Below are positions 1 to 64,000 of a DNA stretch of 64,000 bases, piece after piece. The DNA is taken from positions 1-64,000 of the forward strand of contig JAKMXF010000345.1 in NCBI GenBank assembly GCA_024704765.1, written 5' to 3'. A program made the translations under genes and the position numbers. How positions within the stretch are numbered: position 1 is the first letter of the stretch; each line of letters begins with the position of its first letter. The stretch comes from Oopsacas minuta. Taxonomy: Eukaryota; Animalia; Porifera. The notes beneath the pieces were generated by a model that saw only the letters and a program-made list of their open reading frames with translations, did not search any database and was not told the DNA's origin.

Positions 1-1563
1 ATCAATCCAACTAAAGAGACACATCTAGATTTCCTACAAATGATCTATCAAACAGAAGCTAGTATGGTGATAATGCTGACTACGAGAAAGGAGAAAGCTA
101 AGATTCTCAGTGGAATATCTAATCGTGTTTGTTACTGGCCTAAGAAGGATAAACCTATCAATTGTGAACCTTTTGTTTCTACTTTGATCAATTCTGCTGA
201 AACGAATGCATTTGTGAAACAGGAAATCTCTTTGAAAAATACTTTAGCAGGAAAGGAACACTCATTCACTCAGTGTATATCTCCAATATGGAATGATGAT
301 GGTACAGTGAATGATGTAGTATGTGCTATCGCCCTTCTGAACAGAATTATGAAACAGAAACAAGACTCAAATACTGTTCCTATAATCATACATTGTGAAG
401 ATGGTATTTCTAAGACTGGCATTATAATGACAGTATTGAATTCTATTAGAGAACTTAACATAAGAAAATCTATTGACATCTTCAATGCTGTTAAGAACTT
501 GCGAAGACAGAGAATGAACATGGTTCCTACCTTGGTGAGTATTTTCTAACTGTCATATACATCCTTGTTCTCGTTTATATTAAAATATCAAGGTTGCAAC
601 CGAATATCAGTATTCGGTGAGCAACTATTCGTGAATACTGATATTCGGTTGGATCGGTTTCAACATTGAAAAACATATTGTTTTGACGATATATTTCAAT
701 GATTTCAAACTACTAAATATATCAAATTTCTGAGATTCTTCTTTGGATTCTCGGTATCAGTTTTCAATCTTAACCCCTTGCGAATATTTTTCAAATTGAT
801 TAGCTATGTTAGTAATCGCAATTCAATGATTATTTCTCTACCTATTTGTTCAAGTGGAATGTATACCCTACACAGTATATATATTCGTTCCAGTGGTCGC
901 AACTTTTTGATATTTTACTGCGAATCTGGGCTGCCGTGTAGATCTCTGGCGGCCTAAATCTGCTCTACAAGGGTGTGAGGAAATTGACATTTGGGTGCAA
1001 ATATCATAAATACCTTTATAGATAGAGCTATGAAATGTATACATCATGTTGTAAACATATAATAGATAATATTTATGTAATAATTGATATAACATTAATT
1101 TGAAAAAAAGTGTCTATTGGTGTGCACTTTGCATTTATGGCTGTGTAGTTTGATGACAAAATTAGGGAATGCTAGTGATAATCCCAAATATTTCGGAAAG
1201 TATTCATGATATGGCTGTAAATTTTTCCACGTATTCGTAAGATAGAGAACTATCATAAAATGCAACAACATCATTTCTGGAGGATAAACGGGAAATCTGT
1301 GGAAATGCAGGGTAAACATTCCCCTTCAAACTCACCAATGATATCACTTTTCACCAGCTCAATTATCTAGTGTTATTTTGCATGACTAGTTTGAATGTTT
1401 CCATATTCAATTCGATAAGTAACAATAATTTCACAGAACGGGAGTCCATCTAACACCCTTATACCAATTCTTCACACTATATTTCTATTATCTATTCCTC
1501 TTATAGGCATGTTATACAACTTGCTATTCTCTCCTAAATGAATATTGTTCTATTCATCTCTAA
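1..1563 (+). CDS. 3' end of upstream paralog of the CTL/Ig receptor pseudo-PTP gene (partial; exon <1-534, terminal exon 1507-1563)
   Basis: ORF 40..549 translates identically to the tail of ORF 11016..12605 (PTP domain, IIIHCEDGISKTG at 382-420). GTGAGT donor follows PTL at 534/535. A pyrimidine tract + TAG acceptor at 1506 opens ACYTTCYSLLNEYCSIHL*, matching the PTP C-terminal helix pattern (xxCYxxLxEY). The ORF-track stop at 549 is intron read-through. Confidence 0.85.
589..668. mobile_element. 80-bp palindromic hAT-like MITE (other copies 12645-12724 and, reversed, 52040-52123)
   Basis: TIR CAAGGTTGCAACCG / CGGTTTCAACATTG; internal perfect arms AACCGAATATCAGTATTC/GAATACTGATATTCGGTT; 8-bp flanks TAAAATAT/GAAAATAT at the 12645 copy. 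Confidence 0.75.
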
Positions 1564-3142
1564 TATACATCGTGATGTTTTAAGATTTTGTGAATATTTT
1601 TCTATTAAGTTTCCTATTTTTGTTGTTATACATATATTACTATTTCTATATTCTTGTGATAATTATAAATAGCAATGAGACATGTTTAATGATAGTTATG
1701 ATTGTTTGCATACAAATCAGTTTCGTATTCTACTTGCTTACCAAAATTTTGCAGGATTTGTGAAATACAGTGGAATCCCGTTAATACAAACATGGTTACT
1801 ATGAATTACCAGATAAGACGAACAATGAATTTTTAGTTAAGAAATTCATAGCTCAGTGTATGTTAACTAAAATTATCATGAAAAGATTATTCAATAATTA
1901 CTAATAATTGCATCATCAATTAATATTTACGTACGTTAGCAGAGCATAATGATCCAATAATAACCTACTAATGTGCTACCATATGGGTGCACTTTCACAA
2001 AGTGTCTAAAAAAGTGCATATTCGTGCCCACACAACCATGAGCAGGAAAAATATGGAAACGTAAATGCAATCATAGAAGATGGATAACAGGTTCATAATC
2101 ATTGTTCTTCCTATAGGATAGGGAATATTCCATTTTTTGTAAACGTGGCAATATAAATGATGCAATTATAAATTAGAGAAGATAATGAAGAGTTTTAGGT
2201 TACATTTATGAGATTCTAGCATCAAGCTAGCCAGTGTGTATGATTTATATGAAGGTATTATGTTACTCCATCGTAGTTTAAATGCTATTGACCCAGTTTT
2301 ATCAGAGTAATGATTGTGTACACAGTCACCCAAATGGAGCGGGCGATTATGATGATTGTACGGGGAGGGACTACTATTTGAGTAAATGTGGTATATGAAT
2401 TGGCAAAGATGAAAACAAGCAAAATAAAATAGATATACCTCACTTTGAATAACCAAGTTGTTGTATTAATAAAGGTTGGATGTGTCCAGAATCCAAGCCA
2501 AAAATAAATTGCATTATTATGGCTTCTTCGTAATGCAATTTAGATACAAATAACAAATACAAATTTTAAGCTATGAAACGCAACAAATTATAATACGATA
2601 GAAAAGAATTTCGAAGATTATGGTTAAACGTAAGATGTTGAATTTGGCGTGAATTTATCATCTTTATATTCACAACAACCCAATATAATTCTATTGTCAA
2701 AATTATCAAAGAAATATTTAATATGATTAAATCACAAACATGAAATACAATGCTGCCTTTAATGCGCAGGCAATAATATATCGAGTTACAATCACCAGAA
2801 TTAAGATAACTTTCCGTAGTTTTGATATAGCATGCATTATATATAAATTGTAAGTAATTAGTTTGTAGGGGGATATTTACTGAATCTATAATATGTTGTT
2901 TTGGTATGCAATCAAGCTTATTGTTATCTTTGGGATATTTTGTGATATAACTTCCTCGCAATCTTTTGGTATGCTATAATTATTCTTCAATCAACTACAA
3001 ATACAGTATGTGAGCAACTATACAGTGGGTGCCGTGCCGAATATATGAACATGTATTACTACTCTGGATGAAGTTCTTATAATCAGCATCCACTACATAC
3101 GTTAATATTGAACAAGTATGTGTGTTTATCACTATTATAGAG

Positions 3143-3751
3143 TTAACTTGGACAATTTGTCAAAATTGCATTACAAGAGGAGGAAATTCATGAAGTATAA
3201 TTTCCGAAGATGAGAATGAAATGCTACAAGATCTTGTAGCGAATTATCCTGGAAATACATTGAGTACACCTGTGTGGATTGGATTGAATTATTCGAGTTA
3301 CAATGAATTATCAAATTTGGGAAGATGGTTATCCAGTAACATATACTAAGTAGCTTATAATAAATGCTTTTGTAACAATCTCGTCCACTTTTGGCTGCTA
3401 ATCGTGCTGCTAACTTCAGATCAATATCGATGTCGGCCTTAGTTTCTAAGAATATATTTTAGGTAAAATGCTGAACTCTCAAAGAAAGTCTGTTTACATA
3501 TAATCTAGTACATCATTGTCTTCAGAATTTCTGGGCAATCATCTGATACAAAGTTAGATTTTTCAATTAGCCTTGGTGGTACATTCATAGATGATGTATT
3601 CACTGCCTGTTCCAATGGAGATACACTTAATGAATCCATTATATTTTCAGAATATATATGATTGAAAGATGATGCATTAAATCTACACCTCTTGTGACTG
3701 AATGTTCAATTATTAGACTGTAGTGAAATAATAATATTTCATAATTGCTCA
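3143..3751 (+). pseudogene. Decayed C-type-lectin gene remnant (duplicated at 15213-15821)
   Basis: Frame from 3143 reads LTWTICQNCITRGGNS*SIISEDENEMLQDLVANYPGNTLSTPVWIGLN (CTL W-x-C, GGxL.SI..ENE and VWIGLN motifs) with TGA at 3191-3193 and TAA at 3347. A second stop-interrupted coding-like frame lies at ~3510-3751. Confidence 0.6.
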
Positions 3752-4455
3752 TGTAGTGCAGAGTTGCACGCGGGCCAAGTCAAAACTTTCGCGGCCTTGT
3801 AAGCCTGGCACAAATGCGCCGGTGTGCCCTGTAGGCCTAATTAATACTGCAGAATTTCTGCCCACCTCGTTCCCATCTAGCCTTGCATATTATGCAATCT
3901 CACCCAAACATCAGTGGGGGCCGTAGTACCATTAGAAAAGTGTTCTGGTTGAAATCTTAAATCAGTTTAGACTCTATTTTTCATGCGCTTAAGACATACT
4001 ATAAGTCTATTTCAAATATGTATATACAATAGATGCCCCCAGCAGTAGCGTCAAGGAGACGAATCAACAAAATCTGGGATATCTTATACAATGTATTTGC
4101 ATTTTGCAACACAGTTGAGCATAGCATTTATGAACTGCAGCATCAATCGCTCAATTTTGAAGCCATGTAAAAACTGCATAAGATAATCTGCTTTGAGAAT
4201 CACCGAATTCTTCTACATGTTATATGGTAAACTCAAGAAAAGTAATTATCCAATTGTATACTTTCAAACGTTTTTGAACTCACTGAAGAATCTTGCATAC
4301 TGCAATATATCTACTCTAGGTGTTTAGATGAATTCATAGAGTTCTCGTATTTCATTTGTAACTAATCTTCTTTGCATATTGAATTTAGGAATAATATATT
4401 GAAAATTATAAATCAATTCATTAGTATTTTATCAACCAAACTAACTTGAACTGAG

Positions 4456-7400
4456 ATGGGAACAAGATTTTATCAAGTTGGTCTATTGTTCACGATAAGT
4501 GCGTTACTTTCTTGCATCTTAACAGGTAACTATCTTATTAAGTAAATGGAAATGGCTGAATTAGCTAATATCAATTATGTATATGTATGTGCGTACTTTT
4601 CATAAACAGTTGAACCTTATTGCCGTAACTGTTATACGATAGCGTGTACATAGCGGCCGTCTGTCATGACGACCTTTGTCAAGCTACTGAATGGGTGTCG
4701 ATAATAGACAGAATTTTATACAAATCATAGTTGAACCTAGTTTATACTCATTGCTGTAGAAGGCATCCAGGTTGGTCAGGTTTCTACAAGACCAATATTC
4801 ATAGGGTTATACAGTTATACTGTTGATACGGATCAAGCTACAACCCGATTAATAGCATTAGACACTATAAAATCCACAATTCGGGGAGTTCAATTCAATG
4901 TATCCATATTTGCTACCTGTCATGATACGCTTGGCTAAAGCTTCCATAGAATAATGCAGGAGCTTATAATCCCATTTAAGTTTGGAAGATCAAATGGTAT
5001 AAATTGAAGGATGAAATAATTGCAATACTTGTCCGACACATAACATAAAATTACATTTACATATCAGTATGTATATAGGTACTTTGACTTTGTAAAACGG
5101 TTCTGTTAAATAATTTTGTATAGAATTAGCTAGTCAATATACCAACGTAGAAATTTAATATTATGTCCTTTATCTCTTTCTTAAGCACAAACTCCTAATA
5201 TTTCTATAATATATGATGATACAACATTTGGATACTTCATAGTGGGCCCAATAAATTGGGCAAATGCCGAATTAGAATGCAATAACTGGGGAGGAAATCT
5301 TACTACAATCAAGTCAGCAGTAGAAGACAACTTATTGTTTTACAGTTCATCACAATCTGATACAACCTTGATTTCATGTTTTATAGGTCTAAATGATATA
5401 GATGTAGAGGCTGGTACTGATGCTAGTGCATTTGTTTGGGTAGATGGTAGCAACAGTACTTATAGGAACTTCGTTTCAAAACCTGGAATACCAAGTCCTT
5501 CAGGAGGTGCTGATCAGGATTGTGTTAGATTCAGATACCAAATCGATGGTATATTAACAACCGGTTGGATTAATAGAGCTTGTGACATTACTAGACTTTG
5601 CTACTTCTGCAACAAAGTAGGTAAGTGATTGTAGGTAATAAAATAAGCCCAGAAACTTGAAAATAAATTTACCGTGACCAGTATATTTAGGTCTAAATAC
5701 TGTATATTGGAGCATTACACATTAAAATTCCTGGACTGTTCCTGGACATAATTTTCAAAATCCTGTACAAGATTCTGGACACTTCATTAATAATTATTTG
5801 ACAAGCATATATATAAATATAATTGGATGTTTCATTCTGTAATTGAAATAGTGTAAAACAATAAATGCCGCTGGTATTAATAGCCAGTATAATAATTTAT
5901 GTATATTTCGGAAAAGTCAAGACATATCTATGTGACAGAAGATTAAATATTAGTTGCATGCAGCTTCTAAAATGAGTGATGATGTGTTATGTGTAGCAAT
6001 CGTAATTTGGGTAAATCTGTCATCTTCAGGGAGTTGATCTCTAATCACATAATTTGAATATCTGACTATTCAAAATATGAACATCGTGAATCCTGTATGA
6101 AAATCCTGGACAATGACTACACCAAAATAATGTATATAAGGAAGGAAACACTGAGAGAAATATACAGAATGTATTCTGTTCCTTTCAATTTATTAAACTG
6201 TTGTAAAATTCAATTATTCAATTCTTAGTTCCATAATTTGATAGGTAACTCACAAGGATGTGATCTGATCTATGACGACTTTTGCTATCGATTATTTGAA
6301 GTGAGTGATGGAATCAACTGGTTAGATGCTCAATCTAGTTGTGCTGTATGGGGTGGTGACTTGACTAGTATTACTACAGAGAGAGAGAATAATTACTTAT
6401 ACACTATTATCCCTGATACAGTGAGTAATTGCTGGATAGGATTGAATGATAGAGACAATAACGATGGAACATATACCTGGATTGATGGTTCAGTGTATAG
6501 CCATACAAACTGGACAGGGGGTGAACCTTCTATTAGTAATGAAGATTGTGTTGACATAATAAGAGCTGGAGAGGGTAGTTGGGGGACAGTGGACTGTGAA
6601 ACAACAATGATAAATGCTTTTCTATGCAAAAGACCTTCATCTGTAACAACAGGTCAGTATAATAGGAATGCTACAATACCATACAAATAGTAGCCATTGG
6701 ATATAATGTAAATATACATATCATGTTTTAGCTGTGGGATTTGGACAACTTACTAATGGAGGATTAGACTTAGAGACAATTAGCGAAAACAAATTCTTTT
6801 TCACTTCACGTAAATTAGCTTATGGAGGAGAAGAAAATGCTGTAATTACATGGATATTTTCAGAAAACTCAGATCTATCAGATAGTGAAGTACTTACAGC
6901 AACATATAGTAATACAGAAGCTGGATGGAGCTGGTTAGCAGTTGATATTACCAAACAAGGATATTATCAGTGTCAAGTCAATTCATTAACTTATATGATT
7001 GGATTATATGATAATTCATTAACAACAGGTGAGTATATCTTTGTGTGATATTGTCTATATATTATTATCCCACTTACTAATCTCTTGACCTCAAATTCTT
7101 CCATTTAGTTGCAACAGAAGGTACTCCATTTGTATATATAGTAGGAATAGACAGAGAGGATGTATTACTGTTATGTGATCCTGTGGTCAGTGGTGACTTA
7201 AGTATGCTGAAGTGGTCTCTAACAGGTAGTGGAGATTTCCTGAATCCTATCAACATATACAATGAGAGGAATAATTTACCAGAACAATCTACTGGAATAA
7301 ATTGTGTGAGACATTCAAGTATTATATTTTCAAACTTTATCAGCGTGCAAGGTAACAATTTAATCAATTATGATTGTTTCATTATCTGATATGAAGTATA

Positions 7401-10400
7401 TAGGGAACATATTAGTAACGGTCACATAATGGACTGGCCGTTAGAATGAAATGATGCGGACAGATTGTATTGGTCTCTATCTGCCAGTGTTACATTGTAG
7501 CTTCCACTATATCTATATATATTGTGTTTTTCTTTTAGTTCCAGAAATAACAATTCGAATTGGTAGCATCAGTGCTAGTAAATTCACGGATGTCTGTCCA
7601 ACTATGAATGAGTTTGCTATCCCATTATCAACACAAGATATTACTCTCTCTACCAATATTATTGGATACTGGACTGTTCTTGGGGTAGCAGAGCCTACTG
7701 GATCTACTATAACAATCGCTAATTTCATGGAAGGAAATACTGGACTATACGAATTCTATATTAACAACTGGGATGGAGTTGATGTGTGTGCTATGCAAAT
7801 TAATCTTTCATCTTCACCAGCTATTACAGGTAATAGTTACTTGATATATGTACTTTATTTATTACTTGTGGAAATGAAAATTTGATGATTAACATAATAA
7901 TAATCTTGTCTGTTAGAAATGAACCCAGAAGAAGAATTTATAGTAGATGATACTACTTTTGGATATTTTACAATTTCCTCTGGGATATACTGGATAACTG
8001 CACAACTTTATTGCATAAACTGGGGAGGAAATCTTGCTACAATCAAGTCAGCAGAAGAAGACAGCTTATTATTCTATAGCATAACAGATTTAGATAATGC
8101 TTTTTCATGTGTAATTGGTCTAAATGATATAGATGTAGAGGCTGGTACTGATGCTAGTACATTTGTATGGGTAGATGGTAGTAACAGTACTTATAGGAAC
8201 TTCCAATCTGATTTCGGAATAGTAAGTCCCTCAGATATGTTGCCACAATATGACTGTGTGAGATTCAGATACCGAGTCGAAGGTGAATTATCCACCGGTT
8301 GGAATAATAGACCTTGTCAAGTAACTAGAATTTGTTACTTCTGCAATAAACAAGGTGAGTGATAGTACATAAATATAAAACTCGAAATTGAATACTTCAA
8401 GATAATTCATATTGCAAGGTTGAAACTCTAACATACAGCTATCAATTCAATTCCATTCTTATATAATCCAATATACTAGAAATAGGTATTCTCAAATTTC
8501 ATTTTTGAATAGGTAACTCACAAGGATGTGATCTGATCTATAATGACTTTTGCTATCGATTATATGAAGTGAGTGATGGAATCAACTGGTTAGATGCTCA
8601 ATCAAGTTGTGCTGTATGGGGTGGTGATTTGACTAGTATTACTACAGAGAGAGAGAATAATTACTTATACACTATTATTCCTGATACAGTGAGTAATTGC
8701 TGGATAGGATTGAATGATAGGAGTGTAGAGGGAACATATACCTGGATTGATGGTTCAGTGTATAGTTATACAAACTGGACAGGTATGGCAGAATCGGAGA
8801 ATAATGAAGATTGTGCTGAAATAATCACAACTGGAGGGGGTAGTTGGGAGATTGTAAGCTGTGAAATCACGATAAACACTTTTCTATGCAAAAGATCTTC
8901 AAATACAACAACAGGTCAGTATATGATCATTCAATTTCCTTGGTTTTCAGCTGAACAATATCCATGTAATTCATATATAGGTGCCAGTTTTGGTGAACTT
9001 ATCAATGAAGGTAGGGGCTTTCAATCTATAAGTGGAAACAGATTCTTGTACCAATCACTGACGTTAGGGTGTGGAGGAGACGAGGATAATGCAATTGTAT
9101 GGATCTTTTCAGAAAATTCAAATCTATCAAATAGTGAAGAGCTTACAGCCACATATAATAGCACACAAACTGGATTCAGTTGGTTAGACATATGTAATTC
9201 TAGACAAGGATATTATCAGTGTCAAATAGACGATATCAACAGTTATACAATTGGATTGTTCAATCAAACTACAACAAGTAAGTGGTGAGGAACATGGTAT
9301 CAAATATGTTATAAAAGTATTGAATTGATTATGAAGTGTTGATAAGAGTCTGGAAGATATATAGGGAACCTATACCTTCACAATTCTCGAACCTTTTGGC
9401 ACGACGCTTTGGAATCTTGATTGTTATAGTGGCCTATCATTATCTATTAGTATTCTTTCCTTTAGTTGCCGTAACAGAAACTACCTACACATATACAGTA
9501 GGTATAGACAGAGAGAATGTATTACTGCTTTGTGATCCTATGGATAGTAGTTATAGCTTGAGTAGCTTAATATGGAGTATAGGAGGTGGGGGCACATTGA
9601 ACAATCCTATAAATCTCTTTGAATGGAGCAGTGACTCACCTGAACAGAGTAATCAATTGACTTGTGCTAGTAATGGGAATATCATCCTGTTGAATACAGT
9701 AAATATATATAGTAAGTGTATATTCCTATTGAACTTACCACGAAGACAACTGCAATTTAGAGCTACACATATTTAACCATATGGCTGGCATATAGACCCT
9801 ATGAAATATGTAATTTCTAGTGAAATTTGAGTAATCCGTCTTGAGAAATACACAATTTACATAGCTTAGTAGTGTCTATATTCAGTTATTTTACATTCAA
9901 ATGCTGTCTGTAGCTCCAATAATTACAGTTTCTACATCTGCATCAGATCAAGCATTCAATACTGTATACCCTGACACGAATATGTTTGAACTTCTGATTG
10001 GAATAGAAGATTTCTCTATCTCAACAAATCTACAAGGGAGATGGAAACTTCCAAATGCTACATATTCTTCTTCTCAAACAATATCTTATGCAACTTTTGA
10101 ATATGAATTATTTGGACTGTATCAATTCTATATCATGAACTGGGATGGAATTGAAGTGATTGCGATTCAGGCAGAATTAATCCGAAATGGTTTGTTTGGA
10201 TCAAAATATTTTCAACCGAGTGTAAACATACAGGTACATATAACAACATTCACTTTAGGTTATGTTGTAACAAATTCAATCTCAAACGATTCAACAATTA
10301 TACTTAAAGACTCTACCATGTTACAGTGTTCAATCTCGAATATAGGAGATAGTGTAGTGTGGTATTTTATGTCTACTAGGGATGATATGGAAATTGACAA

Positions 10401-13400
10401 AACTTCATTATCAACATTCTCTATTGAAACTGGGATTAGTAGTTTGACTGTGAACTCTAATGATCCTGGTTACTACAGCTGTGTAATCAATTCAGATATG
10501 ACATACACATTCTTTATAGTGAATACAGATTCCTTAGGTAACTATTGAGCAAATTGACTTATAGACATTGAAATCACCCAATATATATATTTCTAGTTGA
10601 AATAACAAGCTTTGATGACCCTTCTCAAGAAGTTGATTATACTCTGGATTCAATTGTCTCAGTGCTATATTATTCAGATGATATGGTCGCAGATAATGAT
10701 ATCCTTTGGACAACAGACAATGTAGAAGACGGTGACATTTTGACATATAGTGCTGAGTATCCAAATCCAGCTCTACTGATTGTAGTATTCAACGACGTGG
10801 GAGCTGGTGTACATACATTCAGTTGTTTCTACAGGATGAGTCCTGTTACACTGTTAGGTAGCATACAACTAGCTCTCAAAGGTAAATTGTTTGTTGAGTA
10901 TGTATGAGATCCACACATAGCAACGAAATGCATATTTCTATACCCTATATGTTGACGTTTCTTTACATAATTTTTAGATACTGCTACAATAACTGTCAGC
11001 TATGAAGGATACAGTATGTCATTCAGTGATGTGAATAATCGAATGTTTCCATCTCCACAAGTAATCAGTATACTTCAAGGAACAAAAGATATTACGTTAA
11101 CCTGCAGTCTACCTGAATGTGAGTGGATGATTTTAAATCAAGAAGATACAATGACCATACCTACGTATATAATTCCTCAATTAACGTTTAGTGAAAACAT
11201 TTCACTAATTCGTTCTACAAGTTATGGTGTGAAGTACACTACAGCTCATATTTCTATACAACTTGTGGCAACACCAACAAATCCTACAGAAGCAGCAACA
11301 AACATTGCTTTGATAACCATAATAATAATAATAGTGTTATTGATTATGACAATAATTGTAACGACAATTATTCTAACTCCAATATTCATCTTACTATGCG
11401 TAAAGATTAGAAGGCAATCTAATAAGGCCAAACTATCTGAACATCCTAAATCCGCTTTCTCCAATGTAGCATATAGAGGAGATACTAGTTATGAAAATCA
11501 AGATGATATCAATCAACTAACTAAAGAATACATAGATCTCTCAGCATATCCAAATCGTGAGTATATGACAATAGATGAGACATCATTGACAACGCTGGAC
11601 GAAACAATTAACCCCAGTGAACATGATTATGCATATCTTTCAAATATACCACGTGCAAATATTTCACACGAAATAGTGAATGAAACAGAGCAAAGTGGTA
11701 ATAGCGAAATGAAGAATTATGAAAAATACACACCCATGAGTCCTATAATAGAAAACAAGAAATTCATTGCTAAATTCATACCTATTAAAGATTTCCCTAC
11801 CAAATATCAACAGTATGTAGAATCTGGAATTGGAGAAGATTCATTATTTGGGGTAGAATTTCTACAGTTAAACGAAGAATCCAAGAAGACTGTTGTACTA
11901 GAAAGTGACGATGCATTGAAAGAGGAAAATTTGCAGAAAAATCCAATCAAAAGTATAGTACCATTTAATGAAAACAGAGTTGTATTAGATTCTCCTCACT
12001 TTGACTGTAATTACATCAATGCTAGTTCTAGTTCCGATTCCCAATTCATTGCTACTATCAATCCAACTAAAGAGACACATCTAGATTTCCTACAAATGAT
12101 CTATCAAACAGAAGCTAGTATGGTGATAATGCTGACTACGAGAAAGGAGAAAGCTAAGATTCTCAGTGGAATATCTAATCGTGTTTGTTACTGGCCTAAG
12201 AAGGATAAACCTATCAATTGTGAACCTTTTGTTTCTACTTTGATCAATTCTGCTGAAACGAATGCATTTGTGAAACAGGAAATCTCTTTGAAAAATACTT
12301 TAGCAGGAAAGGAACACTCATTCACTCAGTGTATATCTCCAATATGGAATGATGATGGTACAGTGAATGATGTAGTATGTGCTATCGCCCTTCTGAACAG
12401 AATTATGAAACAGAAACAAGACTCAAATACTGTTCCTATAATCATACATTGTGAAGATGGTATTTCTAAGACTGGCATTATAATGACAGTATTGAATTCT
12501 ATTAGAGAACTTAACATAAGAAAATCTATTGACATCTTCAATGCTGTTAAGAACTTGCGAAGACAGAGAATGAACATGGTTCCTACCTTGGTGAGTATTT
12601 TCTAACTGTCATATACATCCTTGTTCTCGTTTATATTAAAATATCAAGGTTGCAACCGAATATCAGTATTCGGTGAGCAACTATTCGTGAATACTGATAT
12701 TCGGTTGGATCGGTTTCAACATTGGAAAATATATTGTTTTGACGATATATTTCAATGATTTCAAACTACTAAATATATCAAATTTCTGAGATTCTTCTTT
12801 GGATTCTCGGTATCAGTTTTCAATCTTAACCCCTTGCGAATATTTTTCAAATTGATTAGCTATGTTAGTAATCGCAATTCAATGATTATTTCTCTACCTA
12901 TTTGTTCAAGTGGAATGTATACCCTACACAGTATATATATTCGTTCCAGTGGTCGCAACTTTTTGATATTTTACTGCGAATCTGGGCTGCCGTGTAGATC
13001 TCTGGCGGCCTAAATCTGCTCTACAAGGGTGTGAGGAAATTGGCATTTGGGTGCAAATATCATAAATACCTTTATAGATAGAGCTATGAAATGTATACAT
13101 CATGTTGTAAACATATAATAGATAATATTTATGTAATAATTGATATAACATTAATTTGAAAAAAATGTGTCTAGTGGAGTATACTTTGACATTATGGCTG
13201 GGGTAGTTTGATAACAAAATTAGGGAATGCTAGCTAAATGCTAAATATTTTAGCAAGTATTTATGATGGAGCTCTCATATTTTTCCACATATTCGTAAGA
13301 TTGAGAACTATCGAAAAATGCAATAATATCACTTTTGGAAAGTAAACTGGAAATCTGTAGAAGTGCAGGGTAAACCGTTCCCTTCAAGCTCACCAATGAT

Positions 13401-13621
13401 ATCACTTTTTCTTGCTCAAGTATCTAGTATTACTTTGTATGACTAGTTTGAATGTTTCCATATTATATTCGATAAGTAACTATAATTTCACCGAGCTCTA
13501 GTCCATCTAACACCCTTATACCAATTCTTCACACTATATTTCTATTATCTTTTTCCTCTTATAGGTATGTTATACAACTTGCTATTCTCTCCTAAATGAA
13601 TATTGTTCTATTCATCTCTAA
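4456..13621 (+). CDS. Type I membrane receptor: 4 C-type lectin domains + Ig-like domains + TM + Tyr-rich tail + degenerate PTP domain (~1878 aa, 15 exons)
   Basis: Exons joined by hand at GT-AG sites with consistent phase: 4456-4525 (MGTRFYQVGLLFTISALLSCILT signal peptide), 5186-5620, 6245-6652, 6732-7028, 7109-7351, 7539-7829, 7917-8354, 8513-8914, 8981-9277, 9466-9711, 9914-10189, 10259-10537, 10597-10881, 10978-12590, 13565-13621; total 5637 nt with no stops. CTL motifs WxxAxxxC..GGxL..WIGLND..WxDG. Ig-like GYYQCQ/GLYEFY/GYYSC strands. TM ~11304-11402 followed by KIRR. PTP motifs DYINAS-like NYINAS, QMIYQ, YWP, HCxxGxxxTG. Confidence 0.85.
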
Positions 13622-16167
13622 TATACATCATGATGTTTCAATATTTTGTGAATATTTTCTATCAAGTGTCCTATTTTTGTTGTTATATATATATATATAT
13701 GTATACATATATTACTAGTTGTATATTCTTGTGTTCTAATAGGCAATGAGACATGTTTAATGATAGTTATGATTGTTTGCATACAAATCAGTTTCGTATT
13801 CTACTTGCTTACCAAAATTTTGCAGGATTTGTGAAATACAGTAGAATCCCGTTAATACAAACATGGTTACTATGAATTACCAGATAAGACGAACAATGAA
13901 TTTTTTAGTTAAGAAATTCATAGCTCAGTGTATGTTAACTAAAATTATAATGAAAAGATTATTCAATAATTACTAATAATTGCATCATCAATTAATATTT
14001 ACGTACGTTAGCGGAGCATAATGATGCAATAATAACCTACTAATGTGTTACCATATGAGTGGGCTTTCACAAAAGGTCCAAAAAAGTGCATAATCGGGCC
14101 CACACAACCATGAGCAGAAAATATGGAAAGTAATGCAATTACAGAAAATGGATAACAGGTTCATGATCATTGTTCTTCCTATAGGATAGGGAATATTCCG
14201 TTTTTGTAAACGTGGCAATATAAATGATGCAATTATTAACCAGAGAAGATAATGGAGAGTTTTAGGTTACATTTATGAGATTCTAGCATCAAGCTAGCCA
14301 GTGTGTATGATTTATATGAAGGTATTATGTTACTCCATCGTAGTTTAAATGCTATTGACCCAGTTTTATCAGAGTAATGATTGTGTACACAGTCACCCAA
14401 ATGGAGCGGGCGATTATGATGATTGTACGGGGAGGGACTACTATTTGAGTAAATGTGGTATATGAATTGGCAAAGATGAAAACAAGCAAAATAAAATAGA
14501 TATACCTCACTTTGAATAACCAAGTTGTTTTATCAATAAAGGTTGGATGTGTCCAGAATCCAAGCCAAAAATAAATTGCATTATTATGGCTTCTTCGTAA
14601 TGCAATTTAGATACAAATAACAAATACAAATTTTAAGCTATGAAACGCAACAAATTATAATACGATAGAAAAGAATTTCGAAGATTATGGTTAAATGTAA
14701 AGATGTTGAATTTGGCGGTGAATTTATCATCTTTATATTCACAACAACCCAATATAATTCTATTGTCAAAATTATCAAAGAAATATTTAATATGATTAAA
14801 TCACAAACATGAAATACAAAGCTGCCTTTAATGCGTAGGCAATAATATATCGAGTTACAATCATCAGAATTATGATAATATTTCGGTAGTTTTAACATAA
14901 CGTTTATTATATATAAATTGTAAGTAATTAGTTTGTAGGGGGATATTTACTGAATCTATAATATGTTGTTTTGGTATGCAATCAAGCTTATTGTTATCTT
15001 TGGGATATTTTGTGATATAACTTCCTCGCAATCTTTTGGTATGCTATAATTATTCTTCAATCAACTACAAATACAGTATGTGAGCAACTATACAGTGGGT
15101 GCCGTGCCGAATATATGAACATGTATTACTACTCTGGATGAAGTTCTTATAATCAGCATCCACTACATTCGTTAATATTGAACAAGTATGTGTGTTTATC
15201 ACTATTATAGAGTTAACTTGGACAATTTGTCAAAATTGCATTACAAGAGGAGGAAATTCATGAAGTATAATTTCCGAAGATGAGAATGAAATGTTACAAG
15301 ATCTTGTAGCGAATTATCCTGGAAATACATTGAGTACACCTGTGTGGATTGGATTGAATTATTCGAGTTACAATGAATTATCAAATTTGGGAAGATGGTT
15401 ATCCAGTAACATATACTAAGTAGCTTATAATAAATGCTTTTGTAACAATCTCGTCCACTTTTGGCTGCTAATCGTGCTGCTAACTTCAGATCAATATCGA
15501 TGTCGGCCTTAGTTTCTAAGAATATATTTTAGGTAAAATGCTGAACTCTCAAAGAAAGTCTGTTTACATATAATCTAGTACATCATTGTCTTCAGAATTT
15601 CTGGGCAATCATCTGATACAAAGTTAGATTTTTCAATTAGCCTTGGTGGTACATTCATAGATGTTGTATTCACTGCCTGTCCCAATGGAGATACACTTAA
15701 TGAATCCATTATATTTTCAGAATATATATGATTGAAAGATGATGCATTAAATCTACACCTCTTGTGACTGAATGTTCAATTATTAGACTGTAGTGAAATA
15801 ATAATATTTCATAATTGCTCATGTAGTGCAGAGTTGCACGCGGGCCAAGTCAAAACTTTCGTGGCCTTGTAAGCCTGGCACAAATGCGCCGGTGTGCCCT
15901 GTAGGCCTAATTAATACTGCAGAATTTCTGCCCACCTCGTTCCCATCTAGCCTTGCATATTATGCAATCTCACCCAAATATCAGTGGGGGCCGTAGTACC
16001 ATTACAAAGTGTTCTGGTTGAAATCTTAAATCAGTTTAGACTCTATTTTTCATGCGCTTAAGACATACTATAAGTCTATTTCAAATATGTATATACAATG
16101 GATGCCCCCAGCAGTAGCGTCAAGGAGACGAATCAACAAAATCTGGGATATCTTATACAATGTATTT
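12057..16167 (+). repeat. Tandem segmental duplication, copy 2
   Basis: Direct repeat of 1-4098; unrelated sequence follows 16167. Confidence 0.97.
15213..15821 (+). pseudogene. Second copy of decayed C-type-lectin remnant
   Basis: Near-identical to 3143-3751, with the same in-frame TGA at 15261-15263. Confidence 0.6.
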
Positions 16168-16494
16168 TTCAAATTATGACGTGTTGGAGCAATTGAATTT
16201 CATTTTCGGAATTATCATCGAAGTAATACAAGTTCGAATTCAAAGAAGAAGAAATTCTAAAGTTGGTTAACGTTGACCAGATAATCTATTTGAATATATT
16301 CGTATGTAATTAAGCCTTTTTTGAATTTTTGTATATATTCCCTTATGTATATACAAAATTACCAAACAAATATGAACAATGTGAGAAGTTGACAATATTT
16401 TCATTAGATATTGAAATTTGTTTCTAGAAACATCATTCTCCACCTCGTACCTGTAGCTCTTACAAGTTCCTCCATCAATTCGGACCAAAACAAA

Positions 16495-16590
16495 ATCATT
16501 GAGTTTTATTATATAAGATACGAGCGCGCTTCGCTTGCTCTCGCTACGCGATTGTGAACACTTCGTGTCCACACTCGAGCCTACGACCCT
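16495..16590 (-). mobile_element. Helitron-like termini (3' end abutting a 5' end)
   Basis: Minus strand reads ...GAGCAAGCGAAGCGCGCTCG|TA|TCTTATATAATAAAACTCAA.... A GC-rich 3' end related to 25300-25335 is followed by a TC-start resembling the 5' ends at 19193, 19669 and 24317. Confidence 0.5.
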
Positions 16591-17431
16591 CGAATATTAA
16601 CTGATGATCTTAACCGTAACAACCATGATACTGCCATAATCTTCAAATCTGCTTACTTTATGTCCCCAAAGTGGACAAATATTTATGAAATGTTGTTTGC
16701 AATTTCATATTAAGACTCAGCATATTTGATTAACTCAAGTATAGCCTTTAAATGTTTGAATCTACTACGAATATGAAATTTGTTTACTTTATGTACCTAA
16801 AAGTAACAAATATTCCCAATAAGTTGTCTACAATATCATGTTCGGAATCAGCATACTCGCTTCCCACTACAATGTTGTTAGTAACTTTTCCCCTGGATCA
16901 TAGATCAAATCCCGGGATGTTCCAGGTATCTCTGTGTAGTCGGAAAACTATACGTATGCTAATTGTAACTTACTAAATTGCAATTTGTCCAAATTTATAT
17001 TCACAATTAGGTAGTTTGTGAAGAATTTTCACTTGGATTAGTGTATATCATTCCCCGGACTATGGCCAGACTTCTTAATATTGTTGTTGGCGGGTGAATT
17101 TTCAAGGAAGAATATTGATTTTTGGATAAATTGAATATTTGATTTTCCATAATCCCTAGTATATGAGTTTATGACAAATTCCGAAGTTGGAATTGATTTT
17201 GGACACTTTCCAATATTATTAATTCCAGGAATATGTTAGGATGAATTCCAACTACTCGTATAGAATATTCAATGGTAAATGAATTGATGCTACTTTAGCC
17301 ACGATAGTATGCACATATAAACTACAAGCTCTGTAGCGCGATACTGTCCAGGTAACATGTACTTAATCATTAATATAGTAATGATATAAGAAGAATACTA
17401 TAGTCTTTTATTCAAAACTCTGCTACTTGTT

Positions 17432-18733
17432 ATGAAGGACTTGAAACAAAAAGGATTGTCTATTTTCTTTGGTGTAATAATAATAGTAACCCTTATTACA
17501 ACGTTCTATCTTACATTCGGCAAACCATACGAAGAAGATTTTGCGAAAGTAGAAATTCACACAAATAACAATGAGAAAATAATTGAAGACCAATTGGGCG
17601 AGCCAAAAGAAGAAGAATTTGTGGAAATTGAGATTCATACAAATAACAATGAGAAAATAATAGAGGATAATGGTAGCTGGATAGAATACAGTGAGAACTG
17701 GGACCAAGAAGTCCTGGTTACAACTAATATCACTGAGAAAACGCTTACATTCACAGATGGTTATCGCATGAAAATGATGTCAAAGGGTCTACATCCACTC
17801 AACATACAACACAAATATCTACATGATAGAATTGATAGGATAGAGAAATTCTGTAGTGACTCACTACTCCAAAGTAAAGGAGTGTATAACTTTGGGGGAG
17901 GATATCATCGAGTCCGTTTCAGTGATAAATCTGAACTGCTTCAGTGTGCGGTGCTGAAGGTGAGTTCTCGTACATGGATTCGTGTTTTCAGAGAATTGGA
18001 AGGAATCAAGGAAGAACCTAAACCATACGTAAATACCATTAATAGGATATCACTGAGTATCAATTATCAGAAACCAAAACTAAACGCACGTAGATACCAG
18101 ACCTACACAAAGTTTTTGATAGCGAGAAATCCTTTCCAGAGATTATTATCAGCTTACAAAGAAATATTTATTACACATAACGGTTTGGGAAAACAGACGT
18201 TTAACGAAATTATCATTATAAATTATCTCTCAAATTTTACCGAAGAATCTATAACACAAATGAGAAATGAATTGAAAAGAAGAAAGAAGAAGTTAACACA
18301 AAGTGTAGATGATAGCATTATTCAGCAGATTAGAAGAATGAATGTAGAATATGGAAAATCACAAATCACATTCTTGGAATTCTTAAATTTTGTGGTCTAT
18401 ACTTTCAGAAATAAAGGCATCGAAAGTTTGGACGATCATTGGAAACCTATCAGCTATTTTTGTGATCTGTGTGCTATTAAATATGACATTATTGCCAAAT
18501 TTGAAACTTTGAAAGAGGATTCAGATGCTATTCTAAACTACGTACAGAGAAACAATCCAAATCATAATGTCACATTCCCCGATGACGATCCATATACCAC
18601 ATTTGATCGTTGTAATGAAGCATTCAAGATTGTACCATTACATGTGAGAAGATCACTCTATGAACTATTCAAAGAAGATTATCTACTATTTGATTATGAG
18701 TATAGAGGAGATGATGAGTACAATATTTGCTAA
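17432..18733 (+). CDS. Carbohydrate sulfotransferase, Sulfotransfer_2 family (CHST8-14/HNK-1ST-like), copy A, intronless, 433 aa
   Basis: N-terminal type II TM (LSIFFGVIIIVTLITTFYLTF). 5'-PSB-like CAVLKVSSRTW; 3'-PB KFLIARNPFQRLLSAY; HWKP..C.LC.IKYDIIAKFETLKED; LYELFKEDYLLFDY. Confidence 0.92.
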   Translation: MKDLKQKGLSIFFGVIIIVTLITTFYLTFGKPYEEDFAKVEIHTNNNEKIIEDQLGEPKEEEFVEIEIHTNNNEKIIEDNGSWIEYSENWDQEVLVTTNITEKTLTFTDGYRMKMMSKGLHPLNIQHKYLHDRIDRIEKFCSDSLLQSKGVYNFGGGYHRVRFSDKSELLQCAVLKVSSRTWIRVFRELEGIKEEPKPYVNTINRISLSINYQKPKLNARRYQTYTKFLIARNPFQRLLSAYKEIFITHNGLGKQTFNEIIIINYLSNFTEESITQMRNELKRRKKKLTQSVDDSIIQQIRRMNVEYGKSQITFLEFLNFVVYTFRNKGIESLDDHWKPISYFCDLCAIKYDIIAKFETLKEDSDAILNYVQRNNPNHNVTFPDDDPYTTFDRCNEAFKIVPLHVRRSLYELFKEDYLLFDYEYRGDDEYNIC

Positions 18734-19088
18734 CATTCTTCCTGATATCTGATATAAGTATGTATGTGTGTAAGTGGATACTAATTTATTCTATCCAGGT
18801 CACTGGACTTTAAATTGTTACTATTTATACATATGGTATCTAAATTATCTACCTCATCATCGTGGTAGATGATCAAGTAGATAATCTATGGGGTATTGCA
18901 ATAGATTCTATCAATGAGAGAATATATGATGCTCATCGTTAGTCACCGAGGTGTCAGAATGAGTTGATATTAATATGACATAAACCTTCTAGGCTAGCAT
19001 TGATATAATCCGAATGGCATCTGACTAACTTCACTGGTTACATAATTATAATGTGATAAAGTGTGCTCGATTTTTATATTATATAAAA

Positions 19089-19669
19089 TGAGCCCTTGGC
19101 TCGTCGCTTCGCGATGAACTCGGCGCATTGCGCCTCGAGGTATTCAACGAACAAACAAACAGGCAAACAACAATTGAGTTTTAATAATATTGATGTTGTT
19201 TACCTTATTCAGACTCAGCATACTCGAGTATGGCAGTATAGTCGTTGAAAGTATGATTCTACCTCAATTTTGAAATGTGTTTACTGTATATTCATAAAAA
19301 CAACAATAAATTTTCATCTAAGAAAATCGAAAATGCGAAATTCGGATCCAGCGTATTGTATTAGCCCTGGGTAGCCGTTTAAAGCAAGCCTGTATTTATA
19401 TTTTGAGATTTGGATAATTTGTTTACATTATATTCATAAAAAACAACAATAAATTTGCATATACTTAATCTAAAAGAGTGAAAATTAGATTCAGCATGTT
19501 GGATATATTGAGTGAAAATTTATTGAATTCTTTTACTACCTTGATAAACGATAAATACACATAGTTGTGCGACAATTTCAAATTGTATACAGTAAATCCT
19601 TTCCTTGACAACGGACAAACAAAGAAACAGACAACCAGACAAGCAACAATTGAGATATAATAATATAGA
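19089..19669 (-). mobile_element. Compound non-autonomous Helitron-like element (5' ends at 19669 and 19193, 3' end at 19089)
   Basis: Minus strand: A|TCTATATTATTATATCTCAATTGTTGCTTGTCTG... and ...CGCGAAGCGACGAGCCAAGGGCTCA|T. Shares both termini and an internal ACAGGCTTGCTxTAAACGG block with 24317-24667. No TSD; A|T target. Confidence 0.7.
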
Positions 19670-19876
19670 TTATTAAGGCTACATATACTCTCTCATTGAT
19701 AGAATCTATTGCATTACCCCATAGATTATCTACTTGATCATCTACCACGATGATGAGGTAGATAATTTAGATACCATATGTATAAATAGTAACAATTTAA
19801 AGTCCAGTGACCTGGATAGAATAAATTAGTATCCACTTACACACATACATACTTATATCAGATATCAGGAAGAATG

Positions 19877-21139
19877 TTAGCAAATATTGTACTCATCATC
19901 TCCTCTATACTCATAATCAAATAGTAGATAATCTTCTTTGAATAGTTCATAGAGTGATCTTCTCACATGTAATGGTACAATCTTGAATGCTTCATTACAA
20001 CGATCAAATGTGGTATATGGATCGTCATCGGGGAATGTGACATTATGATTTGGATTGTTTCTCTGTACGTAGTTTAGAATAGCATCTGAATCCTCTTTCA
20101 AAGTTTCAAATTTGGCAATAATGTCATATTTAATAGCACACAGATCACAAAAATAGCTGATAGGTTTCCAATGATCGTCCAAACTTTCGATGCCTTTATT
20201 TCTGAAAGTATAGACCACAAAATTTAAGAATTCCAAGAATGTGATTTGTGATTTTCTATATTCTACATTCAATCTTCTAATCTGCTGAATAATGCTATCA
20301 TCTACACTTTGTGTTAACTTCTTCTTTCTTCTTTTCAATTCATTTCTCATTTGTGTTATAGATTCTTCGGTAAAATTTGAGAGATAATTTATAATGATAA
20401 TTTCGTTAAACGTCTGTTTTCCCAAACCGTCATGTGTAATAAATATTTCTTTGTAAGCTGATAATAATCTCTGGAAAGGATTTCTCGCTATCAAAAACTT
20501 TGTGTAGGTCTGGTATCTACGTGCGTTTAGTTTTGGTTTCTGATAATTGATACTCAGTGATATCCTATTAATGGTATTTACGTATGGTTTAGGTTCTTCC
20601 TTGATTCCTTCCAATTCTCTGAAAACACGAATCCATGTACGAGAACTCACCTTCAGCACCGCACACTGAAGCAGTTCAGATTTATCACTGAAACGGACTC
20701 GATGATATCCTCCCCCAAAGTTATACACTCCTTTACTTTGGAGTAGTGAGTCACTACAGAATTTCTCTATCCTATCAATTCTATCATGTAGATATTTGTG
20801 TTGTATGTTGAGTGGATGTAGACCCTTTGACATCATTTTCATGCGATAACCATCTGTGAATGTAAGCGTTTTCTCAGTGATATTAGTTGTAACCAGGACT
20901 TCTTGGTCCCAGTTCTCACTGTATTCTATCCAGCTACCATTATCCTCTATTATTTTCTCATTGTTATTTGTGTGAATTTCTACTTTCGCAAAATCTTCTT
21001 CGTATGGTTTGCCGAATGTAAGATAGAACGTTGTAATAAGGGTTACTATTATTATTACACCAAAGAAAATAGACAATCCTTTTTGTTTCAAGTCCTTCAT
21101 AACAAGTAACAAAGTTTTGAATGACAAATAATCTTTCAT
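19877..21139 (-). CDS. Carbohydrate sulfotransferase, Sulfotransfer_2 family, copy B, intronless, 420 aa (407 aa from the shared ATG)
   Basis: Identical to copy A except for loss of a 26-aa stem repeat, N>D, M>L and G>R substitutions, and a possible 13-aa N-terminal extension. Confidence 0.92.
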   Translation of the reverse strand: MKDYLSFKTLLLVMKDLKQKGLSIFFGVIIIVTLITTFYLTFGKPYEEDFAKVEIHTNNNEKIIEDNGSWIEYSENWDQEVLVTTNITEKTLTFTDGYRMKMMSKGLHPLNIQHKYLHDRIDRIEKFCSDSLLQSKGVYNFGGGYHRVRFSDKSELLQCAVLKVSSRTWIRVFRELEGIKEEPKPYVNTINRISLSINYQKPKLNARRYQTYTKFLIARNPFQRLLSAYKEIFITHDGLGKQTFNEIIIINYLSNFTEESITQMRNELKRRKKKLTQSVDDSIIQQIRRLNVEYRKSQITFLEFLNFVVYTFRNKGIESLDDHWKPISYFCDLCAIKYDIIAKFETLKEDSDAILNYVQRNNPNHNVTFPDDDPYTTFDRCNEAFKIVPLHVRRSLYELFKEDYLLFDYEYRGDDEYNIC

Positions 21140-21794
21140 TTGTTTTATATACCTTTCTAATTGTATTCACCTTGGTTAGAACACCAACGAGTACATAATA
21201 AGACATTCCTTTCGTGGGTGTTCTAGTTCTTCTTTCTTTTATATTTTCCCATTAATGCTTTATCATAATTATTTAGTTACTTCTTTCTATTATTGTGTAT
21301 TGTGAATTGCTGATAGCATGAGTAATATCCATCGAAATTTTCTATTCAAGGCTTCGCGTGGTCTACGTAATACATGGGCTGGAATCTACAACTATTTTCT
21401 GGACCAGGGATAAATAAGAAGTGCATTATTGCATAGTTTATACAAAATCAATACTCGTGATATTAGCAAACAAACTGAAGCTATCATCAAGTTTTCACAA
21501 ATATGATGTGATGATCGCACATTCCACATCTAGAAAATATTTTCTGGTTGAAAAGACGTCATGTGATCGCCTAATAGGCTGACATGTTATGAAAATGCTA
21601 AGGCTAGAAACCGCAAAATATTGATCTTTGATATCAAAGTTCAATTATGAAATATTCGAAATAAATTTTTATAGAAAATATCAAAATTGTTTTGATGAAG
21701 TTGGCTTGTTCTTGTTATACTACATAAGAGGGGAAATTTAGTGGAGTAGCAGTGTTTAGGACCGTTCCCTTACATTTATACTTAGGGATACACC

Positions 21795-22163
21795 CATTGG
21801 CGTAAATCCGTTCGCAAAAGTGGAGGGGATGATGTATTATACTATAATTATCAATAAAGGTATAAATTCAAGATTTAGTAATTGTGGTGTCCGAAGTACA
21901 CAAGGCTATCTACAACTATAAAATGAAATTTCCATATATTTTTGGAAAGTGAAATAAAATTATAAATATATTAAATTTCATAGTTCTGTTACAAATACTC
22001 CAATTATAGAATTCTATTGACATAATTATGGCAAAGATCTACATTAAAAGTACTCGGAATATACTCCTTTAGAGTATCCTCTGACCCAAATGGGGGAAAT
22101 CCGCCACAAAAAGTAGGCTGATATATGTATGCAGCACCCCGCCACCCCGGATTTACGCCCATG
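21795..22163. mobile_element. hAT-like MITE
   Basis: TIR CATTGGCGTAAATCCG / CGGATTTACGCCCATG; perfect 8-bp TSD GATACACC (21787-21794, 22164-22171). Confidence 0.85.
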
Positions 22164-22178
22164 GATACACCCCTGGGT

Positions 22179-22613
22179 CAGAGTTGAAATCGGATCCACT
22201 TTCAGAACCCGACCCAACCCGAACCCGAAGTGTAAATCAGTGTAGATATTAACTGAAATTCCTCTAGAATATATGTTTGGTTGACATTCTCACGAAAACA
22301 AATATCTACTTGTTATACAAAATACAGAATACTTGCGTAATATAGTATTGAGTAAATTAAGTAGCTAGTAACATGTTCTGTATTTTAAGGAAAATTTGTT
22401 CTTGCAATATTATGGGTTAATAATATTTATCCCATAAATGTCCTTTTGAGGCTATTTCATTAAAGTTCCATGTGATGTTTTCTAATGTAAATATAATCTT
22501 TCAAAAATAGAATTAAATCATTGAATTTAAAAAATTACGCACAAAGTTCGAACTGATCAACTTTGAACCCGACCCGACCCGACTCGAGAAACCCGAGCCC
22601 GATTCCAACTCTG
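22179..22613. mobile_element. hAT-like MITE
   Basis: TIR CAGAGTTGAAATCGG / CCGATTCCAACTCTG; subterminal (A)CCCGA repeats; TSD CCCTGGGT/CCCTGGGC. Confidence 0.85.
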
Positions 22614-23154
22614 CCCTGGGCATAGGGTCCTCTGGTGAAAGAGAGCTGAGGTTGGGAACTGCTGCATTAACAAAAGACTAATGCACGAATATAGCCTCAA
22701 AATTTCGGTGGATCCGAAAAAATGTAATGTTTAAATCCAGCGAAATTTGCAATGTTTGAATATATTCGAGTAAAACGGAAGATTCGAATAATTGATTTGG
22801 GACATCATATTCTGAGAATGATCCGAAAATTCAGGCATTTGGCAGTGAATATTTGAGTTCTATAAAGTCATTTCTGTGAAAGCCGCGGTTATTTCTCTAT
22901 TTTCCAATTTACATGTGATAATTCATAGTATTTGCATTACACCTGATCTGCTCTATAGAATATAACAATACACTGATTACATGGTTTTATATGCCCTTTT
23001 GAAATACATTCATATATATTGTAACTTCATATATGAATTTACTTCAAAGTTTTTGATATTTCTAGTTTTGTAAGTTAATTTCTGGTTGCGATATTCTCTC
23101 GAAAATCTGATATCAGTATTCGAATTACAGCAGAACTCGTACGGATAGTACATA

Positions 23155-23306
23155 CAGTTAACTCCCGTTATATCGAATACCCGCATATATCAAAGTCTGA
23201 AATTGTACAAATATGGTCCCAAGCCGTCAAAGTAACAGAAATTTCATCGATTATATAGAAGTAATTATTGCGGTCCTTTGAAAGACGATATATTGCGCAT
23301 TGACTA
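23155..23306. mobile_element. TA-target Tc1/mariner-like MITE family A (CAGTCAACTC..TATATCGAA)
   Basis: TA|CAGT(C/T)AACTC ends and a shared core CAAATATGGTC(C/T)CAAACCGTCAAAGTAAC. Related copies or fragments at ~25951-26095, 29398-29678, 30691-30830, 36498-36597, 44342-44473 and 58886-59069. Confidence 0.8.
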
Positions 23307-24316
23307 CTAATATTTGTCTCCAGAAGTCTTATCCGAATTCAATTATAAGTTGACAGCATATTAATACAAATACTAAACTCTACTCTAAATAGTTTAATAT
23401 ATTACAAGACTTTCTTACAGACAATTTATCTCCCTGCTGTAAAATATCAACGCACGTATTTAACTCATTTAATTTCAAAAATCACTGATCCCCTTTAAGT
23501 AAATGTTTGTGATCACATCTAAATACAGTCGAACCACTGAGATCTTTGCATCTCCCAAAAACCGCACAAAATTTTCTCAAAAATTTCGAAATTAATTGAC
23601 TATTATCAGGCAATTTCCTTTATAATATAGTTAAAGTACAATATGGGACAATACGGAGAAAATTGGCAGTTTGTTCTCCCAAATATTCATAAAAGCCACA
23701 AACTGAGCTGCAATTTTTGCAATTTGGAGCAAATTATATGGACAAATGGTTTTTGAGAATTAGCATGCTATATGGTTTAAGAGCCACAAAGAATTTATGG
23801 CATAACTATATTTCTACTTCGTATCAAATACTTTCCCTAGCAGCCTTTCGATAAGAACAACTGAGTTAACTTTTTTAATTCTACATCGATAATTTTGTTT
23901 GGGTTAAAGAAATATTCCAATTACGTAGCATTAATGCAATGTAATTCTGAGATTCTGGCAAATTATAAATTCCGGGAGAGGCTTCCTAGTTCTCCGTAGT
24001 TCTACTGCATGACGTTAGTCATTAAGGGAATTTTTATTTACAATAGAACTCAGTTAATACTTGTCGCCTAAACAAATTTTCAATTCTTGTACTAAAATTT
24101 TGTAGGAAAAATTCGGATAAGAGGTACTACCCTTGTTTTGAGGGTTGCCCCTTAGGGTCCGGCCCGTTCAAACGTTACGTAACGCAAAATTCCCTAAATT
24201 TTAACTCCCTGTGTTTCATCATTTGTAATACAAAAGAACCGCCTCCCCTCACCTCCCTTTGTACCGTTAAGTAAATTTGAACGGCCCATTACCCGATTCC
24301 CATTGTATTTACATAA

Positions 24317-24667
24317 TCTATATTATTAAATCTCAAATATTGTTTGTCTGTCTGTTGTCAATGAAATTTTCACACTTTTGGGTTAATCATATGTAAATTT
24401 ATTGTTGTTTCTATAAATATACAGTAAACAAATTATCCAAATCTCAAAATGTACATACAGGCTAGGCTTGCTCTAAACGGATACAAAGGGTGTTGATCTT
24501 ACAAAAAGAATTCAATAATATATATGCCATATAAGTATATTTGTGAATTACATTGTTCTAAATATATCTATATTATAATACTCAAAGGGGCCGTCAATTT
24601 GGAGAATACTGGATACTCTGAGACGCAATGCACCGAGTTCACCGCGAAGCGACGAGCCAAATGCTCG
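24317..24667 (+). mobile_element. Non-autonomous Helitron-like element
   Basis: A|TCTATATTATTAAATCTC..TTGTTTGTCTGTCTG 5' end; 3' CGCGAAGCGACGAGCCAAATGCTCG|T; inserted between A and T; same family as 19089-19669. Confidence 0.7.
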
Positions 24668-26169
24668 TTAAATTTGAAGAAACAATCAATATATTATTTT
24701 ACAATAGGACTAATAATTGAAGATTGTAATCCTCCAATTATCTCAATCCCTATCAAATATCTATTAGTAGAACTATAACTTCTTGTTCGCTTAATTCGCT
24801 TCACAAATTCCCAGAAAATCATTAATATTCTTCCTAATACGGTATCATTATCCACTATCCTGGTAGCAAGGTTGTATTACGGCTATGTAGCAGAATATCG
24901 GTTTCATTATGTTATGTGTGTGTTAGGAAATTTGAGATTTCTCCAAAAGTGTATGCATAGAGATTTCTACTAATATCTACTGATTGATGAAGTTTTTAGA
25001 ACTTTTGATTTATTTTTTTGAGGCGAATATGCTTGGGTTATGCAAGGTATTTGGGGAGGGTGACCATTCAAACATTACATAACGCTACAAGGGGAGGGGG
25101 TGGTATGCAAAGTGCTCCAGCGGGGTCAAATTTAGGGGAAATCGCGTTTCGTGACTTTGGGGTGGCATATTCTCTTACAGTTCGTTGGAATCTTGTGTGT
25201 AATTCAGATTTGAGTTTGCATGGGTAGTTTTAACGCGATATTACCAAAATAGGTTTTAATATCACGAAATTCGCCACCTTTCTTCACTTTTTATATATCA
25301 AACGAACACGCTTTGCTTGCTCGAGCTGCGACTGCGGGGCTTAAGAATAATTCGTGTTCGCACGGGTCTTGGTACCTCGTGCCTCAAATGACACTAAAGT
25401 ATAACAGTATAAAATATATTCGGGAGAATTTCTTGGCTATTTTTCTGAAATCAATTATTATCAATAATATATTCTTAGTGACAGAGAGACATGGCGACAC
25501 GAATTTTGAATTTTGAATTTTGAAGTTGTCTGGTTGAAATTTTCCTTGCCATAGCAATAGTACTACAGGACCAAAAGACGCTCAGGTTATAACTGGACCA
25601 CTGCATAGACGAGTCACGGGGTCCAAAAAGAATCGACAGTAGATCCCACAATTTTGAGGAAGACCGCCGAATATTAGTATAATTTCAAAAACACTTTCAT
25701 GTACCCCAAAAATATGTCTTGCCTCAACTCATCGTTCTCGGCTATGCCCATGACCATCTGACAAATGAGCTAATGGTACATAAGATACGCAACAAACATG
25801 CAAACATCATAATATATGTACAGAACTACTGACATGAGCCATTTATTATTACTGTTTTATATCTGGTTTATTCTATCTCTATTATCCAACAAAGCACATC
25901 TGTTTCTTAATAGAGCTGCAAAAAAACATCATGTAGTCCCCTATAGAATATAGTCAACTCCCGGTATATCTAAGCCCAAGAGACCGCGATGATTACTTAG
26001 AAATACATAACCGATAATATTTATGTTACTTTGACGGTTTGGGACCATAATTGTAGAATTTCAAATCTTGGGTATTTCGGTATATCTGTGTTCCATATCT
26101 ATACACAAATTTCAAATTATCTCCATCTTCCCAAATAATTGAAGATTAGAAACACAATAACTACATACA

Positions 26170-29100
26170 ATGGCTGGTCTCGTTAAAGGTAAAGAATATG
26201 ACTGGAAAGACTCTAACATGGCCCTGGTCGGGACTGACGCTGATAGATCGGTGAAGAAAGCTGCTGCTGAGACTGAACCCGCTTGGAAGGGTGCAGGCAC
26301 GAAGGTAGGCATGCAAGTATGGCGTATTGTCAAGTTCAAGGTTACGCATTGGCCAAAGGAGGATTATGGTAAGTTCTACGAGGGCGACAGCTATATTCTG
26401 ATGAATACTTATAAAGAACCTGATAGTGATGCTCTCAATTTTGATCTACATTTCTGGATAGGAAAGGAATCGACTCAGGTCAGTAAATATGATTCATAAC
26501 AATTGCTGATACTACATTTTATAATAGAACCATAGGACCAGCACAAAAAATATATGTGCTAATTTTCAAGGCAATCGAACTGGTATATTTCGCATAACAG
26601 CTCGGACGGAATTAAGCATCTGTTTCTTATATAAAAATTGCTTATACATTTCAGAAAAGTGATCTGAAATCATCATGAACGTGGTCGCGATCCTTTTTTG
26701 CGTAAGGATAGCATTCACGACCTTCGATGACGATCGTGATCTTGATCATTGATTTGGTGATCGACTAATGACCTACTTCTACCCCATAGTAATCATTTGT
26801 ATTCTATCTCCATAGGATGAATACGGAACAGCTGCGTACAAAACTGTAGAACTAGACACTCTCCTTGATGATAAGCCTATTCAGCATAGAGAAGTACAAT
26901 CGTATGAAAGTGATCTGTTCAACAGTTACTTCAAAGAATTGACCATAATGAAAGGAGGAGCTGATACTGGATTCAGACATGTAGAACCTAAGAATTATCG
27001 AATTAGACTACTTCATTTTCATGGAGAGAAGAAACGTATTACTGTTAAAGAGGTAAATTGTTTTGACGAAAAACCCCCCTCCCCTGTATGAATATGTTGC
27101 AGTCCAACTGCCTATTCGCGAATAGACCAATTTGAATTGGTCCGAGTGCGAATTATTTTTAGATTTACACATACTCATTAAGATATCTAGATAAGGTCAT
27201 GCCATACACAATTTATTGCTTGTCAATATATTAATTAATCCCTGTCCGTCCCAATGTTAATCGCTAGCAAAAATCAAGGTCATAAGGCAAACCAGCAGAA
27301 GCAAATGAAAGTGGTAATGCAGTTCACCTTGGTTAACGCACATTAACGAAATACGCAATAGGTAATACAAAATAACAGATGAAAACTACTATTACTGCAT
27401 TCAGCGAAATAGTAACTGGTTCCAGAAAGCATATAAGCGATTATACGTATGACAATTAGTCTTGGCCACACAGAAATAACAAATTCGCACTCGGACCAAT
27501 TCAAATTGGTCTATTCGCGAATGGGCCAAATTCGCAGTTGGACTGCAACAAATACACTGGACTATGCTTGATAAGGACACCGTTTAAACTGGAAATACAA
27601 AAAGTTTTCGGTTAATCGGGAACTTCACTTAACCTGAATCTGGCTGTGGGGTTTACTGTAAATGGAAAAACATCTATTTTCACTTTCAGTTTCTATTTAC
27701 GTAGCCAGCTTTGGCTTAATTGGGACAAAAAGCTGGGACGAAAGTGTCCCAATTATGCGGAGTTCCTGATTAACCAAATTTTTTGCATTACTATGGTTTG
27801 GATCCAAATTCTAAATGAAATGTGTCCTGATTAACCGCATACTTGCCGACCTGAGTAAAGAAAAATGCGGGACGGGAGACACCAATTTAGCGGGACATCG
27901 CGTGACGTAACATATTTGTATTATACTGGACCTAAAAATCGGGACAATTAAGGTTTTTAGCGAGTTTTGGCGGGACATTAGTCTCATTGGCCCTCAACAT
28001 ATATCCAAAAACAGGGACAGTTGGCAAGTATATAACCGGTGTCCCAATTAAGCGGAGTTCAATGTATATTGAAATCCTCCCTCCAATCCCGCATCAATTT
28101 CCGAATATATGAGTGATAAAGTTCCGGCACAAACTCTGGAATATTTCTATTGTTACACGAAGATTTGAAATATTCAAAAAATCCGGAATGGATTGAAATT
28201 ATTACATACTTACCAACTGTAGAATGTCTTCCAAAGTACATACAAATCAAATGTTATTGTGCAAGAAAGTACTATTCGATGGAAATATTAATTTTTCCAA
28301 AAAATATCTGAAAATTTCTCCATCCAACTGTAGTGTTGTGTGGCGAAATCTCGAATATTCAAGCGAACGTGTCAAGAACAAGAAAACAAGATACAAAATA
28401 TTTTCCGGGAATAGATAAAACCACGAATGGCTGACTCACGGACGGGAGGGCTGCCTGTAATACATAAATTAGCCAACTATGCTGAGATCTATCATCAACA
28501 TTTGGAGAACTACCGTTCTCATGAAAAATATCTATCCCGGAAATCAGTCTAATAAAATTACGTCACCAAAAATTGTAACTCGAACGTATAATACGTACTA
28601 GCCGGGGGAAATATTCCAGAATTTGCCGAGACTGTACCTTAGAACAGTGTCCCGCGACCCCAAAAAGGCATGGTGTCCCCGAAAAAACGATCACGGACCA
28701 CTGACTTAGAACAATATCCAAGCACCAAGCAGATGTACAACATCCGCCATCCATGGTTAAGTATTTAATAATCATATTGTGTGGACAATTCTTGTTGAAA
28801 CAAGTACATTTATTAGAACAGAGGTAAACCCCTTTCTCGCTTGGCGCTTAACCTAACGGCGTCTGAATTGGAACGAATACGATAAGTTGGGTATTCGATA
28901 TAATACGAGTTAACTATATTTAATTATCTATACTCATACACACTTCTATTTAATCACAAGTTTACTGAATATAATACGAATCCTATGGAAATTCATAAAC
29001 ATGATTCTAGTACATATATGATAATAAACCTAATACATGTATATGCGATTTTGGTTGGTTTGCAATCGGTCCAATTCAGGCAGCCCTCGCCGTTCGCTGT

Positions 29101-30161
29101 TTCGATTCTTCGCGGAAAATATTTCATGTCTCGTTTTATCTCAAAAAGTTATTCCATGCTTGATTCTAATGCTCTACCTATCCACAGGTACCAGCAAAGA
29201 AGGCAGCCCTCGATTCTACAGATGTGTTTATCCTTGACAAAGGTCTTACTCTATTTCAATGGAATGGAAAAACTTGTAACAAAGATGAGAAGTTCAAGGC
29301 AGTACAGTACTTACAAACTATTAAATCTGAACGTGGGAAGGCTACAGTAGAGACGCTTGATGAACTTGATTGTGTAAGTTCAGTTGAATACGAAAATACA
29401 GATAACTCCCGCTATATCTAGGCTCAAAGGACCGCGATAATCACTTTGAAATAACTGATGGATTATTTCTTACTTTGAGGGTTTGAGACCATATTTGTAT
29501 AATTTCAGACTTTATTTTTATTATCCATAACTCCCCGTCATATCGAACACTGATACCACTATTGAAGACTGAAATTCTACAAATATGGTCTCAAACCGTC
29601 AAAGTAACATAAAAGTCACTGTTATATCGAAGCAATTTCCTCAATTCCTTGAACTTCGATAAACGGGAGTAAACTGTACAGTGGAACTTAGTTAATACAA
29701 ACAATATTTGATCGTTCGTTGGTGTCCGTATGAGCGAGGTCCCACTGTGCATATATTTAACCAAAATCCTTTTTTCAATTTTCTAGCCCAAGTCCCACGA
29801 ATTCTACACTTCTCTTAGTGACGATCCTTTAGAAGAAGGAGACCTCGATGAAAAGAAGGAAAAATTAACAGTAGCATTCGCAGCACAGCTCTACAAGCTT
29901 AGCGACGCATCTGGTCAAATGGAATTCACAATGGTATCTGAGGGAAAACTATCGCGAGACATGCTAGACCCCAATGACGTGTTCATCCTTGATAATGGTA
30001 AGATGTGTTTTGTATGGATTGGCAATGGTACTACGTTTGCTGAGCGCTCCAACGCAATGCCTTATGCCCATAATTACCTTATGAAATCAGATCATCCACT
30101 GATACCTGTTACTTGTGTCAAACAAGGAAAGGAAACGGCCAACTTTTTCCAGAACTTTTAA
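26170..30161 (+). CDS. Gelsolin-like (severin/fragmin-sized, three gelsolin repeats) actin-severing protein, 368 aa, 4 exons
   Basis: Exons 26170-26478, 26816-27052, 29188-29373, 29787-30161, all phase 0. Motifs [68 protein letters not shown]..FVWIG. Confidence 0.95.
27095..27550. mobile_element. Non-autonomous Ginger-like element in gelsolin intron 2
   Basis: TGT...ACA termini, ~60-70 bp imperfect TIR (TGTTGCAGTCCAACTGC..ATTCGCGAATAGACCAATTTGAATTGGTCCGAGTGCGAATT), 4-bp TSD AATA/AATA. Confidence 0.7.
27838..28032. mobile_element. CATACTTGCC-terminal MITE with apparent 6-bp TSD, nested in a TA-MITE (5'-truncated copy at ~62415-62584)
   Basis: TIR CATACTTGCC / GGCAAGTATA; flanks TAACCG/TAACCG; repeated GCGGGAC motifs shared with 62415-62584. 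Confidence 0.7.
28645..28703. mobile_element. 59-bp minimal hAT-like MITE
   Basis: CAGTGTCC..GGACCACTG ends; TSD CCTTAGAA/ACTTAGAA. Confidence 0.6.
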
Positions 30162-30269
30162 CGTTTTGATGAAGGATTTACATATATATTTAGTCAAGAT
30201 TTAGTTGGTATATTTTAGAAAGTAACATTAGTGGATTTAGATTTTGTGTGTATTTTGGAAGAAATTTCA

Positions 30270-30320
<51 letters not shown>
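30270..30320. repeat. (ATT)17 microsatellite just 3' of the gelsolin stop
   Basis: Uninterrupted ATT run of 51 bp. Confidence 0.98.
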
Positions 30321-30321
<1 letters not shown>

Positions 30322-31069
30322 TCGTCATAGGTTCTATATTATCAATTTGGTTAATTATAATTGTGGCCAATTCTCAATAGTTATTATTTTGTTTATTGTA
30401 TGGGTGTATGTTAGTGGTTTCCAACCTTGGGGTCCAAAGGATCTCAAAATTTGTATTGCAATATATAACTAATATGAGAGGGGATCCACAGGTGAAAAAG
30501 TTTGGTTTAAGTGTTGTAACGAAATCTGCTTGGGCTTTCATGATCTCTTCGTGAGTCTCACGATTTTCAGATCCTTGGTCTTTTCATAGTAAGCTGATAG
30601 TGGAACTTGGATAAGATTTCCTAATATATATACTACTGTGATGGACGTATCATCGGTTATAAATTTATTCGTATTTCTTTCGAACCAATACAGTCAACTC
30701 TCGTTTTATCGTAGCTCAAGGGACCACGATAATTTCTTTGTTATAAGCGATTAAATATTGTTACTTTTGACGGTTTGGGACCATATTTGTTCAATTTCAG
30801 ACTTCGATATAAGCGGTTAATTCGATAGGGGATAAATTTGGGTACCTGTGGGCCTGGACCCCCCAGTTTCGTTTCGTTTCGTTTCCAAAAAATTGCCACC
30901 ATTGCATACTTACCAACCCCTTTGAACTGTTTCCCTCGATTTTCAAATTCCAAGGATTTCTATTTTCTATACAAAAAATATGAAATTTTCCCTCTTTTCC
31001 GAGAAAACATATCCGATATTTTACCTGGATTTAGTAATTTTTCCCTGGAAATCTAGTGATCCCTGAATT

Positions 31070-31439
31070 CATAGGCGTAATAGTCAGGGCTCTCAACCTA
31101 GAAACCATCAAAATCATGAGATTCGTCAAAATCTCAGTATTCTATCGTGACACATCCTATTAGTATTCGTTTCTATGAAAAGACAGGGATTCTATAGTAT
31201 TTGTAGACCCAAAATCGTGAGACTCACGACTAGATCGTAAGAGTTGAGAGCCCTGAATTGTATCCATCAAGACCCCCATGTCTTGGATCTATGCATCTGG
31301 ATCCGCCAGATTTAGGACCATGGACCGGACCATTGGAGCAAAATAGCCATTCTCAGAGGGTTTATATCCTCAGGTCTGGAATACGGTACGGGGTTTTGAT
31401 ACCCAAGTTTTCTGGGAAATTGGAAAGTTCACGCCTATG
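31070..31439. mobile_element. hAT-like MITE containing a second TIR element (31085-31255)
   Basis: Outer TIR CATAGGCGT/ACGCCTATG with TSD CCTGAATT/CCTGAATG; inner TIR CAGGGCTCTCAAC/GTTGAGAGCCCTG. Confidence 0.75.
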
Positions 31440-32044
31440 CCTGAATGGTCTGCGGCTATGGTTTCTGATGTGACTTTTTAGGATCACATTGCCCTTTGAC
31501 AACGACAAGCTAGATCTATTTTAATTATATTCTATTTGCTAGGAAATGCAATTGAGATTGTCTAAAATAGACTTCATAGTGATATGCTTTGTCAGTGTAG
31601 CATCTGCTTTCTATATCTACCCGCCTTTCTGGAAAGAATTGTCTAAAAATAATCCAACAATTTATAAATTGACTGTAAAGAGCAAACCTTTGAATGAAAA
31701 AGATGGTAAAGATAATAATTAATTTGTCTATTAAAATATTGTATATTTTTCTTTTACTCATTCGGGATTTCGAAAATGGAAAACTATTCCTTCAGGTGAT
31801 CTGAGCATACTTCCCGCATTTTCGGACATGTGTTGATGGCCAATGAGGCTAATCTCCAGGGTTGCTTGTCGCACTGAAATCATAAAAAAATAGATGATAT
31901 ATCCATATACATATAGTAATTCAGACTAGCCTGGTCAAGGATTTTTTAACTGGAGGCACAATTCCCATTTGGGGCATGCATGTGGCTAGCTAGAAGGCAA
32001 ACTTCAAAATTTCGCTAGGTTTCGCTTATACAAACTTCTATATA

Positions 32045-32199
32045 CCGTGAAAACTCTACAAACTGGGCCCGTGGAAGTGGAGAACTTCAGGAAACGAAGT
32101 GAAAATACATAGCGAATTCCTAATCCCTTACAAATGAATCTCCACAAACGGGGTAGCATTTTCGGCGTCCCTGACACCTTGTTTGTGGAGATTTCACTG
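32045..32199. mobile_element. TA-target MITE family F (other copies ~48946-49085, ~58560-58682, ~60540-60683)
   Basis: Shared core GAATTCCTA..CCC(T/A)TACAAATGAA(T/C)CT(C/T)CACAAACGGGG..TAGCA..TTTTCGGCG; C(A/C)GTG..CACTG|TA ends. Confidence 0.7.
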
Positions 32200-32235
32200 T
32201 ACTATTTGGTAACTTGATTATCTTATTTACTTAGC

Positions 32236-35200
32236 ATGGAAGCCCAAGAAAACAAACCACACAGAAAACCTCATTCAGGTCCATCAGCTGTGAAAAAGAA
32301 ACGAAAAAATATCAAACAAAAAACCCCCAAAAATCAAAACAAAAAAGCTTTCGCTTTCAAATCAAGTGTGAGAGCTGCTCGCTCATTACGTCATACTCTT
32401 GATATCGAGACGAAACGTCATCATATACCTGTCGCCGAACAAACTTACAATACTGCCGAAGTCCCGCCTTATATAGTCGCGGTAGTAGGCCCCCCTAAAG
32501 TTGGAAAAAGTACGCTTATACGTTCGTTGGTGAAGAATTATACACGACATAATTTGCGGAGTGTTATTGGGCCGATTACGATTGTTTCTGGTCGGAAACG
32601 ACGTCTGACATTTATCGAGGTTGATAATGATATGTGCTGTATGATTGATGTGGCGAAAATCGCGGATTTATGTTTGTTATTAATCGACGCGAGTTTTGGA
32701 TTTGAAATTGAGACATTTGAGTTTATTAATATTTTGCAGGTACACGGTTTTCCACAGGTTATGGGGGTGCTGACTCATTTGGATTTGATTCCACGGACGA
32801 AAACTTTACGTCGCGCGAAAAAGGACCTACGTCATCGATTCTGGACAGAGATATATCAAGGTGCGAAAGTGTTCTATCTTTCGGGTATTTTGAATGGTGA
32901 TTTATACCCAAGTATGGAAGTACATAATTTATCGCGGTTTATTTCAGTTATGCGTTTTCATCCGACGCAATGGAGACTTTCTCATGCGTTTTTTCTCGCG
33001 GATAGAGTGGAAGATTTGACACCTTTTGAAGATATGAGACTTGAGCCTTCGATTGACCGAAACATTGCCTTATATGGGTATATACGGGGCACGAATTTGC
33101 CGGATAATTCTTGGGTACATATACCGGGCTGCGGTGATTATAGAATCGGGGAAATTAAACTTTTACAGGATCCATGTCCTTTACCGGGTGGTGAGAAAAA
33201 GCGCAGAAATTTGAATGAAAAACAGAAACTAATTTACGCGCCTAAATGCGGGATTGGACAATTGAGTTTGGATAATGATGCTATTTATGTTGATTTACCG
33301 TCTAAAAACGCGAATTTGGAGCCGAGTAATGATCTTATTTCCGCGATTTTACGTACTAACACTGGTGTGGACGAGAAATTGGCTGATGCGGATGGTGTTA
33401 TGTTATTCGAAAATTCTGAACAAGTTTGTGATATTGAAAGTGAGGAAAAACGCGAAAGTTCTATTGCCAGTGACACTGGAGGGGAGGAAAATCGCGAAAA
33501 TTCTACTGGGAGTGACAGTGAAAATGATTTAACCACTAGTGAGAGTGATTCAGACAGTGAAATTTCGCAGGAGGGAAGTGAAAAATCTGAAGAAAATAAT
33601 TCTGAATTCCAAAACGCATCGACTCAAGTTATTAAAGATGGATATACAAAATTAATTTCAACTCCTTCATGGACAAAAATGTACAACGAATATTTGGACC
33701 ATCGTCTCGGGCGACATTCTAGCCTTCAAGAATTAATATACTCGAAAAAAGACACTATTTTACTGCGAAAACAACCACATACTGATGACTTATTAGGTGA
33801 TTTGTTTATTGTCAATGATAATCGTAAACAGCTTGTACATGATAGTAGTTATTCCAGAATGACTGTTAATTTCGATTTCAACAATGAAAGTACTTATCAA
33901 GAACTAAAAAACCTGTTTGTTACTGGGCGAAAACGTGTGAAATTTCGCGAAAACTCTGATGATAATCGCGAATTTCGTAATGGATTTATTGAATTAGATG
34001 ATGACGGTAATGAAATTCAAAAGTTAGATAATTTCCCTGAAAATGAATTTTCAGAATCTGAAAGTGAAAATATTGAAAAGGAAGTTGTAAAAAAGCAACA
34101 AATAAAATCCGATTATTTCAAAGATTTACAACAACAAACAAATGACCAGGACCTCATAAACAAAGGAGAATACGAACAGTTTGACATACTACAATCTGCG
34201 AAATATATCGGCTATCCACCTGGTTCATACATTAGAATATCCATAGACTCTATACCCTACGAATTCATCAATAATACCAAGGCTAATTCACCGATTATCG
34301 TCGGCAGTCTTACTTCACAGGAATTAGAGACTACACGATATACACATGCACGTGTTAAACAGCACAGATGGCATAAGAAAGTCCTCAAAACACGTGACCC
34401 GATTATCGTAAGCCTTGGCTGGCGCCGATTTCAAACATTGCCTGTTTACTATACTGAAGAGCATAATAAGCGGAAACGTATGCTGAAGTATACACCTGAA
34501 CATTCGCATTGTCACGCAGTTTTTAACGCTCCTGTTACCCACCCGGGCACTGGGTTATTGGCGCTACAGGTTTTAACCGCGAATGCGAAAACCACGTTTC
34601 GAATTGCACTGACTGGCGTATTATTAGAAAACTCACAAACGATCGAAGTCGTTAAAAAATTGAAATTAACTGGAACTCCCTATAAGATATACAAAAATAC
34701 TGCGTTTATTAAAGGTATGTTTAATTCTGCGCTAGAAGTCGCGAAATTCGAACGCTCAATTATTCAAACAGTAAGTGGAATTCGTGGAATTATAAAACGC
34801 AATGTTTCGAAACCGTCTGGACATTTTCGAGCCAGTTTTGAAGACAAAATTCTCATGTCTGATATTGTGTTTTTGCGTGTTTGGCATCAGGTTGAATTAC
34901 CATTATTTTACAACCCAGTCTGTAACCATGTTGATCGAGATTGGAATGCAATGAAAACAGTCGCGGAAATTCGTCACGAAAACAACACCCCAATTCCTGT
35001 TCAAAAAGATTCACTTTACCAAAAAGTTGAGAGAATTACACCGAAATTCGCGCCGCTTAAAATTCCGCATAAACTTGAAAAAGACTTACCATTTAAAAGT
35101 AAACCGAAATACGTAATGAAAAGTAAAGGGCTCGCGAATCTTAAAAAACCGGCAGTAATTTTGGAACCGAATGAACAGAAAGTAATGAAAATGTTTCAAC

Positions 35201-35385
35201 AATTACGAACTGCACATAATGATAACTTGAGAAAACGTAAAATTGAGAGTTTGCGAAAGTCGGAATTGAATGAGAAAATGAAAAAGAAAGTTGAATTGAA
35301 GCGGTTACAAAGTGTAAAGAAGAGACGCAGAGATTTCTATACGAAAGTTGGGAAGAAACAAGCTAGATCAAAGAAAAAGAATTGA
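32236..35385 (+). CDS. BMS1: Ribosome biogenesis GTPase BMS1, single exon, 1049 aa
   Basis: P-loop VAVVGPPKVGKSTLIRSL; RRLTFIE, DLCLLLIDASFGFE.ETFEF, FWTEIYQGAK.FYLSG; acidic low-complexity middle; C-terminal HRWHKKVLKTRDP..LGWRRFQ, KKLKLTGTP and FEDKILMSDIVFLR. Confidence 0.98.
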   Translation: MEAQENKPHRKPHSGPSAVKKKRKNIKQKTPKNQNKKAFAFKSSVRAARSLRHTLDIETKRHHIPVAEQTYNTAEVPPYIVAVVGPPKVGKSTLIRSLVKNYTRHNLRSVIGPITIVSGRKRRLTFIEVDNDMCCMIDVAKIADLCLLLIDASFGFEIETFEFINILQVHGFPQVMGVLTHLDLIPRTKTLRRAKKDLRHRFWTEIYQGAKVFYLSGILNGDLYPSMEVHNLSRFISVMRFHPTQWRLSHAFFLADRVEDLTPFEDMRLEPSIDRNIALYGYIRGTNLPDNSWVHIPGCGDYRIGEIKLLQDPCPLPGGEKKRRNLNEKQKLIYAPKCGIGQLSLDNDAIYVDLPSKNANLEPSNDLISAILRTNTGVDEKLADADGVMLFENSEQVCDIESEEKRESSIASDTGGEENRENSTGSDSENDLTTSESDSDSEISQEGSEKSEENNSEFQNASTQVIKDGYTKLISTPSWTKMYNEYLDHRLGRHSSLQELIYSKKDTILLRKQPHTDDLLGDLFIVNDNRKQLVHDSSYSRMTVNFDFNNESTYQELKNLFVTGRKRVKFRENSDDNREFRNGFIELDDDGNEIQKLDNFPENEFSESESENIEKEVVKKQQIKSDYFKDLQQQTNDQDLINKGEYEQFDILQSAKYIGYPPGSYIRISIDSIPYEFINNTKANSPIIVGSLTSQELETTRYTHARVKQHRWHKKVLKTRDPIIVSLGWRRFQTLPVYYTEEHNKRKRMLKYTPEHSHCHAVFNAPVTHPGTGLLALQVLTANAKTTFRIALTGVLLENSQTIEVVKKLKLTGTPYKIYKNTAFIKGMFNSALEVAKFERSIIQTVSGIRGIIKRNVSKPSGHFRASFEDKILMSDIVFLRVWHQVELPLFYNPVCNHVDRDWNAMKTVAEIRHENNTPIPVQKDSLYQKVERITPKFAPLKIPHKLEKDLPFKSKPKYVMKSKGLANLKKPAVILEPNEQKVMKMFQQLRTAHNDNLRKRKIESLRKSELNEKMKKKVELKRLQSVKKRRRDFYTKVGKKQARSKKKN

Positions 35386-36055
35386 TTCTATTTGCAATTA
35401 TCACGTTTTAGCTTTAGAAATATTTCATTTTCGGCCACTCTGGCGCGTACAAATTCTTCAAAAATATTCTCCATTTAACCGTACAGTAAACTCCTGTTAT
35501 AACCAAGTCCGATACAAAGAAACACCGCTTATAACAAAGTTATTTGTTACTCCTTTAGGTCAATTGCTTAAGCGGAATTAATTCAACTGGGGTTGTTATG
35601 AGTCCGCTCATAACAACCCCAGTTGAACTAATTCCTCTTGAATTGATATTTTTACATAAACTCCGTATAACGAACTTTGATTAAAAGCCTTATGCTATTA
35701 TTGACATAAAATTACAAACAAATGTGCATTTAACGAACTCCTTTTAACGAAATGAAACAGAGGTCCAGAGCACTTCCTTATAAGGAGAATTTGCCGTATA
35801 TTGTGGTGTTCGCCTATTACCAATTTGCTTATTTATAATTGCCAGTTTCAGCAAGTTTCTCCATTTTGTATCCTCTAATAGCGTTCGCGTATTATGAAGG
35901 GGAATTCTGTCAAAATATGACTTGCTAAATGCTAATAAGCGAACTCCACTGTAATTCGATAAATATAGCTTGAATCAATTATAATTCTGAGAACATTCTA
36001 CTTTCCGAAATAATCTGAATATTTCGAATTTAATATCAACACTAGCAAGTGCGCC

Positions 36056-36479
36056 CAGTAGCGGCGCCAGGACTAATTTGGGGTCCCTGTCGAGCCCCTG
36101 CGTAATTTTGAGAAGGGGATAAAAAATTGTGAACGAACTTGTTTCTACTTTATTTCGTTTACACGTTTATTGTAGAATTATTTTTCTAGATGCCTAGTTT
36201 AGCTAATATTCCGCCTTAATTTCCCGAAAATCTTGTTTCTTCCTCTGTTTATGAATCCTTGTGTTAATTGTACTGTATTTTAATATTTCTTTATTTACTT
36301 TTGCTGCGACAATGCAATTTGTCAGAGCTCGATAAACCGCTTTCATCCAAAGCTTCAAGTACAGTTATAAGCCAATAAGTTGAGTAATTTAATTGATATA
36401 CCCTCCGAGCTTGGCCCCCACGAAAAAGCATGTCGCCACGCCCATCCCCTCCGTTCGCCAAACCCTGGCGCCGCTCCTG
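36056..36479. mobile_element. hAT-like MITE
   Basis: TIR CAGTAGCGGCGCCAGG / CCTGGCGCCGCTCCTG; TSD AGTGCGCC/AGTGCATC (6/8). Confidence 0.7.
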
Positions 36480-37596
36480 AGTGCATCTATTAATCTACAG
36501 TCAACTCCCATTATATCAAAGCTCAAGGGACGCCAATAATTACATCGATATAAGAATATTTCAATATATGCATGTTTGTTTTAACTGGAGTTGACTGTAT
36601 TCTTATCTTCACTTGGATTTGTATTGAGTCATTTCTCTAAACTGATTTTGGCTGTCAGCCTTTTACAATATCTACACGACCCTCTATGTATATAGCGTCG
36701 TATTTCTGCCCCTCAATAGGTATGCACACACGTGTTTGGGCGGGAAACTTAAGCAATATAGAAAATCCTCAAACACAATTTCTACTGGATTATACGATAC
36801 ACCAATTTCACATAGAATACCTTACATTCTTTACATTTCATAATTTCAACGTAGCAACCCATTAAAGGCAGATCCTAATTATTTAACCATGTGCAGAGCA
36901 TATTAATATGTCCTATAGGTTACTCAAAAGATAGATTTCATATCTTCAAATGCTATTAATGTTTTACCTCCCATTTGTATAACTCTACTATAAATTCTAA
37001 TTCAATAAGTAATGCGTTTAAATATATATATTCTTTATTGATATTTGTGTATTATATTTTGTAAGTTTGTGTATTATTACATTTTAAGCAATTTATGCGT
37101 GTGATAATACTCCCATAGAAGAACATAGAAAATACAACCTAGAATTTCCGGTTCATCGCGTTGGGTTCGTTAACCCTCCATAAGCCTTTTAAATTGTATT
37201 TTTCTAATCGATTCAAACCATAAAATATCTGGCCCTGCACCGATTTCTGTGATTTGACTTACACACGATTAAGTAATGCTTATTTCGTCATAGCATTAAG
37301 TAATCTTCTCTTGGAGATGTTTATGAATCTCTTGATCAATTATCCATCAAAATTCTATTTCCAGGATGAAAAATTTCAGTTCGTTTCTGAACGATTCCCC
37401 CCTAACAGTCTTCCTGGATCCGCTCCTGTAAGCTATTGGTATCTTGGCTCCCCATTCTGTCTAGCAAAATCTATAGGATAGCTTTAGAGCAACAACTTAT
37501 GTATCCGGTGTAAATCAGAGATCATTGCATCTTGTAATTATATTTATTATTTGAAAGTTTCACATCATTGATTAATTCGATTTATTGCCTTATAAT

Positions 37597-38128
37597 AGGC
37601 GTTTCTAATTTCTGGGATGTGACGTGACGGTACCGGAAAATGTAGATGCCTAAAGTACGTGACAGGAAGTTGTAGTAACCTTCCAAAGTGTATAACTATA
37701 TGTTTTATGGATAACACTCCGCCCACCTGTGTATTCAGAGCATATGGACTCCAGAATGTTTCTGCTTACTCCAAGTGTGATCGCGTTTTAGGGACCTCTG
37801 AGTACCGTATATATATATATCGCTAGCATATCGGAAACAAATCCAGTAAATAGGACCCCTTTCAAATTTCTCACACTAGCTACAAACACCATATACCCAA
37901 TTTATTAATGTATTCGTTGTCAGGCCACCCTCACGCGTTTACACCGGCCTCAGAATATCTCAAGTACTAGCTCTAAGATCCCGGGATAGTAGGGACAGCA
38001 CAGAATACATGAAGCATATAGTTATACACTTTGGATGATATATTTAGGAGGCTACTAAAACATCACGTCCCGTATTTTAGTCATCTGCATTTTCCGGGAC
38101 CGTCATGTCACAGAAATTACGCACGCTT
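37597..38128. mobile_element. MULE-like non-autonomous element
   Basis: Long imperfect TIR (..TAATTTCTG..GTGACGGTACCGGAAAATG(T/C)AGATG..); perfect 9-bp TSD CCTTATAAT at 37588-37596 and 38129-38137. Confidence 0.75.
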
Positions 38129-38711
38129 CCTTATAATATCCAAAGGTTTGTGAATTAATTGTTATATGTCAAGAATTTGCAAGCTATTTTGGACAAAATT
38201 ATCAACCAGTTTTTGTCCGGCTAAAGCTTTCGGCTACATAGATCTTATCAATTATTCCACAAACTTTATGTCATGTGCATACCTCAGACAGACATGAAGG
38301 CCTCAGGACGAGGTTGATCATATTCTAATACCCCTATGTATTAACTTTCATGATGTCCTAGATTGTCAGAGGAGGCCTGAAACATTAGGGCAACCTGTAT
38401 GGTAACGCCTTGCATTAGTATAATATTTCTAAATATATTCAGGAACTTTTCATGATCTCATTACATAACCTTATCACACAATTAATGATATAATTGACTC
38501 ATTTTTTCCTGGAATAGAATCATACCCACCCCATTGAAGTAATGCATAATCATGATATGACAATATAATTCAGCAATAATCAGTTGATCCCCTCGCTTAG
38601 GATGTAGGTGATGATGATGTCATTCCCCCGCCAGTTTTACTTTTTGAATGATGGTGGAGTCAAAACTGGGTAGACACGTGTACTTTTTACATATTTTGTA
38701 TTATAATTAGT

Positions 38712-41700
38712 ATGTTCTTATATGCTTTGACGTTACAGCGTCCTACAGCCATAACCTCAGTCATTCATGGTAACTTTTCAGGGTCAAAAACACAGGAAAT
38801 ATTACTGGCACGCGGCCGGCTTTTAGAATTATACCGGTTGGATGTGAATACCGGTAAATTATACCCATTATTAACCGTGGAAGTGTTTGGTATTATCAGG
38901 TCTTTGGCACCGTTTCGTTTGACAGGTGCTACGAAGGATTTCATAATTCTGGGTAGTGATTCTGGACGTATTATTATAATGGAGTATAATCCCATTAAGA
39001 ACACTTTTGATAAGGTAAATAGACCGTGATAATTTGTTATATAATTTTATTATACACTGTTATTAGATTGGCCATACTATACCTTATACACATCTACGTA
39101 CACTATAATACAGTCAACTCCGCTTAACGGCGTTTGTGATGATTGGCTTTGGAATTTTCGAGAAAAGTTCGAGAGTTTTCTAAAAATATTTTTTTGTAAA
39201 TAAGTGAAGAATTATGTCATCTTATATTATTTACAAAAAATTTCAAAATCTCAGAGAATTTGCATATGCTGCTTCATCAACATCTTGTAATTTTTCAGAA
39301 AAATACACAATTTATCGAGACACATTGGTTCGAGCCCTTTTGTCCCAATTAACTGGAGATTTCTAATAATAATACTAAAGAGCATCATTTTCCATTTTTT
39401 CAGTCGCAGAATCCCCAAAAGCAAGATAACCACTCTATTGTTGAGTAATACCCATCCAATGTACAAACTTAGAATTTTCGGATCATTTAGTGCCTTCAAT
39501 GGATCATGTTGATAACAATGAATGGTAAATAATTTTTGGTTTGGCAATATTAATCCCAAATTACATGTACCAAGCTTAGTAGAATTTCCTATATCAAGAG
39601 AAATTCGTCTTGATTGAGTTTCTAATTTTCAATCGATTGCCAGAGCTGTCCCGGTAACCGAAAATATTTAGTATTAACTTGAATGGAGATGATTCCGTTC
39701 CTGGAGATTTATACCAATTAAGCAGAGTTGACTGTATCTGACTTGATCATGTTCTAAATCAGGTTTTTACTTTCATATAAGATATCTATGTCGCCACAGT
39801 TTGATATAATTTCTCTAGTTGATGAATCTGTTCTAAATACAATATTTCGAATACTTTACCAGGAAGAGATTCCTTATATATATAGCTGGGCTATAGTATA
39901 GTATAGTGTAGTATAGTTTTGTGCAATACAAAACCCTCATACCCTCATTCGAAAAGGTGACTTTCATTAATCCAAAAAATGACCTTTGCTCTAAGAATAG
40001 CTGAGCTATATTTAAGTTATTTGTACCAGGAAATAACCAGAATATATCATATGTCCTTCAGTGTTCTCAAATTACCAAAACTCAAAACAGGGATGGTCCC
40101 AGAATCTTACATACCTGGGGCCAGGATTTTCAAATCAGGGGACTGATGCCCCGTTTGACCCCCCCGCAACTGACACAAATGAATTTTTAATGCATATTGA
40201 AAACACAGAAAACAAATTCAACAGCGAACAATTCAACTTTCGCGGAATTTCAACATCAGCTTTATACACCAATTAAATATATTTTCCTATACAGGTACAT
40301 CAGGAAACATTCGGTAAGAGTGGATGTAGAAGAATAGTACCAGGACAATATCTAGCTGTAGATCCTAAGGGTAGAGCTGTTATGATAGGAGCTGTTGAGA
40401 AACAAAAACTGGTATACATACTGAACAGGTTAGAATTTGGATTGGGTAGTACTGCATACTTGCTAATTGTATCGATTTTGGAGAGACGTTCCGTATTTAT
40501 ATATATTGAGTGTGACCCCATGCTAATTTTTACACACCCCGGTTGTGAATTCCTGGAGTAGGCATTATTTGAGTATCATATAGATATACTGACGAAACAT
40601 ATAGTCTGTATTTGTAAAACGAAACTATGCTACTTTTCTTGTATTTTTATTCAAAATATTTCTCTATTTCTATTGTGTATATGAAGAGTAGATACCGGAT
40701 GTAACAACACCGGTTAAAAGAAATCTAGTTCGATTTACCGAATCTTTTGTATTCTACTAATCTACTTCATTGAATTTTGCTGCTGGGAATATGAATATTA
40801 TACTGGAAATCGGGTGCCATATATTCCTATATAATTTATGCCGGTCAGTGTTTCCCACAGGATTTTATGAAAGCGCTCATATTTGGAATTAATGGTGCTC
40901 TGTCGCTTACACAAATAATATACTTATGCACACAGTCTTCATTTTAACTTAGCTAGATATTTTACTTGCGTTAAATGACTCGCTTAACACGCTTGGGGGA
41001 AACACTGATGGTGGTTATGAGAATATGTTTTGAGACCAGTGTTACCCAAAGCGCGTCAATAATCGCGCTTATAATATCTAGCTGCTCTAAAATGAATAGT
41101 GTGTGCATAGGGTTTAGTACGTGTGTAAGCAACAGAGGCCCCCTCAATCCCCAAAATGAGCGCTTTCCAAAAATACTGTGGAAACGCTGTTTGAAATAAA
41201 GCACTGACCTTTGCTTATAAGAACACCGCTATAATGTCATAATAGATATAAGGGCCATTGTCTTGGAAAATTATCATAATATTCTTATATACGTATTATT
41301 TATGCTGGTTGTGTAATGTATCGGTTATAAGAACATATTATTTTGCTGCTTCCAATGATGTTCTTATAAGCGATATCCATTGTAAGCATACTTGGCTAAC
41401 CAACATTCCTGCCGTTGCTAGGGACTCTTCTGCCCGTCTGACGATCTCCTCCCCTTTAGAAGCGCACAAATCTTATGCAATTCTCTTCCACATGGTTGGT
41501 GTAGATGTAGGATTTGAGAATCCAACTTTTGCTTGTCTTGAGCTGGATTATGAAGATTCTGATCAGGATTCTACTGGAGAAGCTTTGAAGCAAGCGCAAC
41601 AGACACTAACATACTATGAATTAGATCTAGGTTTGTATTAAACCGAGATTATTGTTAACATCAGTAACTCGAACCCTCAGGGGAAATCAAAATCTGTTCG

Positions 41701-44700
41701 AGGTAACGGGTGTTCCTGTTAACGGAAGTTTACTGTACTTCCTATGCACTACGAGCGAAATGAATCGGTACACTAATATTCTGCCTCGAAAAACACGTAT
41801 ACCTTGTGAAAATATACAATAGAGTCTCCGAATAACAGACACGTTGGGGACATCGCTTCTGTCCGTTTTGGGGAGTTGTCCGCTTCTCGGGGTCTGCTAA
41901 AGTATTACATATATGATTGCTAATTCATTCCGTTCCAGGAGGTTTATCCGTTATAGAGGGATTGTCCACTTCTCGGAGTGTCCGTTTGGGAGACTCCACT
42001 ATACGTAGGATTTTGGCTATAATTACCTTCGGATTATTTTATCTGACAGATATTTTTGTCTTCATTCCTCCTGTAAATAATGCATAAATGGAGAAAAACC
42101 CCTATTTCTACTGTAGTGCGTATTAACCGACTGTAAGTTTTATCGCTATTTACTGTAATTACTTTCTCCCTATCTCCAGGCTTAAACCACGTAATCCGGA
42201 AGTTCTCAGAGCCACTAGACCACATTTGTAATATACTCATATCAGTACCTGGTGGTATAGAAGGTCCTAGTGGAGTATTACTATGCGCTGAGAATTATGT
42301 TATTTATAAGAATGTTGGAGAGCAGGGTGATATTAAAATGCCTATACCAAGGAGAGTTAATGATCTGGATAATCCTGAAAGAGGTAGGTCATATGTGGAA
42401 CCTCGTTAATACGAACACTAACAAACTGTCGAAATTGTTTGTCTTATCTGGCAATTCGTATTAACCGCGTTCTACTACATTCGCTCATCGCAGTGTGCCC
42501 CATTGGCAAACTAGGTTCATGAGTGTTGGTGAGCAAAGATGACGTCATGTTCACCCTCCCTATTCTTTTTGTATTATACGTGCTTAGTGTATCCAAATTA
42601 TGGTGAAATTTCTTGTGTATTGTCATCTCTATAAACCTTTCATGAAAACATCCCGATTAATAGACTATAGTTTCATATTATTCATAGCAACAAGTATGAT
42701 TCTCGGAATTTTATGAGTATCACTTCAGTATTCTGGCCTAAACCATACACATAATTCGAAAATATTCGGTTAGGACAAAAGCCGTTTGAAATTTTCCTTT
42801 TAAGCGGAATCTATTGTATATTTACCGCAATATTTACAGGTATTATATTCGTATGCTCTGCAACACACAAGACAAAAACAATATTTTTCGTGCTAGCACA
42901 GACAGAACAAGGTGACGTATTCAAGATAACATTACAAGTAGAAGATGAAGTTGTTACTGAAATACGTATCAAGTATTTTGATACTATTCCTGTTGCTGTT
43001 TCTATGACTGTTTTGAAGACTGGATTCTTGTTTGTTGGAGCTGAGTTTGGTAATCATACTCTATATCAAATTGCTCATTTAGGTGAGATTTGATATGAAG
43101 ATTTATTTGTTCCTGAGACCATTTCTCCAAAGAGTTTGACCATTTTCAGCTCATTTTCCCTTTAATAGATTCGTCATTACTCGTAATTCATGTCAAATAC
43201 GGTTCTTAGTAACCACAAACCGTTAAGACATATAAGTTCGCTAATTCTAATGAATTCGACGTTTTATATTCACAAATTGAATCTATCATAGAGTTGGTGT
43301 ATTTCTGAGATCCTGGAAAACTCTAAAATCTGCCAGCCTCCGGACGAGACTCAAAGGTTCTACTGTACTTCTTAATGACTTAGTTCAGAGTTTCCCTTGT
43401 CGTTAATTGCAAAGTTGGTAATGATACTATTCCATGTACTGTCTCCGCGCAACTTACGATTATTCGGTGCACTACAAATCTTGCGCTTCGCCCTTTTACA
43501 AATCTTTAGAGCCAAAGCTTTCCAGCAATATATTCTGGAAATGTGGATTCGAAAATATCCTAACAGATATCAGGAAATTTCGCCCAAATTTTATAATCGG
43601 TGATTTTGACTTACAGTAGAGTCTCCGAATAACGGATACGTTAGGGACATCGCTTCTGTCCGTTTTAGGAAATTATCCGCTTCTCAGAGACTACTAAAGT
43701 ATTACATATATGATTGCTAATTCCGTTCCAAGAGGTTTGTCGGTTGTAGAGGGATTGTCCACTACTCGGAGTGTCCATTTTTGGAGACTCCATTGTATAT
43801 CTTTATCAACCAAACTCCATACACGATTTCAATTTTCTATTAATTTCCTGTATCTACTGTATCCAATTCTTTTAGGCGACAATGATGATGAATTAGAATT
43901 CTCCAGCTTAAACCTCCCTCCACCTGGAGAATCATTTCTCTACTCACCACGTGTTCTGAAGAACTTAGTGCTTGTGGATGAGTTAGAGAGTTTAGCTCCT
44001 ATAACATCATGTATTATCACTGATTTAGTGGGAGAAGATACTCCTCAGTTCTATGCATTATGTGGTAGAGGCCCTAGATCTACACTTAAGTTAGTTTATT
44101 TATTACATTAATGTGGAGTAATGTATTGTTAGTGTAGCTCAGCCGTTCCCATGGCCACTTGGTGGTCCACTGAAGACAGCAGGGGGTCCACAGAATGTGT
44201 TAAATTTGATATAGGGTTGGGTGAAATGGCAAAGGTTGGGCACCACTGGTATAACTCTTGTAGGGAGATGTCCTCTTGGTGTATATGGAGTGCAGAGGTC
44301 CGAACGATCCTGCGAAATCTAGCACTCCGATTGGTATTATATAGTCAACTCCAGTTATATCGAAGTATTAAATTACACAAATATTGTCTCAAACCAAAGT
44401 AACATAAAATTCATCGGTTAGATCGAAGTAATTATCGCAGTCCCTTGAGCTTCGATATAACAGAAGTTGGCTGTACTGTTTTCGACACTGTATGATAAAT
44501 TTGGTTCGTATTTCGAAAGATGAATTTTACATATACGGACACATATTTGCGTATCATATGATTAATCATAATTCACACCTTTTGGCTATAATTTGCAAAT
44601 ATTCTAAAAGAGCTATCGATTGAATCTGGGAGCATCGCTGATAACCTTAATTATCGCGAAATATATCGCCAGTACCAAATACATCTACACGCTAGATTTC

Positions 44701-47700
44701 GATTCTTGCCGTCAATCACCTCACAATTAACTCTCGCTATATCGAGAAAGGGTATATCGAAACTACTGCATAGACCGCGTTCTGAAGTAGGTCTAAAGTA
44801 GATACAATTCTATACGTACTATTAATACACAATTTATCTGTCGAATTCACTGAGTGGTAAAATTTTATTATCCAGGGTCCACCCAAACTACACTCAAAAA
44901 ATTTTAGGGGTGAGTGAGCATGATGTCAACTTTGCCTGCTCAGATTCAAGATTTTGTTGCGCCAATGCCCGTGAGGGTTCACAAACTGTATACGATTTCG
45001 CTGAACATAACAATTCAATAGTGAACCAATGTAAACGAGAGTTTAGTATATCCAATTTTCTAGAATTCTCCGCCATGGACTTGAAGTTACAGAAATGGCT
45101 GTATCAGAACTACCTGGTAATCCAGTATCAGTATGGACAGCTAAAACTAACGTCATCGCGGAATTTGACGCTTACATAATCGTATCATTTATTAACGCTA
45201 CACTAGTATTGAGTATCGGTGAGACTGTAGAGGAGGTCACTGATTCAGGATTCCTTGGTACTACACCGACGATCAATTGTTGTCAATTGGGAGAAGATAC
45301 ACTGGTACAGGTAAGTAGAGAGTTCTAAGCCATTGTTTATCAGATACATACGTTTATAGCAAATACCAATCGACCATTGTAGTAACTATCAGAACATTAG
45401 AGATAATTCAATCCTCACTATACCTTGCCTAGCAGATGTTATTATTAAATTGGATTTGGTTATTCTCCAATTTCTCTATGATCACGTAGTGCTACAATGT
45501 CTTAAATATACATTGCAATAGATGTATGTCTTCTAAAACAGTTGCTCTATATATTTACACTTCAATTTCCAGAAAATCCTCCGTTTGCACTGTATTCATA
45601 AACGATATATTATGCTCGAATAGGTGTACCCAGAAGGCATTCGTCACATACGCTCCGACAAACGTGTCAATGAGTGGAGAGCTCCACACAAGAAGCTAAT
45701 AACTCGCTGTGCTGTCAATGATAGACAAGTTGTCATAGCTTTAACAGGTGGTGAATTGGTGTATTTTGAAATGAATCAGACAGGACAATTGAATGAGTAT
45801 ACGGAGAAGAAAGAGATGGGAGAAGATGTGTTGTCTATTGCTTTGGGGCCTGTTCCACCTGGAGAATTGAGATCTAGATTCTTAGCTGTTGGTAAGTTAT
45901 GTTTCCCTGACACCTCGTTTGTGAACGTTATACTGTGGTTTAAACACACAAATCAATCGTCGAAGTTTACCTGGTTTATATTACGAATGGTGGAAATATT
46001 CGCGGGAAATTTATGTTGTGAATTTCGTACAGTCGAATCGGGGTTTTGCAACGAAAATCCTCGATAATAGAGTGAAAAAAACGATAGGCAAATATCCCAA
46101 TGAGTTTTGGAGAAACAAGCACATTCAAGCAGGCAAAAAAACAGTGTCAAAATCCGCCGATTTCGGTTGTATTGCAAACTTACTCGCCTCTTCCTTCCAC
46201 CAACCGTTCTATTACAAACCTCAATATATATCTTATAGGATTACGTGATGAAACAGTTCGTATAATAAGTCTAGACCCTTCTGACTGCTTACAGCCCCTA
46301 GCTTTACAAGCACTGCCAAAAGCACCGGATTCTCTAGCTATTGTAGAGATGGGAGGTACTGAAGCAGGGGAAGGTGTACCGAGTACCAGAGGACATTTGT
46401 ATCTTTATATTGGACTGAGGAATGGTGTGTTGTTAAGGACAGAGCTTGATATGGTGACAGGGGAACTCTCTGATACTAGAACTAGATATCTAGGTGAGTG
46501 GAAATAGGCAGTGTTTTAGAGTTTTGTAACATAAAAATGTTGCCCGATAATTGCCAACAAAATCTTGGACTTTCCATATAGCTAATATTGGTAAGGACAT
46601 GCAACAACTATGAACTTTTCATTACTTTTGGCTTAAACTTGGAAATGAACTTAGCATGGCCATGTACCACAGGCCACAGATTCTATTCTTTGGTGTCTGC
46701 AGTTGTTCATTGTAGAAATTTGCAGAACTTGGATATTGCTGACCTTCTGAAGAGTGATTTGAGTTCGAATTAATTACGATGAAAGAGGAGCAGTTCCTTC
46801 TATCACTCTCCCGTCTCTAGAATGAATCATCCCATATTCCCAAATCTATTTCATATACCTACTTGTAATTTTCTAGGTAGCAAGCCAGCTAAACTATTCG
46901 TCGTTAAAACACATGGTACTCAATCAATCCTCGCTATAAGCTCTCGATCCTGGTTAAGCTACACTTATCAATCCCGTTTCCATCTAACTCCATTATCTTA
47001 CGAAGCACTGGAGTATGCGAGTGGATTTTCTTCAGAACAATGCCCTGAGGGCCTAGTTGCTATTAGTAGTAATTCTCTGCGAATTCTAGCACTTCAAAAG
47101 TTGGGTACTAATTTCAATCAAGCTTCTATTCCACTACAGTATACACCTAGGAGATTTTGTATTCACCCTCCTTCTTGTAGATTCAGTGAGTTCATACTTT
47201 TATCTGTATGTAGACCAGGTTTTTTCAAATTCTCATAGCCACATTTTGTATAATATTAGGTATCATTGGTCATGTTTGGTCACGTTTGGCCATATTTGAT
47301 CATGTCCACAGGCTGAGAAACTCTGAAGTAGAATATCGTAGGAGGATAAATCTTTTGATGATTTTCCCAAATCAAATCTATTTTTAGTGCAGCAGATCCT
47401 ATAGGGAGATGCCCTAATGGCATGAACGATGTGCGACGTTCGTCTGCTCTGCCATGCGAAATCTAACAGTCAGATTTACATGAAAATTGGTATACATAAA
47501 CAATTTTGGTCGGAGATTTGTCCCCCGTCTGGAAAGATTTTATTCGTATTTTTTCCAAATTTATGGATAATTCTTTGGTCGCAGAGTGTACAATCCACAT
47601 TTTACTAGTTTTGTTGGAAAATTCTATATTTTTAATGCCCAGAGAGAATGTGGTGAGATAATCGAAGGGTCAAAATATTCAGGACAAAAGGAGCACGCTC

Positions 47701-50700
47701 CAATCCGCTTCTTTTCATTCTTTCAGATTTTCATTAGATTTGTATTTTAAGTAATCAGGATTGAATTAACTATTGTACATTCGGGAAATTACTAAATGTG
47801 CAAAGTCAAACCATTTCAATAAATTGTGAATTATACAAAAGTATCCTAGCATTCACTTTTTATATCAAGAATACTGAATTCATGCAGAATAACGATGAAA
47901 TTTGTAGATTGTTTGCGCGCCCCAGGTCTCACTCCTAAAATAGGACTCGCTCCTTTAATGCTCTGGTGTACACTCTATTCCTTTTAGTAATTATCGAAAC
48001 AGACCATAATGCATTCACTGACCAAACCAAGAAGCAACGTAAACAGAAAATAGCTGAAGAAATAGTACAAACAGCTAGCAATGAAGATCAGGCAGTAGCA
48101 AGAACAAATGCTGAAGCTTTTCTATTAGAAAACATACCAGAGAATATATTCGGTGCCCCCAAAGCAGGGACAGCTCAATGGGCTAGTACTATACGACTTC
48201 TAGACCCGATTGAGAAAAATACTATTAATCTCATACGGCTAGAACAGAATGAATCTGCAATGAGTTTGGTTTGTTGTCAGTTCATGAATCAACCAGTTGA
48301 TGATTGGTTTTTGGTGGTGGGTATAACAGCTAATTTTAGGTTAAACCCGAGAGAAGTTACTGGTGGAGCTATTGATGTGTATAGGTATGTAATAATGTAG
48401 ATTCTCGTTAATAGAGTACGATACCTCCGTGTGCGGTATCCTGAGAGATCTAACTGTATAAATACAGTCTATGCCGGTTATAAGAACATCGTCGGGAACT
48501 GAACATAATGTTCTTATATATGACATGCTGGTTATAAGAACATGTTGATATAACCAGCATAAAATATACAGGAATATATGAGAACAGTTTTCTGAAGATG
48601 GTTCTTATATCCGGCATGGAAAGTGATTATATCCGGTAAAAAATTAAATGGAGTAAAATACATAAGATTCGGTAAATCTGGTTATGTTTCTCATAACCGG
48701 CATCTACTGTAATATGATAATTGGTGAATATATACATTTTGGTGTGTAGATTTGCACATGTGCTTTGGTTTTTGCCTAAAATGATATTTTCACGTATTTT
48801 TGGAATTTTTAAGTCTCGAAATTTTTATTACAAATATGGATCTAATGATATATCATATTTTCATACTTTCTTGTTAATTCAAATATATTATTCGATTTTT
48901 CCTGATTGAAATGGGAGCAAAGCCCAATTTGATAGAATTTATCTACAGTGTAACTTCCACAAACGGTGTACCAGAGGGACGCGCAAAATGCTACCCCGTC
49001 TGTGGAGGTTCATTTTATAGGCCTAGAAATTCGCTATATTTATTTTCACTCCGTTTCTACAGGCCCCGTTTATTTTTGTTTACTGTATTATTTCTAGAAT
49101 AAACCATGATGCTGAATCTTTCAACTTTCTGCACCGTACAACTGTAGACGAGATACCAGCAGCTATCTGTGCCTTTCAAGGCAAACTATTGGTTGGCATC
49201 GGCAAAACATTACGTCTCTATGAACTTGGTAAACGTAAACTCTTACGTAAAGCTGAGAACAAGCATATACCATCATTCATAGTAGATATTAAAGTAAAGG
49301 GACATCGCATATTTGTTAGTGATGTCCAGCACTCAATGCATTTCTTAAGGTTCAAGCCTATGGAGAATTCTATTGGGATATTCGCTGATGACACAATACA
49401 TAGATGGATAACTACAAGTTGTCTTTTGGATTATAGATCAATAGCTGTTGGAGATAAGTTTGGGAATATATCAGTGTTACAATTGGCTGAAAATGTTAAT
49501 GATGATGTTAAGGAAGATCCTACTGGTATTAGAGGGCTGTGGGATAGAGGTTTATTGAGTGGTGCTGGTCAAAAAGCAGAGGTAATAATTATTTGGAAAT
49601 TACTGAGTTTTAATACTATTTCTTGTCGGAATTGGGAAATTCCAGAGCATTTTTTCGAAATAATTTCTATACAGAAATTATTTTGAAAAGATAAGATATA
49701 CAGTAAAGTCTCCGAATAACAGACACGTTAGGGACATTGCTTCTGTTCGTCTTAGAGAGTTGTCCGCTTCTCAGAGACTGCTAAAGTATTACATATATGA
49801 TTGCTAATTCATTCCGTTCCAAGAGGTTTGTCCGTTGTAGAGGGATTGTCTGCTTCTCAGAGTGTCTGTTTTGGGAGAATCCATCGTACAGCGTTTGTGA
49901 AGCTTACACTGTTCGTAAAAATTACGGAGTTTTTCCTAGTAATTTTTCGAAATATTTTCATGGAACTTAATACACAGCTATCTAAGTACAGTCGCGATAT
50001 ATGAATTTATATGCACCTATGCGAAGCTACCGTCACTAGTTACTACAGTGGAGTCCCCCAAAACGGACAGTCCAAGAAGCAACGGCGGATTCCTGGGGGG
50101 GGCAATTGCCCTCCCCTCCCACCAGTTTTCAACATTAGAATAGCTGAAATAATTAGTAAACAAGAAAGGATATAATTTTTTGGAAATTCTACAAGGATGA
50201 AGGCGTATTAGCTAGCATGGAATCACTTGCTTCTTCTGCATCATCCACCTTTCCCACATTATCTAAATTGATTGCTTTCACAATTTCTCTATTCAAGGAA
50301 ATTGTCATCAAATCACTTGCTCTAGTGCCATCATGCTAGCCCAACTTAGTATTCTATTCATAGCCCTGACTAAAGCTTCCCTCGACTGTTGCAGTACTGA
50401 CAGGGATGGTTTAGAGTATTCTATAATGAAATCAAAAACTATCTCTGATAAGTTCAATTTTGCCCCCCCAGAAGTTTTTAAAGAATCCGCCACTGCCGAG
50501 AAGTGGATAATCACTCTACAACGAACAGACCTCCTGAAACGGAATGAATTAACAATCATATATGTAATAATACTTTAGCAGTCTCTGAGAAGTAGATAAC
50601 TCTCTAAAACGGACAGAAGCGATATCCCTAACGTATCCGTTATTCGGAGACTTTACTGTATACATCTAGTCCCGTTCAAACTTTTCATAACACACTATTC

Positions 50701-51900
50701 CTGAAATTAGACTTCATCTCTATGTCACGCTCTTAGTAATATTAGAAGGATCTCTTTCTAAATATTGTAGGTAATTTGTAACTATCACATTGGTGAGACT
50801 GTGATGTCATTAGAAAAGACTGTACTCATACCTGGAGGACCGGAAGCTCTTGTGTATACGACTCTATCTGGTACCATTGGTGAGTAGAATATTTAATATT
50901 TCTTGAAAACATGTTCAGAAGAACCAATGTAATGTTAATGCGATGTACTAGGGGGTAACTAGCATTGAGGCAGAGGAAGCAGTTGCCTTCCCGCTTTTTC
51001 GGGCTTGCTTCATCTCCCTATTGTAATCGCTATTATATTGAGGCAAATACCCATCCTTACCTCCTCGCTCTGGCATCTCTAGTTACGCCCCAGCGATTTC
51101 CCTTGTTTTTTCAAATTCTTTTCAATTATATTTAATCGTAAAAAATACGCGAAATTTAATGCTTTTTTAACAAATTTTAACAATTACTTCCTCAGAATAT
51201 TTCAATTATTATTAAAAACACACTATTTGAGTGTCTAAGCGAATTATATACGATACAATTGAGAGAATTTTCAGTGAGGCTCGGACCAATCCCACCGGAC
51301 TAAGGCCACTAAAATCCTTATTTCTCATCCAGAATTTTCTCCGAGTAATCAGTGATCAAAGAATCGTCCCTAAATCTATATACAAATACATTGGATGCTG
51401 GTTATAAGAACCCCTTGAGAGTAGCAATACATGTCCTATAACCGTTATTAATGAACATGAATATATATTGTAACCATTTTCCAAAGGATGGTTCTTATTT
51501 TCAGTGTTCTTATAACCGCCATCCACTGTACAATTCTTTGAGAAGGACAACTTTCTGTCAAATTTGCGTTTCTTAAAGGATGTTTACTCATTTTCTGATT
51601 ATTATATATTTTCATTGTTCTTTAGGAATGCTAGTTCCTTTCACAAGCAAAGAAGACATTGACTTTTTCCAGCATTTAGAAATGCATTTACGACAAGAAT
51701 ACCAAACTCTAAGTGGTAGAGATCATCTCACATTTCGTTCATACTATTGTCCTGTTAAGAATGTAATAGACGGAGATCTCTGTGAACAATTCAATACAAT
51801 TGATCCAATAAAACGTAGTTCTATTGCTGAAGAGCTAGATCGGACGGCGACTGAGGTCAGCAAGAAATTGGAGGATATTAGAACACGCTTTGCCTTTTGA
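38712..51900 (+). CDS. SF3B3: Splicing factor 3B subunit 3 (SAP130), 1216 aa, 14 exons
   Basis: Exons 38712-39014, 40295-40428, 41422-41630, 42180-42383, 42840-43082, 43876-44089, 45064-45310, 45624-45891, 46239-46493, 46877-47185, 47988-48384, 49098-49581, 50771-50879, 51626-51900 join in phase (3651 nt). Hallmarks [97 protein letters not shown]. Confidence 0.97.
39111..39734. mobile_element. 624-bp TA-target MITE in SF3B3 intron 1
   Basis: TA|CAGTCAACTCCGCTTAA ... TTAAGCAGAGTTGACTG|TA. Confidence 0.75.
41817..42001. mobile_element. TA-target MITE family B (~185 bp; other copies 43614-43795, 49701-49886 and reversed/interrupted 50046-50658)
   Basis: CAGTAGAGTCTCCGAATAAC(A/G)GA(C/T)ACGTT(A/G)GGGACAT... 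and ...GGAGACTCCA(C/T)TG|TA; highly similar bodies. Confidence 0.9.
44140..44248. mobile_element. Short hAT-like MITE family with CAGTGGTTCCCAACC-type ends (also 53540-53663, ~54487-54620, ~30412-30510, right end ~22648-22665)
   Basis: Ends CAGCCGTTCCCA/TTGGGCACCACTG with TSD GTGTAGCT/GTATAACT; at 53540 the TSD is ACCCAGAA/ACCTAGGA. Confidence 0.7.
47381..47600 (+). mobile_element. Helentron/HINE-like non-autonomous element (related fragment ~62101-62210)
   Basis: T-run followed by the hairpin-like TAGTGCAGCAG..(C/A)TGC(C/A)CTA, then GACGT(T/C)CGTC(C/T)G microsatellite-like core. The ATGGCATGAACGATGTGCGACG..GCCATGCGAAATC block is shared with 62113-62165. Right boundary uncertain. Confidence 0.5.
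48465..48709. mobile_element. TA-target MITE family C (also 60256-60475, 51389-51528, fragments ~40690-40850 and ~41210-41390)
   Basis: TA|CAGT(A/C)(G/T)ATGCCGG(A/T)TATAAGAAC ... GTTCTTATAACCGGCAT(C/T)(T/A)ACTG|TA with internal CCGG.TATAAGAAC repeats. Confidence 0.85.
50080..50495. mobile_element. hAT-like MITE nested inside the reversed family B copy
   Basis: TIR CAACGGCGGATTC / GAATCCGCCACTG; TSD CCAAGAAG/CCGAGAAG; host family B sequence resumes on both sides. Confidence 0.85.
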
Positions 51901-52273
51901 TATGTAGTGTATTCGGATTTGATCACTTGGAGTAATAGTAAATAGTTGAGCTGGTTTTATCTCTGAAAAGAGTTACTTTTTTTCTCTTATATAATTATAT
52001 CTTTTCTTATTTTGTGACCGAGGAATACAGAGTTCATAGAAGGGTTGAAACCGATCAAACTGAATATCAGTATTCATGAATAGCAACCTAGCCTAATACT
52101 GATAATATTCGGTTGCAACCTTAGTTTCCTGCATAGACTACATACTTTATACCTTTTTTTCCTATCTTAGATCGTCCTTTAGAATCTCTGTATCAACAAA
52201 TTACAATTTGCAACAAAAATTTGTCCTATTTATACTTTCCATGTTATATAACTAGCATTCCATTCCTCCGTCA

Positions 52274-55200
52274 ATGTCACTACCTTTCATTCCTGGAAAC
52301 AATTTCGATAACACAGTAGGTAGAGAAAAGTTTCACAAATCACAACTATTCGATTACAGGAATGATGTCCCTGCATTTGTGGGCGAAAGTAAGACAGGAA
52401 TTGGCGGGGAAATTCTGCCAGGCTATAGACCGAAAAATAACACAAGTTCGTTCCCAAAGGGCGAAGGAGCACCAGCTCCCGCTTGGGTAGCTTTTGATCG
52501 GAAAGTTCTGAGTTTTAAAGGATATTTTAAGGAGGATGTTGTTGAAAAGCGCGAGGAGACCTTTCGTATAAGGAAATGTATCATTCTGTTCTATCTGGAA
52601 GATGATACTATTCAAGTGAGTTGTATATAAGTAATGTTTATTTGTTTATCCGCCAATGAGGTGTTTATCACAAAGCTTGTGAATTTGTAGCTAGGAAAAT
52701 GACATTATCCTATGGACAATACGTTGCACACGTACGTACGTCTCGGCCGTGCGAAATCTGGCAGTCTGTTGAACATGGTTTTGATTATGTATATATATAT
52801 AATTGTCGGGATTTACACCTGGGATATAAAATTTTCTTCTCTCTGGCAATGTTACAGAAATTCTACGATTTTTGTTAATAGTTTTGTTCGCCTATTAGCG
52901 ATTCGTATGGAAGCATTATTTCTCTATTAGCAATTTTTCAAGGACTTGTACAGTAGAACTCTTTGCGAAACAAATCTGATTTTACAGATATTAAGATCAA
53001 CACAGTAGACTCCCGTGACCAAGTCAGATTTCCCGAGAAACCCCTTCGTTATAACAAGAGTTTACTGTATTTCATTCAGGATAACAATATCCCCTAGTAA
53101 CTATTGAGGGTGATTTTTATTTGAATGTATGTTTATAGGTAAACGAACGTCAAGTAGAGAACAGTGGAATACCACAAGGTACTCTAATAAGACGTCATAG
53201 AATACCCCTACAAGCACCGTATGATAACAAATTCTATACCGTAGAACAGTTTAATGTTGGAAAAACACTAGCATTCTATAGCAAATCATTTCGATTGATT
53301 GATTGTGATTCTTTCACTAAGAAATTCTTGGAACATCTTGGTGTTAAGGTTGGAGAGGCAGAAGAGTTTCCTGATGATCCTTATGAACAGTTTAGGGCTG
53401 ATCTGCTAGCTAATATGCAGCCATTACGTCCTTATGAGAAGGTAGGGAATTGATACTACTATACTGTGTATGTTATTTGATGAACAATTTCTAAGTTGAA
53501 ATTTTAATAATAATTGCGGTGGATCAAAATGACCCAGAACAGTAGCTCCCAACCTCGGTCCATGGTCCACGAACAGGAGCGGGGCTCCACATGCATGCAT
53601 TCACCGGATCTATTGCACTCTATGGGAGGGGGTGCACGGGTGAAACAGGTTGGGAAACCCCTGACCTAGGACAACACTCAAGCATATACCTGGATTTTAC
53701 TCTATATTATAATAGTTTGTATCGTAGAGTTCATGGTATAGACACTAACATGGTTCTTCTAGCTTCTAACTATCATGAGTATTGATAAGATTCTTGTCTG
53801 AAAAACATATTTGGCAGGCAACATAATATTGTTCATGTACTATTATGAGTCTCACGTTCGGCACTTTATGTCTTTCATGTCCTTCATGGGTGCAAAATTG
53901 GCAATTTTAGGTGACCTGTGCCCGCTAAGCACCTAGATAAACACCTGGTCCCAAAATGTTAAAGTAACATGAATTTTATCGGATATCTTTCCTTGGATAT
54001 TTTAGTAAAATCTCTACATTTTTAATTTCATATACGAATGTTGTGAATTTTTCCCTCTTTTATGAGAAAAAAGACAGAAATATCCAATAGTCAAATTCCT
54101 GAATGATTGGCAAGTACGGTGATTAACTCGCTCCGTTAAGATTCGATATACCGGGAGTTGAGCGTATTTTGATTGAAAGAATAATTGTTTCCAAATTTAC
54201 GTAGGTTGATGTTCTAAAGCAATTCTTGGAGTTTGACAGACGTGTGCTACGTTTCTACGGAGTGTGGGATGATAGAAACAGTTTATTTGGAGATATTAGA
54301 GAATTGGTATTACATTATTTTCTAGCTGATGGTACTATTGAGATAAAGGAAATTGTTCCGCCCAATTCGGGGAGAGATGCTGCTCCAATTTTTCTAAGAC
54401 GTCAGAGGTATTGAATTTTCCTAATTCTTAATACGATATAGTAATTTATCTCGATATTGAGTGATTTACTTGTGATTACTCTAGGGCAGCTGTCCCCAAC
54501 CTTTTCCACCTGTGTTCCCTAGACCAATGAACTGCCTTACAAATTTTGAGATCCTGTGGGCCCATTGCTGTCATCCGTGGACCACTCAGGGGTTCATGGA
54601 CCCCAGGTTGTGAACCTCTGGATGAAGAGCCACGTATTTTATTTGTGAAACATTTGACGTCGAGTAAGAGGAAATATGTTCAGGAAAATCATATAAGACT
54701 TGAATATTGAATATTAGTCGTTTGGCGCTACATTTTCCAAATTTTTACGAATTTTTTACATATATCGAAAATGAAAAATAAATACGTGTTGTACGTTCAA
54801 CTTGCACTTGTTGGTAACGTAGCTTCTCTTAGGCTGATTTATACAATAAATATTTTGCATGAAAACAATAGTTCTCGAATTGTTAATGAGAAATCTCAGC
54901 ATAGTTGTCCATATAATACTCGGTAATAATGTGACTTATACAAGTCGAACAATTCAAAATCGCCTATTTCCAGATTAACCCAGACGTATAACGCGTTCAA
55001 ATAGTTCACGTATGACGTATTAACTTTATACATGTATTATGCACCTTAGAAATATTGCCAGTTAGGGCGGATGGAATTATTTAACCATCTAGACCCGTAA
55101 GCATTAAAATTAACAAAATAGGCTCTGACAATAAATAGATTCTTCAGTAAGACATTTTGTGTTTTACTGAAGAATTTATCCAAATACATTAAATTGTACA

Positions 55201-58200
55201 ATCAGGTGTTTTGTAAGGCGTACCATTATTTGAAATTCCTTATGTAAGATATACGTACATACAACTCACTAATAGAGCGAATTCACGGCCCCCATACATA
55301 CGAACCTCCACAGCTAGTAGATCAAATGAATTATAAATAGCACGAGAATTTACCACGCATTTAAAGAATCCTTATATATGTGCACAGTGGAATATTCCCA
55401 ATGCGACATATGAAAATTGTCTGATCATCAAGAAACAGTGGGAACTCGTTCATATGAATTTCAGGAAAAGACCAACAAGTATTTACACAAAATCTCTTTC
55501 CTTGAATTGTAATTCAATTGGTGTTACTCCTCTTAATACGAACTTCGGATAAAGCGAGCATATATTTTGACCATTCGTTGGTGTTCGTATTAAAGATGTT
55601 CCACTGTACGAGTACTTATATGTTATTACTATAATCTGAGAACATTTACTGTCAGTATCAGGTTATGCACTGTACACAAACTTAATGTGAATAACATATT
55701 TTTACAGATTACCCAAGTCTCCTGAAGCAATGGAACAGCCTGGAGTAAGGACTAAACGTACTGTTCTTAATGTATTCGGACCTATGGGACATGGAGGTAG
55801 ATATATATTGGATAGTCTTAAGACTGGAGCTGTTCATCAGGATTATTATCATGATTCAGATCTCTGTATTGGTAGGTTGATTTAGGAGAGGTTACACAAG
55901 TTTCAGAACTCGCCTTCGCGGTTTCGACTATTCGCGACTCACAGTTTTTGTTACACATATCAGCAGTTTGATTGAAATAATTCTAATTGTTAGGTGCTAT
56001 ACTGGATGTTTGGGGTAGAAAGGTATTGATATGTGACTGTGATTCATTCACAAAGGCTTACTATCGTTCTAAATATGAATTAGAGAAGTTTGAACCTATC
56101 CTATATCATGCTCCTGCTCCTCCTATTCCTCCTACAGAAATACCTCCTTATGAAGGATTCCAGATTGGTAAGATTCGTCATGCAGTTTACTTATGATTTA
56201 CTAGGATATTCAATGTATTCGCATTCCTCAAGCACCATAGCCATTGCTGCATATTATTCCAATATGATAGTATTATTGCATTATGGGAATATTAAAGTTT
56301 CGTGTCCTAGCTCAGAATATGCCCCAGATATTTGAAGTTTTTGTAAAGTAAATCGTAGAATTATGGTATATTGAAAATAAGCAAAAAGATTCACATTCCT
56401 ACCAATCATTGACGGTGCTAGGGGAGACAACAGGGCATTTGCCCCAGGTTATAATGATTCTCTACCTCGGTTCGCTCTTAGATATGCCAGATCCCAAATC
56501 TCATATGTTTATGTCATTAATACATTACTAGGCTCAGAAGAAGATTCCAGACAAAACTGTATCAGTTTAATCCCCAAACCACCTAAACAAGATTTCCAGA
56601 AATTCATGGAGAAGGACAAACAAGGCCTAGACTCAAATGTGCTCCGTTACATGGCGTCTCTTGACACTGAGAAAGCCATAGACGCTGACCGTCGTTTCAT
56701 TGTATCGTACTATCTGTCAGACAATACTTTATCAGTGTATGAACCTTTAGTACGAAACTCTGGCATAATTGGCGGTAAATTCATTGAACGTGGCAAGATA
56801 TTGAAAGATGCGGGACTTGATGTTGAAACACAGAGACGTGTATATTATGAACCTCAGGATCTGTATATTGGAGCTGGGGTATCTCTGAATAGACATAACT
56901 TTATATTGATTGATGCGGATGAGTATGCTATTTCGTATATGGAGAATAGGCCAGGTTAGTTTTAGTTAGTTTTTGGTGGAATCTATTCCAGAGGATGTTG
57001 CGTGAAATTTTGGTCACTTCTTATAACATATCAAACAAATTTTCAGTTTAAAAGTTTTACTGATAAGCAAGGTTGCCGTGGGAACGGAATTTCAATTCCC
57101 ATTTCCACAGGATTTCTGTGGGATTTCCACACGCTTTCCCATGTAGGAATTCTCATAGAATACAATAATTACCATTCCGACGGCAACCCTGGAAGAAGAA
57201 TTCATACGTGAATCTCAAGACAATGCATTTTGGCTTTGTACAAAATACTTGGGAATTCCCACATCCACGGTAACCCTGCTGATAAGGGTATGGATATCGT
57301 ATATAGCTATATATTTCATTGACATTTATGCCAAATACCGACGAAAAGTTAAACAAATTTTCTAGACTAGGAACAAGGTTCGCAACTATCCAATTACAAT
57401 AGAACCTCGTTAATACGAACACCAACGGACTGTCAGATTTTGTTCTCCTCATCAGGAGTAATACCAATTGAATAACCATTATAGGAATCTGATATTGTGT
57501 AAATATTTGTTCGTCTTATCCCGAAATTTGTATTACCATGTTTGTATTAACGAAGCTGCACTGTAGTTATTTTCATTAACAAGAACTAATGTAAATACAT
57601 TCAGAATTGTAACAAACAGTACAGTCAAACCTGCTTAACGACCAACTTCTGTATAGCAGTCACCTGCACACATCGGCCACCTAAAAACTGTCCCCTCCGA
57701 AATCCCATTTTAATGACCTCTGCATAGCGGTCACCATTTTTGGTCCCTTACAGCCGCTAAACCTATCTAGAACGGCCAGTTCCTTTCTCTAACGGCCACT
57801 TTATATATTGGTCGCCTCTCATAGGGTCTACCTTTGCCCGATCCTTGGGATGTCATCATTACCTAATTCCATTATATTATCTTTAATATCGGTCACTTGG
57901 CTTAATGGTCAACCTCTCTATAGCGGCCACTTTTGGCCAGTCCCTTCAGTGCAGTGGCTGTTATAGACAAGTTGACTGTATTTGGAAATTACCAGTTATA
58001 GCCCATGGTCAAAATCAATATACGTATTTGAATTTATTCATGTTAAGCACCATAGAAACATTCACCACATGAAGCACAAGCACATTATCCTGAAACTACC
58101 AACTGATTTTAACTATCCTGCTAATTAGATTACTCAGTGCAGGCTGTGCTCATTTCATAGAATTTGTGGTCATATTTTGAGCCCAATTATAATGAACTTT

Positions 58201-59747
58201 CCTTAAACGCACAAACAGAAAGAAATTGCTTAATAATCTATCCACATATTACATTTCCAAACACAACAATTCGAATTCGAATTATTTGTTTTACTTTCAC
58301 TGATATTTCATAGAATATATTTCATAATGCTTATCGAATCAAATGCTGAGTATCAGAATGGTGACGATTGAAAGCTAGTGTACTGTTATATCTTTGTTGT
58401 ATTCTCAGCTGTTTTTAAGCTCATGATATATGTCTAATTTTAGTAACAATTCTTGTTATATTATTAACGTTAGGTAATCTGGTTGGTTTCAAGGAATCAT
58501 TGCTTTGAAATATTACACTTGTAAGGGTCATGAAGGCCGAAAAAAATTATCTTGTTTCCCTATTTTTGTCAAATTCCCCGTTTGCGGAGGTTCATTTGTG
58601 TGAGACGAGGAATTCTCTATTTCTTTTCACTCAATTTCCAGAAGTTGCCCGTTTCCACAGACCCGTGTGGAAGTTTTACTGTCCCATTACTAATTTCGAA
58701 TTCTACTTATATCGAAGTAAATGTCAACTTCCCCCTAGGCTTCAACATAATGAGATTTGACGTCATCCTCGGGGAATGTTTAGTCAAGTTTTGCTGATAT
58801 CATACACCAAATACCACACCCTATATCAAAATTGAATGAATTTTGAATGCCATCACCATATTACTATATATGTTCATTTCAATTACAGTCAACTTTCGTT
58901 ATATCAAACACGGATATACCGAAATTCCCGCTTATATAGGAGTCTGAAAGTATACAAATATGATTCCAAACCGTCAAAGTAACATATAATTCATCGGTGA
59001 TCTCGAACTCCGTTTATATCAAAATAATCATCGTGGTCTCTTGAGCTTCTGTATCACGAGAGTTGACAGTATAAATATACTGTGTTCATTCATATTTTCA
59101 TTTTCCTTTTCATTCTAGATGAATTCCCTATCGCAAACATTGAGAAAATAAAATCAAAACTTTCCCAACTCGACAAAGATCAGATACAACAATCTCTCAC
59201 CAATATCGATCATGACTCAAAAGGGAAGTTAACTTTTGATAAATTCTTTTCCACAATTAAGAATAGTACTAATCTAATTGACCATGAGATCGTCACATTA
59301 GCCCGATATTACGGTGGACAATTGGAAACTAATAAAGATGAGATTGCGCAAGTTGTCAATAAGGTACAAGCGACTTTGAAAGAATCGCGGTATGAAGCAT
59401 TTCCGCATATTGCACTAGATTGTAAACTCGAAGATTCGCGAAAAAGTGGATTCATAGCTCTCAATATACTCGCGGATATTTGCACTAAACACTCACTTCC
59501 ACTTTCTCCAGAACTTTTCGAAAAACTAATTCGATGTGTTGACCGTAATACCCAGAATAAACTCGACTATCAACAATTCGTTACATTTGTCAATTGGCGC
59601 GATTCCCCCGCTAAGACCCTATTTTCCACACGTAAAAGTGACCTTGGTTTGAAGCCAGCTGGCTCAGGAAGTTGGCCTCAATATGACAACGATGAACAGT
59701 ATAGTTATGAGGTCGATTTTACTCGAATGTTAAGTGACGTTTACTAG
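52274..59747 (+). CDS. EFHC2: EF-hand domain-containing family member C2 (3 DM10 domains + EF-hand-like tail), 745 aa, 7 exons
   Basis: Exons 52274-52615, 53139-53441, 54205-54407, 55708-55871, 55994-56167, 56532-56954, 59119-59747 join in phase (2238 nt). MSLPFIPGN..GREKFHKSQ, WVAFDRKVL, FYLEDDTIQV, LHYFLADGTIEIKE, GSEEDS, FIVSYYLSDNTLSVYEP..RNSGI.GGKF. Confidence 0.93.
57068..57278. mobile_element. hAT-like MITE
   Basis: TIR CAAGGTTGCCGTGG / CCACGGTAACCCTG; perfect 8-bp TSD CTGATAAG. Confidence 0.9.
57397..57563. mobile_element. TA-target MITE family H (CAGTGGAACCTCGTTAATACGAAC; related at ~1769, ~13839, ~29680, ~42398-42478, ~55404-55606)
   Basis: Shared termini GAACCTCGTTAATACGAAC / GTATTAACGA(A/G)G..(C/T)CACTG|TA. 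Confidence 0.7.
57622..57978. mobile_element. TA-target MITE with internal (A/G)CGG(C/T)CAC repeats
   Basis: TA|CAGTCAAACCTG ... CAAGTTGACTG|TA; multiple subterminal GCGGCCAC/GCGGTCAC motifs. Confidence 0.75.
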
Positions 59748-61844
59748 ATGACGTCATTGGATTTCGACATATACTATAGGCAAACCTATCACTTGTTTGT
59801 TTTGATATTTACTCAATTTATTTACTCACACACGTACACACTATTACTAGTACACAAAATTAATATATGTGATTTTGTTATGTGTTTTCTCACCAATATA
59901 CATACAAGCAAAAAAAGATTGGAGAATTTTGGTCAGAAATGTACGTATATGAATTTTGATGGGAGAATCCGTTCATTTATTGACAATTGCTTATAGTGAT
60001 TTCATATATAGAATTAATCAGTAATAATCACGAATTGAATGTGATTTGAAGTGATGGATTTTGACCTGAAAATTTTCAATATTTATATGGTATTTCTGCT
60101 CAACAAATACGAATTGTTGTAATTGCAATAACAACTACTTTACAGTTATATAATTCCGAATGAAAATCCAGGTTTCTCATTTAATTTTGCTAGGCTGGAT
60201 CAGTGCAACTTCGATGTTTTAAGACACAATATTCATATGTAGCATTATACGGATACAGTAGATGCCGGATATAAGAACACCGGTTATAGAACCATAACTC
60301 GATTTACCGAATCTTTTGTATCTTACTCCATTGAATTTTACCGGATATAAGAACCTTTCATGCTGGTTATAAGAACATGCCGGATATAAGAACCATCTTC
60401 AGAAAACTGTTTTCATATATTCCTTTATATTTTATGCCGGTTATAACAACATGTTCTTATAACCGGCATTAACTGTAATATGTACTTTCCTTGGTGGAAC
60501 TCTATGCAGCTATGATAATACTCTTTTCTATTGATCTTACGGGGCCTGTGGAAACGGGAACCTCTTGAAACTGAGTGAAAAGTTAATAGAGTGAATTCCT
60601 AGTCCCATACAAATGAACCTTCACAAACGGGGAACGGGTAGCAGTTTTCGGCGCACCTGGAACAATTTATTGAGGTTACACTGTATATATCCATATGATG
60701 TAGACAAATCATTTACATAAAACAATACTATCAAGAAAACTATTGCTATTTAACCATCCAGAATTCACACAATATCGAAATTCCCCAATCATAACCATCA
60801 CGAGTTAATACCTACATCTCCCTAATAGACAGTTAATCATGTTTATTTACGACTATATTTACCAAGCTCTAAATCGATTTCCTTATTCTAATTATCTCTC
60901 AAATATGTAAAGTATTCCTCCAGCCAAAATATACTTCCTACCTAGAGTAATAATTGAAATATTCAGATGATTATTTGTATGCATTGGCAACAACTGTTGT
61001 TATACGTTATTGTGTTTCAACATATTCTTCTACAGATTTACAATGGAATGCATATATAGTATAATTATAGGGAAACTTTGGGGTTACACTGAAACTTATA
61101 ATTGAATTCTCTTTGAGTATATTTACAAGCGTAATTGTAGTATTTTGAAATTTATTACTTATTGATTTGTCGATCATTCTGGAAAGGTAATTATGCTTAT
61201 ATTTGTGTTTTTAAATGTTTTATTAATAATTTTTGATATCTATTAATTCGAAAGTTAAGGTTAAAGTACGTATTTCATTAATGCATGCAATCTGCTACTT
61301 TCTATTTAGGTAATATGCCTGCGTTTATATATCACTCTAGTGGCTATAAGGATAGGAGTAAAACCCCTGAAAGAGGTAGCGATTTGATTTGTATTGGACA
61401 ATAATGTTCAGATAATATTTAAATGGGCTGAGAATGTATGGGCAGGCCTACCGAGTCCACGCACCCAAGCAGTGGGACCACTTCCCTCTATTGAGTTAGA
61501 GGAGGGTATCCCCTGAATTTTTCATTTTTAGACCTTACCCCCCAGAAATTTGGCTGCACTCCCCGGCAGATGCGCTGCCCCCGCAAAATTAGAGAGAAAC
61601 TAGGAAACGACTGAGCCTCCAAATGGTTCAAATATAGAAACGAAATAATCTTTACAAATGCGTAAATTTTGAGAGATACCATGTACCCACTGATCCAGCT
61701 GAGCGCATGTTCCATTAACCAATGCATTTTCGTCTCACAGCAATATTAATTAACCCTTATTCACTTACATTAAATTCACCGAAGGGTAGAAAAGAATATT
61801 CTAGAAAGTTTTAATTGTAATGACCATTGAGAAAACACAATTAA

Positions 61845-63590
61845 ATGGATTCAAATTCATCTATTGTTACATCAACTCTGACTCGGAAATTTTCACAGAA
61901 TTCTCCAAAGAAAGAACCCTTATCTCCTATACACACGGGAAAGATGAATGATAAGTCTGACAGTTCAGACAACACGAGTAGTAGTAAGTTATTAAACAGG
62001 AAATATCGACAATTCGTACTGCGGCATTTCGCACTATAAGAATACACTAAAATCTGACGTCACTTATAATAATCATCCAGGTGTTTTTATGACAACTAAA
62101 AAGCTGCTGCACTAATGACATGGACGATGTGTGACGTCCGTCCGTGCGGCCATGCGAAATCGAGTAGTCGAAATTGACGCGAAAATTGATAGATAGATGT
62201 TTTGCAAAGACCGCGATAATTGCTTGAATATGCTGAGTTCGTTATAGCCTATGGGATATATGTTACTTTGATTGTTTGGGAGCATATTTGTACAATTTCT
62301 GAATTCGATATATCCATGTTCGATAAAATGGAAGTTGACTGTATTTCAAAATATGCTAGAGATTTAGTTTCAACGAATAATGGAACAATAATCCGTTTTT
62401 TTGGGTAGAAATATAGCGGGACGGAAGGCAGTAATTCAGCGGGACATCGCGGGACACATCATATTTGTATTAGACTGGACTACAAAAAATCGGGACAATG
62501 AGGGCTTCTGGCAAGTTTTGGCGGGACATTAGCTTCATTGGCCCTCAACTCATGTCCGAAAAAACTGGGCAGTTGGCAAGTACGGGTCCAATACCCGAGC
62601 TACACAATTTGTATTGTATATCTACTATAATGTATTTCTCTAGTACCAGCTGGCTACTGCACAACTCCACGTCTTAAAAAAGCCAACTCAATGAAATATT
62701 TCGGCCCAGTTGAAGGCTCAATGCCTAAACTAGGTCATATCCTACGTGAACTCTACGATACAGAAATAGAATACGTGAATTCATTAGAGAAAACTGTTCA
62801 TATTTACTTGAACGCTCTGATGAAGGAAAAAGGGCCAAATATTAAAACTCTGTGTTATAAAATTTTCGGTAATATTCAAGATATTCTGCATTTCCATCAA
62901 GATATCTTCCTACCAAGATTAGAGGAGGTATATCATAGTGCTGGAGAGGTGAGTGATAATTATTTGGAATTCTGTTGCTAAAATTCGCATCGGCAATGAA
63001 ATTCGTCAAGTTAACATTTTGCAAATTTCCCCGAGATTACAATTATTGGATTTCTCGTTATTCCCCACATTACACTCCAAATTATTCAGAAATATAGCGA
63101 AAAAAGCAAAATTTAATGACATCTTGAAAATTCTAAATACAGTCAACTATATTTGTACAATTTAAGACTTCGATAATCTGCGAATTTCGCCATATCCGCG
63201 GTATCTGTTATAATAGTTTTTCTCTCTCCCTCTAGGTGTCAGCTTTATTGCTTGAACATTACGAAAACTTCATGAGACTATATGTCAAATACTGTCTCAT
63301 GATTTGTGAATCAAGCCAACTTTTAAAATCCAAAAACCTAAAAGCTTTTTTCAAATCAATCCGTGAAGAATACAAAGATAAACAGAGCCTCTCTGGCTAC
63401 CTTATACGTCCCGTGCAGCGTATAACCAGATATGAATTGATGTTAGATCAAATGATAAACACATATCATAAAGCTAATGTACCTTGTTGGAATATTGAGC
63501 ATGCTTACACTGTTATAAAGGAGGTTCCTACTCTTGCTGATAATGCTATGAGATTGAATTCTATACTGAATTATAAGGAACATTTTAATG
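61845..63590 (+). CDS. Dbl-homology RhoGEF (Trio/Kalirin-like DH), 5' part; continues beyond 63590
   Basis: Exons 61845-61983 (start tentative), 62644-62948 and 63236-63590 join in phase. DH motifs LRELYDTEIEYVNSL, IFGNIQDILHFH..FLPRL, LYVKYC, YLIRPVQRITRYELML. GTGAGT donor at 63591. Confidence 0.85.
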
Positions 63591-64000
63591 GTGAGTATTA
63601 TTGAGGGGTTGTCGAATTGTCGAGCACTTAAAAGTGGCAGTTCAGTAGCCATGAACGGCAAAGTATCGATCGTATGACTCAAATTAGTACAGGACCAATA
63701 TTTTACCGTTCAAAAAAGTGCTGTTGCTTAGTATTTTAAGATTCTTGTTAAGTAACACCATGTACACTCATATCGTAGTATTTGAGGAGAGTATAGAATT
63801 CTGAGATTTATGTATGTAACACGAATTGTACATGTGGTTCATTGTAATTTGGTGGTAAATGTGTGCTGAGATTCTGTGTGTCCATGGTGTTACTTAATAC
63901 TACGCATCAGTTCTATCCCTGGAGAGTCCCCTAGTATTATTGTACAGAATTGGAATTCCGCGAATTTCGTTGTTTTATATGATAGCTGTATTAAATTGAG

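Follow-up and report, generated by a model that had tools for sequence, protein, structure and literature searches.

The gene, its exons and its RNA

The window (the whole 64,000-nt stretch of Oopsacas minuta DNA analysed here) carries a real, transcribed and intact membrane-receptor gene of a glass sponge. We built a splice model independently of the one in an earlier note on this DNA. Its 15 exons (4456-13621, + strand; Table 1) join into a coding sequence of 5667 nt without internal stops, which encodes an intact type I membrane protein of 1888 aa. The introns are GT..AG without exception, and exons 2-13 are each phase 1-1. The earlier note had read 15 in-phase exons, and our model agrees with it down to the same first and last coordinates (4456 and 13621). 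The encoded protein consists of a signal peptide, a block of two CTLDs and three Ig-like modules that occurs twice, three further Ig-like modules, a TM segment, a Tyr-rich tail and one PTP domain. This is the domain order proposed before, with all parts in place (Pfam: four Lectin_C matches and Y_phosphatase), and the ectodomain totals 4 CTLDs and about nine Ig-like modules.

Table 1. Features of the receptor gene and of the neighbouring paralogue in the window
Feature	Position	Strand	Evidence
Upstream tandem paralogue, 3' end, cut by window start	1..1560	+	tblastn of model
Upstream paralogue, PTP part of large exon	1-588	+	93% identity to aa 1693-1883 (tblastn)
Upstream paralogue, last exon	1507-1560	+	94% identity to aa 1871-1888 (tblastn)
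Exon 1: ATG and signal peptide, phase-1 donor	4456..4525	+	splice model
Exon 2: CTLD 1, type a, WIN for WND	5186..5620	+	Pfam Lectin_C E 1.4e-6
Exon 3: CTLD 2, type b, EPS..WGT	6245..6652	+	Pfam Lectin_C E 4.3e-18
Exon 4: Ig-like type A	6732..7028	+	48% identical to exon 9 (weak I-set match)
Exon 5: Ig-like type B	7109..7351	+	AF2 model of paralogue B+C matches tandem Ig structures
Exon 6: Ig-like type C, without Cys pair	7539..7829	+	same paralogue B+C AF2 model
Exon 7: CTLD 3, type a, WNN	7917..8354	+	Pfam Lectin_C E 7.6e-9; X3 joint 8354/8513
Exon 8: CTLD 4, type b, AES..WEI	8513..8914	+	Pfam Lectin_C E 2.4e-19
Exon 9: Ig-like type A	8951..9277	+	I-set 0.087; X3 joint 9277/9466
Exon 10: Ig-like type B	9466..9711	+	acceptor 9466 confirmed by X3 joint
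Exon 11: Ig-like type C	9914..10189	+	splice model
Exon 12: Ig-like type D	10259..10537	+	Pfam Ig_3 5.8e-4; X3 joint 10537/10597
Exon 13: Ig-like type E	10597..10881	+	AF2 model of paralogue E+F, pLDDT 86; X3 loose end 10881
Exon 14: Ig-like F, TM, Tyr-rich tail, most of PTP domain	10978..12590	+	Vazella P0262 homologous splice
Ig-like module F within exon 14	10980-11303	+	splice model
TM segment, 33 hydrophobic residues, then KIRRQ	11304..11402	+	translation
ITAM-like motif YIDL-x7-YMTI	11529..11573	+	translation; homologous place in 47/80 family ORFs
PTP domain (D2 type) within exon 14	11928..12590	+	Pfam Y_phosphatase E 3.1e-39
KNPI in place of KNRY	11937-11948	+	translation
WND in place of WPD	12345-12353	+	translation
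P-loop HCEDGISKTG, Cys kept, Arg to Lys	12447-12476	+	translation
Exon 15: PTP-domain end, second Q-loop Gln to Cys, stop codon	13565..13621	+	X3 joint 12590/13565

The RNA-like run X3 covers this gene far above the intron level. Exact GT..AG joints were found at 8354/8513 (in 5 contigs), 9277/9466, 10537/10597 and 12590/13565, in short contigs from one sample that match with 95-99% identity and may include close paralogues. Paralogous exons in the O. minuta assembly reach up to 95% identity. The comparison covered exons 8-15 together with the exon-7 donor at 8354. A fifth junction is supported by a contig with a loose end at 10881, whose next 10 letters are the start of exon 14. No joint was found among those listed from X3 for the predicted junctions 8914/8951, 9711/9914 and 10189/10259. 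The 36 nt at 8915-8950 are in frame and stop-free; they are either a mini-intron or coding, and exons 8 and 9 are perhaps one exon. Among the short X3 contigs of this one sample, none represents an RNA molecule that reaches from a CTLD exon to the PTP exon.

Module by module, the exon structure shows that the ectodomain is built from one CTLD or Ig-like module per phase-1 exon, and that a unit of five exons was duplicated within it long ago. The CTLDs keep the conserved Cys and the WIGL core, and all four match Pfam PF00059 (E 1.4e-6 to 2.4e-19). The alignment confirmed the motifs given in the earlier note: the canonical EPN/QPD plus WND pair is absent from all four CTLDs (EPS..WGT, WIN, WNN, AES..WEI). 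The CTLDs are thus missing the canonical Ca/sugar site, which makes a classical Ca-dependent glycan an improbable ligand. Pfam matches of the Ig-like modules were sub-threshold (Ig_3 5.8e-4, 20.7 bits with a cut-off of 30; I-set 0.087). AF2 models of types B+C (pLDDT 79) and E+F (pLDDT 86), built on the close paralogue P0128 with the window exons in the alignments, matched tandem Ig structures. The best PDB matches were NEGR1, LAG3, Dscam and titin (probability 1.0, E 2e-5 and 6e-5), with TM-scores kept low (0.3-0.4) by the simultaneous matching of two domains. Modules of types B, C, E and F are thus predicted to be Ig-like beta-sandwiches.

Ancestry and catalytic motifs of the PTP domain

The part of the domain encoded by exon 14 matches profile positions 1-221 of 234 of Y_phosphatase PF00102 (E 3.1e-39), and the rest lies in exon 15. 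Between the TM segment and the stop codon there is no PTP domain besides this one, with no D1 ahead of it, and no further PTP-like sequence was found downstream of the gene within the window. The single PTP domain described before is therefore correct as a count, and its nature can be given more specifically. Against the O. minuta RPTP KAI6650360.1, it scored 230 bits to D2 and 54 bits to D1. The best solved match was the D2 of RPTP-alpha (78.6 bits), whose D1 scored 61.1 bits. The ML tree recovers the family as a clade (100/99) whose sister group (99/91) is formed by the D2s of 13 tandem RPTPs, and the D1s stand apart. These comparisons show, at the level of sequence, that the domain is derived from a glass-sponge tandem RPTP, namely from its membrane-distal D2.

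Each of the four catalytic elements is altered (KNPI, WND, CX5K and PT..C). The P-loop, HCEDGISKTG, departs from the signature HCX5R(S/T) by Lys for Arg, as it does in nearly all family ORFs. The WPD loop reads WNDDG, the Q-loop MVPTLVCY instead of QTxxQ, and KNRY is KNPI. Thus the Cys is retained, and other residues take the place of the P-loop Arg, the WPD proline, the Tyr of the pTyr loop and the two Gln of the Q-loop. Most of about 120 ORFs have the P-loop HC[E/Q]DGISKTG, and identity across the family is 90% or more in many core columns of the PTP alignment. Such strong conservation of an altered domain fits a non-catalytic module and does not fit decay. The label "phosphatase-like" used earlier agrees with these changes: the domain looks non-catalytic, and the kept Cys and the acidic residue at the WPD position may allow some residual or altered activity.

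The domain could still be an enzyme, such as a slow or non-protein phosphatase, which would make the receptor a true ligand-regulated phosphatase. Essentially every member retains the nucleophilic Cys, the general-acid position holds an acidic residue (WND/WNE), and the pocket is under strong purifying selection. However, the family as a whole and the sister D2 clade have Lys at the Arg of CX5R, and neither the two Gln of the Q-loop nor the Tyr of the pTyr loop is left. An Arg-to-Lys change at this place lowers the kcat of PTPs by orders of magnitude. The D2 ancestry points the same way, since D2 domains are usually inactive. We consider an active enzyme unlikely.

The D2s of KAI6650360.1 and of RPTP-alpha/epsilon (type R4) share sequence ancestry with the sponge domain. 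Tandem-RPTP D2s have likewise lost the pTyr-loop Tyr and changed the WPD loop, and those of sponges already carry Lys for Arg (HCxDGxGK[S/T]G). In contrast to these tandem RPTPs, the receptor has no D1, and its ectodomain is made of CTLDs and Ig-like modules rather than the Ig/FN3 of the sponge tandem RPTP. IA-2 and IA-2beta (PTPRN and PTPRN2; type R8) resemble it as single-pass proteins with one impaired yet conserved PTP domain. They are not its nearest relatives (PTPRN2 66 bits versus 78.6 bits for the RPTP-alpha D2), are not D2 derivatives, and differ in ectodomain and in cell biology, which for IA-2 is that of dense-core vesicles.

The cytoplasmic tail and its possible signalling

The family consensus of the tail is Y-x-N-L, then K-E-Y-I-x-L, seven residues, Y-M-T-I-D-E-T-S, and then Y-x-N-L. 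In the receptor studied here, YIDL-x7-YMTI fits the ITAM sequence pattern (YxxL/I, 6-8 residues, YxxL/I, cytoplasmic), in line with the activating-type tail that had been suggested. The pattern occurs in 47 of the 80 family ORFs, and the two YxN sites in 56 and 57 of them. From these motifs, the protein may act as a recognition receptor that signals through an ITAM-like tail.

In the mechanism that we propose, the ectodomain would bind an extracellular ligand, and clustering would let cytoplasmic kinases phosphorylate the tail tyrosines. SH2 proteins could then dock at the phosphorylated ITAM-like and YxN sites. The D2-type domain would act without catalysis, as the D2s do in tandem RPTPs; it may bind partners that are phosphorylated, or shield them, or it may pair with the D1 of true RPTPs, and in this way it would determine how strong the signal is or how long it lasts. 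We hold with some confidence that this whole explanation, an intact expressed receptor gene with a non-catalytic D2-type domain and an ITAM-like signalling mechanism, is the right one. A fuller version is more tentative, and we regard it as doubtful: that these are a large family, peculiar to glass sponges, of tandem, exon-shuffling immune-type receptors, in which an ITAM-like tail in cis with a D2 pseudophosphatase, binding or shielding the tail or tuning true RPTPs, was invented independently.

YxxL/I motifs double as endocytic sorting signals. The protein could be an uptake receptor of the mannose-receptor type, endocytic or phagocytic, with the tail tyrosines as YxxPhi sorting signals and the PTP-like domain as an adaptor. 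The multi-CTLD type I architecture would suit this role, YIDL and YMTI each fit YxxPhi, and sponges feed by phagocytosis. Nevertheless, the exact YxxL-x7-YxxI spacing is conserved, and together with the two YxN sites and the conserved PTP-family module it favours phosphotyrosine signalling, so we find uptake as the explanation improbable. The two roles are not mutually exclusive. Mannose receptors share with the sponge protein several CTLDs in a row, the type I topology and Tyr-based tail motifs; the sponge protein has no ricin/FNII head, interleaves Ig-like modules, and has a PTP-like domain and a much longer tail. NCBI names one paralogue fragment "C-type mannose receptor 2".

Signalling through the ITAM-like tail can also be compared with Dectin-1 and CLEC-2 (ITAM/hemITAM) and the CTLD families of the NK complex, which resemble the sponge family in their CTLDs, Tyr-motif tails and tandem arrays. 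Their CTLDs, too, often have no Ca/sugar site. Unlike the sponge protein, these myeloid/NK receptors are type II, with one CTLD, no Ig modules and no PTP domain. As a rule, the receptor PTPs and the C-type lectin receptors of animals, two mainstays of cell-surface signalling, are different proteins. The myeloid C-type lectin receptors' phosphatases (CD45, CD148 and SHP-1) are separate proteins (PMC10815196).

The glass-sponge family and the unity of the gene

The gene does not stand alone. Glass-sponge assemblies contain over 100 related ORFs, arranged in tandem, and their ectodomains differ by module. Comparison of these ORFs shows that CTLD and Ig modules have been gained or lost exon by exon, and the same module order was found again in three other assemblies. 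Our literature search found no paper on the family or its architecture, which agrees with the view that this is not an already described RPTP subfamily.

To say that no RPTP has a CTLD would be too strong. Two uncharacterized Styela clava genes (LOC120336018 and LOC120336141; XP_039259559.1 and its paralogue) carry three CTLDs, Ig and a TM segment on an RPTP. They differ from the sponge gene in having an ordinary D1-D2 pair with HCSAG-type motifs, and in the tree their PTP domains group with non-sponge RPTP D1 and D2, apart from the sponge clade that holds the family. By this position, the CTLD/Ig-RPTP fusion in Styela arose independently.

In a lineage near the base of the animals, CTLD/Ig recognition modules have been fused to a conserved, apparently non-catalytic D2 domain, and from this fusion a large family of tandem genes then grew, with ectodomains that vary exon by exon. 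Such variation in a tandem family is a signature that is usually met in immune-type receptor families. The parts are all of known kinds, and the present value of the finding is evolutionary and hypothesis-generating: a natural experiment on the role of a solitary D2 domain, and a candidate recognition-receptor repertoire for glass sponges. If the fuller, doubtful version of the mechanism is true, immunoreceptor-style phosphotyrosine signalling would have arisen independently in one of the earliest-branching animal lineages, and in these syncytial animals it would possibly govern the recognition of symbionts, of prey or of self and non-self.

The public Oopsacas annotation splits paralogues of this gene, with CTLD parts and PTP parts as separate genes. 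In the NCBI models, 11 nt separate the end of a Lectin_C gene from the "RPTP epsilon-like" gene that follows it at one locus (L006), and a Lectin_C gene and an RPTP-like gene are 5 kb apart at another (L005). By analogy, the CTLD/Ig exons and the TM-PTP exon of the window could be two adjacent genes and their fusion an artefact of the model. In L006, however, the split point interrupts a colinear row of modules where the module-D exon changes frame, and the frame of the window gene is unbroken. Exon 14 starts mid-codon, in phase 1, within an Ig-like module, and it lacks its own signal peptide; it therefore cannot code for a type I receptor by itself. The 10881-to-10978 junction in the RNA-like contigs has its homologue in a Trinity transcript of Vazella pourtalesii (ORF P0262), in which the end of module E is spliced to the start of exon 14. 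The recurring module order also speaks against two genes, which we judge very unlikely; frame, X3 joints and P0262 support the single gene read in the earlier note. More remote still is a decaying copy in a fast-turnover array with no function of its own: decayed members exist (P0128, whose frame changes and whose PTP is truncated, and PTP fragments in inverted orientation in L007), but this gene has an uninterrupted coding sequence, intact splice sites in its 15 exons, conserved motifs and high X3 coverage. The result offers a concrete correction of the public annotation. P0262 also has a spliced exon-15 ending, which is common to the window gene, P0262 and P0090, and the genomic ORF P0067 reads into the intron at this place.

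Module order and the PTP domain of the receptor gene

The studied region is AT-rich eukaryotic DNA (GC 0.31-0.35), whose plus-strand translation is a succession of long stop-free segments. In the receptor gene, Pfam detected four Lectin_C domains (E 1.4e-6, 4.3e-18, 7.6e-9 and 2.4e-19) and a PTP domain (E 3.1e-39). GT/AG sites and reading phase together gave an independent splice model. It contains 15 exons with exclusively GT..AG introns, exons 2-13 are each phase 1-1, and the CDS of 5667 nt encodes 1888 aa. The model starts and stops at the very nucleotides that the earlier note had claimed for the gene (see table). The five-exon units arose by an old duplication and share 65% identity in CTLDa, 77% in CTLDb (the two C-type lectin-like module types) and 35-48% in the Ig-like modules. 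A scan of the upstream spacer for bacterial-type promoters and terminators, which is irrelevant to a eukaryote, found nothing exceeding shuffles.

Features of the window gene, its surroundings and related loci
Feature	Sequence	Position	Strand	Remarks
Receptor gene	window	4456-13621	+	Signal peptide, CTLDa-CTLDb-IgA-IgB-IgC twice, IgD, IgE, then exons 14 and 15
36-nt segment	window	8915-8950		GT..AG, in frame, stop-free; between CTLD 4 and next Ig-like exon
Exon 14	window	10978-12590	+	1613 nt; IgF (last Ig-like module), TM, tyrosine-rich tail, bulk of PTP domain
TM	window	11304-11402	+
YIDL-x7-YMTI	window	11529-11573		Tail
Exon 15	window	13565-13621	+	57 nt; PTP domain end
Upstream family copy, 3' end	window	1-1560	+
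Sulfotransfer_2 gene	window	17432-18733	+	Single-exon; E 4e-32
Sulfotransfer_2 gene	window	19877-21139	-	Single-exon; E 6e-32
Gene B	L001			Order colinear throughout with window gene
Gene C	L001			CTLDb-IgA-IgE-IgF-TM-PTP
Family gene	L002 (ENA ERZ25072740)	2000-11560		Ectodomain Ig-like only, no CTLD; NHL-repeat gene neighbours
Family gene	L003			Window gene order without IgD
Family genes	L004 (ENA ERZ20067936, ptg000233l)			CTLDa-b-a-b-IgA-B-C-E-F-TM-PTP, and a shorter copy
P0129, tandem D1-D2 RPTP	L004	19117-21627	-	Directly adjoins D2-only array
CTLD/Ig/TM/PTP series	L006 (JAKMXF010000016.1)	8093-13315
PTP fragment	L007 (JAKMXF010000067.1)	6374-6937	-	Head to head with next
PTP fragment	L007	6942-7490	+
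P0128 PTP remnant	L007	14164-14959 region		Residues 1-79 only; frame change 14550/14552 (tblastn)

The nucleophilic Cys is retained in the PTP domain of the window gene, and all other catalytic elements are altered: KNPI for KNRY, WND for WPD, HCEDGISKTG for HCX5R and, in the Q-loop, PTLVC for QTxxQ. Weighing the retained Cys and these replacements together, we regard a PTP-like domain with residual or altered catalysis as unlikely. The P-loop reads HC[E/Q]DGISKTG in nearly all of about 120 related ORFs, and many core columns of the domain are at least 90% identical across the family, which argues that the altered pocket is not a product of decay.

Tandem RPTPs carry a membrane-proximal (D1) and a membrane-distal (D2) PTP domain. 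Compared with the Ig/FN3 tandem RPTP KAI6650360.1 of Oopsacas, the window PTP domain scored 230 bits against D2 versus 54 bits against D1. Other sponge tandem RPTPs showed the same preference, and the P-loop of their D2 is already HCxDGxGK[S/T]G. Likewise, the best solved-structure match was RPTP-alpha (D2 78.6 bits versus D1 61.1 bits). A maximum-likelihood phylogeny was built from 81 domains. In it the family forms a single clade (100/99), whose sister group (99/91) consists of the D2s of 13 tandem RPTPs; both are nested among further D2s, and the D1s all lie elsewhere. Thus a D2 in which the Arg was already missing parted with its D1 and was left as the only cytoplasmic domain in a new kind of receptor.

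Ig-like modules, cytoplasmic tail and proposed mechanism

The Ig matches of the window gene were below the Pfam threshold (Ig_3 5.8e-4, I-set 0.087), and structure models of four module types were therefore built using a close paralogue, P0128 (Oopsacas minuta KAI6658950.1); the alignments included the window exons. A first multi-module alignment, in which all Ig-like fragments stacked onto one domain, was dropped, and a second was also not used for folding. The models of IgB+IgC (mean pLDDT 79, pTM 0.64) and IgE+IgF (mean pLDDT 86, pTM 0.74) are both two-domain and all-beta, and their best PDB matches are tandem Ig proteins (E 2e-5 and 6e-5, respectively). The top Foldseek matches of both were NEGR1, neurotrimin, LAG3, CD4, Dscam, Sidekick and titin (probability 1.0), with cadherin-like sandwiches further down the lists. 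Matching two domains joined by a free hinge in one step kept the TM-scores low (0.3-0.4). These predictions supported an Ig-like beta-sandwich fold, the individual modules being putative IgSF members.

Between TM and PTP domain, the family consensus reads G-Y-x-N-L, K-E-Y-I-x-L, seven residues, Y-M-T-I-D-E-T-S and Y-x-N-L. Of 80 ORFs, 47 have an ITAM pattern at the corresponding position, 56 have one of the two YxN sites and 57 have the other. With the tail conserved in this form, an endocytic receptor whose tyrosines serve as YxxPhi signals has about the same low probability as residual catalysis.

Starting from the architecture, the D2 ancestry, the conservation of altered pocket and tail motifs and the family structure established here, we propose the following mechanism as the most likely one. 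The CTLD and Ig modules, having no Ca/sugar site, may bind a ligand; ligand-bound receptors would cluster, their tails would be phosphorylated, and SH2 proteins could dock there. The D2-type domain would be non-catalytic and might bind or shield phosphorylated partners or pair with the D1 of true RPTPs. Such non-catalytic roles are known for the D2 domains of tandem RPTPs.

RNA evidence and public annotation

Sequencing contigs from four runs of one sample were placed on window 7900-13700. In one run, X3, exons were covered to a depth of thousands to tens of thousands, compared with about 100-130 for the last intron, and GT..AG joints occurred in this run only; X3 behaves like RNA. Its joint 8354/8513 (5 contigs) is exactly a predicted junction, and 9277/9466, 10537/10597 and 12590/13565 also coincide exactly. 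Beyond a loose end at 10881, the next ten letters match the first ten of exon 14 exactly. Among the contigs on 7900-13700, no X3 joints were listed at 9711/9914, 10189/10259 and 8914/8951. The last of these flanks the 36-nt segment, whose counterpart intron in the first five-exon unit has 79 nt. It is either a mini-intron or coding, and because an RNA joint is not listed there, its 12 codons may be retained. Another joint, 8895/8979 with 17 foreign letters, misfits the splicing of the window gene and was read as a paralogue's contig. About 90 single-letter differences from this region were seen among the four runs, and half of the contigs placed there are just 95-99% identical to the window; the differences may reflect either allelic variation at a polymorphic locus or closely related paralogues.

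In P0262, the ORF of a Trinity transcript from another glass sponge, Vazella pourtalesii, the IgE end is spliced directly onto the start of the exon-14 homologue, and an exon-15-type ending is also spliced on. The genomic ORF P0067 of the same cluster reads into the intron at both places. Exon 14 lacks a signal peptide, and its start falls mid-codon within an Ig-like module; it thus cannot stand alone. The fusion of lectin, Ig and PTP modules observed in the earlier note was therefore confirmed by the frame-consistent 15-exon model, the X3 joints and the P0262 splices.

In the annotation of Oopsacas GCA_024704765.1, paralogues of the window gene are each cut into two models. At L006, 11 nt separate the end of a 'C-type mannose receptor 2' model from an 'RPTP epsilon-like' model; the cut interrupts a colinear series of modules where the frame changes within an IgD-type exon. 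At L005, a 1067-aa Lectin_C model ends at IgE, and 'RyPTPR4a' begins at IgF, 5 kb on. An exhaustive protein search yielded no member of the family above about 700 aa. Despite these divided models, it is very improbable on the splice evidence that the CTLD/Ig part and the TM-PTP part are separate genes. The L006 series is flanked by a caspase gene and a TRAF-like gene (zf-TRAF+MATH).

Family, tandem arrays and comparison with other animals

The exon-14 product matched 127 proteins, most of them single-exon ORFs that share 50-57% identity and occur, several to ten together, on large ENA contigs; 'RyPTPR4a' and 'RPTP epsilon-like' of Oopsacas minuta were also among them. Directly upstream of the window gene lies the 3' end of another copy, whose PTP domain is 93% identical; a tandem array is thus already under way where the window begins. 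Window exon peptides were mapped onto loci from four ENA assemblies and GCA_024704765.1, and every locus fetched except L002, with its single gene, held more than one copy. The stem, IgE-IgF-TM-tail-PTP, is constant; the other modules differ exon by exon, as phase 1-1 exons permit. The D2 of P0129 is placed with the broader set of sponge D2s, immediately outside the 13 that are sister to the family.

Paralogous exons in GCA_024704765.1 are up to 95% identical to the window gene. The ectodomain is closest to that of the L006 gene (66-85% identity), with which the PTP domain shares only 64%; the closest matches to the PTP domain are the neighbouring copy and L007 fragments (88-93%). This mosaic of exon-wise identities hints at possible exchange between paralogues. 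When the window gene is compared with L001 gene B, conservation is highest in CTLDb (best segments about 75-80%; PTP about 70%), which argues for a fixed ligand of CTLDb and against hypervariability.

Both head-to-head fragments of L007 are 88-89% identical to the window PTP domain. P0128 ('Ladderlectin') was considered as a natural tail-only variant without PTP, but its PTP remnant and the frame change in its tail mark it as a decayed or mis-modelled member. The arrays thus hold rearranged and decayed copies; that the window gene, with its intact frame, is itself non-functional is the least probable of the alternatives.

Two uncharacterized proteins of Styela clava carry three CTLDs and Ig on an RPTP. 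In contrast to the D2-only glass-sponge family, their D1-D2 pair is ordinary. Both of these PTP domain types group with non-sponge RPTP D1 and D2, apart from the sponge clade bearing the family, and the fusion in Styela is thus independent. CTLD-bearing RPTPs ('PTPRLec') may also occur in the sea-urchin phosphatome. The Oopsacas genome paper mentions neither phosphatases nor lectins, and no description of RyPTPR4a, 'PTPRLec' or sponge or glass-sponge CTLD-RPTPs was found in the literature searched, although absence there is not proof. The architecture had been read as unusual for an RPTP; this holds for the D2-only CTLD/Ig family, undescribed in that literature, but not for CTLD plus Ig on an RPTP as such. 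As far as the databases searched here show, the D2-only family is specific to glass sponges.

The two Sulfotransfer_2 genes are convergent and lie 4 kb downstream of the window gene.
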